Below are positions 1 through 64,000 of a DNA stretch of 64,000 nucleotides, in pieces. Numbering within the stretch: position 1 is the first letter of the stretch; each line of letters begins with the position of its first letter. Source of the stretch: Flavobacteriaceae bacterium (GTDB taxonomy: Bacteria; Bacteroidota; Bacteroidia; Flavobacteriales; Flavobacteriaceae); the NCBI GenBank assembly GCA_947373225.1, contig CANBWX010000002.1, forward strand, positions 4,970 through 68,969, read 5' to 3'. The notes beneath the pieces are model-generated. The model was not told where the DNA came from. It ran no database searches and was given only the letters and a program-made list of their open reading frames with translations. Position numbers and translations under genes: made by a program.

Positions 1-463
1 ACGGAATATAATACAATTTATTAAAGTCTTTTTCATCAGAAAAATGCTCTCTTATTATTTTCGAATGATGAATATAAGGCAGGAATTTTGCGGCTATTCC
101 GTCAGCTCTTTTTTCGTTAGAAAGTCCCAAATCGGCTTCTAAAATCACGTTTTTTATTTTATATTTTCGTTCCGCCATTAGTTTTAGCATTAACGAAGCT
201 TCGAATAAATGAGAGCCGCTCATGCCGTAATTAAAGGTTTTTAGTCCTTTTTCTTCGAATATTTGGGACACAAAATGATTGTTGGCCCTGGAAGAACCCA
301 AGATGACAACATCATAATTTCGAGCACCAGAATTAAAAACATAATCTACTTTTCCGCGATTGTGAGATTGCAAATATGCTGCCGTATAGGCCCAATCCAG
401 CACCACTAAAAGCACTAGAATGGCTAGTATGATTTTGGCGATTAATTGTATAAAGTTCCTCAT
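1..463 (-). CDS. SGNH-hydrolase-like membrane-anchored protein, 5' part (runs off window start); likely partner of the MBOAT acyltransferase
   Basis: Manual translation from ATG at 463: MRNFIQLIAKIILAILVLLVVLDWAY...DVVILGSSRANNHF...FNYGMSG, open to position 1. N-terminal TM helix, GSS block I motif, TAATG overlap with the MBOAT stop. Not in the ORF track. Confidence 0.75.
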   Translation of the reverse strand, partial: MRNFIQLIAKIILAILVLLVVLDWAYTAAYLQSHNRGKVDYVFNSGARNYDVVILGSSRANNHFVSQIFEEKGLKTFNYGMSGSHLFEASLMLKLMAERKYKIKNVILEADLGLSNEKRADGIAAKFLPYIHHSKIIREHFSDEKDFNKLYYIP

Positions 464-1896
464 TAAAATTGAAAATAGATAAATTCTTTATAATCCGAAT
501 AGGTTCCCAAAGCGATAATGACTAGTAAACACAAAACTAGTTTCAGTCCACTGTATTTTCCCGAAATAGGTTCTATTTTAAAACGACTATTCCATTCGAT
601 CAGAATAAACGCAAGAACCAACAAAATTAATTCATAACTGTAGCGTTCGTTTACCAAATATTGCGATACAAAATTTCGATTGGTGACTATTCTTTCGAGA
701 TAATCAAAGGCAATTTTAATGGATTTTGCTCTGAAAAATACCCAAGCCACGCATGATAATGTAAAAGTGGCAAGAATACTGAAGAATACTTTTATGGAAT
801 TCAAATTCCAATGCAACTCTGCCGTTTCCATATTGTCGCGGTTGGTCCCTAATAATAATGAAGGTAGAAAGTACAAAGCATTGATAAATCCCCAAGCTAA
901 AAAAGTCCAATTGGCGCCATGCCAAAACCCGCTTACCACGAATATAATGAATACATTTCGAACCTGTTTCAACTTGCTTCCGCGGCTTCCGCCAAGGGGA
1001 ATGTATAAATAATCTCGAAACCAAGAGGATAGGGAAATATGCCAGCGTCGCCAGAATTCGGCAATATCTCTTGAGAAATAAGGATAATTGAAATTCCGTA
1101 ATAAATCCAGTCCGAAGAGTTTTGACATTCCCAAAGCCATATCCGAATAGCCTGAAAAGTCGCCATAAATTTGGAACGCAAAATACACCGCGCCCAGAAT
1201 CAATGACATGGAATTCATCGAAGTATAATTGTCGAAAATAGCATTGGCATAGGTTGCACAAGTATCGGCAATCACCACTTTTTTGACTAATCCCCAAATA
1301 ATTTGGTACACACCTTCTTTGGCTTTTTCGAAATCGAAGCTTCGTTTTATTTTAACTTGTGGCAATAAATGAGTGGCTCTTTCGATAGGACCAGCCACCA
1401 AAAGCGGAAAATAACTCACGAATAAAGCATAATCAACAACGTTTTTCTCGGCTTTTATCCTTTTGTAATAAATATCAATTACATACGATAATCCGTGAAA
1501 AGTATAGAAAGAAATTCCAACCGGAAGTATAACATTTAGCAAAAACGGACTAGAATGTAACCCGATAGAAGTTAAGGCTTGCGAAAAGGAAGCTGCGAAA
1601 AAATTATAATATTTGAACGCGCCCAGAAAACCTAGATTGACGATAATACTCAACCAAAACCAGAATTTTCGACTTCGTTCGTTGGTGCTTTTTTCTATTT
1701 GAATTCCCGTGAAATAATCTAATAAGGTCGAAAAAAGCAATAAAAATAGAAAACGCCAATCCCAACAAGAATAGAAATAATAACTCACCACAATTAGAAA
1801 AGTGTTTTGCGTGCTTTTATTTTTACTAAAAACAAACCAATACAGTACAAATACGATTGGTAAAAACAGAGCAAATTGTAAAGAGTTAAAAAACAT
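463..1896 (-). CDS. MBOAT family O-acyltransferase (AlgI/DltB-like)
   Basis: MFFNSLQF start, LPVGISFYTF, DFSGYSDMA, EFWRRWHISLSSWFRDYLYIPLGG and SGFWHGANWTF (catalytic His) motifs. Confidence 0.95.
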   Translation of the reverse strand: MFFNSLQFALFLPIVFVLYWFVFSKNKSTQNTFLIVVSYYFYSCWDWRFLFLLLFSTLLDYFTGIQIEKSTNERSRKFWFWLSIIVNLGFLGAFKYYNFFAASFSQALTSIGLHSSPFLLNVILPVGISFYTFHGLSYVIDIYYKRIKAEKNVVDYALFVSYFPLLVAGPIERATHLLPQVKIKRSFDFEKAKEGVYQIIWGLVKKVVIADTCATYANAIFDNYTSMNSMSLILGAVYFAFQIYGDFSGYSDMALGMSKLFGLDLLRNFNYPYFSRDIAEFWRRWHISLSSWFRDYLYIPLGGSRGSKLKQVRNVFIIFVVSGFWHGANWTFLAWGFINALYFLPSLLLGTNRDNMETAELHWNLNSIKVFFSILATFTLSCVAWVFFRAKSIKIAFDYLERIVTNRNFVSQYLVNERYSYELILLVLAFILIEWNSRFKIEPISGKYSGLKLVLCLLVIIALGTYSDYKEFIYFQF

Positions 1897-1986
1897 TTGT
1901 TGGAATCTATGGTTTCAAAGTGTTACAAATGTAATTCTTCGAAACCAATCTAACAAAAAAGCATTCGATTGTAAATGTTCGTTGAA

Positions 1987-2070
1987 TCAAAACTGATAAA
2001 TACCGTTTGGCGTCACGCAATAATCTAATTTTACGTCATTATCGAAAACATCCTTAATAACTGCTAACTT
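1987..2070 (-). pseudogene. Displaced duplicate of the 3' end of the 5-formyl-THF cyclo-ligase gene
   Basis: Translates as KLAVIKDVFDNDVKLDYCVTPNGIYQF*, versus ETIIEDVFENDVKLDYCVTPNTVYRF* at the end of the intact gene (3804-4367). In-frame stop immediately upstream and no start codon. Confidence 0.9.
2009..2040. repeat. 32-bp direct repeat, copy 1
   Basis: GGCGTCACGCAATAATCTAATTTTACGTCATT, identical to 3826-3857. Confidence 0.95.
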
Positions 2071-2075
2071 TTAAC

Positions 2076-2105
2076 AAAAAAAACCGCTCTATTGCTAGAA
2101 CGGTT
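2076..2105 (-). terminator. Intrinsic terminator of the T9SS cargo gene
   Basis: Minus strand: AACCGTTCT-loop-AGAGCGGTT followed by a T run. Confidence 0.7.
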
Positions 2106-2134
2106 ATTTTTAATTGTAAATGGTTAATTATCAA

Positions 2135-2998
2135 TTACTCTTTTATAATTTTTTGTGTTGCTGTTGCGTTACCCTCTGCGGTAGTATTTAGCATATAAAC
2201 TCCTTTTGGCAAAGCAGTTATATCTACCTGAACCTCATTGGCATTGGCAGTTTGGGTTTTTAGCAATTTGCCTTCTAATGAGTACACTTGCACCTGCCCA
2301 ATGTTTTGGGTGCTTTTTATAGTAACAATACCTGTGGTGGGGTTGGGGTATAGCTGATTTTTGGCAGTTGCCACTACCGATGGTGTAGCAAGCGTAGTGG
2401 TTACATAGGTCTTGAAGTATAAGTCATAGTCTACTTCATAAAAAAAATAAGGAGGAGGAAGACCATCAGAATAGTGACTATCTGGCTCAATAGCAGAACC
2501 ATTTGCATAGCTGCTAACATTGTTAGCGTATGCTACAGAACTGATATCGGCGGTAGCTAACATAAAAGCATATTTGGTACCTGCAGTTACGCTATAGGGA
2601 CTTGCAAAAGTAAAGGTGTAGTCGGTTGCGATGTTGCCCGACACCGTAGCCGTGGCACTTGCCAATACCGTGGTAGTAACAGGAATACCGCTTGAGTCAG
2701 TCGTATAAAGATTCATCGTGGTGGTGCCTCCCGCGCCTGAAGTGCTCAATTGTAGAATAATCTTTGATAAAGATCCTGTAAGCCCTGCAGTAAAGGTTTG
2801 ACCAAACAAAAAGCTCGAATATCCTGTATAGTCCACACTTGTAGTTTGTTGCTGGTCGAGGGTTTGTGCCTGTGCATTGGCAAAAAAGAAGAACGAACAA
2901 AGCAACAAGAGGCTTCTTGTCAACTTGTTGTTAATCAGTTTTTTAATAAAATGGGGGGGGGTAAAAACCGCTCCGCTAAAAGGTAAAAGATTTTTCAT
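2135..2998 (-). CDS. Secreted protein with T9SS type A C-terminal sorting domain
   Basis: Signal peptide ending FFFANAQAQ, Thr/Ser-rich beta domain (GQTFTAG...DLYFKTYV), CTD LYPNPTTG...LPKGVYML...QKIIKE. Confidence 0.9.
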   Translation of the reverse strand: MKNLLPFSGAVFTPPHFIKKLINNKLTRSLLLLCSFFFFANAQAQTLDQQQTTSVDYTGYSSFLFGQTFTAGLTGSLSKIILQLSTSGAGGTTTMNLYTTDSSGIPVTTTVLASATATVSGNIATDYTFTFASPYSVTAGTKYAFMLATADISSVAYANNVSSYANGSAIEPDSHYSDGLPPPYFFYEVDYDLYFKTYVTTTLATPSVVATAKNQLYPNPTTGIVTIKSTQNIGQVQVYSLEGKLLKTQTANANEVQVDITALPKGVYMLNTTAEGNATATQKIIKE

Positions 2999-3213
2999 TT
3001 TTTTTAAATTTAAAAATTATCCTACAAAGTGAAAACATTTTTTTGAGATACACAATAAGGGCTAACCTTTATTTTTATGCTAGGGGTAAAAATTTAATCT
3101 ACTACAAATGAAGCGTTTGTGTTTTTTTAGGTTTTTATTTTTTTAAAAAAATGAAAAATAAAACGTCGGAGGGTGGGGGAATTAGGGATTAAATAAATAA
3201 AACAACTTTTTTT

Positions 3214-3234
3214 CGTATTCTATACGTATATTTG
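3214..3234 (+). promoter_or_regulatory. -7 promoter box of the TA operon overlapped by palindromes (putative operator)
   Basis: TATATTTG at 3227-3234, palindrome TATACGTATA at 3221-3230, inverted repeat CGTAT-TCT-ATACG at 3214-3226. Confidence 0.6.
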
Positions 3235-3251
3235 CTGTAAATTTTACAGTT

Positions 3252-3503
3252 ATGTTACAGGCAAAAAACAGAAAAGAAATAACATTAGATGCTCAAACGC
3301 TTTCTATACTTCAATTCCAAGCAGAAAAACAAGGTAGAAAACTCAAAAATTATATGGAACAAGTGCTTAAAGAGCAAGCGAATAGTTTTGAATTGACCGA
3401 TGAATACAAAGCGATGATGGATGCAATGTTGGATAAACACGAAAAAGGAACATTAAAATATACCCCTTGGGGAGATGCCAAAAAAGAATTATTTAGCAAA
3501 TAA
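3252..3503 (+). CDS. Putative antitoxin (RHH-like N-terminus)
   Basis: 83 aa, directly upstream of the toxin with TAATG coupling; RKEITLD...LKNYMEQVL N-terminus and YTPWGDAKKEL tail typical of addiction-module components. Confidence 0.7.
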   Translation: MLQAKNRKEITLDAQTLSILQFQAEKQGRKLKNYMEQVLKEQANSFELTDEYKAMMDAMLDKHEKGTLKYTPWGDAKKELFSK

Positions 3504-3781
3504 TGCATTATTTTATTGAACTTTCAGACGAAGCAAAACTTGATATTAAAGAGGCTTTAGAGTATTATACTGCTATTTCTATATCATTAAAAGATAGATT
3601 TGAAGTTGCATTAACTAAATCTATTGAATTACTGTTTAAAAATCCGCTACATCATCAGGTACGATATAGAAAAATTCGTATTGTTTTTACAGAAGTATTT
3701 CCGTACGGAATACATTATATAGTTGAAAATGAGCATATATATGTTTTAAAAATACTACACACCAAAAGGTTTTTTAAATAA
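3503..3781 (+). CDS. RelE/ParE family toxin
   Basis: 92 aa; SDEAKLDIKEALEYY...NPLHH...IRIVFTEVFPYGIHY...VLKILHTKR pattern. Confidence 0.85.
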   Translation: MHYFIELSDEAKLDIKEALEYYTAISISLKDRFEVALTKSIELLFKNPLHHQVRYRKIRIVFTEVFPYGIHYIVENEHIYVLKILHTKRFFK

Positions 3782-3803
3782 AAAAACCGCCGAGAACTAG
3801 AGA

Positions 3804-4367
3804 TCAAAATCGATAAACGGTATTCGGCGTCACGCAATAATCTAATTTTACGTCATTCTCAAAAACATCTTCAATTATTGTTTCGGCTTCAAAAAAAGAA
3901 AGCCCAATTTTGATGGTTTCTGGCTTGCATTCTGTTAAGAATTTATCATAAAATCCTTTGCCATAACCAGCGCGATGTCCGGCTTTATCGAAAGCCAAAA
4001 GCGGTACAAAAACAACTTCAATTTTGCTGGTAGGAACTTCTAAACCATCAATAGGTTCGGGAATATTGTATTCGTTTTTCTTGATTTTGGTATTATCTGT
4101 CAAAAGAAAATGGGTCATATTCCGAGTTTCGAAATCACTTTTCGAAACAATAATTTCCTTGTCTTTTCCGGAAAGTAAATGCAAAATAAATTCGGTATTG
4201 ACTTCTTTGTGTTCCGTTATAGGTAAAAAAATATGAAAATAGTTTTTCTCCCAAATAGGAAGAGTCAGTACTTCATTGGCAATAGCCAGACTCATTTCCT
4301 CCAAATCATTTTCGGAAAGTTGGTTTCGAAAGGCTTTATATTTCTGCCTTAATTCTTTTTTAAGCAT
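3804..4367 (-). CDS. ygfA: 5-formyltetrahydrofolate cyclo-ligase
   Basis: KKELRQ start, IPEP, VPLLAFDKAGHRAGYGKGFYDKFL, DVKLDYCVTP. Confidence 0.95.
   Translation of the reverse strand: MLKKELRQKYKAFRNQLSENDLEEMSLAIANEVLTLPIWEKNYFHIFLPITEHKEVNTEFILHLLSGKDKEIIVSKSDFETRNMTHFLLTDNTKIKKNEYNIPEPIDGLEVPTSKIEVVFVPLLAFDKAGHRAGYGKGFYDKFLTECKPETIKIGLSFFEAETIIEDVFENDVKLDYCVTPNTVYRF
3826..3857. repeat. 32-bp direct repeat, copy 2 (inside the ygfA 3' end)
   Basis: Identical to 2009-2040. Confidence 0.95.
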
Positions 4368-5598
4368 GCGCCAAAGCTTTCAATTCGTTTATAAAAGCAG
4401 TCAAATGTTGCACTTCTACGTGATCCATAAGTACAATTTTGTACCATTTATTGCCTTCATTATGTTGCTCGGGAACCAAATCATATTTCTTGGCAATTTC
4501 CTCCGGAATATATTCCGAATGAATCGTCACAATATTCATGAAAGATTCACGGAAATAGTTGATGTTCAATTCGTCGAGTTCATGACACAAAAACTGAGTT
4601 CTCATTTGCAAAACACTCACTTTTTCGAACCAGCCATAAGGCCCATAAGTAAACAAAATCATCCAAACCGCGACGGCATTCGCCCCAGAACGACTTCCGC
4701 AAAGGGTAAGATCCATTCCTTCGACATACTCGGCTTCCTTGGTCAATACATTTTCAATCAGTCCTTTTCGGCAAATGAAAACGCCAGTTCCATAAGGAGA
4801 TTGCAACATTTTATGCGCATCGATCGTGATGGAACTTATCTTTGGGTTACTAAAATTAATTGTCGATTTCTGGTTGCTAAACGGATATACGAAACCGCCG
4901 TAAGCCCCGTCAATATGGAGTTTATAGTCTAAATTGTGTTTTTCTAAAACTTGGGTGTAATCATCGGGATTGTCAACAGATCCAAACATGGTAGTTCCCA
5001 TATTGGCAACAGCTATAAAATATTTTTTTCCGCTTTGTTTGGCGGCAATAATCGCTTGTTCCAATGCGGTTTTATCAATTTCTCTGTTTTCGTAAGCAAC
5101 AGGAATTTTCAACCAATCGAGCATCAAAAGATTGGCGCCTTTCGGGATAGAATAATGCGTGTCTTCGGAAGCTAAAATGGCAATTTCATCCAATTTGGCG
5201 CCCTTTTGATACATAAAAAAGTTGCGATACATCCAGATGGCTTGAATGTTGGCTTCGGTTCCGCCGGGCGAAATATAGCCGTCGATCGTTTCGGGTTTAG
5301 CTTTGAAAATATCAACCGCAATAACATTCAACACTTCACGCTCTATTTCCTGCGTTCCTTTGAAAGCACTTTCGGAAGTTCCCAAAGTGTGGCAGCCAAT
5401 ATGATTAGGATTTGCCACATAAGTTTGCAAAGTTGGTGCGTCTTTCAAAAAAGGTGCATCGTCATAAAACACTTTTCCGTCTAATTTTGAAGCGGGATAT
5501 CCAAGGGAAGCATCTTTAGAAAAATTTACATTTTCGTTTAATGCTTTTTGTATTCTATTTTTTCGTTCTTCTTGTGAGAGTTTTTTCCAATAAATCAT
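4360..5598 (-). CDS. Group II PLP-dependent amino-acid decarboxylase (substrate unknown)
   Basis: SPGGTEANIQA, THYSIPK, GTTMFGSVD, LHIDGAYGG, SITIDAHKM (PLP lysine). Confidence 0.9.
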   Translation of the reverse strand: MIYWKKLSQEERKNRIQKALNENVNFSKDASLGYPASKLDGKVFYDDAPFLKDAPTLQTYVANPNHIGCHTLGTSESAFKGTQEIEREVLNVIAVDIFKAKPETIDGYISPGGTEANIQAIWMYRNFFMYQKGAKLDEIAILASEDTHYSIPKGANLLMLDWLKIPVAYENREIDKTALEQAIIAAKQSGKKYFIAVANMGTTMFGSVDNPDDYTQVLEKHNLDYKLHIDGAYGGFVYPFSNQKSTINFSNPKISSITIDAHKMLQSPYGTGVFICRKGLIENVLTKEAEYVEGMDLTLCGSRSGANAVAVWMILFTYGPYGWFEKVSVLQMRTQFLCHELDELNINYFRESFMNIVTIHSEYIPEEIAKKYDLVPEQHNEGNKWYKIVLMDHVEVQHLTAFINELKALAHA

Positions 5599-5692
5599 TG
5601 CTAATTTTTTTTAGTTTCTTGAATGCAAAAGTTTTAGAAAATTATTTTTTCGAAAACTAAGCTAACAAATGTAATTCTTAAAATCCGGATTT

Positions 5693-6679
5693 TTATTTTT
5701 CTTCGCTATTGCTTACTAAATTCGACAGGTGATAAATCGCATCGCCTTGATACACAATTGGCGAATGATTGGCATTAATTACATAACCGTCATTTGGAGC
5801 TTTTACTTTTTGTTCAAATTTTCCAAAAGGATCCGTAATTGTGGCAAGCAAAGTTCCTTTTTTTACAAAACTACCAATGGTTTTGTAATCGTGTAATAAT
5901 CCGGAAGATTTGGCTCTAATCCATCGCGATTTTTCAATGTAAATTGATGGTAAATTTGGTTTTTCCGCGCTGTGTTTTGGGTCTAACATATTAAGGTGCG
6001 ACAATAATCGTTTGGCACCATTTACACCTTCGTCAGCAATTGACGTATTAATATCAAGTGATTTTCCACCTTCATAAAGTAACATTTTTACCTTTAATTT
6101 TTCGCTTGAATTTCTAAAAGAACCCAAAATATTTTTCGAATATAAAGTAAATGGTGCGTTAAAAACATCGGCTAGAAGTTTTAATTCGGCATCGTTTTGA
6201 ACCAGTCGGATTTGCGACGCATTGAATCTGCTGGCTCCACCGGAATGAAAATCGACAGCGTAATTTACAATTGGCATAATTTCGGTTAGAATATGAAAAG
6301 CAAATCGACTTGCCAAAGAGCCTTTTTTGCTTCCCGGAAAAACACGATTCAAGTCTCTTCCGTCAGGAAATTCTCTTGATCTATTGACAAACCCAAACAT
6401 GTTGATTATGGGAATGCAAATAATGGTTCCTGTTTTTGGCTTATTGATTTTTTTGGCAATGAGCTGTCGAACTATTTCAACACCATTTATTTCATCACCG
6501 TGAATTCCTGCCGAAAAAAGCACAACAGGTCCTTCAATTTTAGAACGTTGAACAATAATCGGAATTTTGAGTTTTGTGGTATTATGTAATTTGGCGATTT
6601 CCATATAAATGGTTTTGCTTTCGCCAGGCAAAATATCTTCGCCTAATATTGTGATGTGTTTTTGCGGATTTTTTGTCAT
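5693..6679 (-). CDS. Succinylglutamate desuccinylase/aspartoacylase family (M14-like) protein
   Basis: AGIHGDEING, DLNRVFPG, VDFHSG, YEGG motifs. Confidence 0.9.
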   Translation of the reverse strand: MTKNPQKHITILGEDILPGESKTIYMEIAKLHNTTKLKIPIIVQRSKIEGPVVLFSAGIHGDEINGVEIVRQLIAKKINKPKTGTIICIPIINMFGFVNRSREFPDGRDLNRVFPGSKKGSLASRFAFHILTEIMPIVNYAVDFHSGGASRFNASQIRLVQNDAELKLLADVFNAPFTLYSKNILGSFRNSSEKLKVKMLLYEGGKSLDINTSIADEGVNGAKRLLSHLNMLDPKHSAEKPNLPSIYIEKSRWIRAKSSGLLHDYKTIGSFVKKGTLLATITDPFGKFEQKVKAPNDGYVINANHSPIVYQGDAIYHLSNLVSNSEEK

Positions 6680-6804
6680 AATTACTTGAAAGTATAAAAG
6701 TAACCATAATTACGAATTCGTGCGTATTTTTTAGAAAAACTGTTTGCCAAAACAAATTGGAAAGTGAAATTTGTAATTAGGAATTTTCAGGCTAACTTTG
6801 TTTT

Positions 6805-8610
6805 ATGAATAAACCCACTCTCGAACTCCAAATTCAAACCTTGCCAGACGGTCCAGGCGTATATCAATATTATGATAAGGAAGGGAAGATTTTATATGTG
6901 GGCAAAGCCAAAAATTTAAAAAAGAGAGTTTCTTCGTATTTCAATAAAATTCATGATACGGCCAAAACTAATGTGCTGGTCAAGAAAATTGTAACCATAA
7001 AACACATCGTTGTTCCCACCGAAACCGATGCGCTTTTATTGGAAAACAACCTCATAAAAACACTGCAACCGCGCTATAATGTGTTGTTGCGTGACGACAA
7101 AAGTTATCCTTGGCTTTGCATCAAAAAAGAGCCTTTTTCCAGAATATTTTCGACTCGAAGAATGGTTAAAGATGGTTCGGAATATTTTGGTCCTTACACG
7201 AGTTTCAAGACTGTGAATACTATTTTGGAATTAATTCGGGAATTGTATCCGCTACGGACTTGCAATTTTGATTTGAGTAAATCGAATATTGAAAACAATA
7301 AATTCAAGGTTTGTCTCGAATATCATATTGGCAATTGCAAAGGGCCTTGCGAAGGTTATGAATCTTTAGAAAATTATCAAAAACAGGTGAACGCTATTCG
7401 TGAGATCCTGAAAGGAAATTTCAAGGAAAGTATGAAGGATTTTAGAAAATTAATGACAGATCTGGCAAAGGAAATGCACTTTGAAGAAGCTCAAAAAATA
7501 AAGGAGAAAATAGAAATTCTCGAAAATTACCAATCTCGTTCGACAATCGTAAACCCAAAAATCACGAATATTGATGTGTTTTCGATAGTTTCTGACGAAA
7601 GTTCCGCTTATGTAAATTTTCTTCAAATTTCCCACGGTTCGATTATACGTTCGCACACCATGGAAATCAAAAAGAAACTGGACGAAACCGACGAAGAATT
7701 ATTAGAACTGGCAATAATCGAACTTCGGGAGCGTTTTCAATTATTGTCAAAAGAAATAATAGTTCCTTTTGAAGTGGATTTGGGCGAAAATTTAAAAGTT
7801 TCCGTTCCGCAATTGGGTGATAAAAAGCAAATTTTGGATTTATCTATTCGCAACGCCAAATTTTACCGAATTGAACAATTAAAACAACTGCAAATTGTAG
7901 ATCCCGAAAGGCATTCGAATCGTATTATGGCACAAATGCAGAAAGATTTACGATTGCCGGTTGAACCGCGCCACATAGAATGTTTTGACAATTCGAATAT
8001 TCAAGGAACCAATCCCGTTGCGGCTTGCGTGGTTTTTAAGGATGGAAAACCAAGCAAAAAAGAGTATCGCCATTTTAATATAAAAACCGTCGAAGGCCCT
8101 GATGATTTTGCTTCGATGACCGAAGTTGTCTATCGTCGTTACAAACGATTATTAGACGAAAATCAGCCTTTGCCGCAGCTTATTATTATTGATGGTGGAA
8201 AAGGACAATTGTCATCGGCTTTGAAAAGCATTGACGAATTAGGATTGCGCGGTAAAATTGCCATTATTGGTATTGCCAAACGCTTGGAGGAATTGTTTTA
8301 TCCGGGCGATTCGATTCCGTTGTATTTAGACAAAAAATCCGAAACATTGAAGGTAATTCAGCAATTACGAAATGAAGCGCACCGTTTCGGAATCACTTTT
8401 CATCGGGATAAAAGAAGCAAATCGGCGCTTAATTCTTCGATTGAAAGTATTCCGGGAATTGGCGAAAAAACGATGTTGACACTAATTCAGCATTTTAAAA
8501 GTGTAAAAAGATTGAAATTAGCCACCGAAAAAGAAATTTCGGACGTTATTGGATTATCAAAAGCCAAAAAAATTACCGACTTTTACAAAACCAATAATGA
8601 GTCAAAATGA
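6805..8610 (+). CDS. uvrC: Excinuclease ABC subunit C
   Basis: GIY-YIG N-terminus (PGVYQY...YVGKAKNLKKRVSSYF), IECFDNS, IDGGKGQ, C-terminal HhH; TAACTTTG -7 box just upstream. Confidence 0.98.
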   Translation: MNKPTLELQIQTLPDGPGVYQYYDKEGKILYVGKAKNLKKRVSSYFNKIHDTAKTNVLVKKIVTIKHIVVPTETDALLLENNLIKTLQPRYNVLLRDDKSYPWLCIKKEPFSRIFSTRRMVKDGSEYFGPYTSFKTVNTILELIRELYPLRTCNFDLSKSNIENNKFKVCLEYHIGNCKGPCEGYESLENYQKQVNAIREILKGNFKESMKDFRKLMTDLAKEMHFEEAQKIKEKIEILENYQSRSTIVNPKITNIDVFSIVSDESSAYVNFLQISHGSIIRSHTMEIKKKLDETDEELLELAIIELRERFQLLSKEIIVPFEVDLGENLKVSVPQLGDKKQILDLSIRNAKFYRIEQLKQLQIVDPERHSNRIMAQMQKDLRLPVEPRHIECFDNSNIQGTNPVAACVVFKDGKPSKKEYRHFNIKTVEGPDDFASMTEVVYRRYKRLLDENQPLPQLIIIDGGKGQLSSALKSIDELGLRGKIAIIGIAKRLEELFYPGDSIPLYLDKKSETLKVIQQLRNEAHRFGITFHRDKRSKSALNSSIESIPGIGEKTMLTLIQHFKSVKRLKLATEKEISDVIGLSKAKKITDFYKTNNESK

Positions 8611-10808
8611 AAAAAATAGTATTATTCAGTTTTCTGTTTTTCACTTTCTTCACGTCGTTTTCTCAAGACGTTGTAAAAAAACCAAAAATTGGACTGGTTC
8701 TTAGTGGCGGAGGCGCAAAAGGTTTTGCGCATATTGGTGTTCTAAAAGTGCTGGAACAAGCTGGAGTAAAAATCGATTACATTGGCGGAACCAGTATGGG
8801 CGCAGTTGTTGGCGGACTTTATGCCACGGGTTATAGCGCCGCTCAAATTGATTCTATTTTTAAAACTACCAATTTCGACAAATTACTTCAAGATTTTATT
8901 CCTCGTTCGTCTAAGAATTTTTACGAAAAACGAAATGATGAATTGTATGCGGTTGTTTTACCTTTTAATAAATTCAAAATTGGAATTCCTGAAGCCTTGT
9001 CAAAAGGCTTGTATAATTACAATTTATTGAGTTCGATAACACGAGATGTAAGGTACGTTAGAGATTTTAATAAATTAAAAATTCCGTTTTTGTGCATTGC
9101 TACAAATATCGAAACAGGAGAAGAGGTTATTTTAAACAAAGGCAATTTAGCTCAGGATATGATTGCGAGTTCTGCATTTCCCTCTTTGTTTTCGCCTGTT
9201 GAAATGGATGGAAAACTTTTGATTGATGGTGGTGTGGCTAATAATTATCCCATAGAAGCAGTCCGAAAAATGGGTGCCGACATTATTATTGGTGTTGATG
9301 TTCAGGATGGTTTATTGAATAGAAAGGATCTAAAAGAAGCTACAAAAATATTAGGTCAAATTTCAGCTCTTCAAACTATTGAAAAAATGAAGATGAAAAT
9401 AGAGGATACCAATATTTACATAAAACCAGACATTAAAGATTATGGAGTTATTTCATTTGACAAAGGGCAAGAAATTATCCGAAAGGGGGAAGAAGCTGCT
9501 TTTTCAGTATATGAACAACTTAAAAAACTTGGAAATAAAGAGGGGTATGTGAAAAATAATCTGAAAGTATCCAATGATAGTCTTCAAATAAAATGTATAA
9601 ACATAAGCAGTTTAAATAATTATACACAATCCTATATAAAAGGTAAATTGCCTTTTAATGAAGGGAGTAAAATCAGTTATGAAGATTTAAGAGAAGGAAT
9701 CGATAATCTAAATGCTACTCAGAATTTTAGCATAATAAATTATTCATTTGAAGAAAATAATTCGATGGATGATTTAAAATTAAATTTGGTTGAAAACACG
9801 AATAGAACTTTTTTGAAATTTGGTTTGCATTATGATGACTTGTTTAAAAGTGGTGTTCTTATAAATCTAACTCAAAAAAAGACTTTTTTTAAAAATGACA
9901 TTGCCTCTTTAGACATCGTTCTTGGAGATAACATCAGGTATAATCTCGACTATTATATTGATAATGGTTTTTATTGGAGTTTTGGTTTTAAATCTCAATA
10001 TAACCAATTTAACAGAAATGTGGCTAAGGAAATAAGTAATTTAAACTTGGTCCCGTCGGGTTTAAATGCTATTAATATAGATTTTTCGGACTTCACCAAT
10101 CAGGCTTATTTTCAGACAATATTTGCTCAAAAATTTTTGATAGGATTAGGATCGGAGCTCAAATTATTACATATAAGTTCAGAAACCTTAGCGAATTCAA
10201 ATCCTATAATTGACAAGAGTAGCTATATAAGTTTGTTTGGGTATATGAAATATGATTCTTTTGACAACAAATATTTCCCTAAAAAAGGTTGGTACTTTTC
10301 AAGCAATATACAATCGTATTTGTTTTCTTCAAATTATACGGATAAGTTCAAGCCTTTTTCTATTGCAAAAGCTGATCTTGGGATTGCCAAAACAATTTTT
10401 AATAAGGCTACAATTAAGTTTCAAGCCGAAGGTGGACTTTCGTTTGGCAAACCAAGTATTTCGTTTTTTGATTTTGTTTTGGGCGGTTATGGGTATAATG
10501 CCATAAATAATTTTACACATTTTTATGGATATGATTTTTTAAGCTTGGCGGCAAATAGTTATTTGAAAGTTGCCGGAACACTGGATTATGAAATTTACAA
10601 AAAGAATCATGTGAATTTTTCAGCAAATTTTGCTAATGTTAAAGATGATCTTTTCCGATCCGTTAATTGGATTTCAGTTCCAAAATATTCAGGCTATGCC
10701 ATAGGTTACGGACTAGAAACAATAATTGGTCCAGTAGAGATTAAACATTCTTGGTCGCCAGAAACCTCGAAAGGATACACATGGGTTAGTGTTGGTTTTT
10801 GGTTTTAA
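8607..10808 (+). CDS. Patatin-like phospholipase with POTRA and C-terminal beta-barrel (PlpD/type Vd-like)
   Basis: Signal peptide, GGGAKG, GTSMG, DGG motifs; terminal VSVGFWF. Confidence 0.9.
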   Translation: MKKIVLFSFLFFTFFTSFSQDVVKKPKIGLVLSGGGAKGFAHIGVLKVLEQAGVKIDYIGGTSMGAVVGGLYATGYSAAQIDSIFKTTNFDKLLQDFIPRSSKNFYEKRNDELYAVVLPFNKFKIGIPEALSKGLYNYNLLSSITRDVRYVRDFNKLKIPFLCIATNIETGEEVILNKGNLAQDMIASSAFPSLFSPVEMDGKLLIDGGVANNYPIEAVRKMGADIIIGVDVQDGLLNRKDLKEATKILGQISALQTIEKMKMKIEDTNIYIKPDIKDYGVISFDKGQEIIRKGEEAAFSVYEQLKKLGNKEGYVKNNLKVSNDSLQIKCINISSLNNYTQSYIKGKLPFNEGSKISYEDLREGIDNLNATQNFSIINYSFEENNSMDDLKLNLVENTNRTFLKFGLHYDDLFKSGVLINLTQKKTFFKNDIASLDIVLGDNIRYNLDYYIDNGFYWSFGFKSQYNQFNRNVAKEISNLNLVPSGLNAINIDFSDFTNQAYFQTIFAQKFLIGLGSELKLLHISSETLANSNPIIDKSSYISLFGYMKYDSFDNKYFPKKGWYFSSNIQSYLFSSNYTDKFKPFSIAKADLGIAKTIFNKATIKFQAEGGLSFGKPSISFFDFVLGGYGYNAINNFTHFYGYDFLSLAANSYLKVAGTLDYEIYKKNHVNFSANFANVKDDLFRSVNWISVPKYSGYAIGYGLETIIGPVEIKHSWSPETSKGYTWVSVGFWF

Positions 10809-10988
10809 TTAAGATAAAATGTAAAATTCGATGATTTTAAGTTTTATGAAAATCATATATAATTATGAGTAATGCTAAAAAAAGAACTTTTTTTTATACA
10901 ATGTAAAAAAATAACCAACAAAAAATAAATGCCGTTGTAATGTTATGTTAAACTTTATTTTTTACTAAAAAAGACTTGAACGGTTAAC

Positions 10989-11115
10989 TAACTTTGCAAT
11001 TAGAAAAAGGGAAGGGGTGGTTTCCTTCTTGATTTTTTATAAATTTCATAATTTATAATTTTTTGGTTAGTTAATAGCATAAAAACTCAGTCATTATTTG
11101 ACTGAGTTTTTTTGT
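10989..11115 (+). ncRNA. Candidate ~110-nt sRNA
   Basis: -7 box TAACTTTG at 10989-10996, 5' hairpin, terminator AAAACTCAGTCA-TTATT-TGACTGAGTTTTTTT; the next gene has its own -7 box at 11121-11128. Confidence 0.45.
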
Positions 11116-11173
11116 TTTAATATATTTGGAACAAAATTTGCATTTACAGACAATATATAGTCTTATAAAAACG

Positions 11174-11947
11174 ATGAAAAAAATATTTCTATTATTGCTC
11201 TTTGTAACTACAGTCAGTTTCGATTCTCAAAAAGAAGATGCTTTTGGCGCTGGAGAATGGTTCAAATTTCGAATTCATTACGGTTTTGTTAATGCAGGTT
11301 TTGCTACTTTAGAGGTGAAAGATGCCACCATAAACAACAAGAAAGTCTTTCATGTTATAGGGCGAGGTTATACGGTGGGAATGTCTAGATTTTTTTTTAA
11401 AGTAGATGATTTATACGAAAGCTACATTGACAAGGAAACTAGAAATCCGTATCAATTTGTTAGAAAAATAGATGAAGGAGGTTATACAAAAAATCAGGAA
11501 GGGTTTTTTAATCCATCGGAAAATCGGGTTTTAGTAAAAGATTATGAATACAAAACCGAAAAAACAATCGTTATCCCAAAGAATACACAAGACATTATGT
11601 CATCCTTTTATTATTTGCGAAATAATCCAAATATAGATAAAGTAAAACCAGGTGAATCTATAGCGATTGATATGTTTTTTGATGACACAACTACAAAATT
11701 TAGGTTAAAGTTTTTAGGACGAGAAGATATTACCACTAAATTTGGGGTTGTTTCGACTATGATTTTTAGGCCTTTGGTTCAATCTGGTCGAGTTTTTAAA
11801 GAACAAGAAAGTGTAACGGTTTGGATTTCAGATGACGATAACAAATTGCCTGTTAGAATAAAAGCCAGTCTTACTGTAGGTTCTATCAAAGCAGATTTAG
11901 AAGAATTTAAAGGGTTGAAATACCCTTTTAAGATAAAAATTAATTAA
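11174..11947 (+). CDS. DUF3108 family protein
   Basis: MKKIFLLLLF signal peptide from ATG 11174 (the ORF track's TTG start is probably too early); GEWFKFRIHYG, WISDDDNKLPVRI. Confidence 0.8.
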   Translation: MKKIFLLLLFVTTVSFDSQKEDAFGAGEWFKFRIHYGFVNAGFATLEVKDATINNKKVFHVIGRGYTVGMSRFFFKVDDLYESYIDKETRNPYQFVRKIDEGGYTKNQEGFFNPSENRVLVKDYEYKTEKTIVIPKNTQDIMSSFYYLRNNPNIDKVKPGESIAIDMFFDDTTTKFRLKFLGREDITTKFGVVSTMIFRPLVQSGRVFKEQESVTVWISDDDNKLPVRIKASLTVGSIKADLEEFKGLKYPFKIKIN

Positions 11948-12020
11948 GGAAAACCCCAATTTTCAGAATTATAAAATGAATTACAGTTTTATTTTGGAAA
12001 ATGAAAAACGATTTATTTAA

Positions 12021-13256
12021 ATGTATAACACACTCATTTTAAAAAAAGTAGCTCTACTTGTAATTATTTTGCTTATAATGTTTTCTTGCAAAAAAGCAGA
12101 AACTATAAGTCTAATTCCAGATCAAAAACCACATACCGAAATAGAACAATTTGGTTTTAAAACAAGTGATTTTAATGTTTTAAATGATACGATTCGAAAA
12201 GGATATACTTTTGGTGGAATTTTAGAAAATCAAAATCTTGGAGAAAAAAAAGTCTTTGATATTTTGCAAAAAGTTAAAGATAGTTTTAACATCAAGACGA
12301 TTAAAATAGGGAAAGCTTTTACTTTATTAAGATCAAAAGATCGGTATAAAAAACTACAGGTTATTGTCTATCAACCAGATCAAACGAATTATTATGTTGT
12401 TGATTTGAGAGATTCGGTTTTGGTATATAAAAAAACAAGGCCAATCCGAATAAAACAAAGAACAATTTCTGGGAAACTAGATGGTTCATTGTCCGAAGCT
12501 CTAAATAAACAGCGAGTAGATCCTGCTTTGGCTAATAAATTGACAAAAGTTTATGCTTGGTCAATCGATTTTTTTAAGTTGAAAAAAGGAGATAAATTCG
12601 GAATTACTTTTACCGAAAGATATATTGATGACACTATTTATGACGGAGTCGATAGTCTAAAAGCAGCTTTTTTTGAATATAAAGGAAAATTAATTTATGC
12701 TTTTCCTTTTGCTCAAAATACAGGTTCGGGAAAATTAGATTATTATGACGATCAAGGAAAAGCACTTAAGAATTTTTTCCTAAAAGCGCCACTTAAATTT
12801 GTGAATATCACCTCGCATTTTACTCAAAATAGATTTCATCCTGTGCAACTTATTTGGAAAGCACACAAAGGCACAGATTATGCCGCACCAACAGGAACGC
12901 CAATTATGACAACTGCTGCAGGAGTTGTTGAGCAAACGGGCTATACAGCTGGAAATGGAAATTTTGTAAAAGTAAAACACGATAAAACCTATTCGACACA
13001 ATATTTGCACATGTCTAAAATTTTAGTCAGAAAAGGGCAAAGAGTTGCTCAAGGTGCTATCATTGGTAAAGTTGGAAGTACAGGATTAGCCACAGGACCA
13101 CATGTATGTTATCGTTTTTGGAAAGACGGAGTTCAAGTAGACGCTTTGAAACTAAAATTGCCAAATTCTCAACAAATGGAGAGTAAAAATCTTCCGAGAT
13201 TTAGAGCTCAAATAAAACCATTGAAAAGAGAGTTAGATAGTGTTGCAAATTTATAA
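12021..13256 (+). CDS. M23 family peptidoglycan DD-endopeptidase (MepM-like), probable lipoprotein
   Basis: FSC lipobox-like site, HKGTDYAAP, YLHM, ATGPHVCY. Confidence 0.92.
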   Translation: MYNTLILKKVALLVIILLIMFSCKKAETISLIPDQKPHTEIEQFGFKTSDFNVLNDTIRKGYTFGGILENQNLGEKKVFDILQKVKDSFNIKTIKIGKAFTLLRSKDRYKKLQVIVYQPDQTNYYVVDLRDSVLVYKKTRPIRIKQRTISGKLDGSLSEALNKQRVDPALANKLTKVYAWSIDFFKLKKGDKFGITFTERYIDDTIYDGVDSLKAAFFEYKGKLIYAFPFAQNTGSGKLDYYDDQGKALKNFFLKAPLKFVNITSHFTQNRFHPVQLIWKAHKGTDYAAPTGTPIMTTAAGVVEQTGYTAGNGNFVKVKHDKTYSTQYLHMSKILVRKGQRVAQGAIIGKVGSTGLATGPHVCYRFWKDGVQVDALKLKLPNSQQMESKNLPRFRAQIKPLKRELDSVANL

Positions 13257-13341
13257 TTCAACAAATCAATTTTCATTCTAATGTTGTAAATTTGCATTGC
13301 AAAAAATTTAAAAAAAAATAAACTCACGAATAAATAGCATA

Positions 13342-14985
13342 ATGGCATTACAAAATACGAATCCCACAAATACAATTGCTTGGCAAAAACTTCAGAAACA
13401 TTTTCAAGAAATGCAAAATGCTTCAATGGTTTCTATGTTCAAGGATGATACGACAAGAACAGCACAATTTCATGTGAAATGGAATGATTTTGTTGTTGAT
13501 TATTCTAAGAACATCATCAATAAGGAAACAATGAATTTGTTGCTAGAATTAGCAAATGAAGCACAATTGAAAGAGGCAATTACTAAATATTTTGATGGTG
13601 ACATCATTAATCAAACCGAAAACAGAGCTGTTCTGCATACCGCTTTGCGCGCAAAATCGACTTCAAATATAAAAGTTGATGGCGAAAATGTAATTCCGGA
13701 AGTTGTTGAGGTTAAAAACAAAATCAAAACTTTTACTAACGAAGTTGTAAACGGTGACAGAAAAGGATACACAGGAAAATCATTTACTGATGTTGTAAAT
13801 ATTGGGATTGGTGGCTCAGACCTTGGCCCAGTTATGGTTGTTGAAGCTTTGCAATATTATAAAAACCATTTGAACCTTCATTTTGTTTCGAATGTAGATG
13901 GAGATCATGTAAATGAAATTATCAAGAAATTAAACCCAGAAACGACCCTTTTTGTTATTGTTTCTAAAACATTTACAACCCAAGAAACACTTACAAACTC
14001 GGAAACCATCAAAGAATGGTTTTTGAAATCAGCAAAACAAGAAGATGTTGCGAAACATTTTGTGGCGGTTTCGACTAATTTAAAAAATGTAACCGAATTT
14101 GGGATTAATCCTGAAAATGTTTTCCCGATGTGGGATTGGGTTGGCGGTCGTTTTTCTTTGTGGAGCGCTGTAGGTCTTTCGATAAGCTTGGCCGTTGGTT
14201 ATGATAATTTCGAGGAATTATTAAGCGGAGCTAACGAAATGGACAACCATTTTAAAACCGAATCTTTCGATAAAAACATTCCAGTTATATTGGCTTTGTT
14301 AAGTATTTGGTATAACAACTTTTTTGGAGCCGAAAGCGAAGCATTAATTCCATACACTCAATATTTGCAAAAACTAGCGCCTTATTTGCAACAAGGAACT
14401 ATGGAAAGTAATGGGAAAAGCGTTGATAGAGACGGAAAACCAGTAAATTATCAAACAGGAACTATTATTTGGGGAGAACCAGGAACGAATTCGCAACACG
14501 CCTTTTTTCAATTAATTCACCAAGGGACAAAATTGATTCCTACTGATTTTATTGGATTTGTAAAACCATTATATGGTAATGAAGATCATCATGATAAGCT
14601 TATGTCGAACTTTTTTGCTCAAACCGAAGCCTTGATGAACGGAAAAACAAAGGAGCAAGTTCAAGCCGAATTCGATAAACAAGGACTTTCTAAAGAAAAA
14701 GCAGATTTCCTTTTACCGTTTAAAGTATTCGCAGGAAACAAACCAACAAACACTTTTTTAATACAAAAATTGACACCAAAATCTTTAGGTTCTTTGGTAG
14801 CATTATATGAGCATAAGATTTTTGTACAAGGAATTCTTTGGAACATTTTTAGTTTTGACCAATGGGGTGTTGAACTTGGTAAACAATTGGCCAACTCAAT
14901 TCTTGCTGAAATCAATTCTAAAAAAATCAATTCTCATGATAGTTCTACAAGCTTTTTATTAGATTATTTTTTAAAGAATAAATAG
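13342..14985 (+). CDS. pgi: Glucose-6-phosphate isomerase
   Basis: [39 protein letters not shown]. Confidence 0.98.
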
Positions 14986-15015
14986 CAGTTATTTTTGCTT
15001 AATTAATTTTTCATT

Positions 15016-15047
15016 AAACCCTGATTTTTTAAAATCAGGGTTTTTTT
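15016..15047 (+). terminator. Intrinsic terminator after pgi
   Basis: AAACCCTGATTTT-TT-AAAATCAGGGTTT followed by T run. Confidence 0.85.
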
Positions 15048-15297
15048 ATATAGCTTTTTTGTTATAAAAATCTATTTAAACTCCATAAATCTCAATTTGT
15101 ATGACTTGTAATTTTTTATATGTTTAAAAAATTAACAGTTAAAATCATATTAAATCATATTATTCATTGTTTTTTTATGTAATAATTATAAAATTCTTTT
15201 AAAAAAAGCAAGTCTCTAAAAAACACATACACTTAACATTATCTTAACTTAATGTGAAAGAAATGTTATAATTTTGCAAAAATAAAACTAAACAACT

Positions 15298-18096
15298 ATG
15301 AAAACAATTAACAATTGGTTATTATCTGGATTGCTGTTTATGGTAATTTCGACGGTATTTTCACAAGGAAAAATTATTGGAAAGATTACTGATGGTCAAA
15401 ACTCTTTGCCTGGTGCAAATGTTGCCATCAAAGGAACTAAAATCGCAGCATCTGCAGATTTCGACGGTGTATTCTCTATTAGCACAACTACAACTGCAGG
15501 AGAATTAGTTATTACTTTTGTTGGTAATGTAACAAAAACAATCAAATACTCAGTTTCAAAAGGAGGTACTACTGACTTAGGAACTATTGTTTTGGGAAGT
15601 AATTCAAACGAATTAAAAGAAATTGTTATTACATCTGGTGTTGCAGATATTGCAAAGGGTAGAAAAACACCTGTTGCCGTTTCTACTATTAAAGCAGCAG
15701 AAATTCAAGAAAAATTAGGAACTCGTGAATTCCCTGAAATTCTTAGAAATACGCCATCAGTTTATACAACTAAAGCAGGTGGAGGTTTTGGAGATTCAAG
15801 AATCAATATTCGAGGATTTAACCAAAATAACATTGCGGTTTTGATTAATGGGGTTCCTGTAAATGATATGGAAAACGCTTCTGTTTACTGGAGTAACTGG
15901 GCAGGTTTGTCTGATGTAACTTCAGCAATGCAAGTACAAAGAGGATTGGGTTCTTCTAAACTAGCGATTTCTTCGGTGGGAGGAACAATAAATGTTTTGA
16001 CAAAATCATCTGAATTGAAAGAAGGTGGTGCTGTATCTTCTACTTTTGGTAATGGAGATTATTTAAAAGTACAAGGTTCTTACAATACAGGAGTTATGAA
16101 AAATGGTTTTTCGGCATCTGTATTATTGAGTTCAACTACTGGAAACGGATATGTTGACGGTACAAAATTTGAAGGTAAAAACTACTATATTGCCTTTGGT
16201 TACAAACCAAATGACAAACATGACATTCAGTTTACTTTTACAGGTGCTCCTCAATGGCATGATCAAAGAACTTCGGGTATTACACTAGCAACTTACCAAC
16301 AATATGGTTCTGTTGATAAACCAAATACGAGATACAATTCTGACTGGGGTTATTTGAATGGTAAAGAATTTAATATGAGAAAAAACTTTTATCATAAGCC
16401 AGTAGCTTCTATTAACTGGGATTGGAAAGTTGGCGAAAACACAAAAATCTCAACCATCGTTTATGGTTCATGGGGAAGAGGAGGAGGAGCTTCAGGTATT
16501 GGAGGAATAAGAGGACTTAATTACTTGAATACTGCCTTTAGAACTGCTGATGGTTTAGTCGATTTTGCTAAAATTCAAGCATATAATGCAGGACAAACAG
16601 AAATGATTAACGGAGTTGCTAGAACAAGAACTCTAGCTGGTGGTTTGTATGAAAATAGTTTCTACACAGGCAGTGGTACAATTACTGCTGGTTCACCTAC
16701 CGGAACTGGTCCTTCATCTTCTGGAATTTCTAGAATTAATTCTTATAATTCGCATGACTGGTATGGTGCAATTGTTAAATTGAATCAAAAATTAGGAGCT
16801 AATTTTAATTTAGATTTTGGTATTGATGCAAGAACGTATAAAGGAATTCATTATCAAGGAATAAGTGATTTATTAGGCGCAAGTGCATTCGTTGATGTTT
16901 CATCAAACGTAAACAGCCTTAATTATGTAGCAACACAAACTTACACTTCGGCTCCTTCTAATAATCCGTTTGCAAGTGCAGATATAGCTCAAAAAGTGGG
17001 TTATAACTATTATAGTAAAGTAAACTGGTACGGAGCATTTACTCAATTAGAATATTCTAAAGATAATTTAACTGCTTTTGTACAAGGTGCTGTTTCTGAA
17101 CAAGGATTCAAAAAAGTAGATGCTTTTACTTATGCTCCAACAAATCCACTTTCAAACACAAGTTTCAAAAATATTTTGGGAGGAAACGTAAAAGCAGGTG
17201 CTAACTACAACATCAACGAGCAAAACAATGTTTTTATAAACACAGGTTATTATTCTAAACAACCCGCTTTTGGTTCTGTTTATCCAAATAATAAATCAGT
17301 AGTTAATGACAATACCGTTAATGAAAAAATTGCAGGATTAGAAGCTGGTTATGGTTTCCGTTCAAGAATTTTTACAGCAAATGTTAATTTATATTACACT
17401 ACTTGGAAAGACAGATTTGCAACTTTAACAGATGTAGATCCTTCAAATCCACAAGGGTATTTTAGTTTTTCTGGAATAAATGAAACCCATACAGGTGTTG
17501 AGTTTGAAGGTAATGCTAGAGTTACTAATCAATTGAAAATTAATGCTATGTTCTCAATAGGTGACTGGAGATATAAAGGGCAAGCGACTAGTAATAGATA
17601 TGATGTTTCAAACAATCCAGTTGCTGGAGGAACTGCTCAAACATTATACCTTGATAATGTAAAAGTGGGTGATGCCGCCCAAACAACAGCTTCATTAGGA
17701 GCTACTTATGAAGTTTTGCCAAGATTTACAGTAGATGCCAATTATAACTTTAATGATAAATTATATGCTGCAATTTCGCCTACTAACTTTGGTTCTTCAA
17801 CAAACAAAGGAGCTTTGCAATTGCATTCTTACGGGGTGTATGACACTGGTTTCTCTTATAAATTGCCAGTGGGTCCGCACAAATCAAATTCAGTTAATTT
17901 TAGATTGAATGTAAACAATGTTTTTGATAAAATTTATATAGCTGAATCTAAAACTAATATTTTTGCTTCTGATATTAAATCAGGAACAACTACTTATGCA
18001 CAAGCAGGTGCATTATACCATGGTATAGCAACTGCAAATCAGGTATTCTTTGGTTACGGAAGAACATGGGATTTTAGTGTACGTTACAATTTCTAA
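15298..18096 (+). CDS. TonB-dependent receptor with N-terminal carboxypeptidase-regulatory-like domain
   Basis: Signal peptide, LPGANVAIKGT, plug domain (RINIRGF...LINGVPVND), terminal VRYNF. Confidence 0.93.
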   Translation: MKTINNWLLSGLLFMVISTVFSQGKIIGKITDGQNSLPGANVAIKGTKIAASADFDGVFSISTTTTAGELVITFVGNVTKTIKYSVSKGGTTDLGTIVLGSNSNELKEIVITSGVADIAKGRKTPVAVSTIKAAEIQEKLGTREFPEILRNTPSVYTTKAGGGFGDSRINIRGFNQNNIAVLINGVPVNDMENASVYWSNWAGLSDVTSAMQVQRGLGSSKLAISSVGGTINVLTKSSELKEGGAVSSTFGNGDYLKVQGSYNTGVMKNGFSASVLLSSTTGNGYVDGTKFEGKNYYIAFGYKPNDKHDIQFTFTGAPQWHDQRTSGITLATYQQYGSVDKPNTRYNSDWGYLNGKEFNMRKNFYHKPVASINWDWKVGENTKISTIVYGSWGRGGGASGIGGIRGLNYLNTAFRTADGLVDFAKIQAYNAGQTEMINGVARTRTLAGGLYENSFYTGSGTITAGSPTGTGPSSSGISRINSYNSHDWYGAIVKLNQKLGANFNLDFGIDARTYKGIHYQGISDLLGASAFVDVSSNVNSLNYVATQTYTSAPSNNPFASADIAQKVGYNYYSKVNWYGAFTQLEYSKDNLTAFVQGAVSEQGFKKVDAFTYAPTNPLSNTSFKNILGGNVKAGANYNINEQNNVFINTGYYSKQPAFGSVYPNNKSVVNDNTVNEKIAGLEAGYGFRSRIFTANVNLYYTTWKDRFATLTDVDPSNPQGYFSFSGINETHTGVEFEGNARVTNQLKINAMFSIGDWRYKGQATSNRYDVSNNPVAGGTAQTLYLDNVKVGDAAQTTASLGATYEVLPRFTVDANYNFNDKLYAAISPTNFGSSTNKGALQLHSYGVYDTGFSYKLPVGPHKSNSVNFRLNVNNVFDKIYIAESKTNIFASDIKSGTTTYAQAGALYHGIATANQVFFGYGRTWDFSVRYNF

Positions 18097-18115
18097 ACAA
18101 TAAGTTACTAATTGC

Positions 18116-18153
18116 AAAACGGCATCGAGCTAAAATTCGATGCCGTTTTTTTT
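18116..18153 (+). terminator. Intrinsic terminator after the TonB-dependent receptor
   Basis: AAAACGGCATCGA-loop-TCGATGCCGTTTT followed by T run. Confidence 0.9.
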
Positions 18154-18196
18154 ATGCCTTTTTTTATTTATATTTGTTGAAACAAAAACTTATTTT

Positions 18197-18619
18197 ATGT
18201 ACGAATTTATTCAAAAATTTCATTCTGGCTGGGCTTATCTAGCGCTTTTAGTATTAGTAATTGCAGTAGTCAATTCATTGATTGGACTATTTTCAAAAAA
18301 AGAATTTACCGCAAAAGATCGTAAAATTGCCATATTTGGCTTAGCAGGAATACATACCCAATTATTAATTGGCTTAATTTTATATTTTGTTTCCCCAATA
18401 GGTTTTACCTCATTAGGTCAAATGGCTGATAAATCAGTACGTTTAACATCATTAGAACACCCGCTCATCAATCTAATTGGTATTGCTTTGATTACAATTG
18501 GCTGGATGAAACATAAAAAATTAACTACTAGTGAATCAAAATTCAAGACTTTTTCTATATACTATGGTTTAGGATTAGTACTTATATTAAGTAGAATTCC
18601 TTGGTCGTTGTGGTTTTAA
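18197..18619 (+). CDS. Conserved 4-TM membrane protein with His residues (cytochrome b-like family)
   Basis: ATG 18197 after -7 box TATATTTG; HSGWAY, HTQLLIG, LEHP. Confidence 0.7.
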   Translation: MYEFIQKFHSGWAYLALLVLVIAVVNSLIGLFSKKEFTAKDRKIAIFGLAGIHTQLLIGLILYFVSPIGFTSLGQMADKSVRLTSLEHPLINLIGIALITIGWMKHKKLTTSESKFKTFSIYYGLGLVLILSRIPWSLWF

Positions 18620-18697
18620 GAAACTAAAAAAGGTCCTAAAAAGGACTTTTTTTTACTTAGGTATGATTTTTGCCAAACAGAGTTAAAAAACAAAAAA

Positions 18698-19237
18698 ATG
18701 AAAAAAATAGTTACCCTTTTTCTTTCCGTTTTAATTATTGGTTTAACCAATGGTCAGTCTTTGCACAAGCGAAAACACAAATCTTCGTCACAAAAGGATA
18801 GTATTAAAAAAAGTAAAACTCTAGTTGAAAAAGAAGACAAGTCGGTTTTGTTAAAAGATACAATCGATAAAAATAAAACACTTCTTATTCAGCAAGAACC
18901 TGTTTTAGACACTTTATCATTTGAAATGGGCAAATTAAAAACCTTCAAAAAGAATGCCCATGCCTCATATTATGCCGATAAATTTAACGGAAAAAGAACA
19001 ACTAGTGGTAAAAGATTTGACAATAATAAATTTACAGCAGCTCACAAGAAACTACCTTTTGGAACTAAAATAAAAGTTACCAATCAAGCCAATGGAAAAT
19101 CAGTAATTGTAGAAGTTATAGATAGAGGGCCATTTGTAAGATCACGTGAAATAGACCTTTCTAAACGTGCTTTTATGCAAATTGCCAGCATCAAATCTTC
19201 TGGAAGTATGATTGTAACTATCGAAGTAGAAAAATAA
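18698..19237 (+). CDS. rlpA: Septal ring lytic transglycosylase RlpA family protein
   Basis: ASYYADKFNGKRTTSG, TAAHKKLPFGT, DRGPF, IDLSKRAF. Confidence 0.92.
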   Translation: MKKIVTLFLSVLIIGLTNGQSLHKRKHKSSSQKDSIKKSKTLVEKEDKSVLLKDTIDKNKTLLIQQEPVLDTLSFEMGKLKTFKKNAHASYYADKFNGKRTTSGKRFDNNKFTAAHKKLPFGTKIKVTNQANGKSVIVEVIDRGPFVRSREIDLSKRAFMQIASIKSSGSMIVTIEVEK

Positions 19238-19708
19238 TTATCTCCAATCTTTAAATGGTTTTTTGCTTAAGTAAGAATTATAGTATCGTTTATCGTTTGT
19301 AACCTCTTCACCTATCCAAGATGGTTTTTCGAATGTTTCGGTTTCTGAATTGAGTTCCACTTCGGCCATAATCAGACCTTCATTTTCGCCATAAAACTCA
19401 TCTACTTCAAAAATGTGGTTGCCTATTTTTACCTCAAAACGAGTTTTATCGATTACTCCTTTTTCGCATAAAAGCATTAATTGTTGCGCTTCCTCAAGAG
19501 GGATTTCCTTTTCCCACTCAAATCGCGACAAGCCCGATTCGTTTGAGGCTCCTTTTATGGTCAAGAATCCCTTATTTCCTTTTATGCGCACACGAACCGT
19601 GCGTCCTGGAACAGAACTCAAATAACCCTGTGCAATTCGGTTTTGGGCGAAAGCTTCTTTTTTGAAAGCTTCCGATGAGGTCAGGAATTTTCTTTCTATT
19701 TCTATCAT
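19238..19708 (-). CDS. CYTH domain protein
   Basis: EIERKFL, QGYL, VRVRI, KTRF, EVDEF, AEVEL. Confidence 0.93.
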   Translation of the reverse strand: MIEIERKFLTSSEAFKKEAFAQNRIAQGYLSSVPGRTVRVRIKGNKGFLTIKGASNESGLSRFEWEKEIPLEEAQQLMLLCEKGVIDKTRFEVKIGNHIFEVDEFYGENEGLIMAEVELNSETETFEKPSWIGEEVTNDKRYYNSYLSKKPFKDWR

Positions 19709-19714
19709 TTTTTT

Positions 19715-19797
19715 CAGGAGCTATTTCCAGCTATTCACTTCAATCTTTTACTTTTTAAAGAAAAAAGTAAAAGGATTTCCATTTCTATCTGGGCTAG
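19715..19797 (+). ncRNA. Dispersed structured element, copy 1 (Flavo-1-like RNA motif or REP-like repeat)
   Basis: CAGGAGCTATTTCCAGCTATTC...ATC-hairpin-GGATTTCC...CTATCTGGGCTA; shared with 31588-31708 and 52344-52437. The family name is from recall and was not searched. Confidence 0.6.
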
Positions 19798-19865
19798 TTA
19801 GGAAAATCAAATGTATAAAAAATCTTCGGCTATATTTAAGTAAATGTTTTTCATAAATTTGTCCT

Positions 19866-20948
19866 ATGTCCGAGATTATTCCAAATAGAAAAATTATCCA
19901 TATTGATATGGACGCTTTCTTTGCTTCAGTAGAGCAATTGGACAATCCTGCATTGCGCGGAAAACCTATTGCGGTTGGCGGTGCCGAAAATCGGGGTGTT
20001 GTTGCGGCGGCAAGTTATGAAGCCAGAAAATTCGGGGTTCGAAGTGCGCTAAGTGGTGCTTTGGCCAAAAAATATTGCCCAGAATTAATTTTTGTTAGAC
20101 CAAGATTTGAGCGTTACAAAGAAATATCAAGCAAAATCAGTAAAATATTTCATGAATATACGGACTTGGTCGAGCCGCTTTCGCTAGACGAAGCTTATTT
20201 GGATGTCACGGTTAACAAAAAAGGGAATCCAAGTGCTAGTTTGTTGGCACAAGAAATTAGATTACGAATTCTTAATGAAGTGGGTTTAACAGCTTCGGCT
20301 GGAATTTCGGTTAATAAATTTGTCGCAAAAATAGCCAGCGATTACAATAAACCGAATGGGCAGAAAACGGTAAATCCAGATGAGGTGATTCCTTTTTTGG
20401 AGGTTTTACCTATTCGAAAATTTTACGGTGTGGGGAAAGTGACGACTGAAAAAATGTATCAATTGGGGATTTTCACGGGATTGGAATTAAAAAGTAAATC
20501 ATTGGAATTTCTGGAGAAACATTTCGGAAAATCAGGAAATTTCTATTATAATGTCGTGCGGGGCATTCACAACAGTGAAGTGAAATCGGATCGTATTACA
20601 AAATCAGTAGCAGCCGAACATACTTTTGATATCAATTTATCGTCCGAAATTTTTATGATGGAACAATTAGAAAATATTGCGAACTCCTTAGAAAGACGTT
20701 TAAAAAAACATAAAATTGCTGGAAAAACAATTACTCTAAAAATAAAATACAGCGATTTTACCCAACAAACTAGGAGTAAAACCTTGCCTTATTTTATTTT
20801 CGACAAAGGATTGATTATGGAAACCGTGAAAGAATTGTTGTATCAAGAACGAATGAAAGATTCTGTTCGGTTGTTAGGAATTTCGTTAAGTAATTTGAAC
20901 ACCGAGCAAAAAAAGACAGTTGTCGTACAGTTGAAATTTGCTTTTTAA
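19866..20948 (+). CDS. dinB: DNA polymerase IV
   Basis: IIHIDMDAFFASVE, ASYEAR, SLDEAYLD, KPNG. Confidence 0.97.
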   Translation: MSEIIPNRKIIHIDMDAFFASVEQLDNPALRGKPIAVGGAENRGVVAAASYEARKFGVRSALSGALAKKYCPELIFVRPRFERYKEISSKISKIFHEYTDLVEPLSLDEAYLDVTVNKKGNPSASLLAQEIRLRILNEVGLTASAGISVNKFVAKIASDYNKPNGQKTVNPDEVIPFLEVLPIRKFYGVGKVTTEKMYQLGIFTGLELKSKSLEFLEKHFGKSGNFYYNVVRGIHNSEVKSDRITKSVAAEHTFDINLSSEIFMMEQLENIANSLERRLKKHKIAGKTITLKIKYSDFTQQTRSKTLPYFIFDKGLIMETVKELLYQERMKDSVRLLGISLSNLNTEQKKTVVVQLKFAF

Positions 20949-20949
20949 C

Positions 20950-20980
20950 AAAAAGACCACGCCGGAAAGCGTGGTCTTGA
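20950..20980. terminator. Hairpin terminator between convergent dinB and the Bax-inhibitor gene
   Basis: AAGACCACGC-CGGAAA-GCGTGGTCTT. Confidence 0.75.
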
Positions 20981-21000
20981 AACGTATATTTTTAGTTCAT

Positions 21001-21774
21001 TTATTTTCTACTCGAAAGTTTTGAAAGTAATCTTAAAAACTCAATATATAACCAAACCAAGGTTATCATTAAACCCATTGCGCCAAACCATTCCATGTAT
21101 TTAGGCATTTTTTGTTCTACTCCTTTTTCGATTCGATCAAAATCTAAGAATAAATTTAAAGCCGCAACTACAATTACAAAAATGCTAATTCCAATACTCA
21201 TCATTGAATTGCCATAATGAACAGGTACAAAGCTTGTAAACATAGAAAATAGCCAAGATATAAGATAATAAGTGGCAATGGCAAGTGTTGCTGCAACAAC
21301 AACAGATTTGAATTGCTCCGTTACTTGAACGATTTTAAATTTATACAATCCTAAACAAACAGCAAAGGTCACAAATGTAGCACCAACAGCTTGAATCACA
21401 ATTCCAGGATATCTAGTTTCGAAAATTGCTGAAACACCACCAATGAATAAACCTTCAAATAAGGCATAAGCTGGTGCTAAATATGGAGAATATTGAGGTT
21501 TGAAAGAAGCTATTACAACTAAAATCAATCCTATAATAGCACCTGCAATTGCAGGAACAATAGCATTCATGCCGTTAAAAATCATCCACCAAATAACAAG
21601 GGAAGATCCTGTGAGCAATAAAAACAAGATTAATGTTTTGTTGATAGTTCCAGACAAAGTCATGTCCTGATTATAGTCAATAAGTGTTGCATGATGCACT
21701 TCTTCATTTCTTGAAGCCGTCGTCGTTGAAAACGATTTATTATTTAAAAAAGGGTTTTTCGATTTGAAATCCAT
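21001..21774 (-). CDS. Bax inhibitor-1/YccA family membrane protein
   Basis: KSKNPFL start, multiple TM helices, ALNLFLDFD, TLVWLYIEFLRLL. Confidence 0.88.
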   Translation of the reverse strand: MDFKSKNPFLNNKSFSTTTASRNEEVHHATLIDYNQDMTLSGTINKTLILFLLLTGSSLVIWWMIFNGMNAIVPAIAGAIIGLILVVIASFKPQYSPYLAPAYALFEGLFIGGVSAIFETRYPGIVIQAVGATFVTFAVCLGLYKFKIVQVTEQFKSVVVAATLAIATYYLISWLFSMFTSFVPVHYGNSMMSIGISIFVIVVAALNLFLDFDRIEKGVEQKMPKYMEWFGAMGLMITLVWLYIEFLRLLSKLSSRK

Positions 21775-21914
21775 GATGGTTTATGATTTAATTTTCTCAA
21801 AAGTAAAATTTATTTCTCAAAAGATTGTTTAATTATTCTTAATTTTTTTGGTTGTAAAAAAAAATCCGTATCATAAAAAAACGATACGGATTCAGTATAG
21901 ATTTAATACGAATG

Positions 21915-23345
21915 TTAGTCTATTTCAGAAACTCTCAAAGTGTTTACCATTCCTTTATCTATAATAGGCATTGCTGCTAAATTGATAAGGAAATCTCCTT
22001 TTTCAACAAAACCTTTTGCTTTTGCAATATCATTGATATCGGTAATAGTTTCATCTGTACTAACTGATTTTTCATATAAATAAGATTTAACACCCCATAA
22101 TAAATTAAGTTGTGTTAGGATTCTTTTATTAGAAGTAAAAACTAAAATATGGGCTTGTGGTCTCCAAGCTGATATTTGAAAAGCTGTATAACCACTATTT
22201 GTCAAAGTACAAATTGCTTTTGCTTTTATAGCATTGGCCATGTGTACAGCATGGTGACAAATTGTTTTAGTTACAAAACGGTTTGTTCTAATTTGAGGTG
22301 TGTTTTGAGGAACTTGAATTAACGGAGAATCTTCAACAGCTTCTATGATTTGTGTCATTTTCTGTATAACTTGAACCGGATAATTACCCGCAGCAGTTTC
22401 TCCAGAAAGCATCACAGCATCAGCACCATCCATAACCGAGTTGGCTACGTCATTTACCTCTGCACGAGTTGGTGTTAAACTTGTAATCATAGTTTCCATC
22501 ATTTGAGTGGCTACAATTACAGGGATTCTTGCAGTTTTAGCTCTGCGAATTAATTCTTTTTGTACCAATGGCACTTCATGAGCAGGAAGTTCAACTCCTA
22601 AATCACCACGAGCTACCATTAAACCATCGCAATAAGCAATAATTTTATCAATATTTTCTAATGCTTCTGGCATTTCGATTTTAGCAATGATTGGAATTTT
22701 ATATTCTGAATGTTCATCAATTAATTCCTGTAAATCTTGTAAATCTCTTGGAGTTTTCACAAAAGAAAGGGCAATCCAATCTACTTTTTGTCCAATTGCA
22801 AAAATGGCATCGGCAATATCTTTTTCTGTCAAAGCAGGTAAAGATATTTTTGTGTTAGGAAGATTTACTCCTTTTTTAGATTTTAATTCTCCACCTTGGA
22901 TTACGCGTGCTAAAACTTCAGTATTTTTGTCAGTTTCAACAATTTCGAAGATTAATTTACCGTCATCAAGTAGAATTCTTTCTCCAGGATTTACATCATT
23001 TGGAAAATTTTTGTATTTCATGAAGACTTTTTTAGCAGTTCCAAGAATATCTTCGGCAGTTGTAAAAGTGATTAAATCGCCATCATTTACAACAACACCA
23101 TCTTCCATCATTCCTACGCGAAGTTTTGGTCCTTGCAAGTCACCAAGTATTGCGGTTGTATATCCAAATTCTTCGTTGATACTTCTAATTATATTGATTT
23201 TTTCTTTCACCCCTTCATAGTCAGCATGAGAAAAATTTATTCTAAACACATTTACACCAGCCTCGATCATATCTTTTATGATTTCTCTGGTATCACACGC
23301 AGGCCCTAGGGTGGCTACAATTTTGGTCTTTTTGTTTGTAATCAT
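21915..23345 (-). CDS. pyk: Pyruvate kinase
   Basis: TKIVATLGPA, RINFSH, DLQGPKLR, IIAKIE, MVARGDLG, VMLSGETA. Confidence 0.98.
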   Translation of the reverse strand: MITNKKTKIVATLGPACDTREIIKDMIEAGVNVFRINFSHADYEGVKEKINIIRSINEEFGYTTAILGDLQGPKLRVGMMEDGVVVNDGDLITFTTAEDILGTAKKVFMKYKNFPNDVNPGERILLDDGKLIFEIVETDKNTEVLARVIQGGELKSKKGVNLPNTKISLPALTEKDIADAIFAIGQKVDWIALSFVKTPRDLQDLQELIDEHSEYKIPIIAKIEMPEALENIDKIIAYCDGLMVARGDLGVELPAHEVPLVQKELIRRAKTARIPVIVATQMMETMITSLTPTRAEVNDVANSVMDGADAVMLSGETAAGNYPVQVIQKMTQIIEAVEDSPLIQVPQNTPQIRTNRFVTKTICHHAVHMANAIKAKAICTLTNSGYTAFQISAWRPQAHILVFTSNKRILTQLNLLWGVKSYLYEKSVSTDETITDINDIAKAKGFVEKGDFLINLAAMPIIDKGMVNTLRVSEID

Positions 23346-23350
23346 TTGTA

Positions 23351-23839
23351 TTAAAAAATTAAATTGTTTTTCGATTTTATTTTGTTTGTTTCAACAGTGT
23401 ATGCTGTCGATATGCTTTCAATTTTATTTAATATGGACTGAATTTCTGTCAGTTCCATTGTTTCTTCAAGGTTCTCAATTTTCAAAAAATAATCCACCTT
23501 TTTCAATTCGGGAAGTAAGTAGACTTTCGTCGAGACTTCCATTTTAATGTTTGAAAATAGGTTTTGGCTATTTCCATTTTTATGTTGAATGACTTCATTT
23601 TTATTTTGAATCAAATTCCAAGAAATCACGTTTTTATTGTCATAATAATAAAATCTTGAAAAATTTGTTTCTCCTTCTTTTATATTAATTTGAATTTCAT
23701 TCTTGCTTTTACCTAAATTTATCGGAAGCTTTTGATTAATGAAATAGGCTAAACGATAGTCTTCTAATGAAGTATGTATAGCAATAAGATGATAATCTAT
23801 TTCGTCAAATTCGCCAAGATCCAATTTATGAATAGCCAT
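23351..23839 (-). CDS. IPExxxVDY family protein
   Basis: LEDYRLAYFIN and LLPELKKVDYFLKI motifs; located between rnc and pyk. Confidence 0.8.
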   Translation of the reverse strand: MAIHKLDLGEFDEIDYHLIAIHTSLEDYRLAYFINQKLPINLGKSKNEIQINIKEGETNFSRFYYYDNKNVISWNLIQNKNEVIQHKNGNSQNLFSNIKMEVSTKVYLLPELKKVDYFLKIENLEETMELTEIQSILNKIESISTAYTVETNKIKSKNNLIF

Positions 23840-23952
23840 TTCGTCAAAAAATAAGGTGTAAATATAGTATTTCTATCGAAGCATTTAGCTCCAAAAACTG
23901 ATGTTTTCGTTAATTTATAAACGAAAACGTTATAGTTTTAGTGAATTTGACA

Positions 23953-24693
23953 TTATTTATTATCAATTTTTTCCTGAAACGCAAAATAAGCACGTTGTGA
24001 TGCTTTTTCCTCGGCTTTCTTTTTAGAAGTGGCTCTTGCTTTTGCAATTACTTTATCGTCGATACTTAATTTCACTCCAAATAATCGTTGACCATCAATT
24101 CCATTATCTTCAAATATGTCATAATGAAATTGTCTTTTTTCTTTTTGACACCATTCTATGATCAAACTTTTATAGCTAATAACTTTTCCTTCGAGTCGGG
24201 CAATATCTACATAAGGGACGACTACTCGTTTTTGAATAAATTTTTCACAATATTCATAACCTCGGTCAAGATAAATCGCGCCAACTAATGATTCGAAAAT
24301 ATTACCGTGAATGTTTTCTCCAAAATGCTGTAATGGAACCTTGCTTTCAATAAATTGAACAAGATTTAAATCTTTTCCTAGTTCATTTAGATGTTCTCGG
24401 CTCACAATCTTCGAACGCATTTTTGTGAGATAACCTTCGTCACCTGCTGGTGCTTTGCTAAACAAATAAGCTGCAATTACCGCACTTAACATAGCATCGC
24501 CAAGAAATTCTAGTCGTTCAAAATTTATAGCATTTCCTTTTTCATCTTGTCTATTTGAAGAACGATGTGTAAATGCTTTTTTATAATATTCGATGGTTTT
24601 TGGATCAAAGCCTAAAATTTCTCGAATAGTATCAAAAAAAATCCCGTCTTCAAGAGAACGGGATTTTGAAAATATTTTTCTAATTATATTCAT
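23953..24693 (-). CDS. rnc: Ribonuclease III
   Basis: AFTH, FERLEFLGDA, FESLVGAIYLD, C-terminal dsRBD. Confidence 0.97.
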   Translation of the reverse strand: MNIIRKIFSKSRSLEDGIFFDTIREILGFDPKTIEYYKKAFTHRSSNRQDEKGNAINFERLEFLGDAMLSAVIAAYLFSKAPAGDEGYLTKMRSKIVSREHLNELGKDLNLVQFIESKVPLQHFGENIHGNIFESLVGAIYLDRGYEYCEKFIQKRVVVPYVDIARLEGKVISYKSLIIEWCQKEKRQFHYDIFEDNGIDGQRLFGVKLSIDDKVIAKARATSKKKAEEKASQRAYFAFQEKIDNK

Positions 24694-24699
24694 TTAAAA

Positions 24700-25953
24700 T
24701 TAGATAACTAATTTTTTCACCAATACACAAGCATTGTGTCCTCCAAAACCAAAAGTGTTACTCATTAAAACACTAACGTCTCTTTTTTGAGCAACATTAA
24801 AAGTAAAGTTTAATTTTGGATCAATGTTTTCATCATCGGTAAAATGATTTATCGTTGGTGGTATAATTCCATGTTTTATAGAAAGAATAGAAGAAATTGT
24901 TTCTATTGCTCCAGCGGCACCAAGTAAGTGACCTGTCATAGATTTTGTAGAATTCAAATTCATCGTGTAAGCATGTTCGCCAAAAACGTGTTCAATAGCT
25001 TTCGATTCAGCTAAATCACCAAGAGGTGTTGAAGTTCCGTGCATATTTACACCATCAACATCTGTAGGTTTTAATCCTGCATCTCTCAAGCAATTTAACA
25101 TTACATTTTTCGCACCCAATCCTTCCGGATGTGGAGCTGTAATATGATACGCATCTGCAGACATTCCTCCACCGCCAATTTCGCAGTAAATTTTTGCTCC
25201 ACGCGCAATTGCATGTTCGTATTCTTCAAGGATCAATGCTCCTGCACCTTCACCAAGAATAAAACCGTCACGGTCTTTATCCATAGGTCTTGAAGCAGTT
25301 TTAGGATCATCATTTCTTGTCGAAAGAGCGTGCATGGCATTAAATCCGCCCATACCTGCTATTGTTACAGCGGCTTCTGAGCCACCTGTTACCATTGCAT
25401 CAGCATGACCTAATCGGATATAATTGAATGCGTCAATAATGGCATTTGTTGATGAAGCACAAGCTGAAACTGTTGCGAAGTTTGGTCCTCTGAAACCGTA
25501 TTTTATAGAAATATGTCCGCAAGCAATATCCGAAATCATTTTCGGGATGAAGAAAGGATTAAATCGTGGTGTTCCATCACCTTTGGCAAATTCTAGCATT
25601 TCGATTTGAAATGTTTCTAATCCACCAATACCAGAACCCCAGATGACACCAACTCTATCTTTGTCTAATTTTTCCATGTCGAATCCTGCATCAAGCACAG
25701 CTTCATCAGATGAAACTAGCGCATATTGGGCATATCGATCCATTTTTCGAGCTTCTTTTCTATCGATGAAATCTATGACATTAAAATTTTTCAATTCGCA
25801 AGCAAACTGAGTTTTAAATTTCGAAGCATCAAAATAAGTAATTGGTGCTGCTCCACTAACGCCGTTAATAAGACCATTCCAGTACTCTTCAATGTTATTT
25901 CCGATAGGAGTAAGTGCACCTAAACCTGTTACCACAACTCGTCTTAATACCAT
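24700..25953 (-). CDS. fabF: Beta-ketoacyl-ACP synthase II
   Basis: RRVVVTGLG, VSACAS, HGTSTPLGD, GHLLGAAG, NTFGFGGHN. Confidence 0.97.
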   Translation of the reverse strand: MVLRRVVVTGLGALTPIGNNIEEYWNGLINGVSGAAPITYFDASKFKTQFACELKNFNVIDFIDRKEARKMDRYAQYALVSSDEAVLDAGFDMEKLDKDRVGVIWGSGIGGLETFQIEMLEFAKGDGTPRFNPFFIPKMISDIACGHISIKYGFRGPNFATVSACASSTNAIIDAFNYIRLGHADAMVTGGSEAAVTIAGMGGFNAMHALSTRNDDPKTASRPMDKDRDGFILGEGAGALILEEYEHAIARGAKIYCEIGGGGMSADAYHITAPHPEGLGAKNVMLNCLRDAGLKPTDVDGVNMHGTSTPLGDLAESKAIEHVFGEHAYTMNLNSTKSMTGHLLGAAGAIETISSILSIKHGIIPPTINHFTDDENIDPKLNFTFNVAQKRDVSVLMSNTFGFGGHNACVLVKKLVI

Positions 25954-26090
25954 AATTTATTATATTTTAGAATCTTTAAACAAATAAAACCCATGCTTTC
26001 TTGCTGTATGAATGTCACAAAAGAGCCATGGGTATTCTATTATAAATATCATTTTTGATTGAAATTCAATCAGGAATTTAGTTATAAAAA

Positions 26091-26130
26091 TAATAACACC
26101 CGTTTACAATAGTGCAAACGGGTGTTTTTT
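26091..26130 (-). terminator. Hairpin terminator after acpP
   Basis: ACACCCGTTT-loop-AAACGGGTGT. Confidence 0.7.
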
Positions 26131-26131
26131 A

Positions 26132-26368
26132 TTATTTCTTAGCTTCTTCGATATAAGAAATCGCTTGACCTACAGTAGCAATGTTTTCTGCTTGATCGTC
26201 TGGAATTTGAATATCAAATTCTTTTTCGAATTCCATAATAAGCTCTACAGTGTCTAATGAGTCAGCTCCTAAATCATTAGTGAAGCTAGCTTCTGTTACA
26301 ACTTCGTTTTCGTCAACACCTAATTTGTCTACGATAATAGCTTTTACTCTTGATGCAATGTCTGACAT
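26132..26368 (-). CDS. acpP: Acyl carrier protein
   Basis: [14 protein letters not shown]. Confidence 0.98.
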
Positions 26369-26543
26369 AATCTTTAATTTTAAAATTTAATTTGTTGGCA
26401 AAAATAAAAAACTTTATTTTAAAACAACTATTTAGTTAATAAATGTGATGACGAATGTATAAAATAATTTTAACAAAGAATCAATTATGTTATTTATTAT
26501 GATTTTTTATCCTTTTTTTTGCATAAATAAAATCATTAATGAC

Positions 26544-27113
26544 ATGAATAAAATTGTAATTTTTGCTTCTGGATCGGGTACAAATGCCGAAAACATTATA
26601 AAATATTTTGCTGATAAAGACAGCGGAACTGTTGTTGCTGTTTTTACCAATAATCCAAATGCCAAAGTAATAGATAGAGCCAAAAAATATCAAGTACCAA
26701 CAGAAATTTTCTCGAGAGCAGAGTTAATTGAAGGCAAAATATTACAAAAAATAAAAAATTTCGAACCTGATTGGATAATTCTTGCCGGATTTTTGCTAAA
26801 ATTACCCCAATCTATCATCAATGCTTATCCTGATAAAATAATAAATATACATCCTGCTTTATTGCCAAAATACGGTGGAAAAGGTATGTACGGAATGAAT
26901 GTGCATATAGCCGTTGTCGAAAACAAAGAAAAGGAAACTGGAATTACGATTCATTTTGTAAACGAAAATTATGATGAAGGTAATATTATTTTCCAGAAAG
27001 AAGTGGCTTTGTCATCAACAGATTCACCTGAAAATGTGGCCGAAAAAATTCATGAACTTGAACAACGTTACTTTCCGGAAGTGATTGAAAGACTTTTAAC
27101 TTCTAACCTTTAA
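26544..27113 (+). CDS. purN: Phosphoribosylglycinamide formyltransferase
   Basis: Start at MNKIVIFASGSGTN (26544); LAGF, NIHPALLPKYGG, TIHFV. Confidence 0.95.
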   Translation: MNKIVIFASGSGTNAENIIKYFADKDSGTVVAVFTNNPNAKVIDRAKKYQVPTEIFSRAELIEGKILQKIKNFEPDWIILAGFLLKLPQSIINAYPDKIINIHPALLPKYGGKGMYGMNVHIAVVENKEKETGITIHFVNENYDEGNIIFQKEVALSSTDSPENVAEKIHELEQRYFPEVIERLLTSNL

Positions 27114-27126
27114 CTTCTCACTTTGG
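27092..27126. repeat. Degenerate heptamer array across the purN/rnhA junction
   Basis: ACTTTTA ACTTCTA ACCTTTA ACTTCTC ACTTTGG. Confidence 0.75.
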
Positions 27127-27602
27127 AACACGATGTACATATTTATACGGATGGCGCTGCCAAAGGAAATCCTGGACGTGGCGGATATGGCGTAGTTATG
27201 GAACTCGTAGGAACTCCACATAAAAAGGAATTTTACGAAGGTTTTCGTCATACGACCAATAACCGGATGGAATTGCTAGCGGTAATTGTTGGTCTCGAAA
27301 AACTAAAAAACTCGAATATGAAGGTTTTAGTAGTTTCGGATTCTAAATATGTGGTAGATTCTGTGGTAAAAAAATGGGTTCTTGGTTGGGAAAAAAAAGG
27401 TTTCGCAGATAGAAAGAATTCTGATTTATGGAAACGTTTTCTATTGATTTATAGAAAACACAAAGTCGATTTTAAATGGATAAAAGGACATAATAATCAT
27501 CCTCAAAACGAACGTTGCGATGAATTGGCGGTTTTTGCATCAAGTCAGAAAACACTTTCTGTTGATGTTTTTTATGAGAAAGAAGACGGTAAACTTTTGT
27601 GA
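27123..27602 (+). CDS. rnhA: Ribonuclease HI
   Basis: YTDGAAKGNPG, TTNNRMEL, SDSKY, WIKGH, NERCD; TTG start. Confidence 0.96.
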   Translation: MEHDVHIYTDGAAKGNPGRGGYGVVMELVGTPHKKEFYEGFRHTTNNRMELLAVIVGLEKLKNSNMKVLVVSDSKYVVDSVVKKWVLGWEKKGFADRKNSDLWKRFLLIYRKHKVDFKWIKGHNNHPQNERCDELAVFASSQKTLSVDVFYEKEDGKLL

Positions 27603-27604
27603 AA

Positions 27605-27648
27605 ACTTTGAGACTTGCAAACTTTGCAACTCTAAAACTTATAAACTA
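27605..27648. repeat. Degenerate octamer array after rnhA
   Basis: ACT recurs at exact 8-bp spacing: 27605, 27613, 27621, 27629, 27637, 27645. Confidence 0.7.
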
Positions 27649-27677
27649 TCTTTGCCGCTTAATTCGAATCACATATA

Positions 27678-28601
27678 ATGAATAAATTATTGATTGTTGG
27701 AACCGTTGCTTTCGACGCTATTGAAACGCCTTTTGGCAAAACAGACAAAATTTTGGGCGGTGCTGGAACTTACATAGGACTTTCGGCATCTCATTTTAAC
27801 CTCGAATCTGCCATCGTTTCTGTTGTTGGTGATGATTTTCCACAAGAATATTTAGATTTATTAACGGATAGAAATATTGACATTTCAGGTCTTGAAGTAG
27901 TCAAAGGCGGGAAAACGTTCTTTTGGAGCGGTTTGTATCACAATGATTTAAATTCAAGAGATACTTTGGCAACTGAATTGAATGTTTTGGCTGATTTTCA
28001 ACCAAAAGTTCCTCAGAAATTTAAAACTGCCGATGTAGTCATGTTAGGAAACTTGCATCCATTAGTACAAAGCAGTGTTTTAGACCAAATGGACGTGAAA
28101 CCAAAATTAGTGGTTCTTGATACCATGAATTTCTGGATGGATTGTGCTTTGCCGGAATTATTGGATGTTATCAAACGAGTAGATGTAATTACGATCAATG
28201 ACGAAGAAGCGCGACAACTTTCGGGAGAATATTCATTGGTAAAAGCAGCAGCAAAAATTCATGCTATGGGACCCAAATTCGTTGTGATTAAAAAAGGAGA
28301 ACACGGCGCTTTATTGTTTCAGGACAAACAAATTTTCTTTGCACCGGCTTTACCATTAGAAGAAGTTTTTGATCCAACAGGAGCTGGAGATACATTTGCA
28401 GGAGGATTTGCAGGATACATTACACAAAGCGAAAACATTTCTTTCGAAAACATGAAAAGTGCTATTATATATGGTTCTAATTTGGCTTCCTTTTGTGTAG
28501 AGAAATTTGGAACGGAAAGAATGGTTGGACTTGAAAAAGAAGAAGTAGTGGCACGATTGAAACAATTCAAATCGCTAACACAATTTAATATAGAAATATA
28601 A
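27678..28601 (+). CDS. PfkB family carbohydrate/nucleoside kinase
   Basis: GGAG, NDEEA, DPTGAGDTFAGG. Confidence 0.92.
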   Translation: MNKLLIVGTVAFDAIETPFGKTDKILGGAGTYIGLSASHFNLESAIVSVVGDDFPQEYLDLLTDRNIDISGLEVVKGGKTFFWSGLYHNDLNSRDTLATELNVLADFQPKVPQKFKTADVVMLGNLHPLVQSSVLDQMDVKPKLVVLDTMNFWMDCALPELLDVIKRVDVITINDEEARQLSGEYSLVKAAAKIHAMGPKFVVIKKGEHGALLFQDKQIFFAPALPLEEVFDPTGAGDTFAGGFAGYITQSENISFENMKSAIIYGSNLASFCVEKFGTERMVGLEKEEVVARLKQFKSLTQFNIEI

Positions 28602-28613
28602 CACATAATAGTG

Positions 28614-28640
28614 AAGCCTCGGAAACGAGGCTTTTTTTGA
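28614..28640 (+). terminator. Intrinsic terminator after the pfkB-family gene
   Basis: AAGCCTCG-GAAA-CGAGGCTT followed by T run. Confidence 0.85.
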
Positions 28641-28677
28641 TTAGAATTACAACAACTACAATAAAAACAACAAAACA

Positions 28678-30576
28678 ATGAGCGACGCCATTAAACATGA
28701 ATGTGGGATTGCCCTTTTAAGATTAAAAAAACCGTTAGAATTCTACAAAGAAAAATACGGTACAGCTTTCTACGGAATACAAAAAATGTATCTCCTTATG
28801 GAAAAGCAACATAATCGTGGGCAAGATGGAGCTGGTTTTGCTAGCATCAAACTTGATGTGGAGCCGGGAGAACGATATATAAGTCGGGTGCGTTCGAACG
28901 AATCGCAACCTATCCAAGATGTTTTTGCTCAAATAAATGACAGGATAAATGAGGAATTGACATTGCATCCAGAATATTTGGATGATGTGGCTTTGCAAAA
29001 AAAGATGATTCCTTACATAGGCGAACTGTTTTTAGGACATGTCCGTTACGGAACTTTCGGTAAAAACAGCATCGAAAGTGTTCACCCTTTTCTACGTCAA
29101 AATAACTGGATGCATAGAAATCTTATTTTGGCAGGTAATTTCAATATGACTAATGTAAAAGAGCTTTTTCAAAACCTTGTTGATTTAGGACAGCATCCAA
29201 AAGAAATGACCGATACCGTTACGGTAATGGAAAAAATAGGTCATTTTCTTGACAATGCCGTAACCGATTTGTACCAAGAATGTAAAAATAATGGGTTGAC
29301 AAAAAGAGAAGCATCACCTATAATTGCCGAAAAATTAGACATTGCCAAAATATTAAATAGAGCTTCAAAAAACTTAGACGGAGGTTATGCCATGGCAGGA
29401 CTTCTAGGTCACGGAGATGCTTTTGTTTTTAGAGATCCAGCCGGAATTCGTCCTGCTTATTTTTATGAAGATGACGAAATTGTGGTTGTAGCATCAGAAC
29501 GACCAGTTATTCAAACGGTTTTTAATGTAGATTTCGATAAAGTTCAAGAACTTCAACCTGGAAAAGCATTAATTATTAAGAAAAACGGAACCGTAACCGA
29601 GCAAGAAATTCTTCCGGCAACCGTGAAAAAAGCGTGTTCTTTTGAAAGAATTTATTTCTCACGCGGAAGCGATGCCGAAATATATCAAGAACGTAAAAAC
29701 CTGGGAAAATTAATTCTTCCTGCAGTTTTAGACGCTATTGACAATGATACCGATAATACCGTTTTTTCTTATATTCCAAATACTGCCGAAACATCATTTT
29801 ATGGTTTGGTCGAAGCAGCACAGGATTTTTTGAATCAAAGAAAAAACAATTACATTCTCGAAAACAGAAAAAAATTAACGAAAGAGAAACTCGAAGAAAT
29901 CCTTTCGGTAAAAATCAGAACCGAGAAAGTAGCGATCAAAGATGCAAAATTGCGTACTTTCATCACCGAAGATAGTAGCAGAAATGATTTGGTTGCTCAC
30001 GTTTATGATGTTACTTATGGTGTAATAAAACCAACCGATAATTTGGTAATTATTGATGATAGCATTGTGCGCGGAACAACACTCAAAATGAGCATCATCA
30101 AAATGATGGATCGTTTGAAACCCAAACGTATTGTTGTTGTTTCATCAGCACCACAAATTCGTTATCCGGATTGTTACGGAATCGATATGGCAAAACTGGA
30201 AGGTTTGGTAGCTTTTCAGGCAGCTTTAGAATTGCTAAAAGAAAGAAATCTGTATCATATTGTTGATGAAGTTTATGTGAAATGCAAAGAACAGGAAAAT
30301 CTAAAAGACCATGAAGTCGTAAATTTCGTTACCGAAATTTATGCGCCATTTCAACCACAGGAAATTTCAGATAAGATTTCAGAGCTTTTGAGCTCGCCAG
30401 AAATAAATGCCGAAGTAAAAATTATTTTCCAAACTGTTGAAGATTTACACATCGCTTGTCCGAAGAATTTAGGTGATTGGTATTTCACTGGAGATTATCC
30501 AACTCCTGGCGGAAATCGTGTTGTAAATAAGGCGTTCATGAATTTTTATGAAGGCAAAAATGCAAGGGCTTATTAG
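28678..30576 (+). CDS. purF: Amidophosphoribosyltransferase
   Basis: HECG N-terminus, HNRGQDGAG, GHVRY, CSFERIYF, IDDSIVRGTT, YGIDM. Confidence 0.95.
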   Translation: MSDAIKHECGIALLRLKKPLEFYKEKYGTAFYGIQKMYLLMEKQHNRGQDGAGFASIKLDVEPGERYISRVRSNESQPIQDVFAQINDRINEELTLHPEYLDDVALQKKMIPYIGELFLGHVRYGTFGKNSIESVHPFLRQNNWMHRNLILAGNFNMTNVKELFQNLVDLGQHPKEMTDTVTVMEKIGHFLDNAVTDLYQECKNNGLTKREASPIIAEKLDIAKILNRASKNLDGGYAMAGLLGHGDAFVFRDPAGIRPAYFYEDDEIVVVASERPVIQTVFNVDFDKVQELQPGKALIIKKNGTVTEQEILPATVKKACSFERIYFSRGSDAEIYQERKNLGKLILPAVLDAIDNDTDNTVFSYIPNTAETSFYGLVEAAQDFLNQRKNNYILENRKKLTKEKLEEILSVKIRTEKVAIKDAKLRTFITEDSSRNDLVAHVYDVTYGVIKPTDNLVIIDDSIVRGTTLKMSIIKMMDRLKPKRIVVVSSAPQIRYPDCYGIDMAKLEGLVAFQAALELLKERNLYHIVDEVYVKCKEQENLKDHEVVNFVTEIYAPFQPQEISDKISELLSSPEINAEVKIIFQTVEDLHIACPKNLGDWYFTGDYPTPGGNRVVNKAFMNFYEGKNARAY

Positions 30577-30664
30577 AAAAAATAACATTTGAGTATTTCA
30601 TCGAATATTGAGGTATTTCATCTGTTTTATTTTTAAAAAGAAAATTACACACATATCTTTATAT

Positions 30665-30737
30665 TACCATAATATTAGTAGGTTAAGTTTATGGTAGATT
30701 TGGGGCAAAAAAGGTGAAAGCAATTTCACCTTTTTTA
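30665..30737 (+). ncRNA. Candidate sRNA or structured purF 3' region
   Basis: Hairpin TACCATAA...TTATGGTA followed by terminator AAAAAAGGTGAAA-GCAA-TTTCACCTTTTTT. Confidence 0.3.
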
Positions 30738-30777
30738 TTGGAATAAAGTCAAGGAAATTAGTCAAAAGTGAAATAGC

Positions 30778-30830
30778 AAAGAGGCAAGAGAAAAGACTTA
30801 ATAAAGTCTTTCTTCTTGCCTCTTATTTTT
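30778..30830 (-). terminator. Long hairpin downstream of sod
   Basis: AAGAGGCAAGA...AAGACT-loop-AGTCTT...TCTTGCCTCTT. Confidence 0.65.
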
Positions 30831-30867
30831 TTGCAAATCTTTAGTTCTTGGCTGATACCTATATTTT

Positions 30868-31473
30868 TTATTTTGCTAAAGCATATCTTCTAGCCACTTC
30901 ATCCCAGTTAATTACATTAAAAAAAGCTTCAATATAATCAGGTCTTCTGTTTTGATAATTCAAATAATAAGCGTGTTCCCAAACATCCATTCCTAAAATT
31001 GGAGTTCCGCCACAACCTATTCCGGGCATTAAAGTATTGTCTTGATTTGGAGTTCCACAAACTTCTAATTTTCCGTCTTTTACACATAACCAAGCCCATC
31101 CTGAACCAAATTGTGTAGCTCCAGCTTTAGCGAAAGCAGCTTTAAACGCATCAAAAGAACCAAAAGCACTTTCGATTGCAGCCAATAATTCTCCTGTTGG
31201 AAGTCCACCACCGTTTGGAGACATTACTGTCCAAAACAAACTGTGATTAAAATGTCCACCGCCATTGTTACGAACGGCCATGTTTTTCATATCCAAATTT
31301 TTTAAAATATCTTCGATGCTTTTTCCTTCTAAATCCGTTCCTGCAATAGCAGCGTTAACGTTTGTGATATAAGCATTATGATGTTTACTATGATGAATTT
31401 CCATCGTTCGCGCATCAATGTGTGGTTCTAATGCGTCATACGCATAAGGTAATTGTGGTAATTCAAAAGCCAT
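30868..31473 (-). CDS. sodA: Fe/Mn superoxide dismutase
   Basis: [10 protein letters not shown] start (31473), [28 protein letters not shown]; metal specificity not certain. Confidence 0.93.
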
Positions 31474-31587
31474 AATATTGTTGTTTAAGTGATTTATAAA
31501 TATTTTATTCAAAATTAAACATTTAACTTTGGAATTGGTAATTCTATTTCGTTATAGTTTTATTAAATAAATTGATAGTGTGATTTT

Positions 31588-31708
31588 CAGGAGCTTTTTC
31601 CAGCTATTCGTTGCAAACAAAGTTCACAGAACTCCGATAAAAATAAAAGTTTAGTGAAGTAATCTCCCGAAAAAAAATCGGGAGGATTTCCACTCCTATC
31701 TGGGCTAA
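31588..31708 (+). ncRNA. Dispersed structured element, copy 2 (Flavo-1-like)
   Basis: CAGGAGCTTTTTCCAGCTATTC...ATCTCCCGA-A7-TCGGGAGGATTTCC...CTATCTGGGCTA. Confidence 0.6.
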
Positions 31709-31736
31709 GGCATTGCAGAATTAGGAAGCTTTTTGC

Positions 31737-31778
31737 AAATCAGAAATCAGAAATCTAAAATCGTTAATCTAAAATTGA
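31737..31778. repeat. Heptamer array abutting the helicase ATG
   Basis: AAATCAG AAATCAG AAATCTA AAATCGT TAATCTA AAATTGA, then ATG. Confidence 0.8.
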
Positions 31779-34700
31779 ATGCAAAGACCATCATTTTCCA
31801 TATACGACGCATCAGCAGGTTCCGGAAAAACCTATGCGCTTGTCAAAGAATACCTAAAAATCATTCTTGTAGCCAAGAAAAATGATGCTTATCGCAATAT
31901 TCTCGCCATCACGTTTACCAACAAAGCGGTTCACGAAATGAAATCTAGAATTGTGGGCAGTTTATCCGAGTTTGCCAAAGACAATCCAAGCGAAAAAGCA
32001 CAGGATTTAATGCGACATTTGGTGATTGAAACTGAGCTTTCCATCTCACAAATCAAAACCAAATCGCAGCAAATCATTAAGCATATTATTCATAATTATG
32101 CGGCTTTTGATATTTCGACCATCGACAAATTTACCCACAAAGTAATTCGGGCTTTTGCACACGATTTAGGACTGCCCATGACTTTCGAGGTAACATTAGA
32201 CACCGAAAATTTACTCATTGAAGCCGTAGATGCCATCATTGCGCAAGCTGGCGAAGACGAAACTTTGACCAAATTGCTCATCGATTTCACAATGGAAAAA
32301 ACCGATGACGACAAGTCTTGGGACATTTCACGCGAAATTCTCGAAACAGGACGTTTGGTCCTCAATGAAAACAACCGAAATGAAATCACCCATTTTCAAG
32401 ATAAATCCATCACCGAATTTGTCGAAATAAAAAACAAACTTGCCGAAGCTTGCAAAGTTTTGGAAAAAGAAAATGCAGCATTCGCCGAAAGGGCTTTGCT
32501 TTTAATAGAGAAAAACGGAATAGATTTGAAATCATTTTCAAGGGGAACTTTTCCCAATCATCTTCAAAGTATAGCGGATGGAAAATTCAATCCCAAAAAT
32601 AAAATGTTCCGTGAATTTGAGGACATTTCTATCAATAAAACCGCCAAGGACGGCGCTTTAATAGAAAATATTATTCCAGAATTATTGCAAATTCTCGACA
32701 CTATTTATAAGAATTTCGAAAAGCGAGATTTCTACAAAGCATTCCTGAAAAATATCACGCCATTATCATTGTTGAATACGGTCAGTAATGAATTGGCAAA
32801 AATTCAAAGCGAACAAAATGTGCTTTCCATTTCGGAGTTCAATGCCATAATTCATCGAGAAATTCAAAACCAACCAGCGCCATTTATTTACGAAAGATTG
32901 GGCGAACGCTATCGTCATTTTTTTATTGATGAATTTCAGGATACTTCCGAAATGCAATGGCAAAACCTGATTCCGCTTATTGATAATGCAACTTCAAGTG
33001 AAATAGACGGAGAAAAAGGAACTTTGATGATTGTGGGCGATCCTAAACAGTCTATTTATCGTTGGCGTGGTGGCAAAGCCGAACAGTTTATTGAGTTGAG
33101 CAAAGACCGAAATCCGTTCAATAATCCTGATAAAGTTTTAGAACATTTAGACAAAAACTATCGCAGTTATTCGCAAATAATCGATTTTAACAACGCCTTT
33201 TTTCAATTATTGTCCAACGAATTTGCACACGAAGATTATAAGGATTTGTATGCGAATCACAGTCATCAAAAGAGTAATGACAAAACGGGTGGTTACGTGA
33301 ATATTTCGTTTATTCCAAAAATCGAAGAAATTGAAGATGACGACGACGAAGCTTTGGATAAAACGGAATTGTATTTATTGGCGACTTTAAACACCATTAA
33401 AAAAGTACAAAAACAAGGTTTCGAATACAAAGATATTGTGATTTTGACCCGAAAACGCAGCCACGGAATTGCAGTTGCTAATTATTTGACAGAACAAGGA
33501 ATTCCGCTTTTATCTTCGGAAACTTTGATGATTCAAAATGCTACCGAAGTTCGATTTGTTATTCATTTATTAAAGTATTTAAAAAATTGTGCTGACTTAG
33601 AAGCAAAAGCTCATTTTCTTCATTATGTTGCCGAAAATATTCAGGATAAATTGCCTATTCACGATTTTATTGCCAATGGAATGCAAGAAAAAAAGGAATC
33701 CGACTTTGAAAATTGGTTAACAAGTTTTGATATTTCACTTTCGTTTCAAGACATTCGAAAAAAGTCATTGTATGAAGCTGTTGAAACCATAATTTCAAAG
33801 TTTTTGAATCCAAAGAGCAGTAACTCTTACGTTCAATATTTTCTTGATATTGTTCTAGAACGTGACGTAAGAAACCAAGCAGGAATTTCAGATTTTTTGA
33901 ATTATTGGGACAAAAACGCGGAGAAATTCAGTATTCCGTCTCCCGAAGGTAAAAATGCGGTTCGGATTATGACCATTCACAAGTCGAAAGGATTGGAATT
34001 TCCGGTTGTTATTATGCCTTTTGCCGAAGAAGATTACAGTCGAAGTCCCAAAAATAAATTGTGGATTGATGCTGAAGTGGACGATTTTGGCTTGCCCAAA
34101 GTTTTGGTTGATAATAGCAAAGCTGTGGAAGATTTTGGAGAAGCGGCAAAAACAGTTTATGTTCAGAAATCACAAGAAGAATTATTGGATAATATCAATG
34201 TTTTGTACGTGGCTTTAACAAGGGCTGAAGAACAATTACATATAATTTCACAAGCTGTAAAACCTAGAAAAGACGGTGAATATCCAGAGAATATGGCTTC
34301 TTTCTTCATTAAATATTTAATTAATAATGGAGAATTTAACGAAGATAAACTGGAATATGAATATGGAAATCCAACGAAATTATCTCCTGAAACGGATAAA
34401 ACGGATGATGTAAAAACAATTTCGGCAGTTAAAGAAGTTCTTAATCCAAAAAACATAAAAATCGCTCAGCGGGAATCGTTAATGTGGGGAACACATCAGC
34501 AAGAAGCCATAGAGTACGGAAATGTAGTTCATGAGATTTTGTCTTTTATAAAAATTAAAACCGACGTGGATTTAGCAATTATAAAAGCTATTGAAAGCGG
34601 ATTAATTACAGTTAATCAAAAAGAAGTCGTTTGCAAAACTATCCTAGAAATTGTCAATCATGAGGAACTTTCAAGCTATTTTGCCGAAGGAAATGAAGTA

Positions 34701-34931
34701 TTGAATGAGCAAACTATTATTCAAAAACAAGGGAGAACCATTAAACCAGACCGAATGGTTTTAACCAATAATAAGGAAGTTTTTTTATTGGATTATAAAA
34801 CAGGAACACATAATTCTAAATATCAATTACAATTAGAAAATTATCAAAATGCGATTGAACTGATGGGATACAAAGTGGTAAAAAAAGCACTTATATATAT
34901 AGGAGAGAAAATCAATGTTGTTAATTTTTAA
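31779..34931 (+). CDS. UvrD/AddA-like helicase with C-terminal PD-(D/E)XK nuclease
   Basis: ASAGSGKT, ITFTNKA, IDEFQD, VGDPKQSIY, NYRS, TIHKSKGLEF, YVALTRA, KPDRM...LDYKTG. Confidence 0.93.
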   Translation: MQRPSFSIYDASAGSGKTYALVKEYLKIILVAKKNDAYRNILAITFTNKAVHEMKSRIVGSLSEFAKDNPSEKAQDLMRHLVIETELSISQIKTKSQQIIKHIIHNYAAFDISTIDKFTHKVIRAFAHDLGLPMTFEVTLDTENLLIEAVDAIIAQAGEDETLTKLLIDFTMEKTDDDKSWDISREILETGRLVLNENNRNEITHFQDKSITEFVEIKNKLAEACKVLEKENAAFAERALLLIEKNGIDLKSFSRGTFPNHLQSIADGKFNPKNKMFREFEDISINKTAKDGALIENIIPELLQILDTIYKNFEKRDFYKAFLKNITPLSLLNTVSNELAKIQSEQNVLSISEFNAIIHREIQNQPAPFIYERLGERYRHFFIDEFQDTSEMQWQNLIPLIDNATSSEIDGEKGTLMIVGDPKQSIYRWRGGKAEQFIELSKDRNPFNNPDKVLEHLDKNYRSYSQIIDFNNAFFQLLSNEFAHEDYKDLYANHSHQKSNDKTGGYVNISFIPKIEEIEDDDDEALDKTELYLLATLNTIKKVQKQGFEYKDIVILTRKRSHGIAVANYLTEQGIPLLSSETLMIQNATEVRFVIHLLKYLKNCADLEAKAHFLHYVAENIQDKLPIHDFIANGMQEKKESDFENWLTSFDISLSFQDIRKKSLYEAVETIISKFLNPKSSNSYVQYFLDIVLERDVRNQAGISDFLNYWDKNAEKFSIPSPEGKNAVRIMTIHKSKGLEFPVVIMPFAEEDYSRSPKNKLWIDAEVDDFGLPKVLVDNSKAVEDFGEAAKTVYVQKSQEELLDNINVLYVALTRAEEQLHIISQAVKPRKDGEYPENMASFFIKYLINNGEFNEDKLEYEYGNPTKLSPETDKTDDVKTISAVKEVLNPKNIKIAQRESLMWGTHQQEAIEYGNVVHEILSFIKIKTDVDLAIIKAIESGLITVNQKEVVCKTILEIVNHEELSSYFAEGNEVLNEQTIIQKQGRTIKPDRMVLTNNKEVFLLDYKTGTHNSKYQLQLENYQNAIELMGYKVVKKALIYIGEKINVVNF

Positions 34932-34971
34932 AACGCATTCAGTATTTCTATTAAAATCTAAATAACAAAAC

Positions 34972-36165
34972 ATGTACGGAAAAATAAAAGAATACTTGCA
35001 AGAAGAGCTTCAAACTATTGAAGATAATGGTATTTTCAAAAAAGAGAGAATCATAACTTCTGCACAAGGAGTAGAAATCACGCTTTCTACAGGAGAGACA
35101 GTTTTGAATTTTTGTGCCAATAATTATCTCGGACTTTCCTCACATCCCGATGTAATTCAAGCGGCTAAAGATGCTATGGATACGCATGGTTTTGGAATGT
35201 CGTCTGTTCGGTTTATTTGTGGAACGCAGGATATTCATAAAACATTAGAAAAAAAGATTTCAGATTTTTATGGAACTGAAGATACGATTCTCTATGCTGC
35301 AGCTTTTGATGCCAATGGTGGTGTTTTTGAACCTTTATTAAACGAAAACGATACGATAATTTCAGATAGTCTAAATCATGCTTCCATTATTGACGGTGTT
35401 CGTTTGTGTAAAGCGGCACGTTATCGCTATGAAAACAGCAATATGGAAGATTTGGAACAACAATTAATTAAGGCCAACGAAGTTGGTTCTCGTTTTAAAT
35501 TAATTGTTACCGATGGCGTTTTTTCTATGGATGGAGTTGTCGCTTCATTGGATAAAATCTGTGATCTTGCTGATAAATATGATGCAATGGTTATGGTTGA
35601 CGAATGCCATGCGGCTGGATTTATAGGAGCAACTGGAAAAGGAACGCTTGAAGCTAAAGGTGTAATGGGGCGAGTTGATATAATCACGGGAACATTAGGA
35701 AAAGCACTTGGCGGCGCAATGGGAGGTTATACAACTGCTAAAAAAGAAATCATTGAAGTGTTACGTCAACGTTCCAGACCTTATTTATTTTCAAATTCTT
35801 TGGCACCAGCCATTGTTGGCGCTTCTATAAAGGTGTTTGAATTGTTAGAAAAAGATACTTCATTAAGAGATAAACTAGAATGGAATACGAATTATTTCAA
35901 GTCTGGAATGAAAAAAGCAGGTTTTGACATCATAAATGGTGATTCTGCAATTGTCCCAGTGATGCTTTATGATGCAAAATTGGCACAAGACATGGCTAAT
36001 AACTTGTTAAAAAAAGGGATTTATGTTATTGGTTTCTTTTTTCCGGTGGTTCCAAAAGGTAAAGCAAGAATTAGGATACAGCTCTCTGCTGCCCATTCAA
36101 AAGGGCATTTAGACAGGGCTTTGGCTGCTTTTGTTGAGGTTGGAAATGAATTAAAAGTTATTTAG
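34972..36165 (+). CDS. kbl: Glycine C-acetyltransferase (2-amino-3-ketobutyrate CoA ligase)
   Basis: [46 protein letters not shown]. Confidence 0.96.
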
Positions 36166-36265
36166 AATCAATTTTTTTATGTGTTTTTTCAATGTTTTAT
36201 TTTGTAGTTAAATAATTACGTATTACTTTTGTACCATTAAAAATACTAATCTAACAAAATCAAGT

Positions 36266-37696
36266 ATGAAACATTTACAAAAATTTTTAGTTGCCGTGAT
36301 GATGGTGATGGCTATAAGCTCTCATGCACAAGACAGCAATAATCCATGGGCAATTTCCTTTGGAGTTAACGCAGTTGATACAAAAACCAGTGCTGGTGGA
36401 GGTCATAACTTTTTAGATCGTCATTTTTCTCAAGCATTTGCTGTGAATGATAACTGGAACATTCTTCCTTCGGTTTCTTACATTGGAGTATCTAAATATG
36501 TAGGAGATAATTTCTCTTTTGGACTTCAAGGGTCTATAAACAAAATAGGAAAATATGTTAATTTTGCTCCAACAGCTGTTGGTCATGATTCTCGTGGATA
36601 TGTAGTTACTAATCCAGGTGATTTAATGTATTATGGTATTGATGCTACTGTAAAATACAGTTTTATGAGCTTAATTAAATCTAAAGTAATTGATCCTTCT
36701 GTACATCTTGGAGGAGGTTATACTTTCTTTGGTACTACTAGCTACGGAACTATAAATCCAGGTGCTGGATTAACTTTTTGGTTTTCTGAAAACATTGGTC
36801 TTTCTCTTGAAACATCTTACAAAAAATCATTTGGGGATAGAAATGGTGCTGGTTTAGCTCCAAATGCTCCATCTTATTTTCAACATACTGCTGGTCTTAC
36901 TTTCAAATTTGGAGGTAAAGATACTGACGGAGACGGAATCTATGATAAAGATGATGCTTGTCCTACTGTTGCAGGTTTAAAACAATTCAAAGGTTGTCCA
37001 GATACTGACGGAGATGGTATTATTGACTCACTTGACGCTTGTCCAAATGATTTTGGTTTAGCTGCATTAAACGGTTGTCCTGATAAAGACGGAGACGGAA
37101 TTGCTGATAAAGATGATGCTTGTCCAGATGTTGCTGGTTTAGCTGCTTTTAAAGGTTGTCCTGATACTGATGGAGATGGTGTAACTGATGCTTCTGACAA
37201 ATGTCCTACAGTTAAAGGACCTAAAGAAAATGCTGGTTGTCCTTGGCCTGATACTGATGGAGATGGTGTTTTAGACAAAGATGATAAATGTCCAGATGTG
37301 AAAGGTACTGTTGCAAACAATGGTTGTCCTGAAGTGTCTAGTGATGTAATGTCAAAATTAAACCAATATGCAAAAACAATTTTGTTTGATACTGCAAAAT
37401 CAACTTTCCAAAAACAAACATTACCTGTTTTGCAATCTATTACTTCAATCTTAAAAGAATATCCTTCTGCTAAGTTTAGTGTTGAAGGTCATACAGATAG
37501 TGATGGTTCTGATAAATTTAACCAAAAATTATCTGAAGATAGAGCTGGTGCAGTAGTTAATTACCTAGTTACTAATGGTATTGATTCAAGCAGATTATCT
37601 TCTGTTGGTTATGGTGAATCTAAACCAATTGCTTCTAACAAAACTAAAGCTGGTAAAGCTGAAAACAGAAGAGTAGAAGTTAAATTAGTAAAATAA
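36266..37696 (+). CDS. OmpA family protein: beta-barrel, five thrombospondin type 3 repeats, peptidoglycan-binding domain
   Basis: Five DxDGDG-x-D-xxDxCP repeats; [22 protein letters not shown]. Confidence 0.95.
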
Positions 37697-37717
37697 TTTC
37701 TCTCTAAAATATTTTTT

Positions 37718-37748
37718 AAAACGCCCCGATTTATCGGGGCGTTTTTTT
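37718..37748 (+). terminator. Intrinsic terminator after the OmpA gene
   Basis: AAAACGCCCCGAT-TT-ATCGGGGCGTTTT. Confidence 0.9.
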
Positions 37749-37759
37749 ATATTTATAAA

Positions 37760-40522
37760 ATGACAAATACTTCTTTTTTAGATAAAATAGCACAGGTTTT
37801 AATTGATGAGTATTCTGAAAAACTATCAAATACAATTGTGGTTCTGCCTAATAAACGTGCAAAAATATTCTTGATTGAAGCCCTTAAAAAAAAGGTTGAT
37901 ACTAATATTCTTTCTCCTAAAATTATTAGTGTTGAAGAATTTATTCAAGATATTTCAGGAATTCGTTCCGTTGATCCAATAGAATTGTTATTTGAATTCT
38001 ATGAAGTTTTTCTGTCGATTACCGAAAAAGCAAACCAACAATCATTCGAGCTTTTTGCCAATTGGGCGAAAACACTTTTACAGGATTTTAATGAAATTGA
38101 TCGTTATCTGTTAGATTCTGCACATGTTCTTTCCTATTTAAAGGACATTGAAGATATAAAAAAATGGGGAATAGAAGTTGAAAATAAAACGCAATTACTC
38201 GAAAATTATATCGATTTTTGGAAATTATTACCCAATTATTACCAATCACTTTACAAACATTTGCTCAATAAAGGAATCGGGTATCAAGGCTTAATTTACC
38301 GAGAAGCTGTAAATAATCTCAATCATTTTTCGGATGCTTTAAACGAGAAACAATTTGTGTTTGCAGGATTCAACGCTTTGAATGCTGCCGAAGAAAAAAT
38401 CATTCAACACCTGATAGCTGCTGATAAAGCCAAAATATATTGGGATGTAGATCAAGCTTTTCTTAATGATCCGTTTCACGATGCAGGACTGTTTGTAAGA
38501 CGATTTAAAACGAGCTGGAAGCATTATAAATCAAACCCTTTTGAATGGATTGTAGATGATTTTTCAAAATCGAAAAACATACAAGTTATTGGTACGCCAA
38601 AAACAATAGGTCAAGCCAAAATTGCCGGAAGTATTATTGAAGATATTATCAATGAAAATCCCAATGCTACATTAGACAAAGTAGCTTTAGTTCTTGGTGA
38701 GGAAAACATGTTAGTGCCGCTTTTATATTCATTGCCTTCGACAGTTGGAGCTTTAAATATCACAATGGGTTATTCGAGTAAGAACAATCCAGCGCAAATT
38801 TTGATTGCTAAATTGTTTAAAATGCACACAAATGCCTTGTCCAGAAATGCTAAGAGTTATGTGTTGTATTACAAGGATGTTCTAGATATTCTGACACATC
38901 CATTGGTAGAACCTTTTGCAAATGCTAGTGCTTTGGTTGGTATTATTAATCAAAATAATTATACGTTTATCACGCATCATAAATTGATGGAATTGAATCC
39001 AAATCCCAGTGATTTGGTTCTTTTGTTATTCCAAAAATGGGAAAATGGTTCAATGTCAGTTTTAGAAACTATTTCTAGTTTATTACTCACAATTAAAACC
39101 AATCTAAGCAATGACAATGAGGAAGAAAAAATCACCAAAGCCTTTGTTTACGCAATTTTCAAAGTCATCAATAAACTGATAAATTACTATTTGAAGCATT
39201 TGTATATTGATAAGATTGAAACGCTTTATGCTATTTATAAACAAGTAATAGATTTAGCCGAAGTTTCATTTGAAGGTGAACCTTTGAATGGTTTGCAAAT
39301 TATGGGTGTTTTAGAAAGCCGTGTTTTAGATTTTGACACCGTGATAATCACTTCGATGAATGAAGGAAAATTACCAGCGGGAAAATCACAGAATTCTTTT
39401 ATTCCGTATGATGTGAAAAAAGAATTGGGATTGCCAACTTTCAAAGAAAAAGATGCTATTTATACCTATCATTTTTACCATTTATTGCAACGTGCCAAGA
39501 ACATTTATTTGATTTATAACACCGAAAGCGAAGGTTTAGATGCAGGTGAAAAAAGTCGTTTTATTACTCAATTGGAAGTTGAAAGACAACCTAAGCACAC
39601 TTTGACTCACGAAATATACAATGCTGTTTTGCCCGAAACGGCTTATCAGCCAATGGTAATTCCAAAATCGGAATTAGTTATGTTACGATTGAAAGAAATT
39701 GCTGAAAATGGTTTTTCGCCATCGGCATTGACGAGTTATATTAGGAATCCAATTCAGTTTTATTTCCAGAAAATTTTGCGCATCAGCGAAGTCGAAGAAG
39801 TCGAAGAGAATATTGCATTAAATACTTTGGGAACCATAATTCACGAGACTTTGAAGGTTCTGTATGAACCTTATATTGGTAAAATTTTATCTGAAGCAGC
39901 TATTTTAAGCTGTTTTAAATTAATGGATGATGAGGTTTTGAAACAATTTAAACTCGTTTATAAAGAAGGAGAAATTAAAAAAGGCCGAAATCTTTTGGCT
40001 TTTGAAGTTGCCAAACGCAATGTTTCCAATTTTTTGAAAGTAGAATTAGAAAGCATAAAAAACGGTGATGCGATAAAAATCCTTGCTTTGGAACAACGTT
40101 TTGAACGTGTTTTGGAACATCCTAGTTTGCCTTTTTCTGTAAAAATAGGCGGTTCGGTAGATAGAATTGAAGAGCGTAATGGAAGCATTAGAATCATCGA
40201 TTACAAAACGGGTAAAGTTGAAAAGACAAATGTCACTTTGAAATCGTGGAAAGGCTTAACTGAAAATATCAAAAATGATAAAATAATCCAGATTTTGGCT
40301 TATGCTTTTATGTTTGAAAAAGGAGCAAATGGTAAACCAATTGAAGCCGGAATTATTTCTTTCAAAAACTTAAAATCTGGTTTTTTACCTTTCAATTTTA
40401 AAGAAGAAAAAGTGGGAAATGTCATTATTGGTGAAGAAATTTTGACTAATTATTTAGAACAAATGGTTTTGTTGTTGAATGAAATTCTTGATGTCAATAT
40501 TCCTTTTGAGGAGAAAGTTTAA
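37760..40522 (+). CDS. PD-(D/E)XK nuclease family protein, AddB-like
   Basis: VVLPNKRA, QIMGVLESR, SPSALTSY, LGTIIHETL, GSVDRIE...IDYKTG. Confidence 0.88.
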   Translation: MTNTSFLDKIAQVLIDEYSEKLSNTIVVLPNKRAKIFLIEALKKKVDTNILSPKIISVEEFIQDISGIRSVDPIELLFEFYEVFLSITEKANQQSFELFANWAKTLLQDFNEIDRYLLDSAHVLSYLKDIEDIKKWGIEVENKTQLLENYIDFWKLLPNYYQSLYKHLLNKGIGYQGLIYREAVNNLNHFSDALNEKQFVFAGFNALNAAEEKIIQHLIAADKAKIYWDVDQAFLNDPFHDAGLFVRRFKTSWKHYKSNPFEWIVDDFSKSKNIQVIGTPKTIGQAKIAGSIIEDIINENPNATLDKVALVLGEENMLVPLLYSLPSTVGALNITMGYSSKNNPAQILIAKLFKMHTNALSRNAKSYVLYYKDVLDILTHPLVEPFANASALVGIINQNNYTFITHHKLMELNPNPSDLVLLLFQKWENGSMSVLETISSLLLTIKTNLSNDNEEEKITKAFVYAIFKVINKLINYYLKHLYIDKIETLYAIYKQVIDLAEVSFEGEPLNGLQIMGVLESRVLDFDTVIITSMNEGKLPAGKSQNSFIPYDVKKELGLPTFKEKDAIYTYHFYHLLQRAKNIYLIYNTESEGLDAGEKSRFITQLEVERQPKHTLTHEIYNAVLPETAYQPMVIPKSELVMLRLKEIAENGFSPSALTSYIRNPIQFYFQKILRISEVEEVEENIALNTLGTIIHETLKVLYEPYIGKILSEAAILSCFKLMDDEVLKQFKLVYKEGEIKKGRNLLAFEVAKRNVSNFLKVELESIKNGDAIKILALEQRFERVLEHPSLPFSVKIGGSVDRIEERNGSIRIIDYKTGKVEKTNVTLKSWKGLTENIKNDKIIQILAYAFMFEKGANGKPIEAGIISFKNLKSGFLPFNFKEEKVGNVIIGEEILTNYLEQMVLLLNEILDVNIPFEEKV

Positions 40523-40533
40523 ACCGTATTATC

Positions 40534-40827
40534 ATAAAAAAATTAGCCAACATACTCGAATTTTATAAAAGCACTTTAGCAGTTAATTTTGCTGTTTCTT
40601 TGGTTGCATATTTATTTGGGAATCTTCAATCGGTCTTATTTATTTTTATAAGTTTCGGATTTATTATAAGTATAGTTTTTAAAGAAGTCTATCGAAAAAA
40701 CGACTATTTATTTTATGCAAACAATGGAATTTCAAAAATAAAATTATATTTTCTTGCTTTTTTTATCAATCTAACTTTTTCATTTTTAGTGTTTTTGCTC
40801 TATAAATTAACTAAAAATTTATTTTGA
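40534..40827 (+). CDS. Small membrane protein, possibly starting at a non-canonical ATA
   Basis: Frame of the 40600 ORF is open upstream to ATA 40534 (IKKLANILEFYKSTLAVNF...); overlaps the start of the ABC ATPase gene. Confidence 0.55.
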   Translation: MKKLANILEFYKSTLAVNFAVSLVAYLFGNLQSVLFIFISFGFIISIVFKEVYRKNDYLFYANNGISKIKLYFLAFFINLTFSFLVFLLYKLTKNLF

Positions 40828-41495
40828 AAAAACATATTCTGGAAGTAGATAGTGTCCAAAAACATTTTGGAGACAAATTAGTTATCTCTGATGCGTATTT
40901 AAAATGTGAAACCAATGATGTTATTGGTTTATTGGGGAGAAATGGCTCTGGGAAATCAACTTTATTGAAGATTATTTTTGGAATTATTTCTGCGGATAAT
41001 AAGTTTGTTAGAATTGATGGAATTGTAAAAAACAAAATGAGCCAGTTGTTAAAAGAACTCAGTTATTTGCCTCAAGAGGATTTTATTCCTAATCATTTTT
41101 CAGTCAAAAAGGCTATTTCTTTATCAATTGATAAAGGAGAAAACCTCTGTTTTTATGATGATGAAATGATTCAATCTATCTGGGATAAAAAAATTCATCA
41201 TTTATCCAGTGGTGAATTACGTTATCTTGAAATTAAATTAATACTCTTCAATCCTTCAAAATTTGTTTTATTAGATGAACCTTACAATGGTTTATCGCCT
41301 ATTATGGTTGACAAAGTAAACCAACTTATCAATGCTAATTCTTGTAAAATAGGAATTGTAATTACAGATCATAATTATGAAAATGTAATTAAAGTTTCAA
41401 ATAAATTGATGTTGATGGTAGATGGAAATCTCCATCATCTGAAAGATAAAAACGAATTGATTGAAAAAGGATATTTGTCCGAAGGAAAGATTTAA
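40824..41495 (+). CDS. ABC transporter ATP-binding protein (LptB-like subfamily)
   Basis: GRNGSGKST, LSSGE, VLLDEP, ITDH. Confidence 0.9.
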   Translation: MKKHILEVDSVQKHFGDKLVISDAYLKCETNDVIGLLGRNGSGKSTLLKIIFGIISADNKFVRIDGIVKNKMSQLLKELSYLPQEDFIPNHFSVKKAISLSIDKGENLCFYDDEMIQSIWDKKIHHLSSGELRYLEIKLILFNPSKFVLLDEPYNGLSPIMVDKVNQLINANSCKIGIVITDHNYENVIKVSNKLMLMVDGNLHHLKDKNELIEKGYLSEGKI

Positions 41496-42274
41496 ATTCC
41501 TTTAAAAAAAGCCAATAAAACCTCTTTTAATTCTTCCTTATTTTCAATCGGACTCATGTGTCCGTCGGGGAAAGTAACGAGTTTTACATTGGTATCTTCT
41601 ATTTGTTGCAAAGTTTGAGCATAGATTAAAACAGGATCTTTTTTTCCGAGAATAAGCATTTTCGGGTAGGGTGTAAGGTGCAATAAAACTTCGCGGTCTT
41701 TGCGAATTTTCATTCCTTCAAGCGAAGCAACAATTCCTTGTAATGGCGTTTTTAGCGCTTCCAATTTTACGTTTTCAATTTCTTCAGTGAATTTTTCGCG
41801 ATTATCTGGACTGAAAAGATTGGCAATAGAAAGCCGGATAAAGCCCATATAATCTTTCTTTACGGCTTTTATAGCGCGATCTCTATTCTTTTTTCGTTCC
41901 TCACCGTCGGCTTTTGAAGTCGAATTTAATAAAACCAAACCTTTTATATTGTTGGGATACAATTCGGCGAAAGCCAAAGCTATATAACCCCCCATTGAAT
42001 GCCCGACAAAAATTGCTTTCCGAATCCGTAATTGTGATAAAACGGAATGAACAGCATCGGCATTTTCTTCCATAGAATGCACATAACCAAAACATCCTGA
42101 CTCGCCATGACCTAACAAATCAATTGTTATAACTCGGTATTTTTTACTTAATTCTGGAGCCAAATCTTGCCACATTTTTTTGTTTTCGAGGAAACCGTGA
42201 AGAAAGACAATTGCGCCACCTTTTCCAGTATCTGAATAAGAGATTTTAGTGTTTTTGCAGAAAATTTGTTTCAT
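41492..42274 (-). CDS. Alpha/beta fold hydrolase
   Basis: HGF, DLLGHG, GHSMGG, GKKD, GHMS. Confidence 0.92.
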   Translation of the reverse strand: MKQIFCKNTKISYSDTGKGGAIVFLHGFLENKKMWQDLAPELSKKYRVITIDLLGHGESGCFGYVHSMEENADAVHSVLSQLRIRKAIFVGHSMGGYIALAFAELYPNNIKGLVLLNSTSKADGEERKKNRDRAIKAVKKDYMGFIRLSIANLFSPDNREKFTEEIENVKLEALKTPLQGIVASLEGMKIRKDREVLLHLTPYPKMLILGKKDPVLIYAQTLQQIEDTNVKLVTFPDGHMSPIENKEELKEVLLAFFKGI

Positions 42275-42415
42275 TAGAATAAAGTTGGAACAAAAATAAG
42301 GTTTTATCGTAGACTTTCGGATTGCAGTTTTTATTTTTTGAAGCTTACTTAACTTTCTATCTAGTTTTTCTATTTGTAAAACAGGCCTAATTTTTTGTTT
42401 TTTAATTCATTAGAT

Positions 42416-43930
42416 CTAGTCACTAAAAATGATCTTAAAAGTAGTTCCTTCTCCTACTTTGCTTTTAACTGTAACTTGACCGTTCATAGTTTCTATTTGA
42501 TTTTTTGTAATATACAATCCTATACCTTGGGCATCGTCATGTTTATGAAATGTCTTGTAGAGACCAAAAAGGGAATGACCATTTTTTTCTAAATCAATGC
42601 CCAATCCATTATCTTTTATAGTTAAAATTTTTTTGTTATTTTCAACCAGAAAATTAAATTCAATTATCGGAAATCGATTAGGATGAGCATATTTTATCGC
42701 ATTAGTGCTAAAATTTAATAAAACGCTTTCTAGATAAGCTGAATTAAAATTTATAATAGTGTCTTCTGGGACGTTATTAATGATTGTTGCTTTTTTTTCA
42801 AAACCATAAATATTAATCGCATCTATATTTTTTTTCATGTAAAGATTTAATTTCAAGGGTTCTATAAGAATATTTATATTATCTTGAATACTAACTATTT
42901 CCGATAAATGAGCTATTGTATCATTCAAATCGTTAGAAAATGTGCGTAAAAAATGTAATGTTTTTTTATTTTCTTCATAATTTTCTTCTAAATCAACGAC
43001 ATCAAGAAGTAACTTAATATTACCAGCTTGATTACTTAAGTTATGGGAAACAATATGGGAGAAATTCAGCAAGTGATTATTTTGTTCGCTATAAAGATTC
43101 ATTTTTTGTATGAGTTCTAATTCTTTTTCTTTTTGGAAAGAGATATCGGTATGAGTTCCTGTCATTCGTAATGACTTGCCATTACTATCTCGCTCTATTA
43201 CTTTTCCTCTATCTAAAATCCATTTATAGGATCCTTTTGAGGTTAATACACGATGAAAATTTTCATAAAAAGGTGTTTTATTATCAAAATGCTCATTAAT
43301 ATCAAAATAATATTTTTCTAGATCATCTGTATGTACCATTTTATCCCAACGCTCTGGATTATCAAAAACATCTTGTGATTCAAGTTCAAGTATTTTTAAA
43401 GATTGTGAGGAATAAAAAACCTGATTTGTTCTTAAATCCCAATCCCAAATCCCAGAATTGGAAGCTTCTAATGCAAATCGAAAACGTTCTTCGGAAATCA
43501 CATGGTTTAACTCATGGGTTTTTATGGTAGTTATATCAGAAATTCGTAAATAAAAAGTAAGTCTGCTATCTGGAAGCGATTCTTTTTTTGATGAAACTTT
43601 CAGCCAGCATAAGCCTTTTTTTGGTAATGAAACTCTAAATTCAAACTCTGATCTTTCTTCTTTATTTCGAATGTTTATTAATGATTGAAGAACAAAATCT
43701 CTGTCTTCCTTGAAAACTCTTTCATAAATTGCAAGTTCATTATTGCTTAAAAGATCTTCATTTGTTATTTCGAACATTTCACTAACAGATTTGTTTAATA
43801 ATTGTAATGTATAATTATTAAACGAATCTATTGTTAATATAAGTAAGGCATCCGGAATTTCACTAAATATCTTTTGATAAAAAGAATTTGTTTTTTTTTG
43901 ATTTTCACTTTTATAAAAATCTAATTTCAT
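42416..43930 (-). CDS. Cytoplasmic PAS-domain sensor histidine kinase
   Basis: Two PAS/PAC regions (GIWDWD...WILDRG), H-box VSHNL, TNAIKY, DNGLG, GIGLY. Confidence 0.92.
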   Translation of the reverse strand: MKLDFYKSENQKKTNSFYQKIFSEIPDALLILTIDSFNNYTLQLLNKSVSEMFEITNEDLLSNNELAIYERVFKEDRDFVLQSLINIRNKEERSEFEFRVSLPKKGLCWLKVSSKKESLPDSRLTFYLRISDITTIKTHELNHVISEERFRFALEASNSGIWDWDLRTNQVFYSSQSLKILELESQDVFDNPERWDKMVHTDDLEKYYFDINEHFDNKTPFYENFHRVLTSKGSYKWILDRGKVIERDSNGKSLRMTGTHTDISFQKEKELELIQKMNLYSEQNNHLLNFSHIVSHNLSNQAGNIKLLLDVVDLEENYEENKKTLHFLRTFSNDLNDTIAHLSEIVSIQDNINILIEPLKLNLYMKKNIDAINIYGFEKKATIINNVPEDTIINFNSAYLESVLLNFSTNAIKYAHPNRFPIIEFNFLVENNKKILTIKDNGLGIDLEKNGHSLFGLYKTFHKHDDAQGIGLYITKNQIETMNGQVTVKSKVGEGTTFKIIFSD

Positions 43931-43978
43931 GTTTTTTTAATAAAATTTGTTTGTTGCTTGATTACAATAACTAAATTT

Positions 43979-44344
43979 TTAATTTAAATCTACTGAAGAA
44001 AAATTCACTAGATTTAAATAGGATTTTAGTTCAATTATTACTTCTGACTTTATTTTAGATGTATCCAATAAGAGTATTTCGTCAATAGAACGCATTTTTA
44101 ACAATAGTTTTTCGTTAAATGTACAAACAATCAAAGGAATGCCTTTTTTGTATATTTTCATAAAATTAACTAATTCGTCTTCGGAATAGATTACAAATAC
44201 TATTACAGAATAATTATTTATTTCATTTTCAAAGGAGTCAAAATTTTTAAAAGAGTCAAACTTAAAACTTTTTCTAAATTCATATTTCAAGAATCTAGAA
44301 AAATAGTTTTTGCTATCGTATACAACCCGTTTTTTAGTATTCAT
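43979..44344 (-). CDS. Hypothetical protein, possibly a degenerate single receiver domain
   Basis: 121 aa with alternating beta/alpha pattern (RVVYDS, SVIVFVIY, PLIVCT) but no canonical phospho-Asp or Lys; upstream of the PAS kinase. Confidence 0.5.
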   Translation of the reverse strand: MNTKKRVVYDSKNYFSRFLKYEFRKSFKFDSFKNFDSFENEINNYSVIVFVIYSEDELVNFMKIYKKGIPLIVCTFNEKLLLKMRSIDEILLLDTSKIKSEVIIELKSYLNLVNFSSVDLN

Positions 44345-44524
44345 TTTGTTTAATTATTTATTATTCGAAAAATAAATCGTTTAATGGTATCAAATAGTCT
44401 ACAACAAAAGTATTGCGACTTAATTGTATTAATAATTTTTAATTGTGGAAATAATTGATAAGTTTTGTAGAGAGATATCCACATTTTTTTATTCATTATT
44501 AAAATAAAAATGAATTTTAGAAAT

Positions 44525-44835
44525 ATGTCGAATATAATCAATAACTTACAAGATATTCTTTTGAAGCACTTGGATAATGTTTATGTTAATTTTTTTGCGG
44601 AAATTAAAGAAAATAAGTTTATTTGTTGGATAAAAGATGCTGGTGTAGGAATGAGTGAAGAATTAATTATGATGTGAATCTTCATAAAAACCGTGAATCA
44701 GAAAGGCTTATGTTACGGAATTAGGGTGTTGGATTGCACTTAGTGCTAGAATTACTTGTGATTATTAAAGGAGAAATTACGTTTTTAAGTACTGATAATA
44801 AAGGTACTGTAATAAAAATTGATATTAATTTTTAA
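44525..44835 (+). pseudogene. Frameshifted HATPase_c remnant of a histidine kinase
   Basis: Frame 1: MSNIINN...IKDAGVGMSEELIMM* (N and G1 boxes). Other frame: GVGLHLVLELL...GEITFLSTDNKGTVIKIDINF* (G2 box). Confidence 0.8.
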
Positions 44836-44864
44836 CAATTTTTTTAAAATAATAAATTGAATTT

Positions 44865-45491
44865 ATGGCGAACAGAATTTTACTAGTTGATGATCATTTA
44901 GTTGTGAGAACAGGTGTCTCGATAATTTTGGAGGAGAACTTTAAAGATTTAACGATTTTTACTGCAAAAACTTTTCCAGAAACTATTTCTTTTGTAAAAG
45001 AAAACAACGTTGATTTAATAATACTAGATATAAATATACCAGGAGGAAAAAACAGAGAAATGATTAATGATATAAGAGCGTTTCAGCCAGATGTCAAAAT
45101 AATGATGTTTTCTGCTAATGATGATGAGGATTATGCATGCCAGTATATTATTGCAGGTGCCAATGGCTATGTGAATAAACTAAGTGAAGAAAGAGTAATT
45201 GTAGAAGCAGTTGACTCTATTTTGACAAAAGGGAGCTATTTTACCCCTGAAATTATTAACAAGATTGTTAGTGCTAGTGTAAATAAAACATCAATAAATC
45301 CTTTAGATAATCTCTCTAAAAGAGAATTTCAAATTTCTGAATTATTATTGTCTGGTGATGGGAATATTGAAATAGCAAATAAATTAAACATTCAAATGTC
45401 GACTGTAAGTACTTATAAAAGTAGAATTTTCGAAAAACTTAATGTAAAAAACCTAGTAGAATTAATTTCTGTTTTCAAAAAACTAAAGTAG
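44865..45491 (+). CDS. NarL/LuxR family response regulator
   Basis: LLVDDH, ILDINIP, GYVNK, LSKREFQI...TVSTYKSRIFEKL. Confidence 0.95.
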   Translation: MANRILLVDDHLVVRTGVSIILEENFKDLTIFTAKTFPETISFVKENNVDLIILDINIPGGKNREMINDIRAFQPDVKIMMFSANDDEDYACQYIIAGANGYVNKLSEERVIVEAVDSILTKGSYFTPEIINKIVSASVNKTSINPLDNLSKREFQISELLLSGDGNIEIANKLNIQMSTVSTYKSRIFEKLNVKNLVELISVFKKLK

Positions 45492-45639
45492 ATAATTTAC
45501 TAAAAATAGATTAGAGTAAGTGTCCTTGGCTTATTCAAATCTATTATCATATTGAAAGTAGGTAATTCTTATAATGATCTATTAAACAATAACAGACAAA
45601 ACTACCACCGAAAATTTATTTAATTGTTGTCCTCTTCTT

Positions 45640-47379
45640 TTATTTTTGCTGTTGTTCTAGTATCAAATTAAATTTAAAAGTTGAGCCTTTTCCTTCTGTA
45701 CTTTGTACGTCAATTTTACCTTCAAACAATTCAATTATTTCTTTGCATAAGTTCAAGCCTAGGCCCACGCCTAAGTCATTGACTTTTTCGGAAACAGTTC
45801 CTTGATAATAGGATTCGAAAATATTTTTTAAATCATTTTCTGCGATACCCATACCATTGTCTTGAATTTGAACTTTTAGATTAATCTTGTGTTCAGAAGC
45901 CTCTTCAGAATCGATGGTTACAGATAGTAATCCGTTATCGGTAAATTTATTTGCATTTCCTATTATGTTGTAAAAGAGTTGATGAATTTTTGTGGCATCT
46001 GAATAAACTTCACAATCAGGATTTAAATTAGATTTCAATACTATTTTATTTCCTTTATTCTCGATTAGTGGACTCATAGAAGAAATCGTCTTGTCTATTT
46101 CATTTTTTAAATTAAATTTATAAGGTTTTAATTCAATTTTTTGATGTTCGTTTTTAGAATATTCTAATATTTGATTAGTCAAAAGTAACAACGAATTTGT
46201 TGTAAATTCTATTGCGTCAAAATTTTCCTTAATCTTATTATCTGTAATCGAAGAGCTTATTTTTTTACTGTAAATTGCTATCATGCTTAATGGCGAACGG
46301 ATGTCGTGGCTTATCATACTTACAATTCTGTTTTTAAAATTCAAACTTTCACGTATTTTATTTTGAGCAATTGTTAATCTTTTTTCATATTCAAAAGCCA
46401 ATCGAGTAAAATTGAAAAGTATAATGGATATAATAAACATTAGAAGTATTAACCCAATTATAGTATAATTCCGAACAGTCTTATGAGATTTATATTGATC
46501 TTGTATTTCTTTTTGATTATTATCTTGAAGTAAATTTGCAGAACTATTGTAATTTGTTATAACATTCTCACTTAATTTTAACAATTCATTATTTAAAGTA
46601 ATAATTTTTAAGTTCTTGGTTTTTAAACTTGTAAAGGTTTTTTTTAAGTTCTTAAATTCATTTTCATAATACTTATTTGTAGTTAAAAATAAATCTTTAA
46701 TTTCATCTTCTATAGTACCAGAGGAAACCTTGTCTTTATATTTCATGGTGATAGTTATTTTTGACCGTTCTTTTTGTAAATCTGATTTTCCGGCTAATGC
46801 ATTGCCTATTCTCGAAAATAATCCTTTATGTACAACACTATCAATTTTTGTTTCTGAATCAATTTTTATACTATTTAAAATTGAATCATATCTAAATTTA
46901 TTGAATTTAAAAAGTTTTGAAGTGTTGTCTAAATTTGGTTTGATTTGTCTTTCTAGAATTGAGTTTATTGTTAAATTTAAAGCAATAACATCAGCTTGAG
47001 CCTGATTGTTTTGGGCTAATATTTTTTTAAATTTTTCATTATTTTTAGTAATTAAATCCAAACTATCAATTAAAATGCCCATTTCATTCAATTCAGATGT
47101 ATATTGAGTTAATGATGTTTTATTTCCTTGATTTACATATTCATTAAAATGTTCTTGAGAATTAATAAATGATTTATTAATTTTATTAGTAAATTGAAAT
47201 ATTTTATTTGTCGCAGAAATAGTATCAAAACTTTTTAAGGTCTTGGTCTCATTGCTTTTCTCATTGTACCAATATACAATCACCATTATTTGCAAAATAA
47301 TAACACATGCTAATAAACCAAAATGAAGAAGTCTTCTGTTTTCTGTTTTTAGTTTTTTATAATTAAATTTGGTTTCCAT
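45640..47379 (-). CDS. Membrane-bound sensor histidine kinase
   Basis: Two TM helices, SHDIRSPL, NIIGNANKF, DNGMG, GVGLGL. Confidence 0.93.
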   Translation of the reverse strand: METKFNYKKLKTENRRLLHFGLLACVIILQIMVIVYWYNEKSNETKTLKSFDTISATNKIFQFTNKINKSFINSQEHFNEYVNQGNKTSLTQYTSELNEMGILIDSLDLITKNNEKFKKILAQNNQAQADVIALNLTINSILERQIKPNLDNTSKLFKFNKFRYDSILNSIKIDSETKIDSVVHKGLFSRIGNALAGKSDLQKERSKITITMKYKDKVSSGTIEDEIKDLFLTTNKYYENEFKNLKKTFTSLKTKNLKIITLNNELLKLSENVITNYNSSANLLQDNNQKEIQDQYKSHKTVRNYTIIGLILLMFIISIILFNFTRLAFEYEKRLTIAQNKIRESLNFKNRIVSMISHDIRSPLSMIAIYSKKISSSITDNKIKENFDAIEFTTNSLLLLTNQILEYSKNEHQKIELKPYKFNLKNEIDKTISSMSPLIENKGNKIVLKSNLNPDCEVYSDATKIHQLFYNIIGNANKFTDNGLLSVTIDSEEASEHKINLKVQIQDNGMGIAENDLKNIFESYYQGTVSEKVNDLGVGLGLNLCKEIIELFEGKIDVQSTEGKGSTFKFNLILEQQQK

Positions 47380-47733
47380 AAAATGATATTGAAATAGTTA
47401 TTTTTAAAATGATATTTTAAGAATTACTGCTAATTCATTAAATAGTATTATAACGATTTATAATTAAATTCACTGTATAAATCTTAACAAGAATGTAGGC
47501 AAAATTAAGCATATACAATAGATTATATACTAATCTTCTGTAGATAATTATGTACTTATATGTAGAATAAATTCTACAAATTGTAATTTCGTTTTCAATA
47601 ATCATTTTTTTATTTTCATATATGCAAAACTGTTATTTCTATTATTAGACAGATCTAAAGTTTGATTATTTATAATCTAAAAAGGAGTGCTTCGACATAC
47701 TTTTTTTGTAATTTTAACCCACAAAAATCAGGT

Positions 47734-48429
47734 ATGCGTTTATTCTTAAAATTTTTTCTTTTATTTTCTGTCTTTATTGGCTTTGCACAAGATGTGACTC
47801 CCATTTCACCTTCCGTAAAAATAGATTCTCTCTATAGAGAAGATCAATTTTATTTTGGATTCACCTTGAATACCTTACAGCATAAACCTGCAGGCTTAAC
47901 ACAAAATACTTTTTCCCCGGGATTTTCTACAGGATTTCTTAGAGATATGCCCATTAATAAATCTAGAACAGTTGCAATAGCTCCAGGAATAGGATTCTCC
48001 TACAATAGTTTCAATCAGAATATTGCCATTACAGGATCCAATCAATCACCAATTTATGCTATTATTGGTTCACAAACAACCTACAGTAAAAATAGGTTTG
48101 AACAATTCTTGGTAGAAATACCTATTGAGTTTAGATGGCGATCATCAACTTATGAGAGTTATAAATTTTGGAGAATGTATAGTGGTTTTAAACTTGGCTA
48201 TTTGTTATATGATAGATCCGTTTATCAAGATGGTTTAGGAAAAACAATTATTACTAACAATAATAATTTTAATAAATTTCAATACGGAGCCTATATTTCT
48301 GCGGGTTATAACACAATAAATGTTTATGCTTATTATGGTTTAAATTCATTGTTTAAATCAGCAAAAATAGGCAATGAATCTCTTAAAATTAATTCTTTAA
48401 ATGTTGGAATCATGTTCTATATTTTATAA
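47734..48429 (+). CDS. Outer-membrane beta-barrel (porin family, PorT-like)
   Basis: Signal peptide from ATG 47734; YREDQFY, EIPIEFRWR, terminal MFYIL. Confidence 0.8.
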   Translation: MRLFLKFFLLFSVFIGFAQDVTPISPSVKIDSLYREDQFYFGFTLNTLQHKPAGLTQNTFSPGFSTGFLRDMPINKSRTVAIAPGIGFSYNSFNQNIAITGSNQSPIYAIIGSQTTYSKNRFEQFLVEIPIEFRWRSSTYESYKFWRMYSGFKLGYLLYDRSVYQDGLGKTIITNNNNFNKFQYGAYISAGYNTINVYAYYGLNSLFKSAKIGNESLKINSLNVGIMFYIL

Positions 48430-49050
48430 CCAAAAGCGTAACAAAACTAATTGCGGGATTACTCCCAAAAGTAAACCAATAACTAATTCTTTGTTCGTAT
48501 GTGCATTCATTTCCAGTCGTGAAGTAGCGACAACGCCATTCATAAATACAAAAAACGCAATTATATTGATGTTATGGGTTTGATTATGAATGCTCAATCC
48601 AATAACGAAAACGGTCAAAGCGCTAATGGCTAACATATGAAGACTAGCTTTTGTTTTAAAGAACACAAAAATCAACGCTAAAACGGTACTCAATAATCCT
48701 CCCAAAAAGAAAAAATGAAATTCAGGAAAATGCTCTAAAGTAATGCTTTTTCGAATAAGCAAAATAGTCAAAAAACACTGAATTACTAACGGAATTTTGC
48801 GTTGTGAAACTTCCGAAATCATAACAGAATTTATTTTTCCCGCAGTTCGCAATCCCAAATAAAACAAAACAGGAAGCAATATCGTAATAACAATTATTTG
48901 AAAAATAGCGAAGTATTTTTCTGGATTTGAAAAATAAGAACCATTCAAAAAAAAGTATATGAATGCCGCATATACCGATATGAATATCGGATGGAATAAA
49001 TAGGAAAAAAAAGGAAGTATTTTTTTCAAGTGTGATTGTTTTTTATCCAA
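48424..49050 (-). CDS. Conserved multi-pass membrane protein (PAP2-like C-terminus)
   Basis: SYLFHPIF, KASLHM, SRLEMNAHTNKE. Confidence 0.7.
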   Translation of the reverse strand: MDKKQSHLKKILPFFSYLFHPIFISVYAAFIYFFLNGSYFSNPEKYFAIFQIIVITILLPVLFYLGLRTAGKINSVMISEVSQRKIPLVIQCFLTILLIRKSITLEHFPEFHFFFLGGLLSTVLALIFVFFKTKASLHMLAISALTVFVIGLSIHNQTHNINIIAFFVFMNGVVATSRLEMNAHTNKELVIGLLLGVIPQLVLLRFWL

Positions 49051-49252
49051 TTGCTTTAAAGAAATAGAATAATGATGCTATTCCAAATGCAGTTATAATA
49101 AACCAATGTCGAAATGTATCAAGAGAAGTTAAAGGTTTATAATATTCTTGTGAATTTTGTTTTCTATCGCTTAGCCGCAACTTATGAAATTTGTAAAAAG
49201 CAAATGCCGCTACTGCAAATAAAAAACTATACAATAAAGATTTATATTTCAT
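49043..49252 (-). CDS. Small 2-TM hypothetical protein
   Basis: 69 aa, overlaps the next gene by 8 bp, A-rich leader. Confidence 0.55.
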   Translation of the reverse strand: MKYKSLLYSFLFAVAAFAFYKFHKLRLSDRKQNSQEYYKPLTSLDTFRHWFIITAFGIASLFYFFKAIG

Positions 49253-49310
49253 ATTACTTTTTTATCAATTATATAATCCAAATTCGTAAATCCAAAATCG
49301 TATATCAAAA

Positions 49311-50786
49311 TTACATTTTCTTCCTCATTCTCGCCACGGGAATATCTAACTGTTCTCGGTATTTTGCAATAGTCCTTCTTGCAATTGGATAGCCTTTTTC
49401 CAAAAGGATTTCGGCCAATTGATCGTCAGGAAGCGGTTTTTGTTTGTCCTCGTCCTCAATTACATTTTGTAGAATTTTCTTGATTTCGAGTGTTGAAACT
49501 TCTTCGCCTTGATCGTTTTTCATCGCTTCCGAGAAAAATTCCTTGATTAGTTTTGTTCCATAAGGTGTTTCTACATATTTGCTATTTGCCACGCGAGAAA
49601 TAGTCGAAATATCAAGCCCAACCATATCAGCAATGTCTTTCAAGATCATCGGTTTTAGCATGGTTTCATCGCCTTCAAGAAAATATTCTCGTTGGTAATG
49701 CATAATTGCATTCATCGTTACATAAAGGGTTTCTTGGCGTTGTTTGATGGCGTCGATAAACCATTTAGCCGAATCTAATTTTTGTTTAATAAACTGAACA
49801 GCATCTTTTTGAGCGTTCGATTTATCACGAGAACTTTTATAGGTTTGCATCATTTCCTGATAATCTTTGGAAACGTGCAGGGAAGGAGCATTTCTTCCGT
49901 TTAGAGTCAAAACCAATTCCTCTTCTACAATTCGTATGGCAAAATCAGGAACAACATGTTCCGTAATTTTATTACTTCCGGTAAATGAACCGCCAGGTTT
50001 CGGGTTTAGTTTTTCTATTTCGTGAATGGCAGTTTTAAGTTGATCATTCGAAACAGCATATTTTTGAAGGAGTTTGTCGTAATGTTTTTTGGTAAAAGCA
50101 TCAAACTGATTTTCGATAATATCCATTGCCAAAGCCACGTATTCCGTAGGCGTTTTGTGCTTTAGTTGCAACAATAAACATTCCTGTAAATCGCGCGCAC
50201 CAACACCCGAAGGTTCCAGTTCGTGAATGATATGCAACATTCTATCGACCGTTTTTTCGTCGGTGTAAATACCTTGGGTAAACGCCATATCATCAACCAT
50301 ATCGGGAGTACTTCGTCGGATATAACCCATATCGTCAATGCTTCCCACAAGAAATTCTGCAATTTCTCGCTCGGAATCATTCAATATAAAAGTATTTAAT
50401 TGATTGATTAAATCTTGGTGAAAACTTATCGGCGCAACCAGTGGCGACTCATGTTCTTCATCGTCATCGCTGTAATTATTAGCTTGAGTTTTGTAATCTG
50501 GCGTTTCGTCGCTGCTTAAATATTCGTCAATGTTGATGTCGCTCGTGTCTTCGTTATCATGGTCATCATAATCGTCGAATTCGTCATTGGTATCGTCATT
50601 GTCGAATTCGTCTTTATCGTAAATTTCTTCTTCGTCTGTGCCTGTTTCCAACGCTGGATTTTCATTCATTTCTTCCAGCAAACGTTGTTCGAATGCTTGC
50701 GTTGGTAATTGAATTAACTTCATCAACTGGATTTGTTGAGGAGATAATTTTTGGGACAGTTTTAGATTTAGAAATTGCTTAAGCAT
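49311..50786 (-). CDS. rpoN: RNA polymerase sigma-54 factor
   Basis: LSPQQIQLMKLIQL, GVGARDLQECL, STISR, ARRTIAKYRE (RpoN box). Confidence 0.97.
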   Translation of the reverse strand: MLKQFLNLKLSQKLSPQQIQLMKLIQLPTQAFEQRLLEEMNENPALETGTDEEEIYDKDEFDNDDTNDEFDDYDDHDNEDTSDINIDEYLSSDETPDYKTQANNYSDDDEEHESPLVAPISFHQDLINQLNTFILNDSEREIAEFLVGSIDDMGYIRRSTPDMVDDMAFTQGIYTDEKTVDRMLHIIHELEPSGVGARDLQECLLLQLKHKTPTEYVALAMDIIENQFDAFTKKHYDKLLQKYAVSNDQLKTAIHEIEKLNPKPGGSFTGSNKITEHVVPDFAIRIVEEELVLTLNGRNAPSLHVSKDYQEMMQTYKSSRDKSNAQKDAVQFIKQKLDSAKWFIDAIKQRQETLYVTMNAIMHYQREYFLEGDETMLKPMILKDIADMVGLDISTISRVANSKYVETPYGTKLIKEFFSEAMKNDQGEEVSTLEIKKILQNVIEDEDKQKPLPDDQLAEILLEKGYPIARRTIAKYREQLDIPVARMRKKM

Positions 50787-50847
50787 GTTTAATCGTTTAT
50801 TTGTTGAATCGATTAACCGAATTAACGATTAACCAATTAACCTTTTT
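50787..50847. repeat. Octamer-like array filling the asnS-rpoN spacer
   Basis: GATTAACC, GAATTAAC, GATTAACC, AATTAACC plus an inverted GTTTAATC. Confidence 0.6.
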
Positions 50848-52281
50848 TTAAAAATCAGCATTCATTGGTGTTCTCGGGAAAGGAATTACGTCGCGAATAT
50901 TTGTCATTCCGGTTACAAAAAGAACTAATCTTTCGAATCCAAGTCCAAAACCAGAGTGAACTGCGCTTCCGAATTTTCGAGTGTCTAAATACCACCATAA
51001 TTCTTCTTCGCTAATTCCTAAGACTTTCATTTTTTCGACCAAAACGTCAAAACGTTCTTCTCTTTGTGAACCGCCTACGATTTCTCCAATTCCTGGAAAA
51101 AGAATATCCATGGCGCGAACCGTTTTTCCGTCTTCGTTCAAACGCATGTAAAACGCTTTAATATTGGCTGGATAATCAAACAAGATCACCGGACATTTAA
51201 AGTGTTTTTCCACTAAATAACGTTCGTGTTCCGATTGCAAATCAGCTCCCCATTCGTTGATGATGTATTGAAATTTTTTCTTTTTGTTTGGAGTACAATC
51301 TCTCAGAATATCAATTGCTTCGGTATAAGAAACGCGTTTGAAATTATTTTCTAAAACAAAGTTCAGTTTCTCCAACAAAGCCATTTCGCTTCTTTCGGCT
51401 TGTGGCTTCGATTTTTCTTCTTCCAATAAACGACCTTCCAGAAATTTTAAATCCTCAGGACATTTCTCCAAAGTATATTTGATTACATATTGAATAAAAT
51501 CTTCGGCCAAGTCCATATTGTCATTCAAATCGTTGAAAGCTACTTCGGGTTCAATCATCCAAAACTCAGCCAAATGGCGCGAAGTGTTCGAATTTTCTGC
51601 TCTAAATGTTGGTCCAAAAGTATAAATTTGACCTAAAGCCATGGCAAAAGTTTCCCCTTCTAATTGCCCGGAAACAGTTAAGTTCGTATGTTTTCCAAAG
51701 AAATCTTTCTTATAATCGATGTTGCCTTCTTCATTTTTTGGTAAATTGTCTAATGGTAATGAAGTCACTTGAAACATTTCTCCAGCACCTTCGGCATCCG
51801 CTCCAGTGATGATTGGCGTGTTGACATACACAAAACCTTTTTGCTGGAAATAACTGTGGACGGCGAAAGATAAAACCGAACGAATTCGCATAATTGCCCC
51901 AAAAGCATTTGTTCGAACTCTTAAATGCGCGTTTTCACGCAAGAATTCCAAGGAATGTTTTTTAGGTTGCATGGGGAATTTCTCTGCATCTGAGTCGCCA
52001 AGAATTTCTAGTTCCGTAACCTGAATTTCATATTTTTGACCCGCGCCTTTGCTTTCTACCAAATTTCCTGTTACCGAAATTGCGGCTCCAGTTGTGATTC
52101 TTTTTAAGGTTTCTTCGGCGGTGTTTTCAAAATCGACAACACATTGTATATTGTTAATCGTCGAACCGTCGTTCAGCGCAATAAATTGATTGTTTCTAAA
52201 AGTTCTAACCCAACCTTTTGCATTTATTGCTGTAAGCGTTGTTGTGCTGTTTAGCAAGTCTTTAACTCTTGTATGTTTCAT
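50848..52281 (-). CDS. asnS: Asparagine--tRNA ligase
   Basis: True start [10 protein letters not shown] at 52281; [47 protein letters not shown]. Confidence 0.97.
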
Positions 52282-52343
52282 TGTAATTGTGTTAAAATTG
52301 TGATGCAATTGAATTACAAATATAGTCGATTTATTGTAATTTT

Positions 52344-52437
52344 TAGCCCCGATAGAAGCGGCATCCCACGCTTTTTTGCGTGGATATACAGAATAGCGGG
52401 ACACGAGCAAAGCGAACTGGCATAGCAAATAGCTCCT
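52344..52437 (-). ncRNA. Dispersed structured element, copy 3 (Flavo-1-like), with internal insertion
   Basis: Minus strand: AGGAGCTATTT-[26 nt]-CCCGCTATTC...ATCCACGC-A6-GCGTGGGAT...CTATCGGGGCTA. Confidence 0.6.
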
Positions 52438-52462
52438 AGATTGCTTTGTTCCTCGCAAAGGC
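52438..52462. repeat. Degenerate REP-like half element
   Basis: AGATTGCTTTGTTCCTCGCAAAGGC resembles the GATTGCTTCGTTCCTCGCAATGAC-type palindromic repeat (recalled, not searched). Confidence 0.4.
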
Positions 52463-52464
52463 AG

Positions 52465-54837
52465 CTATTTTACAATTTCTGCTTCTAAAATATCTTCTTT
52501 TGTCGCTTTCTTTTTTTCGAAAGTTAAAACCAAAGCTGGTAAAACCAAAAGATTTGCAAACATGGCGAATAGTAAAGTACAAGAAATTAAACCTCCAAGT
52601 GCAATCGTTCCGCTAAAGCTTGAAAGTGTGAATATAGCAAATCCGAAAACCAATACCACCGATGTGTAAAAGGTGCTGACACCTGTTTCATGCAATGCAC
52701 TGAAAACAGATTTTTTGATTTTTCCGTTATTTTCAATCAGATCATGGCGATATTTTGCCATGAACTGAATGGCATTATCTACCGATATTCCGAAAGCAAT
52801 ACTGAAAACCAAAATGGTCGAAGGCTTGAGCGGAATGCCAAAATAGCCCATCAATCCTGAGGTAATGCAAAGCGGAAGTATGTTTGTGATGATTGAAACC
52901 AAGATCATTTTTACGGAACGGAACATATACGCCATTAATCCTGCGATTAAAATAATTGCAAAAATGAGCGATTCGATAAGATTGTCTATTAAGTAAGAAG
53001 TTCCTTTTTGAAAAACCAATGCTTTTCCGGTTAAGCTAACTTCGTAACGGTCTTTTGGAAAAACTTTTTCGATTTTCGATTTTAATTTTCCTTCAACTTT
53101 TGCCATTTCATCGGTTCCAATGTCTTTCATGAAAGTCGTGATTCGGGCATATTGTCCTGTCGAATCTACATAACTTTTCATCAAATTGTCTTTCGTGTTT
53201 TTGGTGGCGTTTTTGGCGTACGAAAGGATAAATGCTTGTTCTTGCGAAGTAGGCAATTCGTAAAATTCTGGGTTTCCATTATAATAGGCTTGTTTCGAAT
53301 ATTTAACCAAATTTACAATAGAAACGGGTTTTGACAACTCTGGCATTTCGGAAATGGTTTGTTGTAATTCGTCCATTTTTTTCATGGTGGACAATTTCAT
53401 AACTCCTTTTTTGTGCTTGGTATTGATCATGATTTCTAAAGGCATAACGCCATTGAATTCTTTTTCGAAGAAAAGAATATCCTTGAAAAAGGAAGCGGAT
53501 TTTGGCATTTCGCCAATTAAACTTCCAGAAACTTTCATTTGCGAAACTCCAATTATGCTAAAAACCATTAGCAAACCATAAATAATATAAATGGTTTTTC
53601 GGTTGTTTCTTACAGCATATTCAACCCAATTTAAAACAGAAGAAAGATAGGTTTTTCTTAAATGATAAAGATGTTTTTCCTTTGGGATTGCCACAAAACT
53701 TGAGGCAATTGGTACAATTAATAAGGTTATTAGATAAACGGTTATGACATTTATTGAAGTTACTAATCCAAATTCGAAAAGCAAATCGTTTCCCGTAATC
53801 ATAAACGTTGCAAAACCTGCAGCGGTGGTAAGATTTGTCATCAAAGTAGAAACACCTATTTTAGAAATTACTCTTTGCAGTGCTTTTGCCTGATTACGGT
53901 GCAGTAATATTTCCTGCTGGTATTTGTTGATGAGGAAAATGCAGTTCGTAATACCAATTACGATGATTAATGGCGGAACTATTGCGGTAAGAATTGTAAT
54001 TTTATAATGGAATAATCCCAATGTTCCGAATGACCAAATTACGCTTAAAAGCAAGATGAAAATTGAAATTGATGTGGCAAGAACGGAGCGGAAAAACAAA
54101 AAGAAAATCAAGGAAGTGATGAATAAAGCCGCGCCAATAAAGAACCCAATTTCGCCTTTCATGTTTTCGGCATTGATGGTTCGAATGTAGGGCATTCCTG
54201 AAACACGAAGATCTATTCCTGTGGTTTTTTCAAATTTATCGATTTTAGGAATCAGATTTTCGATAATAAACGTCTTTCTTTCTGCGGTGTTGACGATTTT
54301 TTTGTTCAAATAAACTGCCGAACGAATACTTCCTGTTTTTTTATTGAACAATAAACCTTCGTAAAAAGGCAATTTATTGAATAGTTCGTTTTTAATTTCT
54401 CTCAGATAAGTGGTGCTATTCGTTTGTTTTTGGTCAACAAGCGGAACTAGTTCGAATTTCTCGGCAATGGTATCTTTTTGTAATTTTTTCAGGTCGTTCA
54501 GAGAAACGACAAGTTCTACATCTTTCGAGTTTTTTAATCCGGTCATCAATTCATTCCAAGCGGCATAAGCTTTTGGAGTAAAAAACGAATCGTCTTTGAA
54601 ACCAATAACGATCAGATTACCTTCTTCGCCAAACTTATTTAAGAAGTCTTGATATTGTTTGTTAACAATGTGATTTTTAGGAAGTAAATTAGCTTCGGTG
54701 TAAGTCATGCTAAGATTTTTCCATTGATAACCAAGAAAAATCGTTAAGACAAGAATAACTCCGAGAATTATGACTCTATTTTTGAGTATGATATGGGCAA
54801 TCATTTCCCAAAATCCTACTTTTAATGCTTTTTTCAT
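52465..54837 (-). CDS. MMPL/RND family transporter
   Basis: Two repeats of TM + periplasmic loop + TM bundle; IGITNCIF and GISVDNAIQF. Confidence 0.9.
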   Translation of the reverse strand: MKKALKVGFWEMIAHIILKNRVIILGVILVLTIFLGYQWKNLSMTYTEANLLPKNHIVNKQYQDFLNKFGEEGNLIVIGFKDDSFFTPKAYAAWNELMTGLKNSKDVELVVSLNDLKKLQKDTIAEKFELVPLVDQKQTNSTTYLREIKNELFNKLPFYEGLLFNKKTGSIRSAVYLNKKIVNTAERKTFIIENLIPKIDKFEKTTGIDLRVSGMPYIRTINAENMKGEIGFFIGAALFITSLIFFLFFRSVLATSISIFILLLSVIWSFGTLGLFHYKITILTAIVPPLIIVIGITNCIFLINKYQQEILLHRNQAKALQRVISKIGVSTLMTNLTTAAGFATFMITGNDLLFEFGLVTSINVITVYLITLLIVPIASSFVAIPKEKHLYHLRKTYLSSVLNWVEYAVRNNRKTIYIIYGLLMVFSIIGVSQMKVSGSLIGEMPKSASFFKDILFFEKEFNGVMPLEIMINTKHKKGVMKLSTMKKMDELQQTISEMPELSKPVSIVNLVKYSKQAYYNGNPEFYELPTSQEQAFILSYAKNATKNTKDNLMKSYVDSTGQYARITTFMKDIGTDEMAKVEGKLKSKIEKVFPKDRYEVSLTGKALVFQKGTSYLIDNLIESLIFAIILIAGLMAYMFRSVKMILVSIITNILPLCITSGLMGYFGIPLKPSTILVFSIAFGISVDNAIQFMAKYRHDLIENNGKIKKSVFSALHETGVSTFYTSVVLVFGFAIFTLSSFSGTIALGGLISCTLLFAMFANLLVLPALVLTFEKKKATKEDILEAEIVK

Positions 54838-55033
54838 ATAAAAAATAAAAATGGTTGCAAAGGTATGTAAATCCGAATATATTTAACTATTTACATAGCT
54901 ACAATTGTGGTTTTTTTATGTTGTTTTTTCGTAAAGATTAAATTTATATTATTAATTTTTTTGACGGCATTATTTTTAAAGTTAGATTTCTCATCTTTGT
55001 TGTAAATTATAGATAAAGTTGAGATTATACTAA

Positions 55034-57304
55034 ATGAGAAATATAAAAAATACAATATTCTATTTTGCAGTAACGGGCGGTTTTACAGCTCTAATTTATT
55101 GGATTGCTGGTAAAGGAAAAGATTTAGAAATTGGCAATAAATTATTGGTTCCAGTAACCGAAAACAATCATTGGAATAATTTCGTTTCGTCAATAGAACT
55201 TAATTTGCATCATCCTTTAGCTATACTTTTGGCGCAAATTATTACAATCATTATCATTGCTCGTTTTTTTGGTTGGATTTTCAGAAAAATGGGACAACCA
55301 TCGGTAATTGGCGAAATCATTGCGGGAATTTTTCTTGGCCCCTCTTTATTAGGTTTGTATTTCCCTGATTTTTCGATCGCTTTGTTTCCCGCAGAATCCT
55401 TAGGGAATTTACAGTTTTTAAGTCAAATCGGATTAATTCTTTTCATGTTTATTATTGGAATGGAACTCGACTTGAAAGTACTAAAAAATAGGGCGAACGA
55501 AGCTATTGTCATTAGTCACGCCAGTATTGTAATCCCGTTTGCGTTAGGAATTGGTTTAGCTTATTTTGTTTACCATGATTTTGCTCCGGAAGGTGTTGCT
55601 TTTTTGCCGTTTTCCTTATTTATGGGAATTGCATTAAGTATAACTGCATTTCCAGTTTTGGCACGAATTGTTCAAGAAAGAGGTATTCATAAAACAAAAT
55701 TAGGTGCTATCGTTATTACTTGTGCTGCTGCCGATGATATTACGGCTTGGTGTATTCTTGCTGCGGTTATTGCAATTGTAAAGGCGGGAACTTTCGTTAG
55801 TTCCCTTTATGTTATTGGATTGGCGATTTTCTATGTGATTGTAATGATTTTTATTGTTAAGCCATTCTTGAAAAAAATTGGAGAATTATACGGAACTAAG
55901 GATAATATTAACAAACCTGTTGTTGCCATTTTCTTTTTGACCTTAATTATTTCGTCTTATACAACCGAAGTAATTGGGATTCATGCTCTTTTTGGTGCTT
56001 TTATGACTGGAGTAATTATGCCGGATATAACTAAATTTAGAAGTATTTTCATTGAAAAAGTAGAAGATGTTTCGGTTATATTATTACTTCCTCTATTTTT
56101 TGTTTTTACAGGATTGCGTACCCAAATAGGGCTAATTAACGATCCTTATTTATGGAAAGTTACCGGATTTATTATTCTTGTAGCTGTTACCGGAAAATTT
56201 TTAGGAAGTGCTTTGGCAGCCAAATTTGTCGGTCAAACTTGGCGAGATAGTTTTACGATTGGCGCCTTGATGAATACTAGAGGTCTAATGGAATTAATCG
56301 TTTTGAATATTGGTTTAGATCTAAAAGTACTTACACCAGAAGTGTTTACAATGATGGTTATCATGGCATTAGTAACCACTTTTATGACAGGTCCGGCACT
56401 GAATTTAATCAACTATATTTTCAAAACAAAAGATTTAGATGGTTTAGAAGAAACCTCAATTGTAAAAAAATATAATATCTTAATTTCTTTTGGGAACAAC
56501 GAAAAAGGAAAATCACTTTTGCGATTAGCCAATAGTTTGGTCAAAAAACAAAAAGAGACTTCAACAATTACGGTTATGCACCTTGCCATGAGCGATGAGA
56601 TGCATCCTTATAATTTAGATGAATTCGAAAAAGACAGTTTCAAGCCAATTGTTGAAGAATCAAAAATATTGAAGCAAGAAATCACGACACTTTTTCAAGC
56701 AACTGTTGACATTGAAACTAATATAGCCGACATTGCTAATAATGGTGAATATGATTTGCTTTTGGTTGGTCTTGGGAAATCTATTTTCGAAGGAACTTTA
56801 TTGGGTAAAGTATTGGGATTTACAACAAGAATAATCAATCCCGACCGTTTATTTGATAAATTTACAGGTAGAGAAGGACTTTTCGAAAATTCGCCTTTTG
56901 ATGAAAGAACCCGACAAATTATTTCGAAAACCAGTATGCCTTTAGGTATTTTAATCGACAAAGATTTGCAGGAAGTAAATCAGGTTTTTATGCCGATTTT
57001 TTGTGGCGAAGATTCATTTTTGATTGATTATGCGCAGAAATTAATTTATAATAACAATTCCGAAATTATGATTTTGGATGTAAATGGTCAAGTAAACACC
57101 AATTTTGTTATTAAAAGTGCCTTGGATTCTTTGGTGCAAAAATATCCCAATAACATCACGTTGATGACAGACAAAATTATTAAAAAAGAGTTTTTAGCCA
57201 AACAGGATTTAATGATTATTAGCCTCGAAAGTTGGAAATCACTTGTAGATTCAAGAAGTATCTGGTTGAGTAGAGTTCCTTCGGTATTAATATTGAAAAA
57301 CTAA
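55034..57304 (+). CDS. Cation:proton antiporter (CPA2/CHX-like) with C-terminal cytoplasmic domain
   Basis: GQPSVIGEIIAGIFLGPS, SITAFPVLARI, AAADD, LMNTRGLMEL. Confidence 0.93.
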   Translation: MRNIKNTIFYFAVTGGFTALIYWIAGKGKDLEIGNKLLVPVTENNHWNNFVSSIELNLHHPLAILLAQIITIIIIARFFGWIFRKMGQPSVIGEIIAGIFLGPSLLGLYFPDFSIALFPAESLGNLQFLSQIGLILFMFIIGMELDLKVLKNRANEAIVISHASIVIPFALGIGLAYFVYHDFAPEGVAFLPFSLFMGIALSITAFPVLARIVQERGIHKTKLGAIVITCAAADDITAWCILAAVIAIVKAGTFVSSLYVIGLAIFYVIVMIFIVKPFLKKIGELYGTKDNINKPVVAIFFLTLIISSYTTEVIGIHALFGAFMTGVIMPDITKFRSIFIEKVEDVSVILLLPLFFVFTGLRTQIGLINDPYLWKVTGFIILVAVTGKFLGSALAAKFVGQTWRDSFTIGALMNTRGLMELIVLNIGLDLKVLTPEVFTMMVIMALVTTFMTGPALNLINYIFKTKDLDGLEETSIVKKYNILISFGNNEKGKSLLRLANSLVKKQKETSTITVMHLAMSDEMHPYNLDEFEKDSFKPIVEESKILKQEITTLFQATVDIETNIADIANNGEYDLLLVGLGKSIFEGTLLGKVLGFTTRIINPDRLFDKFTGREGLFENSPFDERTRQIISKTSMPLGILIDKDLQEVNQVFMPIFCGEDSFLIDYAQKLIYNNNSEIMILDVNGQVNTNFVIKSALDSLVQKYPNNITLMTDKIIKKEFLAKQDLMIISLESWKSLVDSRSIWLSRVPSVLILKN

Positions 57305-57310
57305 TTCATA

Positions 57311-57348
57311 AAAAAATTCGTCTCGATTTTCTCAAGACGGATTTTTAT
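57311..57348. terminator. Bidirectional hairpin between the antiporter gene and frr
   Basis: AAAAAATTCGTCT-loop-AGACGGATTTTT. Confidence 0.7.
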
Positions 57349-57366
57349 TTTTACTTTTTTTGAAAG

Positions 57367-57930
57367 TTACACTTTCATTATTTCAGCTTCTTTGTGAACA
57401 AGAAGTTCGTCAATTTTTTTGATAAAGCTATTGGTCAAGTTTTGAACTTCATCTTCGGCTCTTTTACAAACATCTTCTGAAGTTCCTTCTTTTTCCAATT
57501 TTTTAATGTCGGTATTAGCGTCTTTACGAACATTTCTAATTCCAATTTTTGCGTCTTCCGCTTCTGTTTTCGCTTGTTTTGCAAGATCACGTCTTCGTTC
57601 CTCGGTCAATGGTGGAACACTGATTATAATTATATCGCCGTTATTCATTGGGTTGAAACCAATATTGGCAATCATAATTGCTTTTTCGATAGGTTGCAAC
57701 ATTTTCTTTTCGAAAGGCTGCAAAGTAATCGTTCTTGCGTCTGGTACATTGATATTTGAAACTTGCGAAAGAGGTGTCGCTGCTCCGTAATAATCAACAA
57801 AAACGCTTCCTAACATCGCTGGATTTGCTTTTCCTGCACGAATGTTTAGGAATTCTTTTTCCAAATGCGCAATAGAACCCGCCATAGATTCTTGGGTGCT
57901 ATCTAAAATAAATTCAATTTCTTCGGTCAT
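57367..57930 (-). CDS. frr: Ribosome recycling factor
   Basis: IRAGKANP, DYYG, NPMNNG, PPLTEERRRDL, IRNVR. Confidence 0.97.
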   Translation of the reverse strand: MTEEIEFILDSTQESMAGSIAHLEKEFLNIRAGKANPAMLGSVFVDYYGAATPLSQVSNINVPDARTITLQPFEKKMLQPIEKAIMIANIGFNPMNNGDIIIISVPPLTEERRRDLAKQAKTEAEDAKIGIRNVRKDANTDIKKLEKEGTSEDVCKRAEDEVQNLTNSFIKKIDELLVHKEAEIMKV

Positions 57931-57932
57931 AT

Positions 57933-58001
57933 TTTTAGGTTTTAGGTTTTAGGTTTTAGGTGTTTGGAGAAACCCAACACCCATTACCTAGAACCATTTA
58001 C
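57933..58001. repeat. Opposed heptamer arrays in the pyrH-frr spacer
   Basis: (TTTTAGG)4 at 57933-57960; ACCCAAC ACCCATT ACCTAGA ACCATTT at ~57971-57998. Confidence 0.8.
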
Positions 58002-58708
58002 TATATATTTACTTCTGTTCCTACGTTCTCGCCTTCGCAAATTTTCAATAAATTACCTTCTTTGTTCATGTCAAAAATCACGATAGGAAGTTTATTTTCC
58101 TGGCTTAATGTGAATGCAGTTGTGTCCATTACGTTTAACCCTTTTTTCAATACATCTTCAAAAGAAATATAATTGAATTTTGTTGCCGTGGCATCTTTTT
58201 CAGGATCGGCAGTATAAACACCGTCAACACGAGTTCCTTTTAGGATTACGTCGGCATGAATTTCTACACCACGTAAAACCGCTGCTGTATCGGTTGTGAA
58301 ATAAGGGTTTCCTGTTCCTGCACCAAAAATTACGATTCTTCCTTTTTCAAGATGACGATCGGCTCTTCTTTTTATATATGGTTCTGCAATAGCTTCCATT
58401 TTCAGAGCGGTTTGCAATCTTGTTTTCATTCCTTTATCTTCTAGAACGCCTTGCAAAGCCATTCCGTTAATAACTGTGGCTAACATTCCCATGTAGTCGC
58501 CTTGCACGCGATCCATTCCGCTACTTGCTCCAGCAACACCTCTAAAGATGTTTCCTCCGCCTATCACGATGGCAATTTCTACTCCTTTGTCATGAACTTT
58601 CTTGATTTCATCAGCATATTCGGCTAATCTTGCGGGATCAATACCATATTGTCTTTCGCCCATAAGTGCTTCGCCACTTAATTTTAGAAGAATTCTTTTG
58701 TATTTCAT
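58001..58708 (-). CDS. pyrH: UMP kinase
   Basis: [41 protein letters not shown]. Confidence 0.98.
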
Positions 58709-58729
58709 TCTGATTTTTATTTAAAATTT

Positions 58730-58758
58730 GGAGTCATGCTATCGCAAGCTCAAGTCAT
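58730..58758 (-). promoter_or_regulatory. 29-bp leader motif of pyrH (shared with leuS)
   Basis: ATGACTTGAGCTTGCGATAGCATGACTCC, located between the -7 box (58781-58788) and the ATG. Confidence 0.6.
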
Positions 58759-58829
58759 GAGTATGATGAATTATTTATTGCAAATATAGGGATATTCTGT
58801 TTTTCATGAAATAGAGTTTAAAAAAAAAA

Positions 58830-59526
58830 TTAAGACACTTTTTTTGATGTGAATTTGCTAATCATGATACTCATAATAATTACTAGATAAAATTGAGCAG
58901 ATAATCCCAATAACGAGGTAATCATTTTTGCGCTATGATTTAAAGGCAGGATGTCACCAAAACCTATGCTTGTTGCTGTTACGGTACAATAATAAACAAT
59001 GTCAATATAGGTATTTGTACTGTTGCTTCCGTCAATATGACTCAAAACCGATTTGCCTTCTAGGAGAAATAAAATTATAAAAAGCTGAACAGTAATTTCA
59101 ATCAATAATAAATAACCCACAATTGAAGCTGATAATAAAGCCTTATCGATGCGGTGTGGCATGATTAAAAATAACCTGTTTTGTATATCGTGATAAGTAA
59201 AAATAGTAAATAAGAAACTTCTCTAACATATTTCAATGTGCTTAAAGTATTGAAAAATAACAATCCAAAGTTGCAACTAAGCGTAATTAGAATGATCGAT
59301 TAAATAGGAATGAAATATTATTTCTTCGATGAAAAAAGGTATTGGTTACAGCAAAATAAACAAATAACAAGTTTATAATTTGAACATAAATTCCGTAAAA
59401 ACTGATGTCTCTAAAGAAAACACTTCCGTAAAGGTGTAATAAAAAGGAAAGAAGTAAAATTTTACAACAGTGTTTATATAAAAACAATGAAAATATTCTT
59501 TTTACTGTCTTCAAATGGATTTGCAT
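58830..59526 (-). pseudogene. Frameshifted K+-channel-like (Ion_trans_2) membrane protein
   Basis: Pore motif YYCTVTATSIGFGDI in the 58830-59162 part. Two single-base frameshifts (near 59300 and in the A5 run at 59167-59171) rejoin three hydrophobic segments. Confidence 0.75.
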
Positions 59527-59817
59527 TTTCTAATTTTAGACGGATAATTACAAATATAAGAATAATCAACTATTTCTAATTTGAAACTATTAATCCTCAA
59601 AAACAGTTACATCCATAGCGTTTAAAAAGCTGATAATTTTATTAATATAAGTTATTAGGGCTTAGCAATATATGTGATCAAAAATTTTTATTAAATAATT
59701 TGTGTTTATTTTTTTTTATAAAAAAAATTTGTAATTTAGTATCGCCAACCAGATTTACTATTTCGATTTACTTTTATATGGTGTTTACTATTGTTTCACA
59801 ATTTAAATAACAGCCAT

Positions 59818-59895
59818 ATGAAAAATCTATTCGAAAGATTTTATGATTACATTTCAACCTTATTATTTGGAGATACAAACGCAACGCATTATTAG
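59818..59895 (+). CDS. Candidate 25-aa small protein MKNLFERFYDYISTLLFGDTNATHY
   Basis: A-rich leader AAATAACAGCCAT-ATG-AAA in an otherwise empty intergenic gap. Confidence 0.35.
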   Translation: MKNLFERFYDYISTLLFGDTNATHY

Positions 59896-59951
59896 CTAAT
59901 GATTGTAACCAAGTAAGTAAAAAGTGTATGAAATAAAACTACTTTGACTAA

Positions 59952-60644
59952 TTAGTGGGCTAAACTTTGTTCGAATAAAGTTACGTCCATAGCATCATTA
60001 ACGTCATAATCGCCAATTTTTGTTCGGCGTAAAGCAATTAAATGCGAACCAGAATCCATAGCTTTTCCAAAATCAAAAGCTAAGGAACGAATATAAGTTC
60101 CTTTACTGCAAACGACTCTAAAATCGATTTCAGGAAGCGCAATTCGCGTAATTTCGAATTCGTGAATGGTTGTTTTTCGGGCGGCTATTTCAACAATTTC
60201 TCCAGCGCGCGCGTGCTCATATAAGCGAACGCCGTCTTTTTTTATTGCCGAAAAAATAGGTGGTTTTTGGTCGATTTCGCCTAGAAATTGCTTCACCGTT
60301 TCGTGAATTAAGGCTTCATCAATATGCAAAGTTTCGAAGGTTTCATCTATTTCGGTTTCTAAATCGTAGGATGGAGTTGTGGCTCCAATATAGAAAGTCC
60401 CAGTATATTCTTTCGCTTGACCTTGAAGTTCTGTAATTCTTTTGGTGAATTTTCCGGTGCAAACCAGCAATAATCCAGATGCTAACGGATCTAATGTTCC
60501 TGCGTGACCAATCTTAAATTTTTTTGGAAGTCCCGCTTTATTGATCAAAGCATATTTCATTTTATTGACTGCCTGAAAGGAAGTCCAATGCAAAGGCTTG
60601 TCTATTAAAATGATTTGTCCGTTTTGGTAATCTTCTGTTGACAT
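59952..60644 (-). CDS. truB: tRNA pseudouridine(55) synthase
   Basis: IDKP, GHAGTLDPLASG, KEY, CSKGTYIRSLA. Confidence 0.97.
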   Translation of the reverse strand: MSTEDYQNGQIILIDKPLHWTSFQAVNKMKYALINKAGLPKKFKIGHAGTLDPLASGLLLVCTGKFTKRITELQGQAKEYTGTFYIGATTPSYDLETEIDETFETLHIDEALIHETVKQFLGEIDQKPPIFSAIKKDGVRLYEHARAGEIVEIAARKTTIHEFEITRIALPEIDFRVVCSKGTYIRSLAFDFGKAMDSGSHLIALRRTKIGDYDVNDAMDVTLFEQSLAH

Positions 60645-61441
60645 TAAATAATTGTCAAAGGATGAATGAAAAAGTGGATAATTAAGAGTAAAGAACCCAA
60701 AATTATTCTGTAATAACCAAACATTTTGAAACCGTGTTTAGTCAAATATCCTATGAAACTTTTAATGGCTAAAAGGGCGACTAAAAAAGCGATGATATTT
60801 CCAATAATCAAAAAGTTAATTTGATCGTGAGTCAAAACGAAACCATCTTTGTAATAATCGTAACATTTTTTTGCTGTAGCGCCAAACATTGTTGGCACGG
60901 CAAGAAAGAATGAAAATTCTGCCGCAGTTGTTCTAGATAATTTCTGTGACATTCCGCCAACTATACTTGAACCGCTTCGAGAAACACCAGGAACCATTGC
61001 TAAACACTGGAATAATCCAATTTTGAATGCTTGTAAATAACTGATGTCGTTTGTTGTCTGAATTTCATCTGAATTGGCAAACCAATCATCAACTTTCAAT
61101 AAAATAATTCCACCAATCAAAAGGGAAATAGCAACTGTCAATGGACTTTCTAGTAAAGCGTCAATTTTTTTGCTAAATAATAATCCAAAAACTACTGCTG
61201 GTATAAAAGCTACTAATAGTTTAAAGTAAAAATCTAGCGTTTGGAAAAAGCGTTTAAAGTATAAAACTACAACCGAAAGGATAGCTCCAAGTTGTATTAC
61301 AATGGTAAAAAGTTTGGTAAATTCATCATGTTCAATACCAAAAAAAGTAGAGCCAAGAATCAGATGTCCTGTTGATGAAACTGGTAAAAACTCCGTAATT
61401 CCTTCGATAATGGCGAGAATAATAGCTTGAAAAGTATTCAT
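60644..61441 (-). CDS. uppP: Undecaprenyl-diphosphate phosphatase
   Basis: [35 protein letters not shown]. Confidence 0.96.
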
Positions 61442-61690
61442 TTATGCTTTTTTAGGGTTTTTAAGAATAGCATAAATTGTAATTCCAAAACCAATTAAAA
61501 CCGTGGTTGGTGCTAATCGTATTCTTCTAAAATTAAAAATAGCTTCACTAAATATTTTTGGGTCATCGCTTCCGCCACCTGACATTAGGATAAATCCCAA
61601 AGCAATTACCGCAATCCCGATTAATAGAATTTTATAGTTTATTTTCTCAAAAAGAAATTCGTGTTTTTGTTCTGTGTTTTTCATTTTCAT
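61442..61690 (-). CDS. DUF3098 family membrane protein
   Basis: FLFEKINY, GFILMSGGGSDDP, RRIRLAP. Confidence 0.85.
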   Translation of the reverse strand: MKMKNTEQKHEFLFEKINYKILLIGIAVIALGFILMSGGGSDDPKIFSEAIFNFRRIRLAPTTVLIGFGITIYAILKNPKKA

Positions 61691-61697
61691 TTTTTTT

Positions 61698-61739
61698 AAA
61701 TCTAAAATCTGAAGTCGTTAATCTGCAATCTTAAATTAA
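61698..61739. repeat. Heptamer array filling the ftsX-DUF3098 spacer
   Basis: AAATCTA AAATCTG AAGTCGT TAATCTG CAATCTT AAATTAA. Confidence 0.75.
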
Positions 61740-62611
61740 TATAAATCATCTGTTCTCAAATTCAAGAAACGTTGTGTTGCAAAATAAGTGCTTATCCAAG
61801 TAATCAAAATACCAATGGCAAAAACTGCCAAAAGCACCAATACAACAAGAACCTTGTCGTCAAGGATTCCTAAACTCGGGAAATTAACTTGAAGATAAGC
61901 CAATACACCAATCAATGCAAGAATGGCTAAACCTGCGCCAAGCATTCCTAATTTTATACTTCGCATCACAAATGGCTTTCTGATAAAAGCTTTTGTCGCA
62001 CCAACCATTTGCATGGTTTTAATAATAAATCGGTTCGAATAAATCGATAAACGCAACGAGCTATTAATCAATAAGACAGCTATTACGGTTAAAAATCCGC
62101 TGATTATTAAGATCCACATACTCACTTTTTTGATGTTATCGTTTACTAAATTCACCAATTGTTTGTCATAAACGATATCCGAAACCATAGTATTTTTTCG
62201 CAAACGGCTTTCGATTTTTGCGATGCTGTCTTTTTCAACGTAATCCGCTTTCAGGTTGATATCATACGAATTTTGCAAAGGATTTGTGCCTAAAAATGTC
62301 ATGAAATCTTCGCCAATAATATCAGTATGTTGCTTTGCAGCACTCTCTTTAGAAACGTAAACCGATGATTTTGCAAATGGAGCTGTTTTTAATTCTACTT
62401 TAAAAGCTTTCAGAATACTATCGTTGGCCTCATTCTTGAAAAATACCGTCATGGCAATTTTTTCTTTAAAATCGTCAGCTAGTTTTTTAGAGTTGATGAT
62501 AAAAAATCCTAAAATTCCCAATAGAAATAAAACCAAGAATACACTTAGTACAACTGAGAAATAAGAGGAAATTAATCTGCGTTTTTGAAATTTATCAAAT
62601 GAAGAAGCCAT
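61736..62611 (-). CDS. ftsX: Cell division permease FtsX
   Basis: TM1, NPLQNS periplasmic loop, NSSLRLSIYSNRFIIKTMQMVGAT..FIRKPF. Confidence 0.93.
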   Translation of the reverse strand: MASSFDKFQKRRLISSYFSVVLSVFLVLFLLGILGFFIINSKKLADDFKEKIAMTVFFKNEANDSILKAFKVELKTAPFAKSSVYVSKESAAKQHTDIIGEDFMTFLGTNPLQNSYDINLKADYVEKDSIAKIESRLRKNTMVSDIVYDKQLVNLVNDNIKKVSMWILIISGFLTVIAVLLINSSLRLSIYSNRFIIKTMQMVGATKAFIRKPFVMRSIKLGMLGAGLAILALIGVLAYLQVNFPSLGILDDKVLVVLVLLAVFAIGILITWISTYFATQRFLNLRTDDLY

Positions 62612-62766
62612 AGTTTACTGTAATTATGGGTCAAAAATAACAAAGTATTTCTTTATTTAAAGTTAATAACGCTCAAACTTTTAACTTTCGTACAATAAAT
62701 GTAAATTTGGCGTCTAAAATAATTATATAGTATAAGTCTTTTCGACTTTGAACCAGATCCATAAAG

Positions 62767-62795
62767 ATGACTTGAGTTTGCGAAAGCATGACTCC
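62767..62795 (+). promoter_or_regulatory. 29-bp leader motif of leuS (shared with pyrH)
   Basis: ATGACTTGAGTTTGCGAAAGCATGACTCC; 27/29 identical to the pyrH copy. Confidence 0.6.
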
Positions 62796-62818
62796 ATTAA
62801 AAACAATAAAAAAGAGGA

Positions 62819-64000
62819 ATGAAATACAATCCGAACGAAATAGAGGCCAAATGGCAAAAATATTGGGCCGAAAATCAAACTTTTGCAGCACAGAATAATT
62901 CCCAAAAACCAAAATATTATGTTTTAGACATGTTTCCTTATCCATCAGGAGCGGGACTGCACGTTGGTCATCCACTGGGTTACATCGCTTCTGACGTATA
63001 TTCGAGATACAAGAGACATCAAGGTTTCAATGTTTTGCATCCTATGGGTTACGACAGTTTTGGTTTGCCTGCCGAACAATATGCTATACAAACCGGCCAA
63101 CGTCCCGAAGATACCACATCGGTAAATATTGACGGTGGCGTTGATAAAGATGGAAATAAAATTGCTGGATACCGAAAACAACTCGATAAAATTGGGTTTT
63201 CTTTCGATTGGAGTCGCGAAGTACGAACTTCAAATCCGGATTATTACAAACATACACAGTGGATTTTCATTCAATTATTCAATTCTTGGTATAATAAAAA
63301 AAGCGACAAAGCCGAAGATATTTCGACCTTGATTTCCATTTTCGAAAGTGAAGGAAATGCAAACATAAATGCAGTTTGCGATGACAATATTGCTGTTTTT
63401 TCGTCAAGCGAATGGAAAGCGCTTTCGACAGAAAACCAACAAAAAGTTTTATTACAATATAGACTGACTTATTTAGCCGAAACCGAAGTGAACTGGTGTC
63501 CCGGATTAGGAACAGTTTTGGCAAATGACGAAATCGTAAACGGGGTTTCGGAACGTGGTGGATTTCCTGTGATACGCAAGAAAATGACCCAATGGAGCAT
63601 GCGAATTTCGGCTTATGCAGAACGGTTGTTACAAGGTTTAGAAAAGATTGATTGGAGCGAAAGTATCAAAGAAAGTCAGAGAAACTGGATTGGGAAGAGT
63701 GTGGGAGCGATGGTGACGTTCCCCATCCTATCCTTCCCCGAAGGGGAAGAGAAAGCAAGTCTTGAGCAAAAAAGAGGATATATGACTGGTGGAAATAATT
63801 CTCATTTATTGCTTGAAAAAGCGAAAGAAATGCGAAATAACCCAACTGAGGCTGAAAAGATATTATGGTTAAATTTAAAGTCAAAAGCATTAGATTATAA
63901 ATTTAGACAACAACATTTAATTGATGACTATATTGTCGATTTTGTTTGTCTTTCTAAAAAGTTAGTAATTGAAGTTGATGGAGGAATTCACGATTTACAA
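62819..64000 (+). CDS. leuS: Leucine--tRNA ligase, 5' part (open to window end), with in-frame DUF559 insertion
   Basis: Manual translation: [13 protein letters not shown]...[16 protein letters not shown] (HIGH motif)...[13 protein letters not shown]...SFDWSRE...NWCP...[15 protein letters not shown], then foreign sequence. Absent from the ORF track because it has no stop in the window. Confidence 0.97.
63722..64000 (+). mobile_element. DUF559 (Vsr-like very-short-patch endonuclease) domain inserted in frame in leuS, preceded by a palindrome
   Basis: [19 protein letters not shown]...[31 protein letters not shown] is the DUF559 pattern; hairpin CTTCCCC-GAA-GGGGAAG at 63733-63749. Confidence 0.88.

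What the first reader, a model, noticed from the sequence alone, without database searches (positions are those of the whole stretch)
1987..3857. Integrase-less 1.8 kb islet bounded by a duplicated, recoded 3' end of ygfA
Seen: the last ~25 codons of the 5-formyl-THF cyclo-ligase gene occur twice (1987-~2061 and 3804-~3878). They share a 32-bp identical core and have protein-conserving divergence on both sides. Between the copies are only a T9SS cargo gene and a TA pair. This is the classic signature of an element that integrates into a gene's 3' end and restores it with its own copy, as at tRNA or housekeeping att sites (established). Here the target is a protein-coding folate gene and no recombinase is present. 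The islet is therefore either mobilised in trans, a remnant of a larger element, or a product of homology-facilitated uptake from another Flavobacterium (inference).
Basis: partly seen in the sequence, partly recalled or inferred. Interest (0 to 1): 0.7.

Follow-up and report, generated by a model that had tools for sequence, protein, structure and literature searches.

The report
Toxin-antitoxin insertion with duplicated gene end
A toxin-antitoxin pair and an orphan secreted-protein gene sit just after a folate gene, and a dead second copy of that gene's last 26 codons lies beyond them; this is a fixed, recombinase-free insertion scar of a kind so far described for restriction-modification genes, not an active mobile element.

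Summary
The last 26 codons of ygfA occur twice (3804-3881 on the gene, 1987-2064 as a relic), 63/78 identical, with a 32-nt identical core. Between them lie only a T9SS-sorted protein gene and a ParE-type toxin-antitoxin (TA) pair.

It is not an artefact: at least 10 independently assembled conspecific contigs show the same layout. No empty site, other cargo or integrase-bearing version turned up in about 460 genomes of the genus. No recombinase lies within 16 kb. The core is absent from viral, genome and metagenome collections.

The core is not a fixed att core. Two conspecific strains carry a different patch of relic-type bases in the live gene, which indicates gene conversion between the copies.

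The same architecture recurs:
- Two other TA pairs in this genome (YoeB, HigBA) are flanked by 65- and 209-nt duplications of the neighbouring gene's end.
- A homologue of this same ParE cassette in another species sits behind a different gene, with 114 nt of that gene's end duplicated.

The best reading is an "insertion with long target duplication" (Nobusato 2000; Furuta 2010), probably guided by homology. The locus is also a synteny breakpoint. I rate it a new variant of a known kind, of moderate interest.

The parts
3804..4367 (-). Intact 5-formyltetrahydrofolate cyclo-ligase gene (ygfA/MTHFS), 187 aa. It is 85-90% identical to orthologues of the closest clade along its whole length.
3804..3881 (-). 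Live copy of the repeat (last 25 codons plus stop of ygfA). The insert starts immediately after the stop codon.
1987..2064 (-). Dead copy (relic) of the ygfA 3' end. It has 25 codons plus stop, no start codon, and stop codons just upstream in frame.
2009..2040 (.). 32-nt core identical to 3826-3857 in this strain. In strains L052/L056 the identical run is 41 nt and is shifted.
3826..3857 (.). Core copy inside the live gene. Positions 3828, 3858 and 3861 are polymorphic between strains, with relic-type bases in alternative patches.
3503..3781 (+). ParE/RelE-superfamily toxin gene (92 aa). It is convergent with ygfA, and the two stop codons are 22 nt apart.
   Evidence: PF05016, 38.9 bits, cut-off 23
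3252..3503 (+). Antitoxin candidate (83 aa) with no family match. Its stop overlaps the toxin start (ATGA).
   Evidence: position and conservation with the toxin in 6 other genomes
3222..3251 (+). Leader of the TA cassette (TATACGTATA palindrome, TATATTTG box). The cassette conserved across species runs from about 3215 to about 3787.
2135..2998 (-). Orphan T9SS-sorted protein gene (287 aa as listed). GC is 41.9% against 33.6% for the genome. The best homologue outside the species is 42% identical (Spirosoma).
2082..2105 (-). Intrinsic terminator of the T9SS gene (10-bp stem plus T-run). It sits next to the relic's upstream edge.
1897..1986 (.). Junction to the native MBOAT gene. Positions 1922-1960 resemble the MBOAT upstream region of relative G287. 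Positions 1955-1996 (+) could encode an lspA-like tail (NKKAF...), but this is weak.
463..1896 (-). MBOAT O-acyltransferase gene, a native core gene (86-89% aa in the closest clade). Its ancestral upstream neighbour is a different gene (own contig C9:3011-4402).

Best explanation
[quoted passage not shown] The last 78 nt of ygfA ended up on both sides of the insert: a live copy on the gene and a dead relic at the far edge.

I think the most likely route was homology-guided capture of foreign DNA by the host's general recombination, in one of two forms. In the first, a single Campbell-type crossover integrated a circularised fragment. In the second, a one-sided homologous exchange was combined with an illegitimate join at the other end. 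In either form the ygfA 3' end served as the anchor, and the donor already carried the cassette right after its own ygfA stop codon.

No dedicated integrase or att site is involved, and nothing shows that the unit still moves. Since the insertion, the two copies have exchanged short patches by gene conversion. That explains the perfectly identical core and has changed one residue (E to D) of the live enzyme in some strains. The TA pair probably helped the insert to persist by addiction.

Shown: the anatomy, fixation in the species, absence of a recombinase, recurrence of the architecture, and the strain polymorphism. Inferred: the recombination route, the foreign origin, and the direction of conversion.

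Layered confidence: recombinase-free insertion scar with long duplication, about 0.8; homology-guided route, about 0.5.
For: - The repeat and cargo are as described.
- At least 10 conspecific contigs from several assemblies are 99.9% identical across the whole structure.
- There is one copy in the genome, and none of its junction pieces is repeated elsewhere.
- No recombinase lies in the insert or in the 16 kb beyond it, which hold MBOAT, GFO_IDH, AraC, UmuCD and gal genes.
- The core is absent from viral contigs, genome contigs and metagenome contigs.
- No second ygfA 3' fragment was found in 60 + 400 genus genomes.
- Strains L052/L056 carry relic-type TTC GAT where this strain has TTT GAG, and ACA where this strain has relic-type ACG. 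These are alternative conversion patches.
- The same architecture occurs elsewhere in this genome: LigB gene, then DUF2683/YoeB pair, then a 65-nt relic (95% identical); GlmM-like gene, then HigA/HigB and a truncated UDG gene, then a 209-nt relic (93% identical). Three of 5 evaluable RelE/ParE-superfamily loci have such repeats.
- In G137 a 78%-identical copy of this ParE cassette sits in the same orientation behind a different gene. That gene's last 114 nt are duplicated at 84% identity, with 10-11 of 15 in-frame differences at third codon positions.
- The repeat ends exactly at the stop codon in ygfA, LigB and G137. This is expected if homology between donor and recipient stops there.
- The truncated UDG gene at the far junction in C22 looks like an illegitimate join.
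- The class is described for RM systems, with 46-423-bp repeats, no mobility genes and links to rearrangements.
Against: - No donor arrangement (ygfA followed by this TA pair or T9SS gene) was found in any other genome.
- No empty site exists for a direct before/after comparison, because the downstream neighbour also changed in this species.
- Which copy is native is unresolved. A one-sided exchange predicts a native relic, yet the live copy looks more like the closest clade in both arms. That rests on few residues, and the relic may simply have decayed.
- In ygfA itself the codon-position bias is not significant.
- A staggered-break fill-in followed by decay and conversion would give the same picture.
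- The TA cassette has the same sharp limits in four different contexts, which hints at a more precise mechanism than capture of a random fragment.
Confidence: 0.55

Rival explanations
1. In-situ long target duplication. A break with widely staggered nicks (at codon 162 and just after the stop codon) was filled in around captured foreign DNA, giving two identical 78-nt copies. The distal copy then decayed neutrally at its edges while gene conversion kept the centre identical.
For: This is the implicit model for the RM cases. The C11 and C22 repeats are 93-95% identical, like young duplications. In ygfA the differences are not significantly biased to third codon positions. Conversion is seen in the population. 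The relic looks less clade-like than the gene, as decay would predict.
Against: The repeat ends exactly at the stop codon in three independent cases, which random nicks do not explain. In G137 the differences are mostly synonymous, so both copies diverged as working genes; later allelic replacement of the live gene could mimic this. Divergence of 29-36% in the arms needs a long time, yet the structure is species-specific.
Confidence: 0.2
2. Remnant of, or passenger on, a site-specific integrative element. An integrase (since lost, or acting in trans) recombined an attP carrying a ygfA 3' mimic with the 32-nt core in ygfA, restoring the gene as tRNA-targeting islands do.
For: Direct repeats with an identical core and diverged arms flank foreign cargo that includes a TA pair. 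A large serine recombinase exists elsewhere in the genome (C66:13496-15073).
Against: No recombinase lies in or within 16 kb of the insert. There was no other occupancy of this site in about 460 genus genomes and no attP-like core in viral contigs. The core is not constant between strains. The live gene's 3' arm looks native rather than element-derived (weak). Analogous repeats of 65, 114 and 209 nt at other genes, with different TA families and one truncated gene at the far junction, do not fit one site-specific system.
Confidence: 0.12
3. By-product of the chromosomal rearrangement. The relic is a leftover piece of a ygfA/lspA junction, copied or trapped when the segment carrying MBOAT was joined to ygfA (template switching or break-induced repair). 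The TA and T9SS genes arrived separately.
For: In at least 20 of 29 relatives, and in the closest clade, ygfA is followed by convergent lspA. MBOAT is preceded by another gene and lies 466 kb away in complete genome G278. The relic sits exactly at this breakpoint. The GlmM/HigBA case is also at a synteny break. A possible lspA-like tail adjoins the relic. The RM literature links such insertions to rearrangements.
Against: The relic differs from the live copy at 15 of 78 positions, so it is not a recent copy of it. The genome's own lspA has an intact, clade-typical tail, so the 'lspA tail' at the relic is at best foreign. The G137 and LigB cases show the same repeats without needing a large rearrangement.
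Confidence: 0.1

Closest known systems
Insertion with long target duplication of restriction-modification gene complexes (Nobusato et al. 2000, Gene 259:99; Furuta, Abe & Kobayashi 2010, PMC2853133)
   Same: A small insert (<20 kb) carries an addiction-type module and no transposase or integrase. It is flanked by direct repeats of tens to hundreds of bp that are single-copy target sequence, sometimes overlapping a gene's 3' end. The repeat copies are 93-100% identical in those cases. The insertions are associated with genome rearrangements. The mechanism is unknown.
   Different: The cargo here is a type II TA pair plus a T9SS-sorted protein gene, not an RM system. The repeat copies are far more diverged (81%) and carry a converted core. 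No empty-site genome is available. The host is a Flavobacterium-like genus that is not among the listed taxa.
Integrative islands that target the 3' end of a gene and restore it (tRNA/tmRNA or protein-gene att sites; IMEs and CIMEs)
   Same: A gene end is duplicated on both sides of foreign cargo, the gene stays intact, and a TA pair is among the cargo.
   Different: There is no recombinase, no recurrence of the site in relatives, a core that varies between strains, and repeat lengths and targets that differ from case to case in the same genome.
Homology-facilitated illegitimate recombination and Campbell-type single-crossover integration (from my own knowledge: de Vries & Wackernagel 2002; Prudhomme et al. 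2002)
   Same: A one-sided homologous anchor in a conserved gene brings in adjacent foreign DNA. The far end is joined at an arbitrary point (a truncated UDG gene in the C22 case). A single crossover with a circle duplicates the anchor.
   Different: This has been shown only in the laboratory for transformable species. Here it is inferred from sequence. The anchor is short and diverged, and natural competence of this organism is unknown.
ParE/RelE-superfamily type II toxin-antitoxin modules
   Same: The toxin matches PF05016 above cut-off. A small upstream gene overlaps it by ATGA. A palindromic operator-like leader precedes the pair.
   Different: The antitoxin matches no Pfam or NCBIfam model, and activity is untested.

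Membership tests
Site-specific integrative element (att-flanked island, IME/CIME) | Recombinase gene inside or beside the element | tested here: not met
   ORFs and Pfam of 1-8000. The 16 kb beyond the relic in conspecific contigs hold no integrase or transposase.
Site-specific integrative element (att-flanked island, IME/CIME) | Identical att core at both ends, constant within the population | tested here: inconclusive
   The core is 32 nt identical in this strain. Strains L052/L056 break it at 3828 and extend identity to 41 nt on the other side.
Site-specific integrative element (att-flanked island, IME/CIME) | The same site is empty, or occupied by other cargo or integrase-bearing versions, in relatives | tested here: not met
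   There is one ygfA 3' end per genome in 60 relatives and 400 genus genomes. The only other duplication is a 5' one in G023.
Site-specific integrative element (att-flanked island, IME/CIME) | Excised circle or attP form | not testable with these tools
The core is absent from viral contigs.
Insertion with long target duplication (Nobusato 2000; Furuta 2010) | Insert <20 kb flanked by direct repeats >30 bp that are otherwise single-copy | tested here: met
   A 1.74-kb insert with 78-nt repeats and no other copy in the genome.
Insertion with long target duplication (Nobusato 2000; Furuta 2010) | No mobility-related gene in or next to the insert | tested here: met
Insertion with long target duplication (Nobusato 2000; Furuta 2010) | Related genome with the target present once and both flanks aligned (empty site) | tested here: inconclusive
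   Relatives have a single ygfA end, but their downstream flank is lspA, not MBOAT. All conspecific contigs carry the insert.
Insertion with long target duplication (Nobusato 2000; Furuta 2010) | Cargo is a restriction-modification system | tested here: not met
   The cargo is a ParE-type TA pair plus a T9SS-sorted protein gene. I therefore file it as a variant, not a member in the strict sense.
Type II TA, ParE/RelE superfamily | Toxin matches the family model above its curated cut-off | tested here: met
   PF05016, 38.9 bits against a cut-off of 23; also found by the whole-genome scan.
Type II TA, ParE/RelE superfamily | Cognate antitoxin of a known family encoded directly upstream | tested here: inconclusive
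   An 83-aa ORF overlaps the toxin start and is conserved with the toxin in other genomes. It has no Pfam or NCBIfam match.
T9SS cargo protein | C-terminal type A sorting domain above cut-off | tested here: met
   PF18962, 56.9 bits (cut-off 27); TIGR04183, 54.2 bits (cut-off 23).
Homology-guided capture (Campbell-type or HFIR) | Dependence on RecA and on a homologous anchor; illegitimate join at the far end | not testable with these tools
   There are only indirect signs. The repeat ends at the stop codon in three cases. There is a truncated UDG gene at the far junction in C22. G137 shows synonymous-biased divergence.

The most novel reading that the evidence does not exclude
Type II TA cassettes in this genus, and perhaps widely, may spread without any recombinase of their own by a cycle already proposed, but never shown, for RM systems. 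In that cycle a cassette enters behind a conserved gene together with a copy of that gene's end. It is held there by addiction. It can loop out through the flanking repeats and re-enter any genome that shares the gene end. The dead copy then acts as a donor for gene conversion that alters the C-terminus of the housekeeping enzyme.
Probability: 0.2. Interest if true: 0.65.

Novelty: new variant of a known kind. Interest (0 to 1): 0.42.

Why it matters
How chromosomal TA modules move between genomes when they are not on a plasmid, phage or transposon is still poorly explained. This report adds four independent cases, three in one genome and one in a relative. In each, a TA pair is bracketed by a long duplication of the neighbouring gene's end. 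The pattern was known for restriction-modification systems, the other large class of addiction modules, so the two classes may share a recombinase-free entry route. It also gives a simple, searchable signature: the repeat ends at the stop codon and the relic lies beyond the cassette.

The strain polymorphism shows that such relics are not inert, because they rewrite the live gene by conversion. For annotation, the practical message is that a duplicated gene end with an identical core is not enough to call an integrative element.

Tried and rejected
- **Assembly artefact.** Rejected: at least 10 conspecific contigs from different assemblies agree, and the two copies differ in their arms.
- **Core identical by conservation alone.** Rejected: relatives match at 18-28 of 32 positions, and no other species among 185,579 has the exact 32-mer.
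- **Donor or empty site.** The DNA search with the islet in 400 genus genomes found only TA homologues at other loci and nothing for the T9SS gene. The protein search found no close T9SS homologue. The search with the relic found no better match than the genome's own gene. Exact-core scans of viral, genome and metagenome collections were empty.
- **Relic as part of an RNA gene.** No Rfam hit in 1-9000 at E <= 0.1.
- **Repeated intergenic element at the junctions.** None found.
- **ygfA-relic-MBOAT adjacency as ancestral or imported.** MBOAT is a native core gene with a different upstream neighbour in the clade, and no relative has a ygfA fragment there.
- **Relic's downstream 42 nt as the native lspA tail.** Rejected, because the genome's own lspA keeps the clade-typical tail. 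A foreign tail remains possible but weak.
- **Deciding from short arms which copy is native.** The identities are nearly equal.
- **Earlier scan notes for this genome.** They did not bear on this locus.
Full report
**Observation.** ygfA (5-formyltetrahydrofolate cyclo-ligase; PF01812 and TIGR02727 above cut-off) lies at 3804-4367 on the minus strand. Its last 25 codons plus stop recur at 1987-2064, 1817 nt away. Identity is 63/78, with a 32-nt block (2009-2040 = 3826-3857) that is identical. The relic has no start codon, and stop codons lie just upstream in frame.

Between the copies are three genes:
- a gene for a protein with a T9SS C-terminal sorting domain (2135-2998, -), with its own terminator at 2082-2105;
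- an 83-aa antitoxin candidate (3252-3503, +);
- a ParE-family toxin gene (3503-3781, +).

The match is far beyond chance (E = 2.9e-7 and 3.9e-13). Across 40 relatives the core matches the own sequence at only 18-28 of 32 positions, and the exact 32-mer occurs in no other species' representative genome.

**Is it real, and does it move?** The exact ygfA protein and a neighbouring protein were traced to 11 and 20 public contigs of the same species (NCBI MAGs, an ENA assembly, Logan contigs). Every contig long enough shows ygfA, TA, T9SS gene, relic and MBOAT at 99.9% identity. This rules out an assembly artefact, and it also gives no sign of presence/absence polymorphism.

The genome holds one copy. 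The 16 kb beyond the relic carry MBOAT, a 299-aa gene, GFO_IDH, a small T9SS protein, AraC, UmuC/UmuD and gal genes, with no recombinase. The core is absent from viral contigs and JGI metagenome contigs.

**Context in relatives.** In at least 20 of 29 genus relatives, and in the closest clade (G278, G126, G287), ygfA is followed by a convergent lspA-like gene, then a small zinc-finger gene and ileS. In this genome those genes lie on another contig (C66). MBOAT is a native core gene (86-89% aa identity in the closest clade). There its upstream neighbour is the homologue of C9:3011-4402, and in the complete genome G278 it lies 466 kb from ygfA. So the relic sits exactly on a species-specific synteny breakpoint.

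No relative has a second ygfA 3' fragment and none has a ygfA fragment upstream of MBOAT. The T9SS gene is an orphan. It has no DNA homologue in 400 genus genomes, its best protein match is 42% identical (Spirosoma), and its GC is 41.9% against 33.6% for the genome. The TA pair has homologues (65-86% nt) in six other species, always at other loci. In the nearest species, G004, it lies 32 kb from ygfA.

**The core is not a fixed att core.** Two conspecific contigs (L052, L056) differ from this strain at 3828, 3858 and 3861 inside the live copy.
- At 3858 and 3861 they carry the relic's bases (TTC GAT instead of TTT GAG, which changes Glu to Asp).
- At 3828 they carry ACA, where this strain has the relic's ACG.

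Sister species have TTT GAA/GAG and ACA/ACT. Each haplotype therefore appears to have received a different short patch from the relic. The identical run is 32 nt here and 41 nt there. Ectopic gene conversion between the copies explains the perfect core without invoking a crossover site.

**Which copy is native?** The live gene is 85-90% identical to the clade along its length, like its neighbours dec (84-91%) and uvrC (92-94%). Its C-terminus (IIEDVFEND...VYRF) matches G329 and G278. The relic (VIKDVFDND...GIYQF) looks more distant. This speaks against the chimeric copies that a crossover in the core would give, but it rests on few residues, and decay of the relic would look the same. In the arms, conserved codons carry 1 change in 15 nt against 14 in 30 nt for variable codons. 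The codon-position bias is not significant. I could not decide whether the relic is a foreign allele or a decayed native copy.

**The architecture recurs.** A self-comparison of the genome for nearby direct repeats, followed by Pfam, found two further TA cases:
- **C11.** A LigB-family gene, a DUF2683/YoeB pair, then a 65-nt relic of the LigB 3' end (95% identical). The two copies end in KIV* and KIM*, and both endings occur among relatives.
- **C22.** A GlmM-like gene with its terminator, a HigA/HigB pair and a truncated UDG gene, then a 209-nt relic of terminator plus gene end (93% identical). This locus is also at a synteny break.

Both are present in all conspecific contigs. Three of the five evaluable RelE/ParE-superfamily loci of the genome have such repeats. 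Similar repeats flank a porin-like gene (C60), an HD-domain gene (C30) and a 3.5-kb lipoprotein islet (C123, 47 nt, 100% identical).

The G137 case is the most informative. A 78%-identical copy of this same ParE cassette sits in the same orientation, 8 nt after the stop codon of an unrelated 321-aa gene. That gene's last 114 nt are repeated beyond the cassette at 84% identity, followed by a terminator. Ten to eleven of the 15 in-frame differences fall at third codon positions. Species G023 has a mirror image at the 5' end of ygfA: a 46-codon relic, a 160-aa ORF, then the intact gene.

In ygfA, LigB and G137 the repeat ends exactly at the stop codon.

**Mechanism.** One site-specific system cannot account for different target genes, different TA families, repeat lengths of 47-209 nt and a truncated gene at one far junction. 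These features match 'insertion with long target duplication', described for restriction-modification systems. That class has repeats of 46-423 bp, no mobility genes, some repeats that overlap gene 3' ends, links to rearrangements, and an unknown mechanism.

Within that class I favour homology-guided capture. If the donor already had the cassette right after the stop codon, homology between donor and recipient ends at the stop codon. That gives the observed 3' limit of the repeat. The 5' limit is where the fragment ended or was joined illegitimately. A single crossover with a circle, or a one-sided exchange with a join inside the anchor, duplicates the anchor.

The main rival is a staggered break filled in around captured DNA, followed by decay and conversion. 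It fits the young, nearly identical repeats, but not the stop-codon boundaries or the synonymous-biased divergence in G137. One point stays unexplained: the TA cassette has the same sharp limits in four unrelated contexts, from a TATACGTATA palindrome 28 nt before the antitoxin ATG to the toxin stop. That hints at something more precise than capture of a random fragment.

**Verdict.** The feature is a fixed scar, a new variant (TA cargo, Flavobacterium-like host, converted core) of a known but mechanistically unresolved kind. Interest is moderate. It rests on the recurrence with TA modules and on the relic-to-gene conversion.

Noticed in passing
own genome contig C11:24176-24875 (outside the window): The order is LigB-family gene, DUF2683/YoeB TA pair, 65-nt relic of the LigB 3' end (95% identical), then an AAA_21/RloB pair before kdsB. 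Relatives G020 and G015 have LigB directly followed by kdsB.
   Followed up: partly
own genome contig C22:4406-5902 (outside the window): A 209-nt duplication (93% identical) of the terminator plus 3' end of a GlmM-like gene brackets a HigA/HigB pair and a truncated UDG gene. Downstream synteny differs from all 22 relatives examined.
   Followed up: partly
L050 (G137:C28) 9833-10658: A homologue of the window's ParE cassette is flanked by a 114-nt duplication of the 3' end of an unrelated 321-aa gene. The differences are mostly synonymous, and the relic carries a 2-nt deletion and keeps the terminator.
   Followed up: partly
L023 (G023:C5), locus about 620-1500 in ygfA orientation: This is a mirror-image case. 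A 46-codon 5' relic of ygfA is still overlapping the decarboxylase stop, followed by an AT-rich stretch, a 160-aa ORF and then the intact ygfA.
   Followed up: partly
own genome C60:6513-7480, C30:1964-2769, C123:1470-5065, C15:18802-19666: Further small inserts (a porin-like gene, an HD-domain gene, a 3.5-kb lipoprotein/XRE islet, a 224-aa ORF) are flanked by 47-67-nt direct repeats of the neighbouring gene end or terminator.
   Followed up: no
window 2951-2959: A G9 run (C9 on the coding strand, codons TPPH) lies near the 5' end of the T9SS gene. It is G8 in strain L052, which shifts the frame and moves the called start (257 aa). This may be slipped-strand on/off switching, or the real start may lie downstream.
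   Followed up: no
window 3190: Most conspecific contigs have four extra A's in the AT-rich spacer between the T9SS gene and the antitoxin gene, which are transcribed divergently.
   Followed up: no
window 2990-3008 and 3141-3159: A 19-nt inverted repeat (95%) copies the start region of the T9SS gene (TTTAAAAAAAATGAAAAAT) in the opposite direction, heading a 13-codon mini-ORF.
   Followed up: no
window 3222-3251 and L048, L050, L051: The ParE cassette has the same sharp limits in four species and four contexts. It starts at a TATACGTATA palindrome about 28 nt before the antitoxin ATG and ends at the toxin stop codon, with no terminal repeats.
   Followed up: partly
window 5693-6679: The AstE/AspA-like gene between the decarboxylase gene and uvrC is absent from the closest clade (G278, G126, G287, G329) but present in more distant genus members. 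The uvrC-ygfA interval is indel-prone across the genus.
   Followed up: no
window 1955-1996 (+): A reading frame ends NKKAFDCKCSLNQN* and overlaps the relic's stop by 10 nt. It resembles the conserved C-terminal motif (FNKKAFH...) of the lspA-like gene that follows ygfA in most relatives. The genome's own lspA tail is intact elsewhere, so this is either a foreign scrap or chance.
   Followed up: partly
L118 (G337:C24) and L115 (G220:C59): Two members of the closest clade also lack lspA downstream of ygfA. G337 has a homologue of window 30871-31209 there, and G220 has homologues of own contig C62. The ygfA 3' junction is a repeated rearrangement point in the genus.
   Followed up: no

Follow-up and report, generated by a model that had tools for sequence, protein, structure and literature searches.

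A DUF559 nuclease cassette in frame within leucyl-tRNA synthetase of a Flavobacteriaceae bacterium: a probable selfish element without a recognisable splicing element

A cassette encoding a DUF559 nuclease lies in frame within the leucyl-tRNA synthetase (LeuRS) gene of a Flavobacteriaceae bacterium, and is best explained as a small selfish DNA element that is translated in its host enzyme; a probability of about 0.6 is assigned to this explanation as a whole. The element consists of a left arm, a DUF559 (Vsr-like) frame and a right arm, occupies the tip of a surface β-hairpin where the CP1 editing domain of LeuRS is entered, and would be translated as an extra, independently folded domain. Splicing would not be required, since a compact domain held by flexible tethers is compatible with the host fold. 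Selfish nucleases are thought, as far as we know, to enter essential genes only inside a self-splicing intron or intein. Such wrapping is apparently dispensed with here: surface hairpins of LeuRS, IleRS, MetH and DNA helicases seem simply to accommodate the element as an additional domain, and a single genus has dozens of copies. If confirmed, this would be a third mode in which homing-type elements inhabit essential genes, would provide a concrete role for DUF559, a large family of unknown function, and would connect the intrastrand-triplex repeats, long without an explanation, with a nuclease. It would also show how core enzymes can be supplied naturally with new loops and domains, and would offer protein engineering both permissive sites in aminoacyl-tRNA synthetases and a compact internal-fusion nuclease.

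Results

The window, which is the whole stretch of 64,000 nucleotides analysed, corresponds to G000:C2:4970-68969, and the contig extends 602 bp beyond it. The leuS reading frame begins with an ATG at window position 62819 and remains open to the window end without a stop. Its 5' part (62819..63721, + strand) encodes LeuRS residues 1-301 and matches the Pfam family tRNA-synt_1 (E=7e-22). The sequence is that of a normal LeuRS up to ...GAMVTF, after which the cassette starts at 63722 in the same frame and continues stop-free for 441 bp (147 aa). The right junction, which the earlier note could only place beyond the window, was located 162 bp past the window end, where the cassette closes with ...NAVVPPSGARGI and LeuRS resumes at AVFTTRPDT. 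The frame being still open and LeuRS resuming, the gene is not one that terminates after the nuclease. The junctions lie between F and P on the left and between GI and A on the right. Among the closest congeners, 30 of 30 LeuRS alleles are empty at this site, and comparison with them indicates that a 10-residue β-hairpin tip of the empty allele has been replaced by the cassette.

Contig C2 ends within CP1, the C-terminal end of leuS is found on contig C108 and the middle of the gene is unassembled. With a contig end inside CP1, an intact full-length frame is seen only in relatives, whose cassette-bearing LeuRS frames are complete (1130-1186 aa) with KMSKS present. Of the two motifs proposed as signs that LeuRS resumes, TTRPDT is thus in the contig extension and KMSKS only in the full-length frames of relatives. 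The NCBIfam model leuS_bact matches C2 and one further leuS piece, that on C108; as this is the only other piece, leuS is single-copy. An assembly artefact was considered and rejected, since the identical architecture recurs in many independent genomes, complete ones included.

The nuclease core (63815..64000, + strand, continuing to C2:69092, window-equivalent 64123) belongs to PF04480 (DUF559). The match covers residues 333-392 of the visible ORF (window 63815-63994) with an E-value of 2e-20 and a score of 70-73 bits against a cut-off of 20.6, rising to 123 bits for the complete domain in the genome search. The open frame and this match confirm the two central claims of the earlier note, namely a nuclease domain in frame inside LeuRS and its assignment to DUF559. 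PDB entry 3HRL is matched by sequence (E=4e-18), and the AF2 model of the core (pLDDT 82-96) superposes on it with a Foldseek TM score of 0.88 and an rmsd of 1.8 Å. The catalytic domain of I-Bth0305I (3R3P) is matched by Foldseek with TM 0.76 (E=4e-5) and by phmmer with E=0.004, while E. coli Vsr resembles the model weakly (TM 0.37-0.38, E 0.2-0.9). Judged from the model, the cassette nuclease has the restriction-endonuclease-like fold in common with the solved members.

The putative active site is formed by D (IVDF), by E and D (IEVDG) and by H (GGIH), and the LeuRS copy has all of these residues. Across 52 in-frame copies of 40-60% pairwise identity, D, E and D are kept in all 52 and H in 51. 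Their catalytic role is putative and assigned by homology, and nuclease activity is predicted accordingly. Comparison of the cassette with its ortholog in genome G080, at a synonymous divergence of about 1, gave a dN/dS of 0.075, as low as that of LeuRS itself, and 12 cassette pairs gave values of 0.05-0.22. At the codon level, these ratios demonstrate purifying selection on the cassette nuclease. Selection of this strength could partly reflect the avoidance of misfolding of an essential host enzyme. The low dN/dS and the conserved active site would also be expected of a domesticated nuclease domain that is maintained by its hosts because it supplies useful activity or regulation to LeuRS, MetH, helicases and others, a reading taken up again below.

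The left terminal arm (CCCATCCTATCCTTCCCCGAAGGGGAAGAG; 63722..63751, + strand) contains the hairpin CTTCCCC-GAA-GGGGAAG at 63733-63749 and is translated. It has diverged from the arm type, whose canonical form reads AGCCCCCTAACCCCCGAAGGGGGAA in this genome, and scores 18 against a shuffled maximum of 19. The right terminal arm, GTTCCCCCTTCGGGGGCTAGGGGG, is found beyond the window end, at C2:69103-69131 (window-equivalent 64134-64162). Between left arm and core, an N-terminal lead-in (63752..63814, + strand) is modelled by AF2 with helices at cassette residues 12-21 and 26-39, residues 1-23 having a pLDDT below 50. In the frame used, the GC-rich arms encode low-confidence linkers (pLDDT below 50) rich in Pro, Ser, Gly and Glu. 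Neither a start nor a stop codon belongs to the nuclease frame itself, and the cassette ends without a stop that could release a free nuclease. An internal start at the Met of GYMTG was rejected: other lineages read GYKTA, KYLTG or QTWETA, and a Met that is not conserved among lineages makes a conserved internal start unlikely.

The earlier note had remarked that the junction shows no intein N-terminal Cys/Ser motif, and the remark holds: the N-junction residue is Pro, and the C-junction has no His-Asn followed by a Cys, Ser or Thr nucleophile. Pfam analysis of the visible ORF returned tRNA-synt_1 and DUF559 only, with no Hint domain, and 147 aa is too short for a Hint domain plus a nuclease. 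Across the 2072 bp of the leuS region, Rfam returned no match at E≤1, and hence no intron family. We infer from these features that splicing is absent and that the cassette stays unspliced in the protein, and its persistence in the mature enzyme is considered likely. The cassette could instead be removed before the enzyme matures, through arm-guided RNA excision, unconventional protein splicing or proteolysis and reassembly, and the arms could pair or fold in RNA as in DNA. This is highly improbable, however, in view of the missing Hint domain, junction nucleophiles and Rfam family. Within a single element, the left arm can also differ from the right one while each is internally consistent, so that each would fold on itself rather than pair with the other. 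Moreover, nuclease-less relics, even single arms, stay in frame and stop-free inside genes, as is expected only if they are translated.

Nuclease copies were collected from 151 Flavobacterium genomes with an HMM built from matches. PF04480 is present in 65 of these genomes, and about 54 strong matches in about 41 genomes lie in open frames of at least 380 aa. In-frame cassettes occupy eight or more hosts or sites, comprising two in LeuRS, two in MetH, and one each in IleRS, a UvrD-like helicase, a RecG-like helicase and an RM-like protein. The proposed search of other host genes thus yielded MetH, IleRS and two helicases, and the second in-frame copy of the present genome is itself in MetH. 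The 52 in-frame copies form one clade in the nuclease tree. A database census returned 747 large proteins at E≤1e-10, and among the 120 matches listed all are MetH. A literature search found no description of in-frame DUF559 cassettes.

At LeuRS site 1 and at MetH sites A and B, about 9-10 host codons are replaced by the cassette, and no target-site duplication was found at these three sites. No common target motif is evident at the eight sites. The purine-rich look of empty sites was rejected as a target signal, since loop codons for Lys, Glu, Asn and Gly give the same look. The LeuRS loop holds three nuclease lineages in addition to a decayed version (G111) and an ends-only version (G062), and MetH site B is found empty, intact, as a both-ends relic or as a one-end relic. 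The forms at MetH site B in genomes G024 and G092 are demonstrable deletion derivatives of full cassettes, and nuclease-less derivatives occur both in frame and between genes. These states establish decay by internal deletion to ends-only relics that are still in frame.

Trees were made by a 'quick' method from short alignments, and the LeuRS alleles were chosen by length and similarity, not at random; within these bounds, mapping the cassette lineages onto the LeuRS host tree takes 18 changes against 19.4 for shuffled labels, so that the presence and absence of the cassette, which the earlier note had asked to be mapped on leuS, is maximally patchy. No carriers of one cassette lineage form a sister pair, and the starred branches force at least 3, at least 5 and at least 3 changes for lineages A, B and C, respectively. 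In the 52-copy nuclease tree, by contrast with shuffled labels (43.5 changes), site labels need only 10, and cassette lineages therefore track their site. Supported switches are those between MetH sites A and B (97, starred) and from LeuRS site 1 to site 2 (96, starred). The tree topology thereby demonstrates that cassettes occasionally change site, in most cases without leaving the gene.

The MetH copy of this genome and that of G126 differ by a dS of 0.29 in the cassette and of 0.9-1.1 in the host gene, and four more pairs behave similarly. Of the 13 pairs compared, these 5 thus have a cassette far younger than the gene that hosts it. Identity at four-fold sites is 0.63-0.81 for the cassette against 0.34-0.52 for the host (p<0.005), and the low-divergence tract stops within a few codons of the arms. 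These sharp edges establish, from synonymous sites, that cassettes have been copied edge to edge between lineages later than the divergence of the host genes. The LeuRS pair gave a dS of 1.11 for the cassette and 0.81-0.86 for the host, which is no significant difference and no signal of recent transfer. With its diverged left arm and a synonymous divergence equal to that of its host gene, the LeuRS copy looks like an old member of the family whose nuclease is still intact. The LeuRS pair, being without excess identity, also serves as an internal control.

Taken with the multiplicity of hosts and the in-frame relics, the patchiness and the younger-than-host cassettes support the intein-like lifestyle without splicing that the earlier note had suggested, as far as sequence comparison can tell, and it is very probable that the cassette is a mobile one residing in frame. 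The patchiness, the three lineages in one loop and the decayed and ends-only relics contradict the alternative offered in that note, a domesticated fusion, in the sense of a fixed one. Host-maintained domestication is improbable also because most congeners, and all 30 of the closest alleles, are empty at the LeuRS site, carriers are scattered on the host tree, decayed and ends-only versions occur in the loop, the hosts are functionally unrelated enzymes, and cassette GC3 (0.11-0.26) is below that of the hosts (0.29-0.37).

The arms are built from a pyrimidine run, a short spacer, a mirror-image pyrimidine run, a 3-nt loop and a complementary purine run, so that the three runs that define a triplex motif lie in one strand. 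They occur as terminal inverted repeats at the ends of most copies, well above the shuffled control. Three deep nuclease clades, free-standing members included, have arms of equal build and differing sequence. A mirror test at a fixed register gave 4/29, the register being off by one C. Covariation was then scored in three registers with a permutation control; at offset 1, which was chosen after seeing the data, and among arms that are related by descent, 24 of 27 T positions are mirrored (0/5000 permutations as high) and 26 of 27 are paired with A. The build is that of an intrastrand triplex or hairpin, and the arms may form either.

This genome contains about 30 arms and two nucleases, the interiors between arms being mostly unrelated and AT-rich, and arms-only elements are in frame in four more of its genes. 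Genomes G128, G011 and G062 hold arms or relics without an intact nuclease, those of G128 being true arms and an ends-only relic without DUF559. Since arms are numerous and persist without the nuclease, the nuclease could be cargo. The mobile unit would then be the arm pair, a MITE- or REP-like element or a recombination-prone triplex repeat moved by host recombination, replication errors or another enzyme, and DUF559 would be carried by some copies and kept for a reason such as repair, defence or foldability within an essential host protein. Published triplex repeats of the TM/BoxC type point in the same direction, being tied to genomic instability in a paper that mentions no endonuclease (PMC4666352).

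Several observations nevertheless render the cargo reading rather unlikely. Some arms-only forms, those of G024 and G092 at MetH site B, derive from full cassettes by deletion, and the unrelated interiors of arms-only pairs indicate that the pairs are not recent copies of one another. In each DUF559 clade examined, whether in-frame or free-standing, the arms keep the common build in a variant particular to that clade, a long association that is hard to reconcile with random cargo, and the active site is invariant across the 52 copies apart from one H. Excess hairpins, counted after removal of the cassettes' own arms, also go with in-frame cassettes, being found in 17 of 41 genomes that have them and 8 of 110 others (p=3e-6, with no correction for phylogeny); the pattern used, CCCCGAAGGGG, overcounts arms and misses variants with other loops. 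Many of its matches in G128 are an unrelated 51-bp tandem repeat.

Discussion

In the selfish-element explanation, cassettes would spread in a homing-like manner. An unoccupied allele, or else DNA at the arms, would be cut by the nuclease that the fusion carries; repair templated by an occupied copy would then introduce the cassette, with the loss of a few host codons of the hairpin tip. We infer homing-like spread from the pattern of occupancy, and that it is driven by the cassette's own nuclease is given somewhat less than even odds. A broader proposal, put forward tentatively, is that of a distinct class of autonomous element, which would gain expression and protection from deletion by permanent in-frame residence in essential enzymes and would be copied by its Vsr-like nuclease together with its own triplex or hairpin arms. 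The nuclease would recognise or cleave a structure formed with the arms, so that unoccupied alleles and occasionally new loops are filled. The decay products would seed surface loops and dispersed triplex repeats, possibly including the BoxC/TM motifs of other phyla.

The nearest characterised enzyme by fold, as found by Foldseek, is I-Bth0305I, a Vsr-like 'EDxHD' enzyme that is a proven homing endonuclease and a multidomain homodimer with a footprint of about 60 bp (PMC3239194). Known EDxHD members are housed in group I introns or occur as free-standing genes between the halves of split inteins, and they have start and stop codons of their own (PMC3239194, PMC2677866). The cassettes have in common with them the nuclease fold, location in conserved housekeeping genes, site-specific lineages, patchiness and horizontal copying into the same site. 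In contrast, the cassette nuclease of about 125 aa plus linkers is translated by its host, lacks a start, stop or splicing element, and is bounded by structured arms. As a family, the cassettes thus display the same-site occupancy, patchiness and youth relative to the host that characterise homing genes, although the age of the LeuRS copy departs from this, and they carry neither a self-splicing intron or intein nor expression signals of their own. Inteins with homing endonuclease domains are likewise in frame at conserved essential sites, spread selfishly and decay to smaller forms; the cassette differs in having no Hint domain or splice-junction residues, and its insert presumably stays in the mature protein.

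The same arm build is known from the BoxC, PIT and TMECO triplex motifs (Holder et al. 2015, PMC4666352). TMECO is dispersed, is associated with local genome rearrangement and, by its description, lies between genes in Enterobacteria and Cyanobacteria (PMC4666352). It reads CCCTCGCCCC-TCT-GGGGAGAGGG-TTA-GGGTGAGGGG, comparable in build to the cassette arm CCCCC-TTC-GGGGG-TTA-GGGGG, and both types are dispersed and frequently arranged as inverted tandems. The paper mentions no endonuclease, Flavobacterium or Bacteroidetes, and in-frame copies are not discussed in the passages drawn on here. In the K-12 DUF559 gene ycjD, the 3' end has only a degenerate TM-like arm and the 5' end lacks one, and a nuclease-arm association in E. 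coli was rejected as too weak on this account.

In REPIN-RAYT systems, a single-enzyme gene is flanked by inverted short structured repeats, which are also dispersed as enzyme-less doublets and singlets. The RAYT enzyme is an HUH tyrosine transposase, and REPINs are extragenic, with doublets copied as units. The cassettes share the arrangement of one enzyme gene between inverted structured repeats and the dispersed enzyme-less doublets and singlets; their enzyme, however, is a PD-(D/E)XK nuclease, they reside within genes, and the interiors of their doublets are unrelated. The absence of a target-site duplication at the three sites compared, the encoded enzyme and the unrelated interiors of short pairs likewise set the cassettes apart from MITEs. 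Rickettsia palindromic elements (RPEs) and other intragenic MITEs are short palindromic, inverted-repeat elements that lie in frame in unrelated metabolic genes and are translated compatibly with the host fold (PMC10969869), and the ends-only cassette relics behave likewise. RPEs are enzyme-less, whereas the full cassette encodes a conserved nuclease, its short forms are at least partly deletion derivatives of it, and its arms are of the triplex type.

Insert in the leucyl-tRNA synthetase gene

leuS, the last ORF of the window, begins at 62819 and is open past the window end. It is LeuRS-like up to 63721, and from 63722 the frame carries on into a cassette, i.e. an in-frame insert of a putative DUF559 (PF04480) nuclease with a GC-rich arm at each end, which includes the FRQQH and YIVDFVC motifs. 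Pfam analysis of the visible ORF revealed tRNA-synt_1 at residues 11-156 and DUF559 at residues 333-392 (E=2e-20), in agreement with the earlier note, which had LeuRS running without a stop into a DUF559 domain and proposed an HMM check. Contig C2, of which the window covers 4970-68969, extends 602 bp beyond it; the frame is not terminated there, the insert ends with HELLNAVVPPSGARGI and LeuRS resumes, giving a cassette of 441 bp or 147 aa (C2:68691-69131) with the frame open throughout. leuS is single-copy in the assembly of this genome (G000), but its C-terminal end lies on contig C108 and ∼1 kb between C2 and C108 is unassembled, so the complete ORF is not verifiable in G000; in relatives with the same insert the full ORF is intact.

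Empty LeuRS alleles (30 close, same genus) form a beta-hairpin with a 10-residue tip at the entry of the CP1 editing domain (site 1), and the cassette of G000 stands in place of this tip. The same hairpin is occupied by another cassette lineage in two further Flavobacterium genomes (G009 and G032), where the entry point is two residues later. No target-site duplication is visible at the hairpin on comparing occupied and empty alleles. An intein was rejected, as the Hint domain is absent, the junctions are F/P and GI/A, and the insert is too short; the absence of an intein junction motif, noted earlier, is thereby borne out. A known intron or ribozyme was rejected on 0 Rfam matches at E<=1, and an assembly artefact on the occurrence of the same architecture in many independent and complete genomes.

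Within the genus, LeuRS proteins are between ∼940 and 1386 aa long. At a second hypervariable spot (alignment core positions 664-677, relatives L041-L092), many species have inserts of 8-82 aa that are unrelated and contain neither hairpin arms nor nuclease. One LeuRS frame (L080, G117:C16) is 1787 aa long, with ∼610 aa of unrelated sequence beyond the normal C-terminus; either its stop codon was lost or it is fused by read-through to the downstream gene.

Nuclease domain

The best solved match of the nuclease is the DUF559 protein 3HRL (sequence E=4e-18; TM 0.88, rmsd 1.8 Å). The homing endonuclease I-Bth0305I also matches through its catalytic domain (sequence E=0.004; TM 0.76, Foldseek E=4e-5); canonical Vsr is a weak match. 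A PD-(D/E)XK survey groups VSR, DUF559 and DUF2726 with 1cw0, 3hrl and 3r3p (PMC3424549). All 52 in-frame copies, at 40-60% pairwise identity, keep the VDF aspartate (D) and the E and D residues of EVDG, and the putative active-site H is present in 51/52, the exception being the visibly decayed copy of G111. The LeuRS copy of the window retains all the putative active-site residues D, E, D and H. Foldseek matches 4-14 include several mitochondrial ribosomal proteins from apicomplexans and ciliates (TM 0.43-0.55 on the query); a DUF559-like fold seems to be reused in these ribosomes.

The established Vsr-like homing endonucleases reside in group I introns, or are encoded by free-standing genes that separate the two halves of a split intein (PMC3239194, PMC2677866), whereas the cassette nuclease is translated within its host enzyme. 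Rickettsia palindromic elements are likewise translated in frame, but carry no enzyme (PMC10969869). The literature search found no description of DUF559 cassettes translated inside host enzymes.

Host genes

A second in-frame cassette of G000, outside the window (contig C87, L004 3651-4105), lies in a methionine synthase (MetH) of 1035 aa, between ...DDDIEIYQ and FLTLRQQ. Both its arms are intact. It is 51% identical to the LeuRS copy; with the G126 copy it shares 92% protein identity, at a synonymous divergence ∼3.5 times lower than that of the host gene. In a first sample of 36 congeners, relatives were found in 11, and in 7 of these 11 they lie within open frames 677-1386 aa long; one LeuRS holds two cassettes. 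PF04480 occurs in 65/151 Flavobacterium genomes; ∼41 of the 151 have strong matches within open frames at least 380 aa long, ∼54 in all. The resolved hosts are LeuRS (site 1 in 16 genomes, site 2 in 1), MetH (site A in 14, site B in 5), a UvrD/AddA-like helicase (9), a RecG-like helicase (6) and IleRS (2), so that the search of other host genes proposed earlier does recover the same cassette family; one RM-like protein carries a nuclease from a different clade. With the MetH cassette as query, 5.8 billion proteins yielded 747 large proteins at E<=1e-10; among the matches listed (120 of 747), all are methionine synthases, some with two cassettes, and their annotation goes no further than 'DUF559 domain-containing' or the like.

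Structure of the arms

The arms are GC-rich by contrast with the genome (33.6% GC). The right arm of the LeuRS cassette is GTTCCCCCTTCGGGGGCTAGGGGG, and the left is a diverged version, CCCATCCTATCCTTCCCCGAAGGGGAAGAG. Across lineages the arms have the form Py1-spacer-Py2-loop-Pu, in which Pu is complementary to Py2 and Py1 is its mirror. Py2 T positions are paired with A in Pu in 26/27 cases and mirrored in Py1 in 24/27 (permutation mean 9.4; 0/5000 permutations reach the observed value). The two arms of an element may differ, yet each is internally consistent, which suggests that each arm is selected to fold on itself. The build is shared with the intrastrand triplex motif TMECO/BoxC, a known repeat for which Holder et al. 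mention no endonuclease (PMC4666352). Read in the cassette frame, the arms give PP(A/T)PEGG-like and PPSG(A/V)(R/G)G-like peptides, and in the AlphaFold model these segments have pLDDT <50, the nuclease core 82-96.

G000 has ∼30 occurrences of the canonical arm, AGCCCCCTAACCCCCGAAGGGGGAA or the complement of this, many arms forming inward-facing pairs of 97-156 bp with AT-rich, mutually unrelated interiors and others being single. Four nuclease-less arm elements (C23:475-629(-), C36:18739-18777, C47:3776-3814 and C139:2317-2355) are translated in frame inside genes, e.g. as KSPLTPEGG...PPSGVGGL and NSPLTPEGGTSND; judged by motifs only, the hosts resemble a 2-oxoacid dehydrogenase E2 acyltransferase, MurG, an efflux-adaptor lipoprotein and a UvrD/PcrA helicase. 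A second arm family of triplex-type build, CCCCACCCCAGCCCTCCCCGAAGGGGAGGGAGC, is found at C100:6550-6595, C119:1257-1412 and 6116, and C56:5840-5885, and lies just upstream of aminotransferase-like and CysRS-like genes.

Possible role of the nuclease in movement

The cassette's own nuclease possibly drives its movement, at a probability of roughly 0.45. Several findings count for a coupling of nuclease and arms. Every DUF559 clade examined has arms of the same build with clade-specific sequence, the active-site residues are invariant in in-frame copies, and some of the short elements, at least, arose from full cassettes by deletion. Also, after removal of the cassettes' own arms, excess hairpins were found in 17/41 genomes with in-frame cassettes vs 8/110 others (p=3e-6, uncorrected for phylogeny). 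Against a coupling, arms far outnumber nucleases, the interiors of arm pairs are mutually unrelated, no cut site or duplication is known for the cassette, and DUF559 is absent from the genome of G128, where true arms occur and the UvrD site holds an ends-only relic. That the nuclease is cargo rather than driver seems less likely.

G128 also carries a 51-bp tandem/dispersed repeat (…TTTCTATAATCATTTCACCCCTTCGGGGTTTTGGAT…; L144, C16:33-248 and L149, C14:81424-81699), whose CCCC-TTC-GGGG hairpin has no third run and no kinship to the cassette arms; it raises counts from simple hairpin-pattern searches.

Origin, spread and decay

All in-frame nucleases (52/52) form one clade (support 94), its sister being a small free-standing clade with its own start and stop codons and arm variant, which points to one origin of the in-frame habit. 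Site labels on the nuclease tree require 10 changes vs a shuffled mean of 43.5, and most of the supported switches stay inside one gene, between MetH sites A and B (97, starred) and from LeuRS site 1 to 2 (96, starred); the UvrD lineage adjoins lineage A, one of three cassette lineages at the LeuRS loop, with weaker support (84-87). The trees indicate site fidelity with occasional jumps.

On the LeuRS host tree, built without insert columns, carriers of the same lineage are never sisters, and the presence/absence mapping suggested earlier gives a patchy pattern, with 18 label changes vs 19.4 after shuffling; counting starred branches alone, the minimum for the three lineages is 3, 5 and 3 changes. 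As the native 10-residue tip is not restorable by deletion, this patchiness implies that the cassette was gained repeatedly, or that occupied alleles were replaced through recombination with empty ones. Decayed states are also found: LeuRS site 1 has an ends-only relic in G062 and a decayed nuclease in G111, and MetH site B is empty (IELY-DENGKELEK-FLTLRQQ), intact, a both-arm relic (G024, G092) or a one-arm relic (G101), all in frame. Empty alleles, decayed forms and scattered carriers contradict a fixed, domesticated synthetase-nuclease fusion, the alternative in the earlier note, and this comparative evidence supports its main reading of a selfish in-frame passenger.

Cassette dN/dS values of 0.05-0.22 (12 pairs) indicate purifying selection; for the LeuRS copy and its G080 ortholog the value is 0.075, and 0.11-0.15 in flanking LeuRS. 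Third positions of cassettes are more AT-rich than those of their hosts. Between the MetH genes of G000 and G126, dS is 0.29 for the cassette and 0.91-1.07 for the host, and third-position identity is 0.80-0.95 within the cassette and 0.45-0.70 outside, shifting within a few codons of the arms. At four-fold degenerate sites, 5/13 pairs show excess cassette identity (0.63-0.81 vs 0.34-0.52; p<0.005); the LeuRS copy of the window does not (0.62 vs 0.53 for the host, not significant), which provides a control against the excess being due merely to slow evolution of cassette DNA. These comparisons argue for horizontal transfer limited to the cassette, including the MetH copy of G000, which is a younger arrival than the LeuRS copy; the latter, with one arm eroded and the nuclease intact, is best seen as an old, vertically carried member.

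Outside the in-frame clade, four to five free-standing DUF559 genes or fragments lie within 10 kb in G010 (C1:183-193 kb; L034/L030/L035/L036), each flanked by inverted arms AGTTCCCCTCTTGAGAGGGGTTGGGGGTGTG of a distinct family. E. coli K-12 ycjD (DUF559; L163, NC_000913.3 1351280-1351860) has no arm on its 5' side and a degenerate 3' arm, CCCTCTCCC-TGAA-AGAGCGAGGG, resembling the published triplex repeats and read as ...SPSP followed by a stop; after it lies a decayed duplicate of the ycjD 3' end with a GGGTTAGGGG remnant.

Follow-up and report, generated by a model that had tools for sequence, protein, structure and literature searches.

An in-frame DUF559 nuclease cassette bracketed by inverted GC-rich hairpin modules in the leucyl-tRNA synthetase gene of a Flavobacteriaceae bacterium

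What is a GC-rich palindrome doing inside the reading frame of an aminoacyl-tRNA synthetase gene, and does it mark the end of a mobile unit? The palindrome lies near the end of the stretch of DNA analysed here, 64,000 nucleotides in length (hereafter the window; C2:4970-68969), in a Flavobacteriaceae assembly of 3.01 Mb, 178 contigs and 33.6% GC. An earlier note, made from the window alone, had placed it at the border of an insertion and proposed that it is the cis end of a mobile unit, with the DUF559 domain encoded beside it as the trans-acting enzyme. The host gene, leuS, runs off both the window and contig C2, of which 602 further bases lie beyond the window end. The features concerned are the following.

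62819-64000, plus strand: host gene leuS, 5' part, encoding leucyl-tRNA synthetase; the open frame begins with an ATG at 62819; Pfam tRNA-synt_1, E 6.9e-22
63722-64000, plus strand: left 279 bases of the 438-bp in-frame cassette, delimited by filled versus empty LeuRS sites in relatives
63721-63749, plus strand: left terminal module, composed of the outer run CCCCATC (63721-63727), the linker CTATC (63728-63732) and the hairpin
63733-63749, plus strand: hairpin CTTCCCC-GAA-GGGGAAG, translated (S)FPEGE(E) in the leuS frame
63782-63784, plus strand: in-frame ATG preceded by AAAAAAGAGGATAT; start-context score -4.07
63815-63997, plus strand: first 61 residues of DUF559 (Vsr-like PD-(D/E)XK, 'EDxHD'; Pfam PF04480); the domain continues to about window-equivalent 64123

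The host protein of the window aligns with the LeuRS of 39 relatives, and comparison with 24 relatives without the insertion delimits the latter to 63722-64159 (438 bp, 146 codons). Its end, at window-equivalent 64159 (C2:69128), is outside the window and was read from the genome contig. The insertion takes the place of about 8 codons of a β-turn between ...GAxVxF and xxVFTTRPDT, a surface turn at the start of the CP1 editing domain; in the 24 cassette-free enzymes the site is a 31-residue stretch. The left boundary, 63721/63722, is exactly where the earlier note had put it, and the palindrome does mark where the inserted unit ends on the left. On the right, at the junction that reads ...DUF559...NAVVPPSGARG]IAVFTTRPDT in the LeuRS frame, there is a mirror hairpin, CCCCC-TTC-GGGGG-CTA-GGGGG (window-equivalent 64139-64159), which could not be seen from the window because it lies 139 bases beyond its end. 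The boundaries of the insertion coincide with inverted modules at both ends of the cassette.

The same LeuRS turn (equivalent to 63722) holds other small inserts in eight loci of the same genus (L008-L011, L016, L017, L019 and L022). Inserts at this turn in relatives are tandem heptamer arrays such as (GTCGAAA)n, other arrays being (GTTCTCC)3 followed by the inverted GGAGAAC, or (GTTTCAA)3 facing (TGAAACN)4. Repeat DNA of several kinds thus accumulates at this turn, which is a hot spot for it. A further LeuRS gene (L076; G048:C58:23500-32800), a single open frame of 1386 codons, carries two DUF559 cassettes at two sites.

The hairpin has the sequence and position first described (pyrimidine arm CTTCCCC, 63733-63739; loop GAA, 63740-63742; purine arm GGGGAAG, 63743-63749) and is read through as SFPEGEE, an element translated in frame in the manner of the Rickettsia palindromic elements, as had been suggested. 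The description of its stem as 7 bp and GC-rich stands only in part: there are 7 bp with a triloop, but the GC-rich C-G part is 4 bp long, the other three pairs being C-G, T-A and T-A. The folding energy predicted for single-stranded DNA (-6.3 kcal/mol, z = -2.0) is modest taken alone. The window of 64 kb contains CCCCNNNGGGG a single time, where shuffled sequences lead one to expect 0.10 and 9 of 100 of them have at least one occurrence, and the hairpin is the only CCCC-N3-GGGG of the window. It is the genome context, and not its own folding energy, that marks the hairpin as non-random: the whole genome contains 43 CCCC-N3-GGGG but 2 GGGG-N3-CCCC, nearly all of which come from one repeat family. 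Nor is the special C-GAA-G mini-hairpin, previously taken as the key feature, what these elements share, since the loop varies, with AAA as common as GAA and with CAA, ATA and tetraloops also present. The hairpin is only the inner part of the left module (63721-63749), which on the minus strand, as CTTCCCC-TTC-GGGGAAG-GATAG-GATGGGG, consists of a pyrimidine arm, a loop, a purine arm, a linker and a mirror run, the last with a mirror match of 6/7. The same left module is found in LeuRS cassettes of G202, G109 and other genera.

In the source genome as a whole, the 25-mer AGCCCCCTAACCCCCGAAGGGGGAA and its reverse complement TTCCCCCTTCGGGGGTTAGGGGGCT have 34 occurrences at up to 5 mismatches, among which are 11 inverted pairs with a spacing of 91-149 bp. 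DUF559 has exactly two matches in this genome, in leuS and metH, both in frame and module-flanked. The second interrupts methionine synthase MetH (...IEIYQ[APPAPEGG...DUF559...VLVPPSGVRG]LFLTLRQQ...), and on its right side this cassette ends in a module that agrees with the consensus of the dispersed repeat at 25/25 positions. When the AT-rich interiors of the short paired elements were compared, no homology was found and the ends alone are conserved; what is repeated is therefore the 25-nt module rather than a transposon-like unit, and the candidate explanation of transposon-like short elements with homologous interiors was rejected. Set against what is expected of a MITE or cut-and-paste transposon, the short elements have inverted ends, no consistent target-site duplication in the flanks of 11 of them, and no linked transposase. 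Solo modules may be decay products.

Several copies are located at gene junctions or within genes. Short inverted pairs are positioned precisely at gene junctions in the source genome, G000 (C81:11888-12016, C21:28893-29018, C48:18612-18731 and C96:7418-7540). At these junctions the left module supplies the TAA with which the gene before it stops, the next gene begins at an ATG within the AT-rich interior, and the right module is translated as an N-terminal PPSG(V/A)RG extension of HemE, Mpl/MurC-like and PabA-like proteins. Solo left modules, at C36:18742-18766 and C139:2320-2344 of G000, are in frame in MurG (SPLTPEGG) and in the linker of a UvrD/PcrA-like helicase (PPSPPTPEGG), with no nuclease and no partner module nearby. 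Another genome (G056:C34:201000-213100) has a dense array in which at least 14 modules (CCCCTTGAGGGGACTTTAGGGG) alternate in orientation, spaced by about 107 and 180 nt.

Modules follow a common grammar: a pyrimidine arm, a loop of 3-4 nt, a purine arm, a linker of 2-5 nt and a mirror-repeat run of purines and T. Among the GC hairpins beside DUF559, with both strands counted, the 5' arm is wholly pyrimidine in 252/274 and wholly purine in none. The third block was assessed in the 74 distinct units that have an A in the purine arm. As a mirror of this arm it scores 0.86 if A is kept and 0.83 if A is replaced by T, whereas a direct repeat reaches 0.76, and 45/74 informative units are perfect mirrors under one or the other rule. 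The pyrimidine arm, the purine arm and the mirror run, but not the loop, are conserved across modules. An alternative-hairpin switch, with the outer run pairing with the purine arm, was discarded, as the run in units with interrupted stems is a mirror and not a direct repeat; intrinsic terminators were likewise discarded, since no T-run follows the hairpins. No Rfam family matched at E up to 1.

Because the arms are pure pyrimidine or pure purine, they contain no stop codon in any frame, and only loops and linkers can hold one. Arms are translated into Pro/Gly-rich linkers (PPxPEGG ... PPSGxRG), and the linker is TAA in intergenic copies but CAA, CCG or CAG in those that are in frame. Modules can consequently live inside genes, and the cassette, with its stop-free ends, can occupy the LeuRS turn and be translated as part of the enzyme.

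The enclosed domain belongs to DUF559: the truncated protein of the window matches PF04480 with E 1.3e-19 and the whole domain with E 9.4e-36 (123 bits against a cut-off of 20.6), and the D...ExD..H..D residues are present. Among structures in the PDB it matches 3HRL (E 3.6e-18) and 3R3P (I-Bth0305I; E 0.0039). D53, E64, D66, H70 and D77 are invariant in 49/49 embedded and 26/26 free copies. Between orthologous cassettes the dN/dS of the domain is 0.04-0.20, similar to that of the essential host flanks, and by these signs the embedded nuclease appears to be intact and kept functional by selection. The dS of the domain is below that of both flanks in 8/12 usable pairs; these estimates are noisy, and they hint at a more recent shared ancestry of the domain. 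Caulobacter VsrA, a DUF559 protein, takes part in DNA-damage and mismatch biology, the evidence for its endonuclease activity being indirect and obtained in vivo.

The suggestion that the nuclease could also be made as a free protein from the in-frame ATG at 63782 does not hold. With a position-weight model built from 1177 unambiguous starts, the context score of -4.07 falls at the 1st percentile of held-out true starts and at the 72nd percentile of internal ATGs. The Shine-Dalgarno-like core upstream does not help, for in the source genome, G000, such cores precede 2.0% of true starts versus 10.9% of internal ATGs; confident starts in that genome have A-rich leaders instead, as expected for Bacteroidota. 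The methionine is missing from many sister cassettes. Moreover, no stop codon follows the domain, so that initiation at 63782 would yield a fusion of DUF559 with the C-terminal part of LeuRS (about 700 residues) and not a free nuclease. The use of this ATG as a start is unlikely; more probably it is left over from a time when the DUF559 gene was free-standing and began there.

The proposed relation between hairpins and DUF559 was searched for within and across genomes, and the association is very strong. Our sample of the genus Flavobacterium contains 77 DUF559 copies, of which 28 are free-standing and the other 49 lie within large proteins. A perfect pyrimidine-to-purine GC hairpin is present within 200 nt on both sides of 53/77 copies, on one side of 16 and on neither side of 8, whereas 3.2% of 1475 control windows from the same loci contain one. 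At the level of whole genomes, a generic module pattern and strong PF04480 matches were counted in 201 genomes: at least 10 pattern matches are found in 46/84 DUF559-positive versus 7/117 DUF559-negative genomes (odds ratio 19, p = 5e-15, uncorrected for phylogeny). Exceptions exist in both directions. Nine DUF559-negative genomes have 6 to 71 pattern matches (71 in G120), and 12 DUF559-positive genomes have none, at least one of which (G009) has a different module subtype; G138 has an abundant module subtype without a cognate cassette. A wider sample, with one genome per species, comprises 80 relatives across Bacteroidota together with one Thiotrichaceae and one Leptospirales record; here hairpins lie on both sides of 61/80 copies, and 66/80 are embedded in frame. 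The hosts are LeuRS, IleRS, RecG, a UvrD-like helicase and MetH, the last with three sites; within LeuRS one and the same turn is used across many genera, among them Gillisia, Cellulophaga, Prevotella, Dysgonomonas and Chitinophagales. The module subtype broadly tracks the nuclease clade. Y1/RAYT transposases were rejected as the partner enzyme, as Y1 genes do not track modules: Y1_Tnp genes are present in module-free genomes, absent from the module-rich G091 and unflanked by modules in G000.

Free-standing DUF559 genes have the opposite module topology, with the run facing the gene. This counts against a cis/trans relation between module and nuclease, which leaves the topology unaccounted for. 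One locus (L042; G010:C1:182500-193700) is a cluster in which three free-standing DUF559 genes are intact and a fourth copy is interrupted by an insertion; modules of the form CCCCTC-TTGA-GAGGGG-TT-GGGGG lie on both sides of each.

In phylogenetic trees the 49 embedded domains all fall into a single clade with 100/100 support, separate from two clades of free-standing copies. Host labels change 23 times on the nuclease tree, where 8 changes are the minimum and 83 are expected from shuffling; this clustering of host labels indicates that movement is rare and inheritance mostly vertical. The clade of UvrD-like helicase copies is nested among or sister to the LeuRS clades, and MetH copies of sites 1 and 2 are intermixed. 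As read from these trees, the cassette lineage has changed its host gene or site a few times. A placement of the leuS nuclease of G000 inside the helicase-host clade, seen in a tree of 75 rows, was toned down, since with 132 rows it is the helicase clade that lies beside or among the LeuRS clades, and support is weaker. Loss can be seen as well: in the leuS gene of G024 the right module is kept and DUF559 is gone, a route by which short or solo modules can arise.

Judged by its sequence, the module grammar is that of the class II intrastrand-triplex motif of the BoxC/PIT/TM repeats (Hoyne et al. 2000, as reported in Holder et al. 2015, PMC4666352). All three blocks are present, a pyrimidine block, a complementary purine block and a third block that mirrors the purines with G over G and A or T over A. 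The genome consensus TTCCCCCTTCGGGGGTTAGGGGGCT also agrees with the motif in loop length (1-6 nt), in a G/C-rich stem of 6 nt or more and in the usual choice of TTA or CCG for the second loop, the 5-nt stems of the commonest subtype being at the short edge of this range. The E. coli consensus, named TMECO, is CCCTCNCCC-N3-6-GGGNGAGGG-N3-GGGNGAGGG with TTA or CCG as the second loop, and TMECO motifs also occur as inverted pairs (PMC4666352). The triplex fold itself was shown in vitro, by CD and NMR, for TMECO oligonucleotides (PMC4666352). In E. coli the motif is always intergenic and has no mobility gene nearby (Holder et al. 2015, PMC4666352), and DUF559 does not figure in that account of it. 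TMECO no. 9 (Holder et al., Table 1; 1351204-1351239) is located about 170 nt downstream of ycjD, the annotated DUF559 gene of E. coli K-12 (1351407-1351760, minus strand), and the stop codon of ycjD falls within an imperfect module. Between ycjD and TMECO no. 9 there is a second copy of some 40 bases from the 3' end of the gene (GGAGACGGTGCTGGAGAATATTC...; L105, 7300-7480), which, on the strength of the sequence, suggests a past rearrangement at the module.

Thus the E. coli repeats and the modules are alike in their three-block grammar, short loops, second loop TTA, G/C richness, occurrence both dispersed and as close inverted pairs, and in that TMECO no. 9 adjoins the DUF559 gene ycjD. They differ in that the E. 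coli motifs are always intergenic and without a mobility gene, whereas the modules are translated in essential genes and bracket a nuclease; the stems of the modules are also shorter (5-10 nt) and their sequence is another one.

Taken together, we consider it probable, with some reserve, that the hairpin is the inner palindrome of the left module of a cassette that constitutes a selfish Vsr-like nuclease unit between inverted GC-rich modules. How such a unit might work is suggested by I-Bth0305I, a Vsr-fold homodimer with a 14-bp pseudopalindromic target (PMC3239194). By analogy, DUF559 is predicted to be a dimeric nuclease; it would recognise the palindromic module, as duplex or as extruded hairpin or triplex, and cut there, and recombinational repair from a cassette-bearing copy would then spread the nuclease gene or re-install it between module pairs. 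On this view the modules would act in cis and DUF559 would be the enzyme acting on them in trans, a relation like that of REP repeats to RAYT. That a dimeric DUF559 recognises and cuts the module, with repair spreading its gene between module pairs, seems to us nearly as probable as not, the evidence for DUF559 as the trans-acting enzyme of the palindromes being correlative. Homing by cleavage of the cassette-less allele is hinted at by the recurrent use of one LeuRS turn and by the lower cassette dS in 8/12 pairs. More tentatively still, we suggest as a possibility, less probable than the cleavage step, that DUF559 is the missing enzyme partner of BoxC/PIT/TM repeats, in a bacteria-wide nuclease-repeat system of which one Bacteroidota lineage came to be translated through inside essential genes.

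An alternative explanation is that the modules are an independent family, spread by host processes or by another enzyme, and that DUF559 is a passenger or parasite homing between module pairs without mobilising them. Module-rich genomes without DUF559, solo modules and the non-homologous interiors of module pairs all fit with it, as do the lack of a mobility gene near TMECOs (Holder et al., PMC4666352) and the fact that the left-module type in LeuRS is common to several genera while the nuclease it encloses is closest to that of another host gene. We nonetheless judge it unlikely, though it is the most serious of the alternatives: co-occurrence with DUF559 is very strong, the subtype broadly follows the nuclease clade, loss of DUF559 can yield solo modules, as in G024, and no other candidate enzyme tracks the modules, Y1 transposases included.

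Improbable, in our view, is that the cassette is an old, immobile and domesticated insertion in which DUF559 now works for the host, perhaps in repair as a nuclease or perhaps as an element of the LeuRS structure, the hairpins being linker-coding remnants. Its presence is patchy, with 12 LeuRS cassettes among the sampled matches from 201 Flavobacterium genomes and a plain 31-residue LeuRS turn in most relatives; the same cassette is found in five unrelated host proteins; the inverted symmetry of its ends is conserved at the DNA level beyond the needs of a linker; and the synonymous divergence of the domain is below that of both flanks in 8/12 pairs. In favour of domestication there are purifying selection on the domain as strong as that on the host flanks, mostly vertical inheritance with the same LeuRS turn filled in many genera, and the role of the Caulobacter DUF559 protein in DNA-damage and mismatch biology. 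Removal of the cassette after transcription or translation, like an intron or intein, is more improbable by far. Complementarity between its ends would allow them to pair in the RNA and bring the junctions together, and other nucleases of the DUF559 fold reside in introns and inteins; but the Rfam search up to E of 1 is negative, Pfam returns only the host domains (tRNA-synt_1 or helicase) and DUF559, with no intein blocks, the junction residues are not conserved nucleophiles, and the host frame is open through both ends in 115/115 embedded copies (49 + 66), which splicing would not require.

The selfish nuclease unit that we favour has partial counterparts among known systems. REP/REPIN repeats and RAYT transposases were reportedly described by Nunvar in 2010 and by Bertels and Rainey in 2011. 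As in the REP/RAYT pair, an enzyme gene lies between inverted hairpin repeats, enzyme-less singles and doublets are present in the genome, and repeats and enzyme co-occur at the genome level. Unlike it, the enzyme is a PD-(D/E)XK Vsr-like nuclease and not an HUH/Y1 transposase, and REPs are extragenic whereas modules are also in frame. The Rickettsia palindromic elements, reportedly the subject of work by Ogata and colleagues in 2000, are likewise palindromic selfish DNA in frame, translated as a tolerated peptide insert. They carry no gene, however, while the element studied here encodes a conserved nuclease domain, and it is not a member of that family, given its Bacteroidota host, unrelated sequence and lack of any Rfam or repeat-family match. 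With EDxHD or Vsr-like homing endonucleases (I-Bth0305I, PMC3239194) the cassette shares the nuclease fold and catalytic motif, and with homing genes in general the residence at conserved sites of essential genes (aminoacyl-tRNA synthetases, MetH, RecG) and signs of a cycle of gain, decay and loss. It differs from homing genes of introns and inteins in that neither surrounds it and that it is predicted to stay in the mRNA and protein, and from I-Bth0305I in that the extra DNA-binding domains of the latter are absent from the cassette, the ends of which are repeated elsewhere in the genome. Among the papers searched, none that mentions DUF559 describes such a cassette.

These findings account for the odd extra domains in Bacteroidota annotations of LeuRS, IleRS, MetH, RecG and helicases, and for contig breaks at module repeats in draft assemblies. 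The BoxC/PIT/TM repeats have remained unexplained since the 1990s, with no enzyme or origin tied to them, and DUF559 is itself very common while its function is unknown; a specific link would account for the repeats and the domain alike. If the proposal is true, it would represent a RAYT-REP-like system built on a Vsr-fold nuclease and triplex-capable ends, and a third way, beside introns and inteins, for such DNA to live in essential genes: in frame, with stop-free ends and without splicing.
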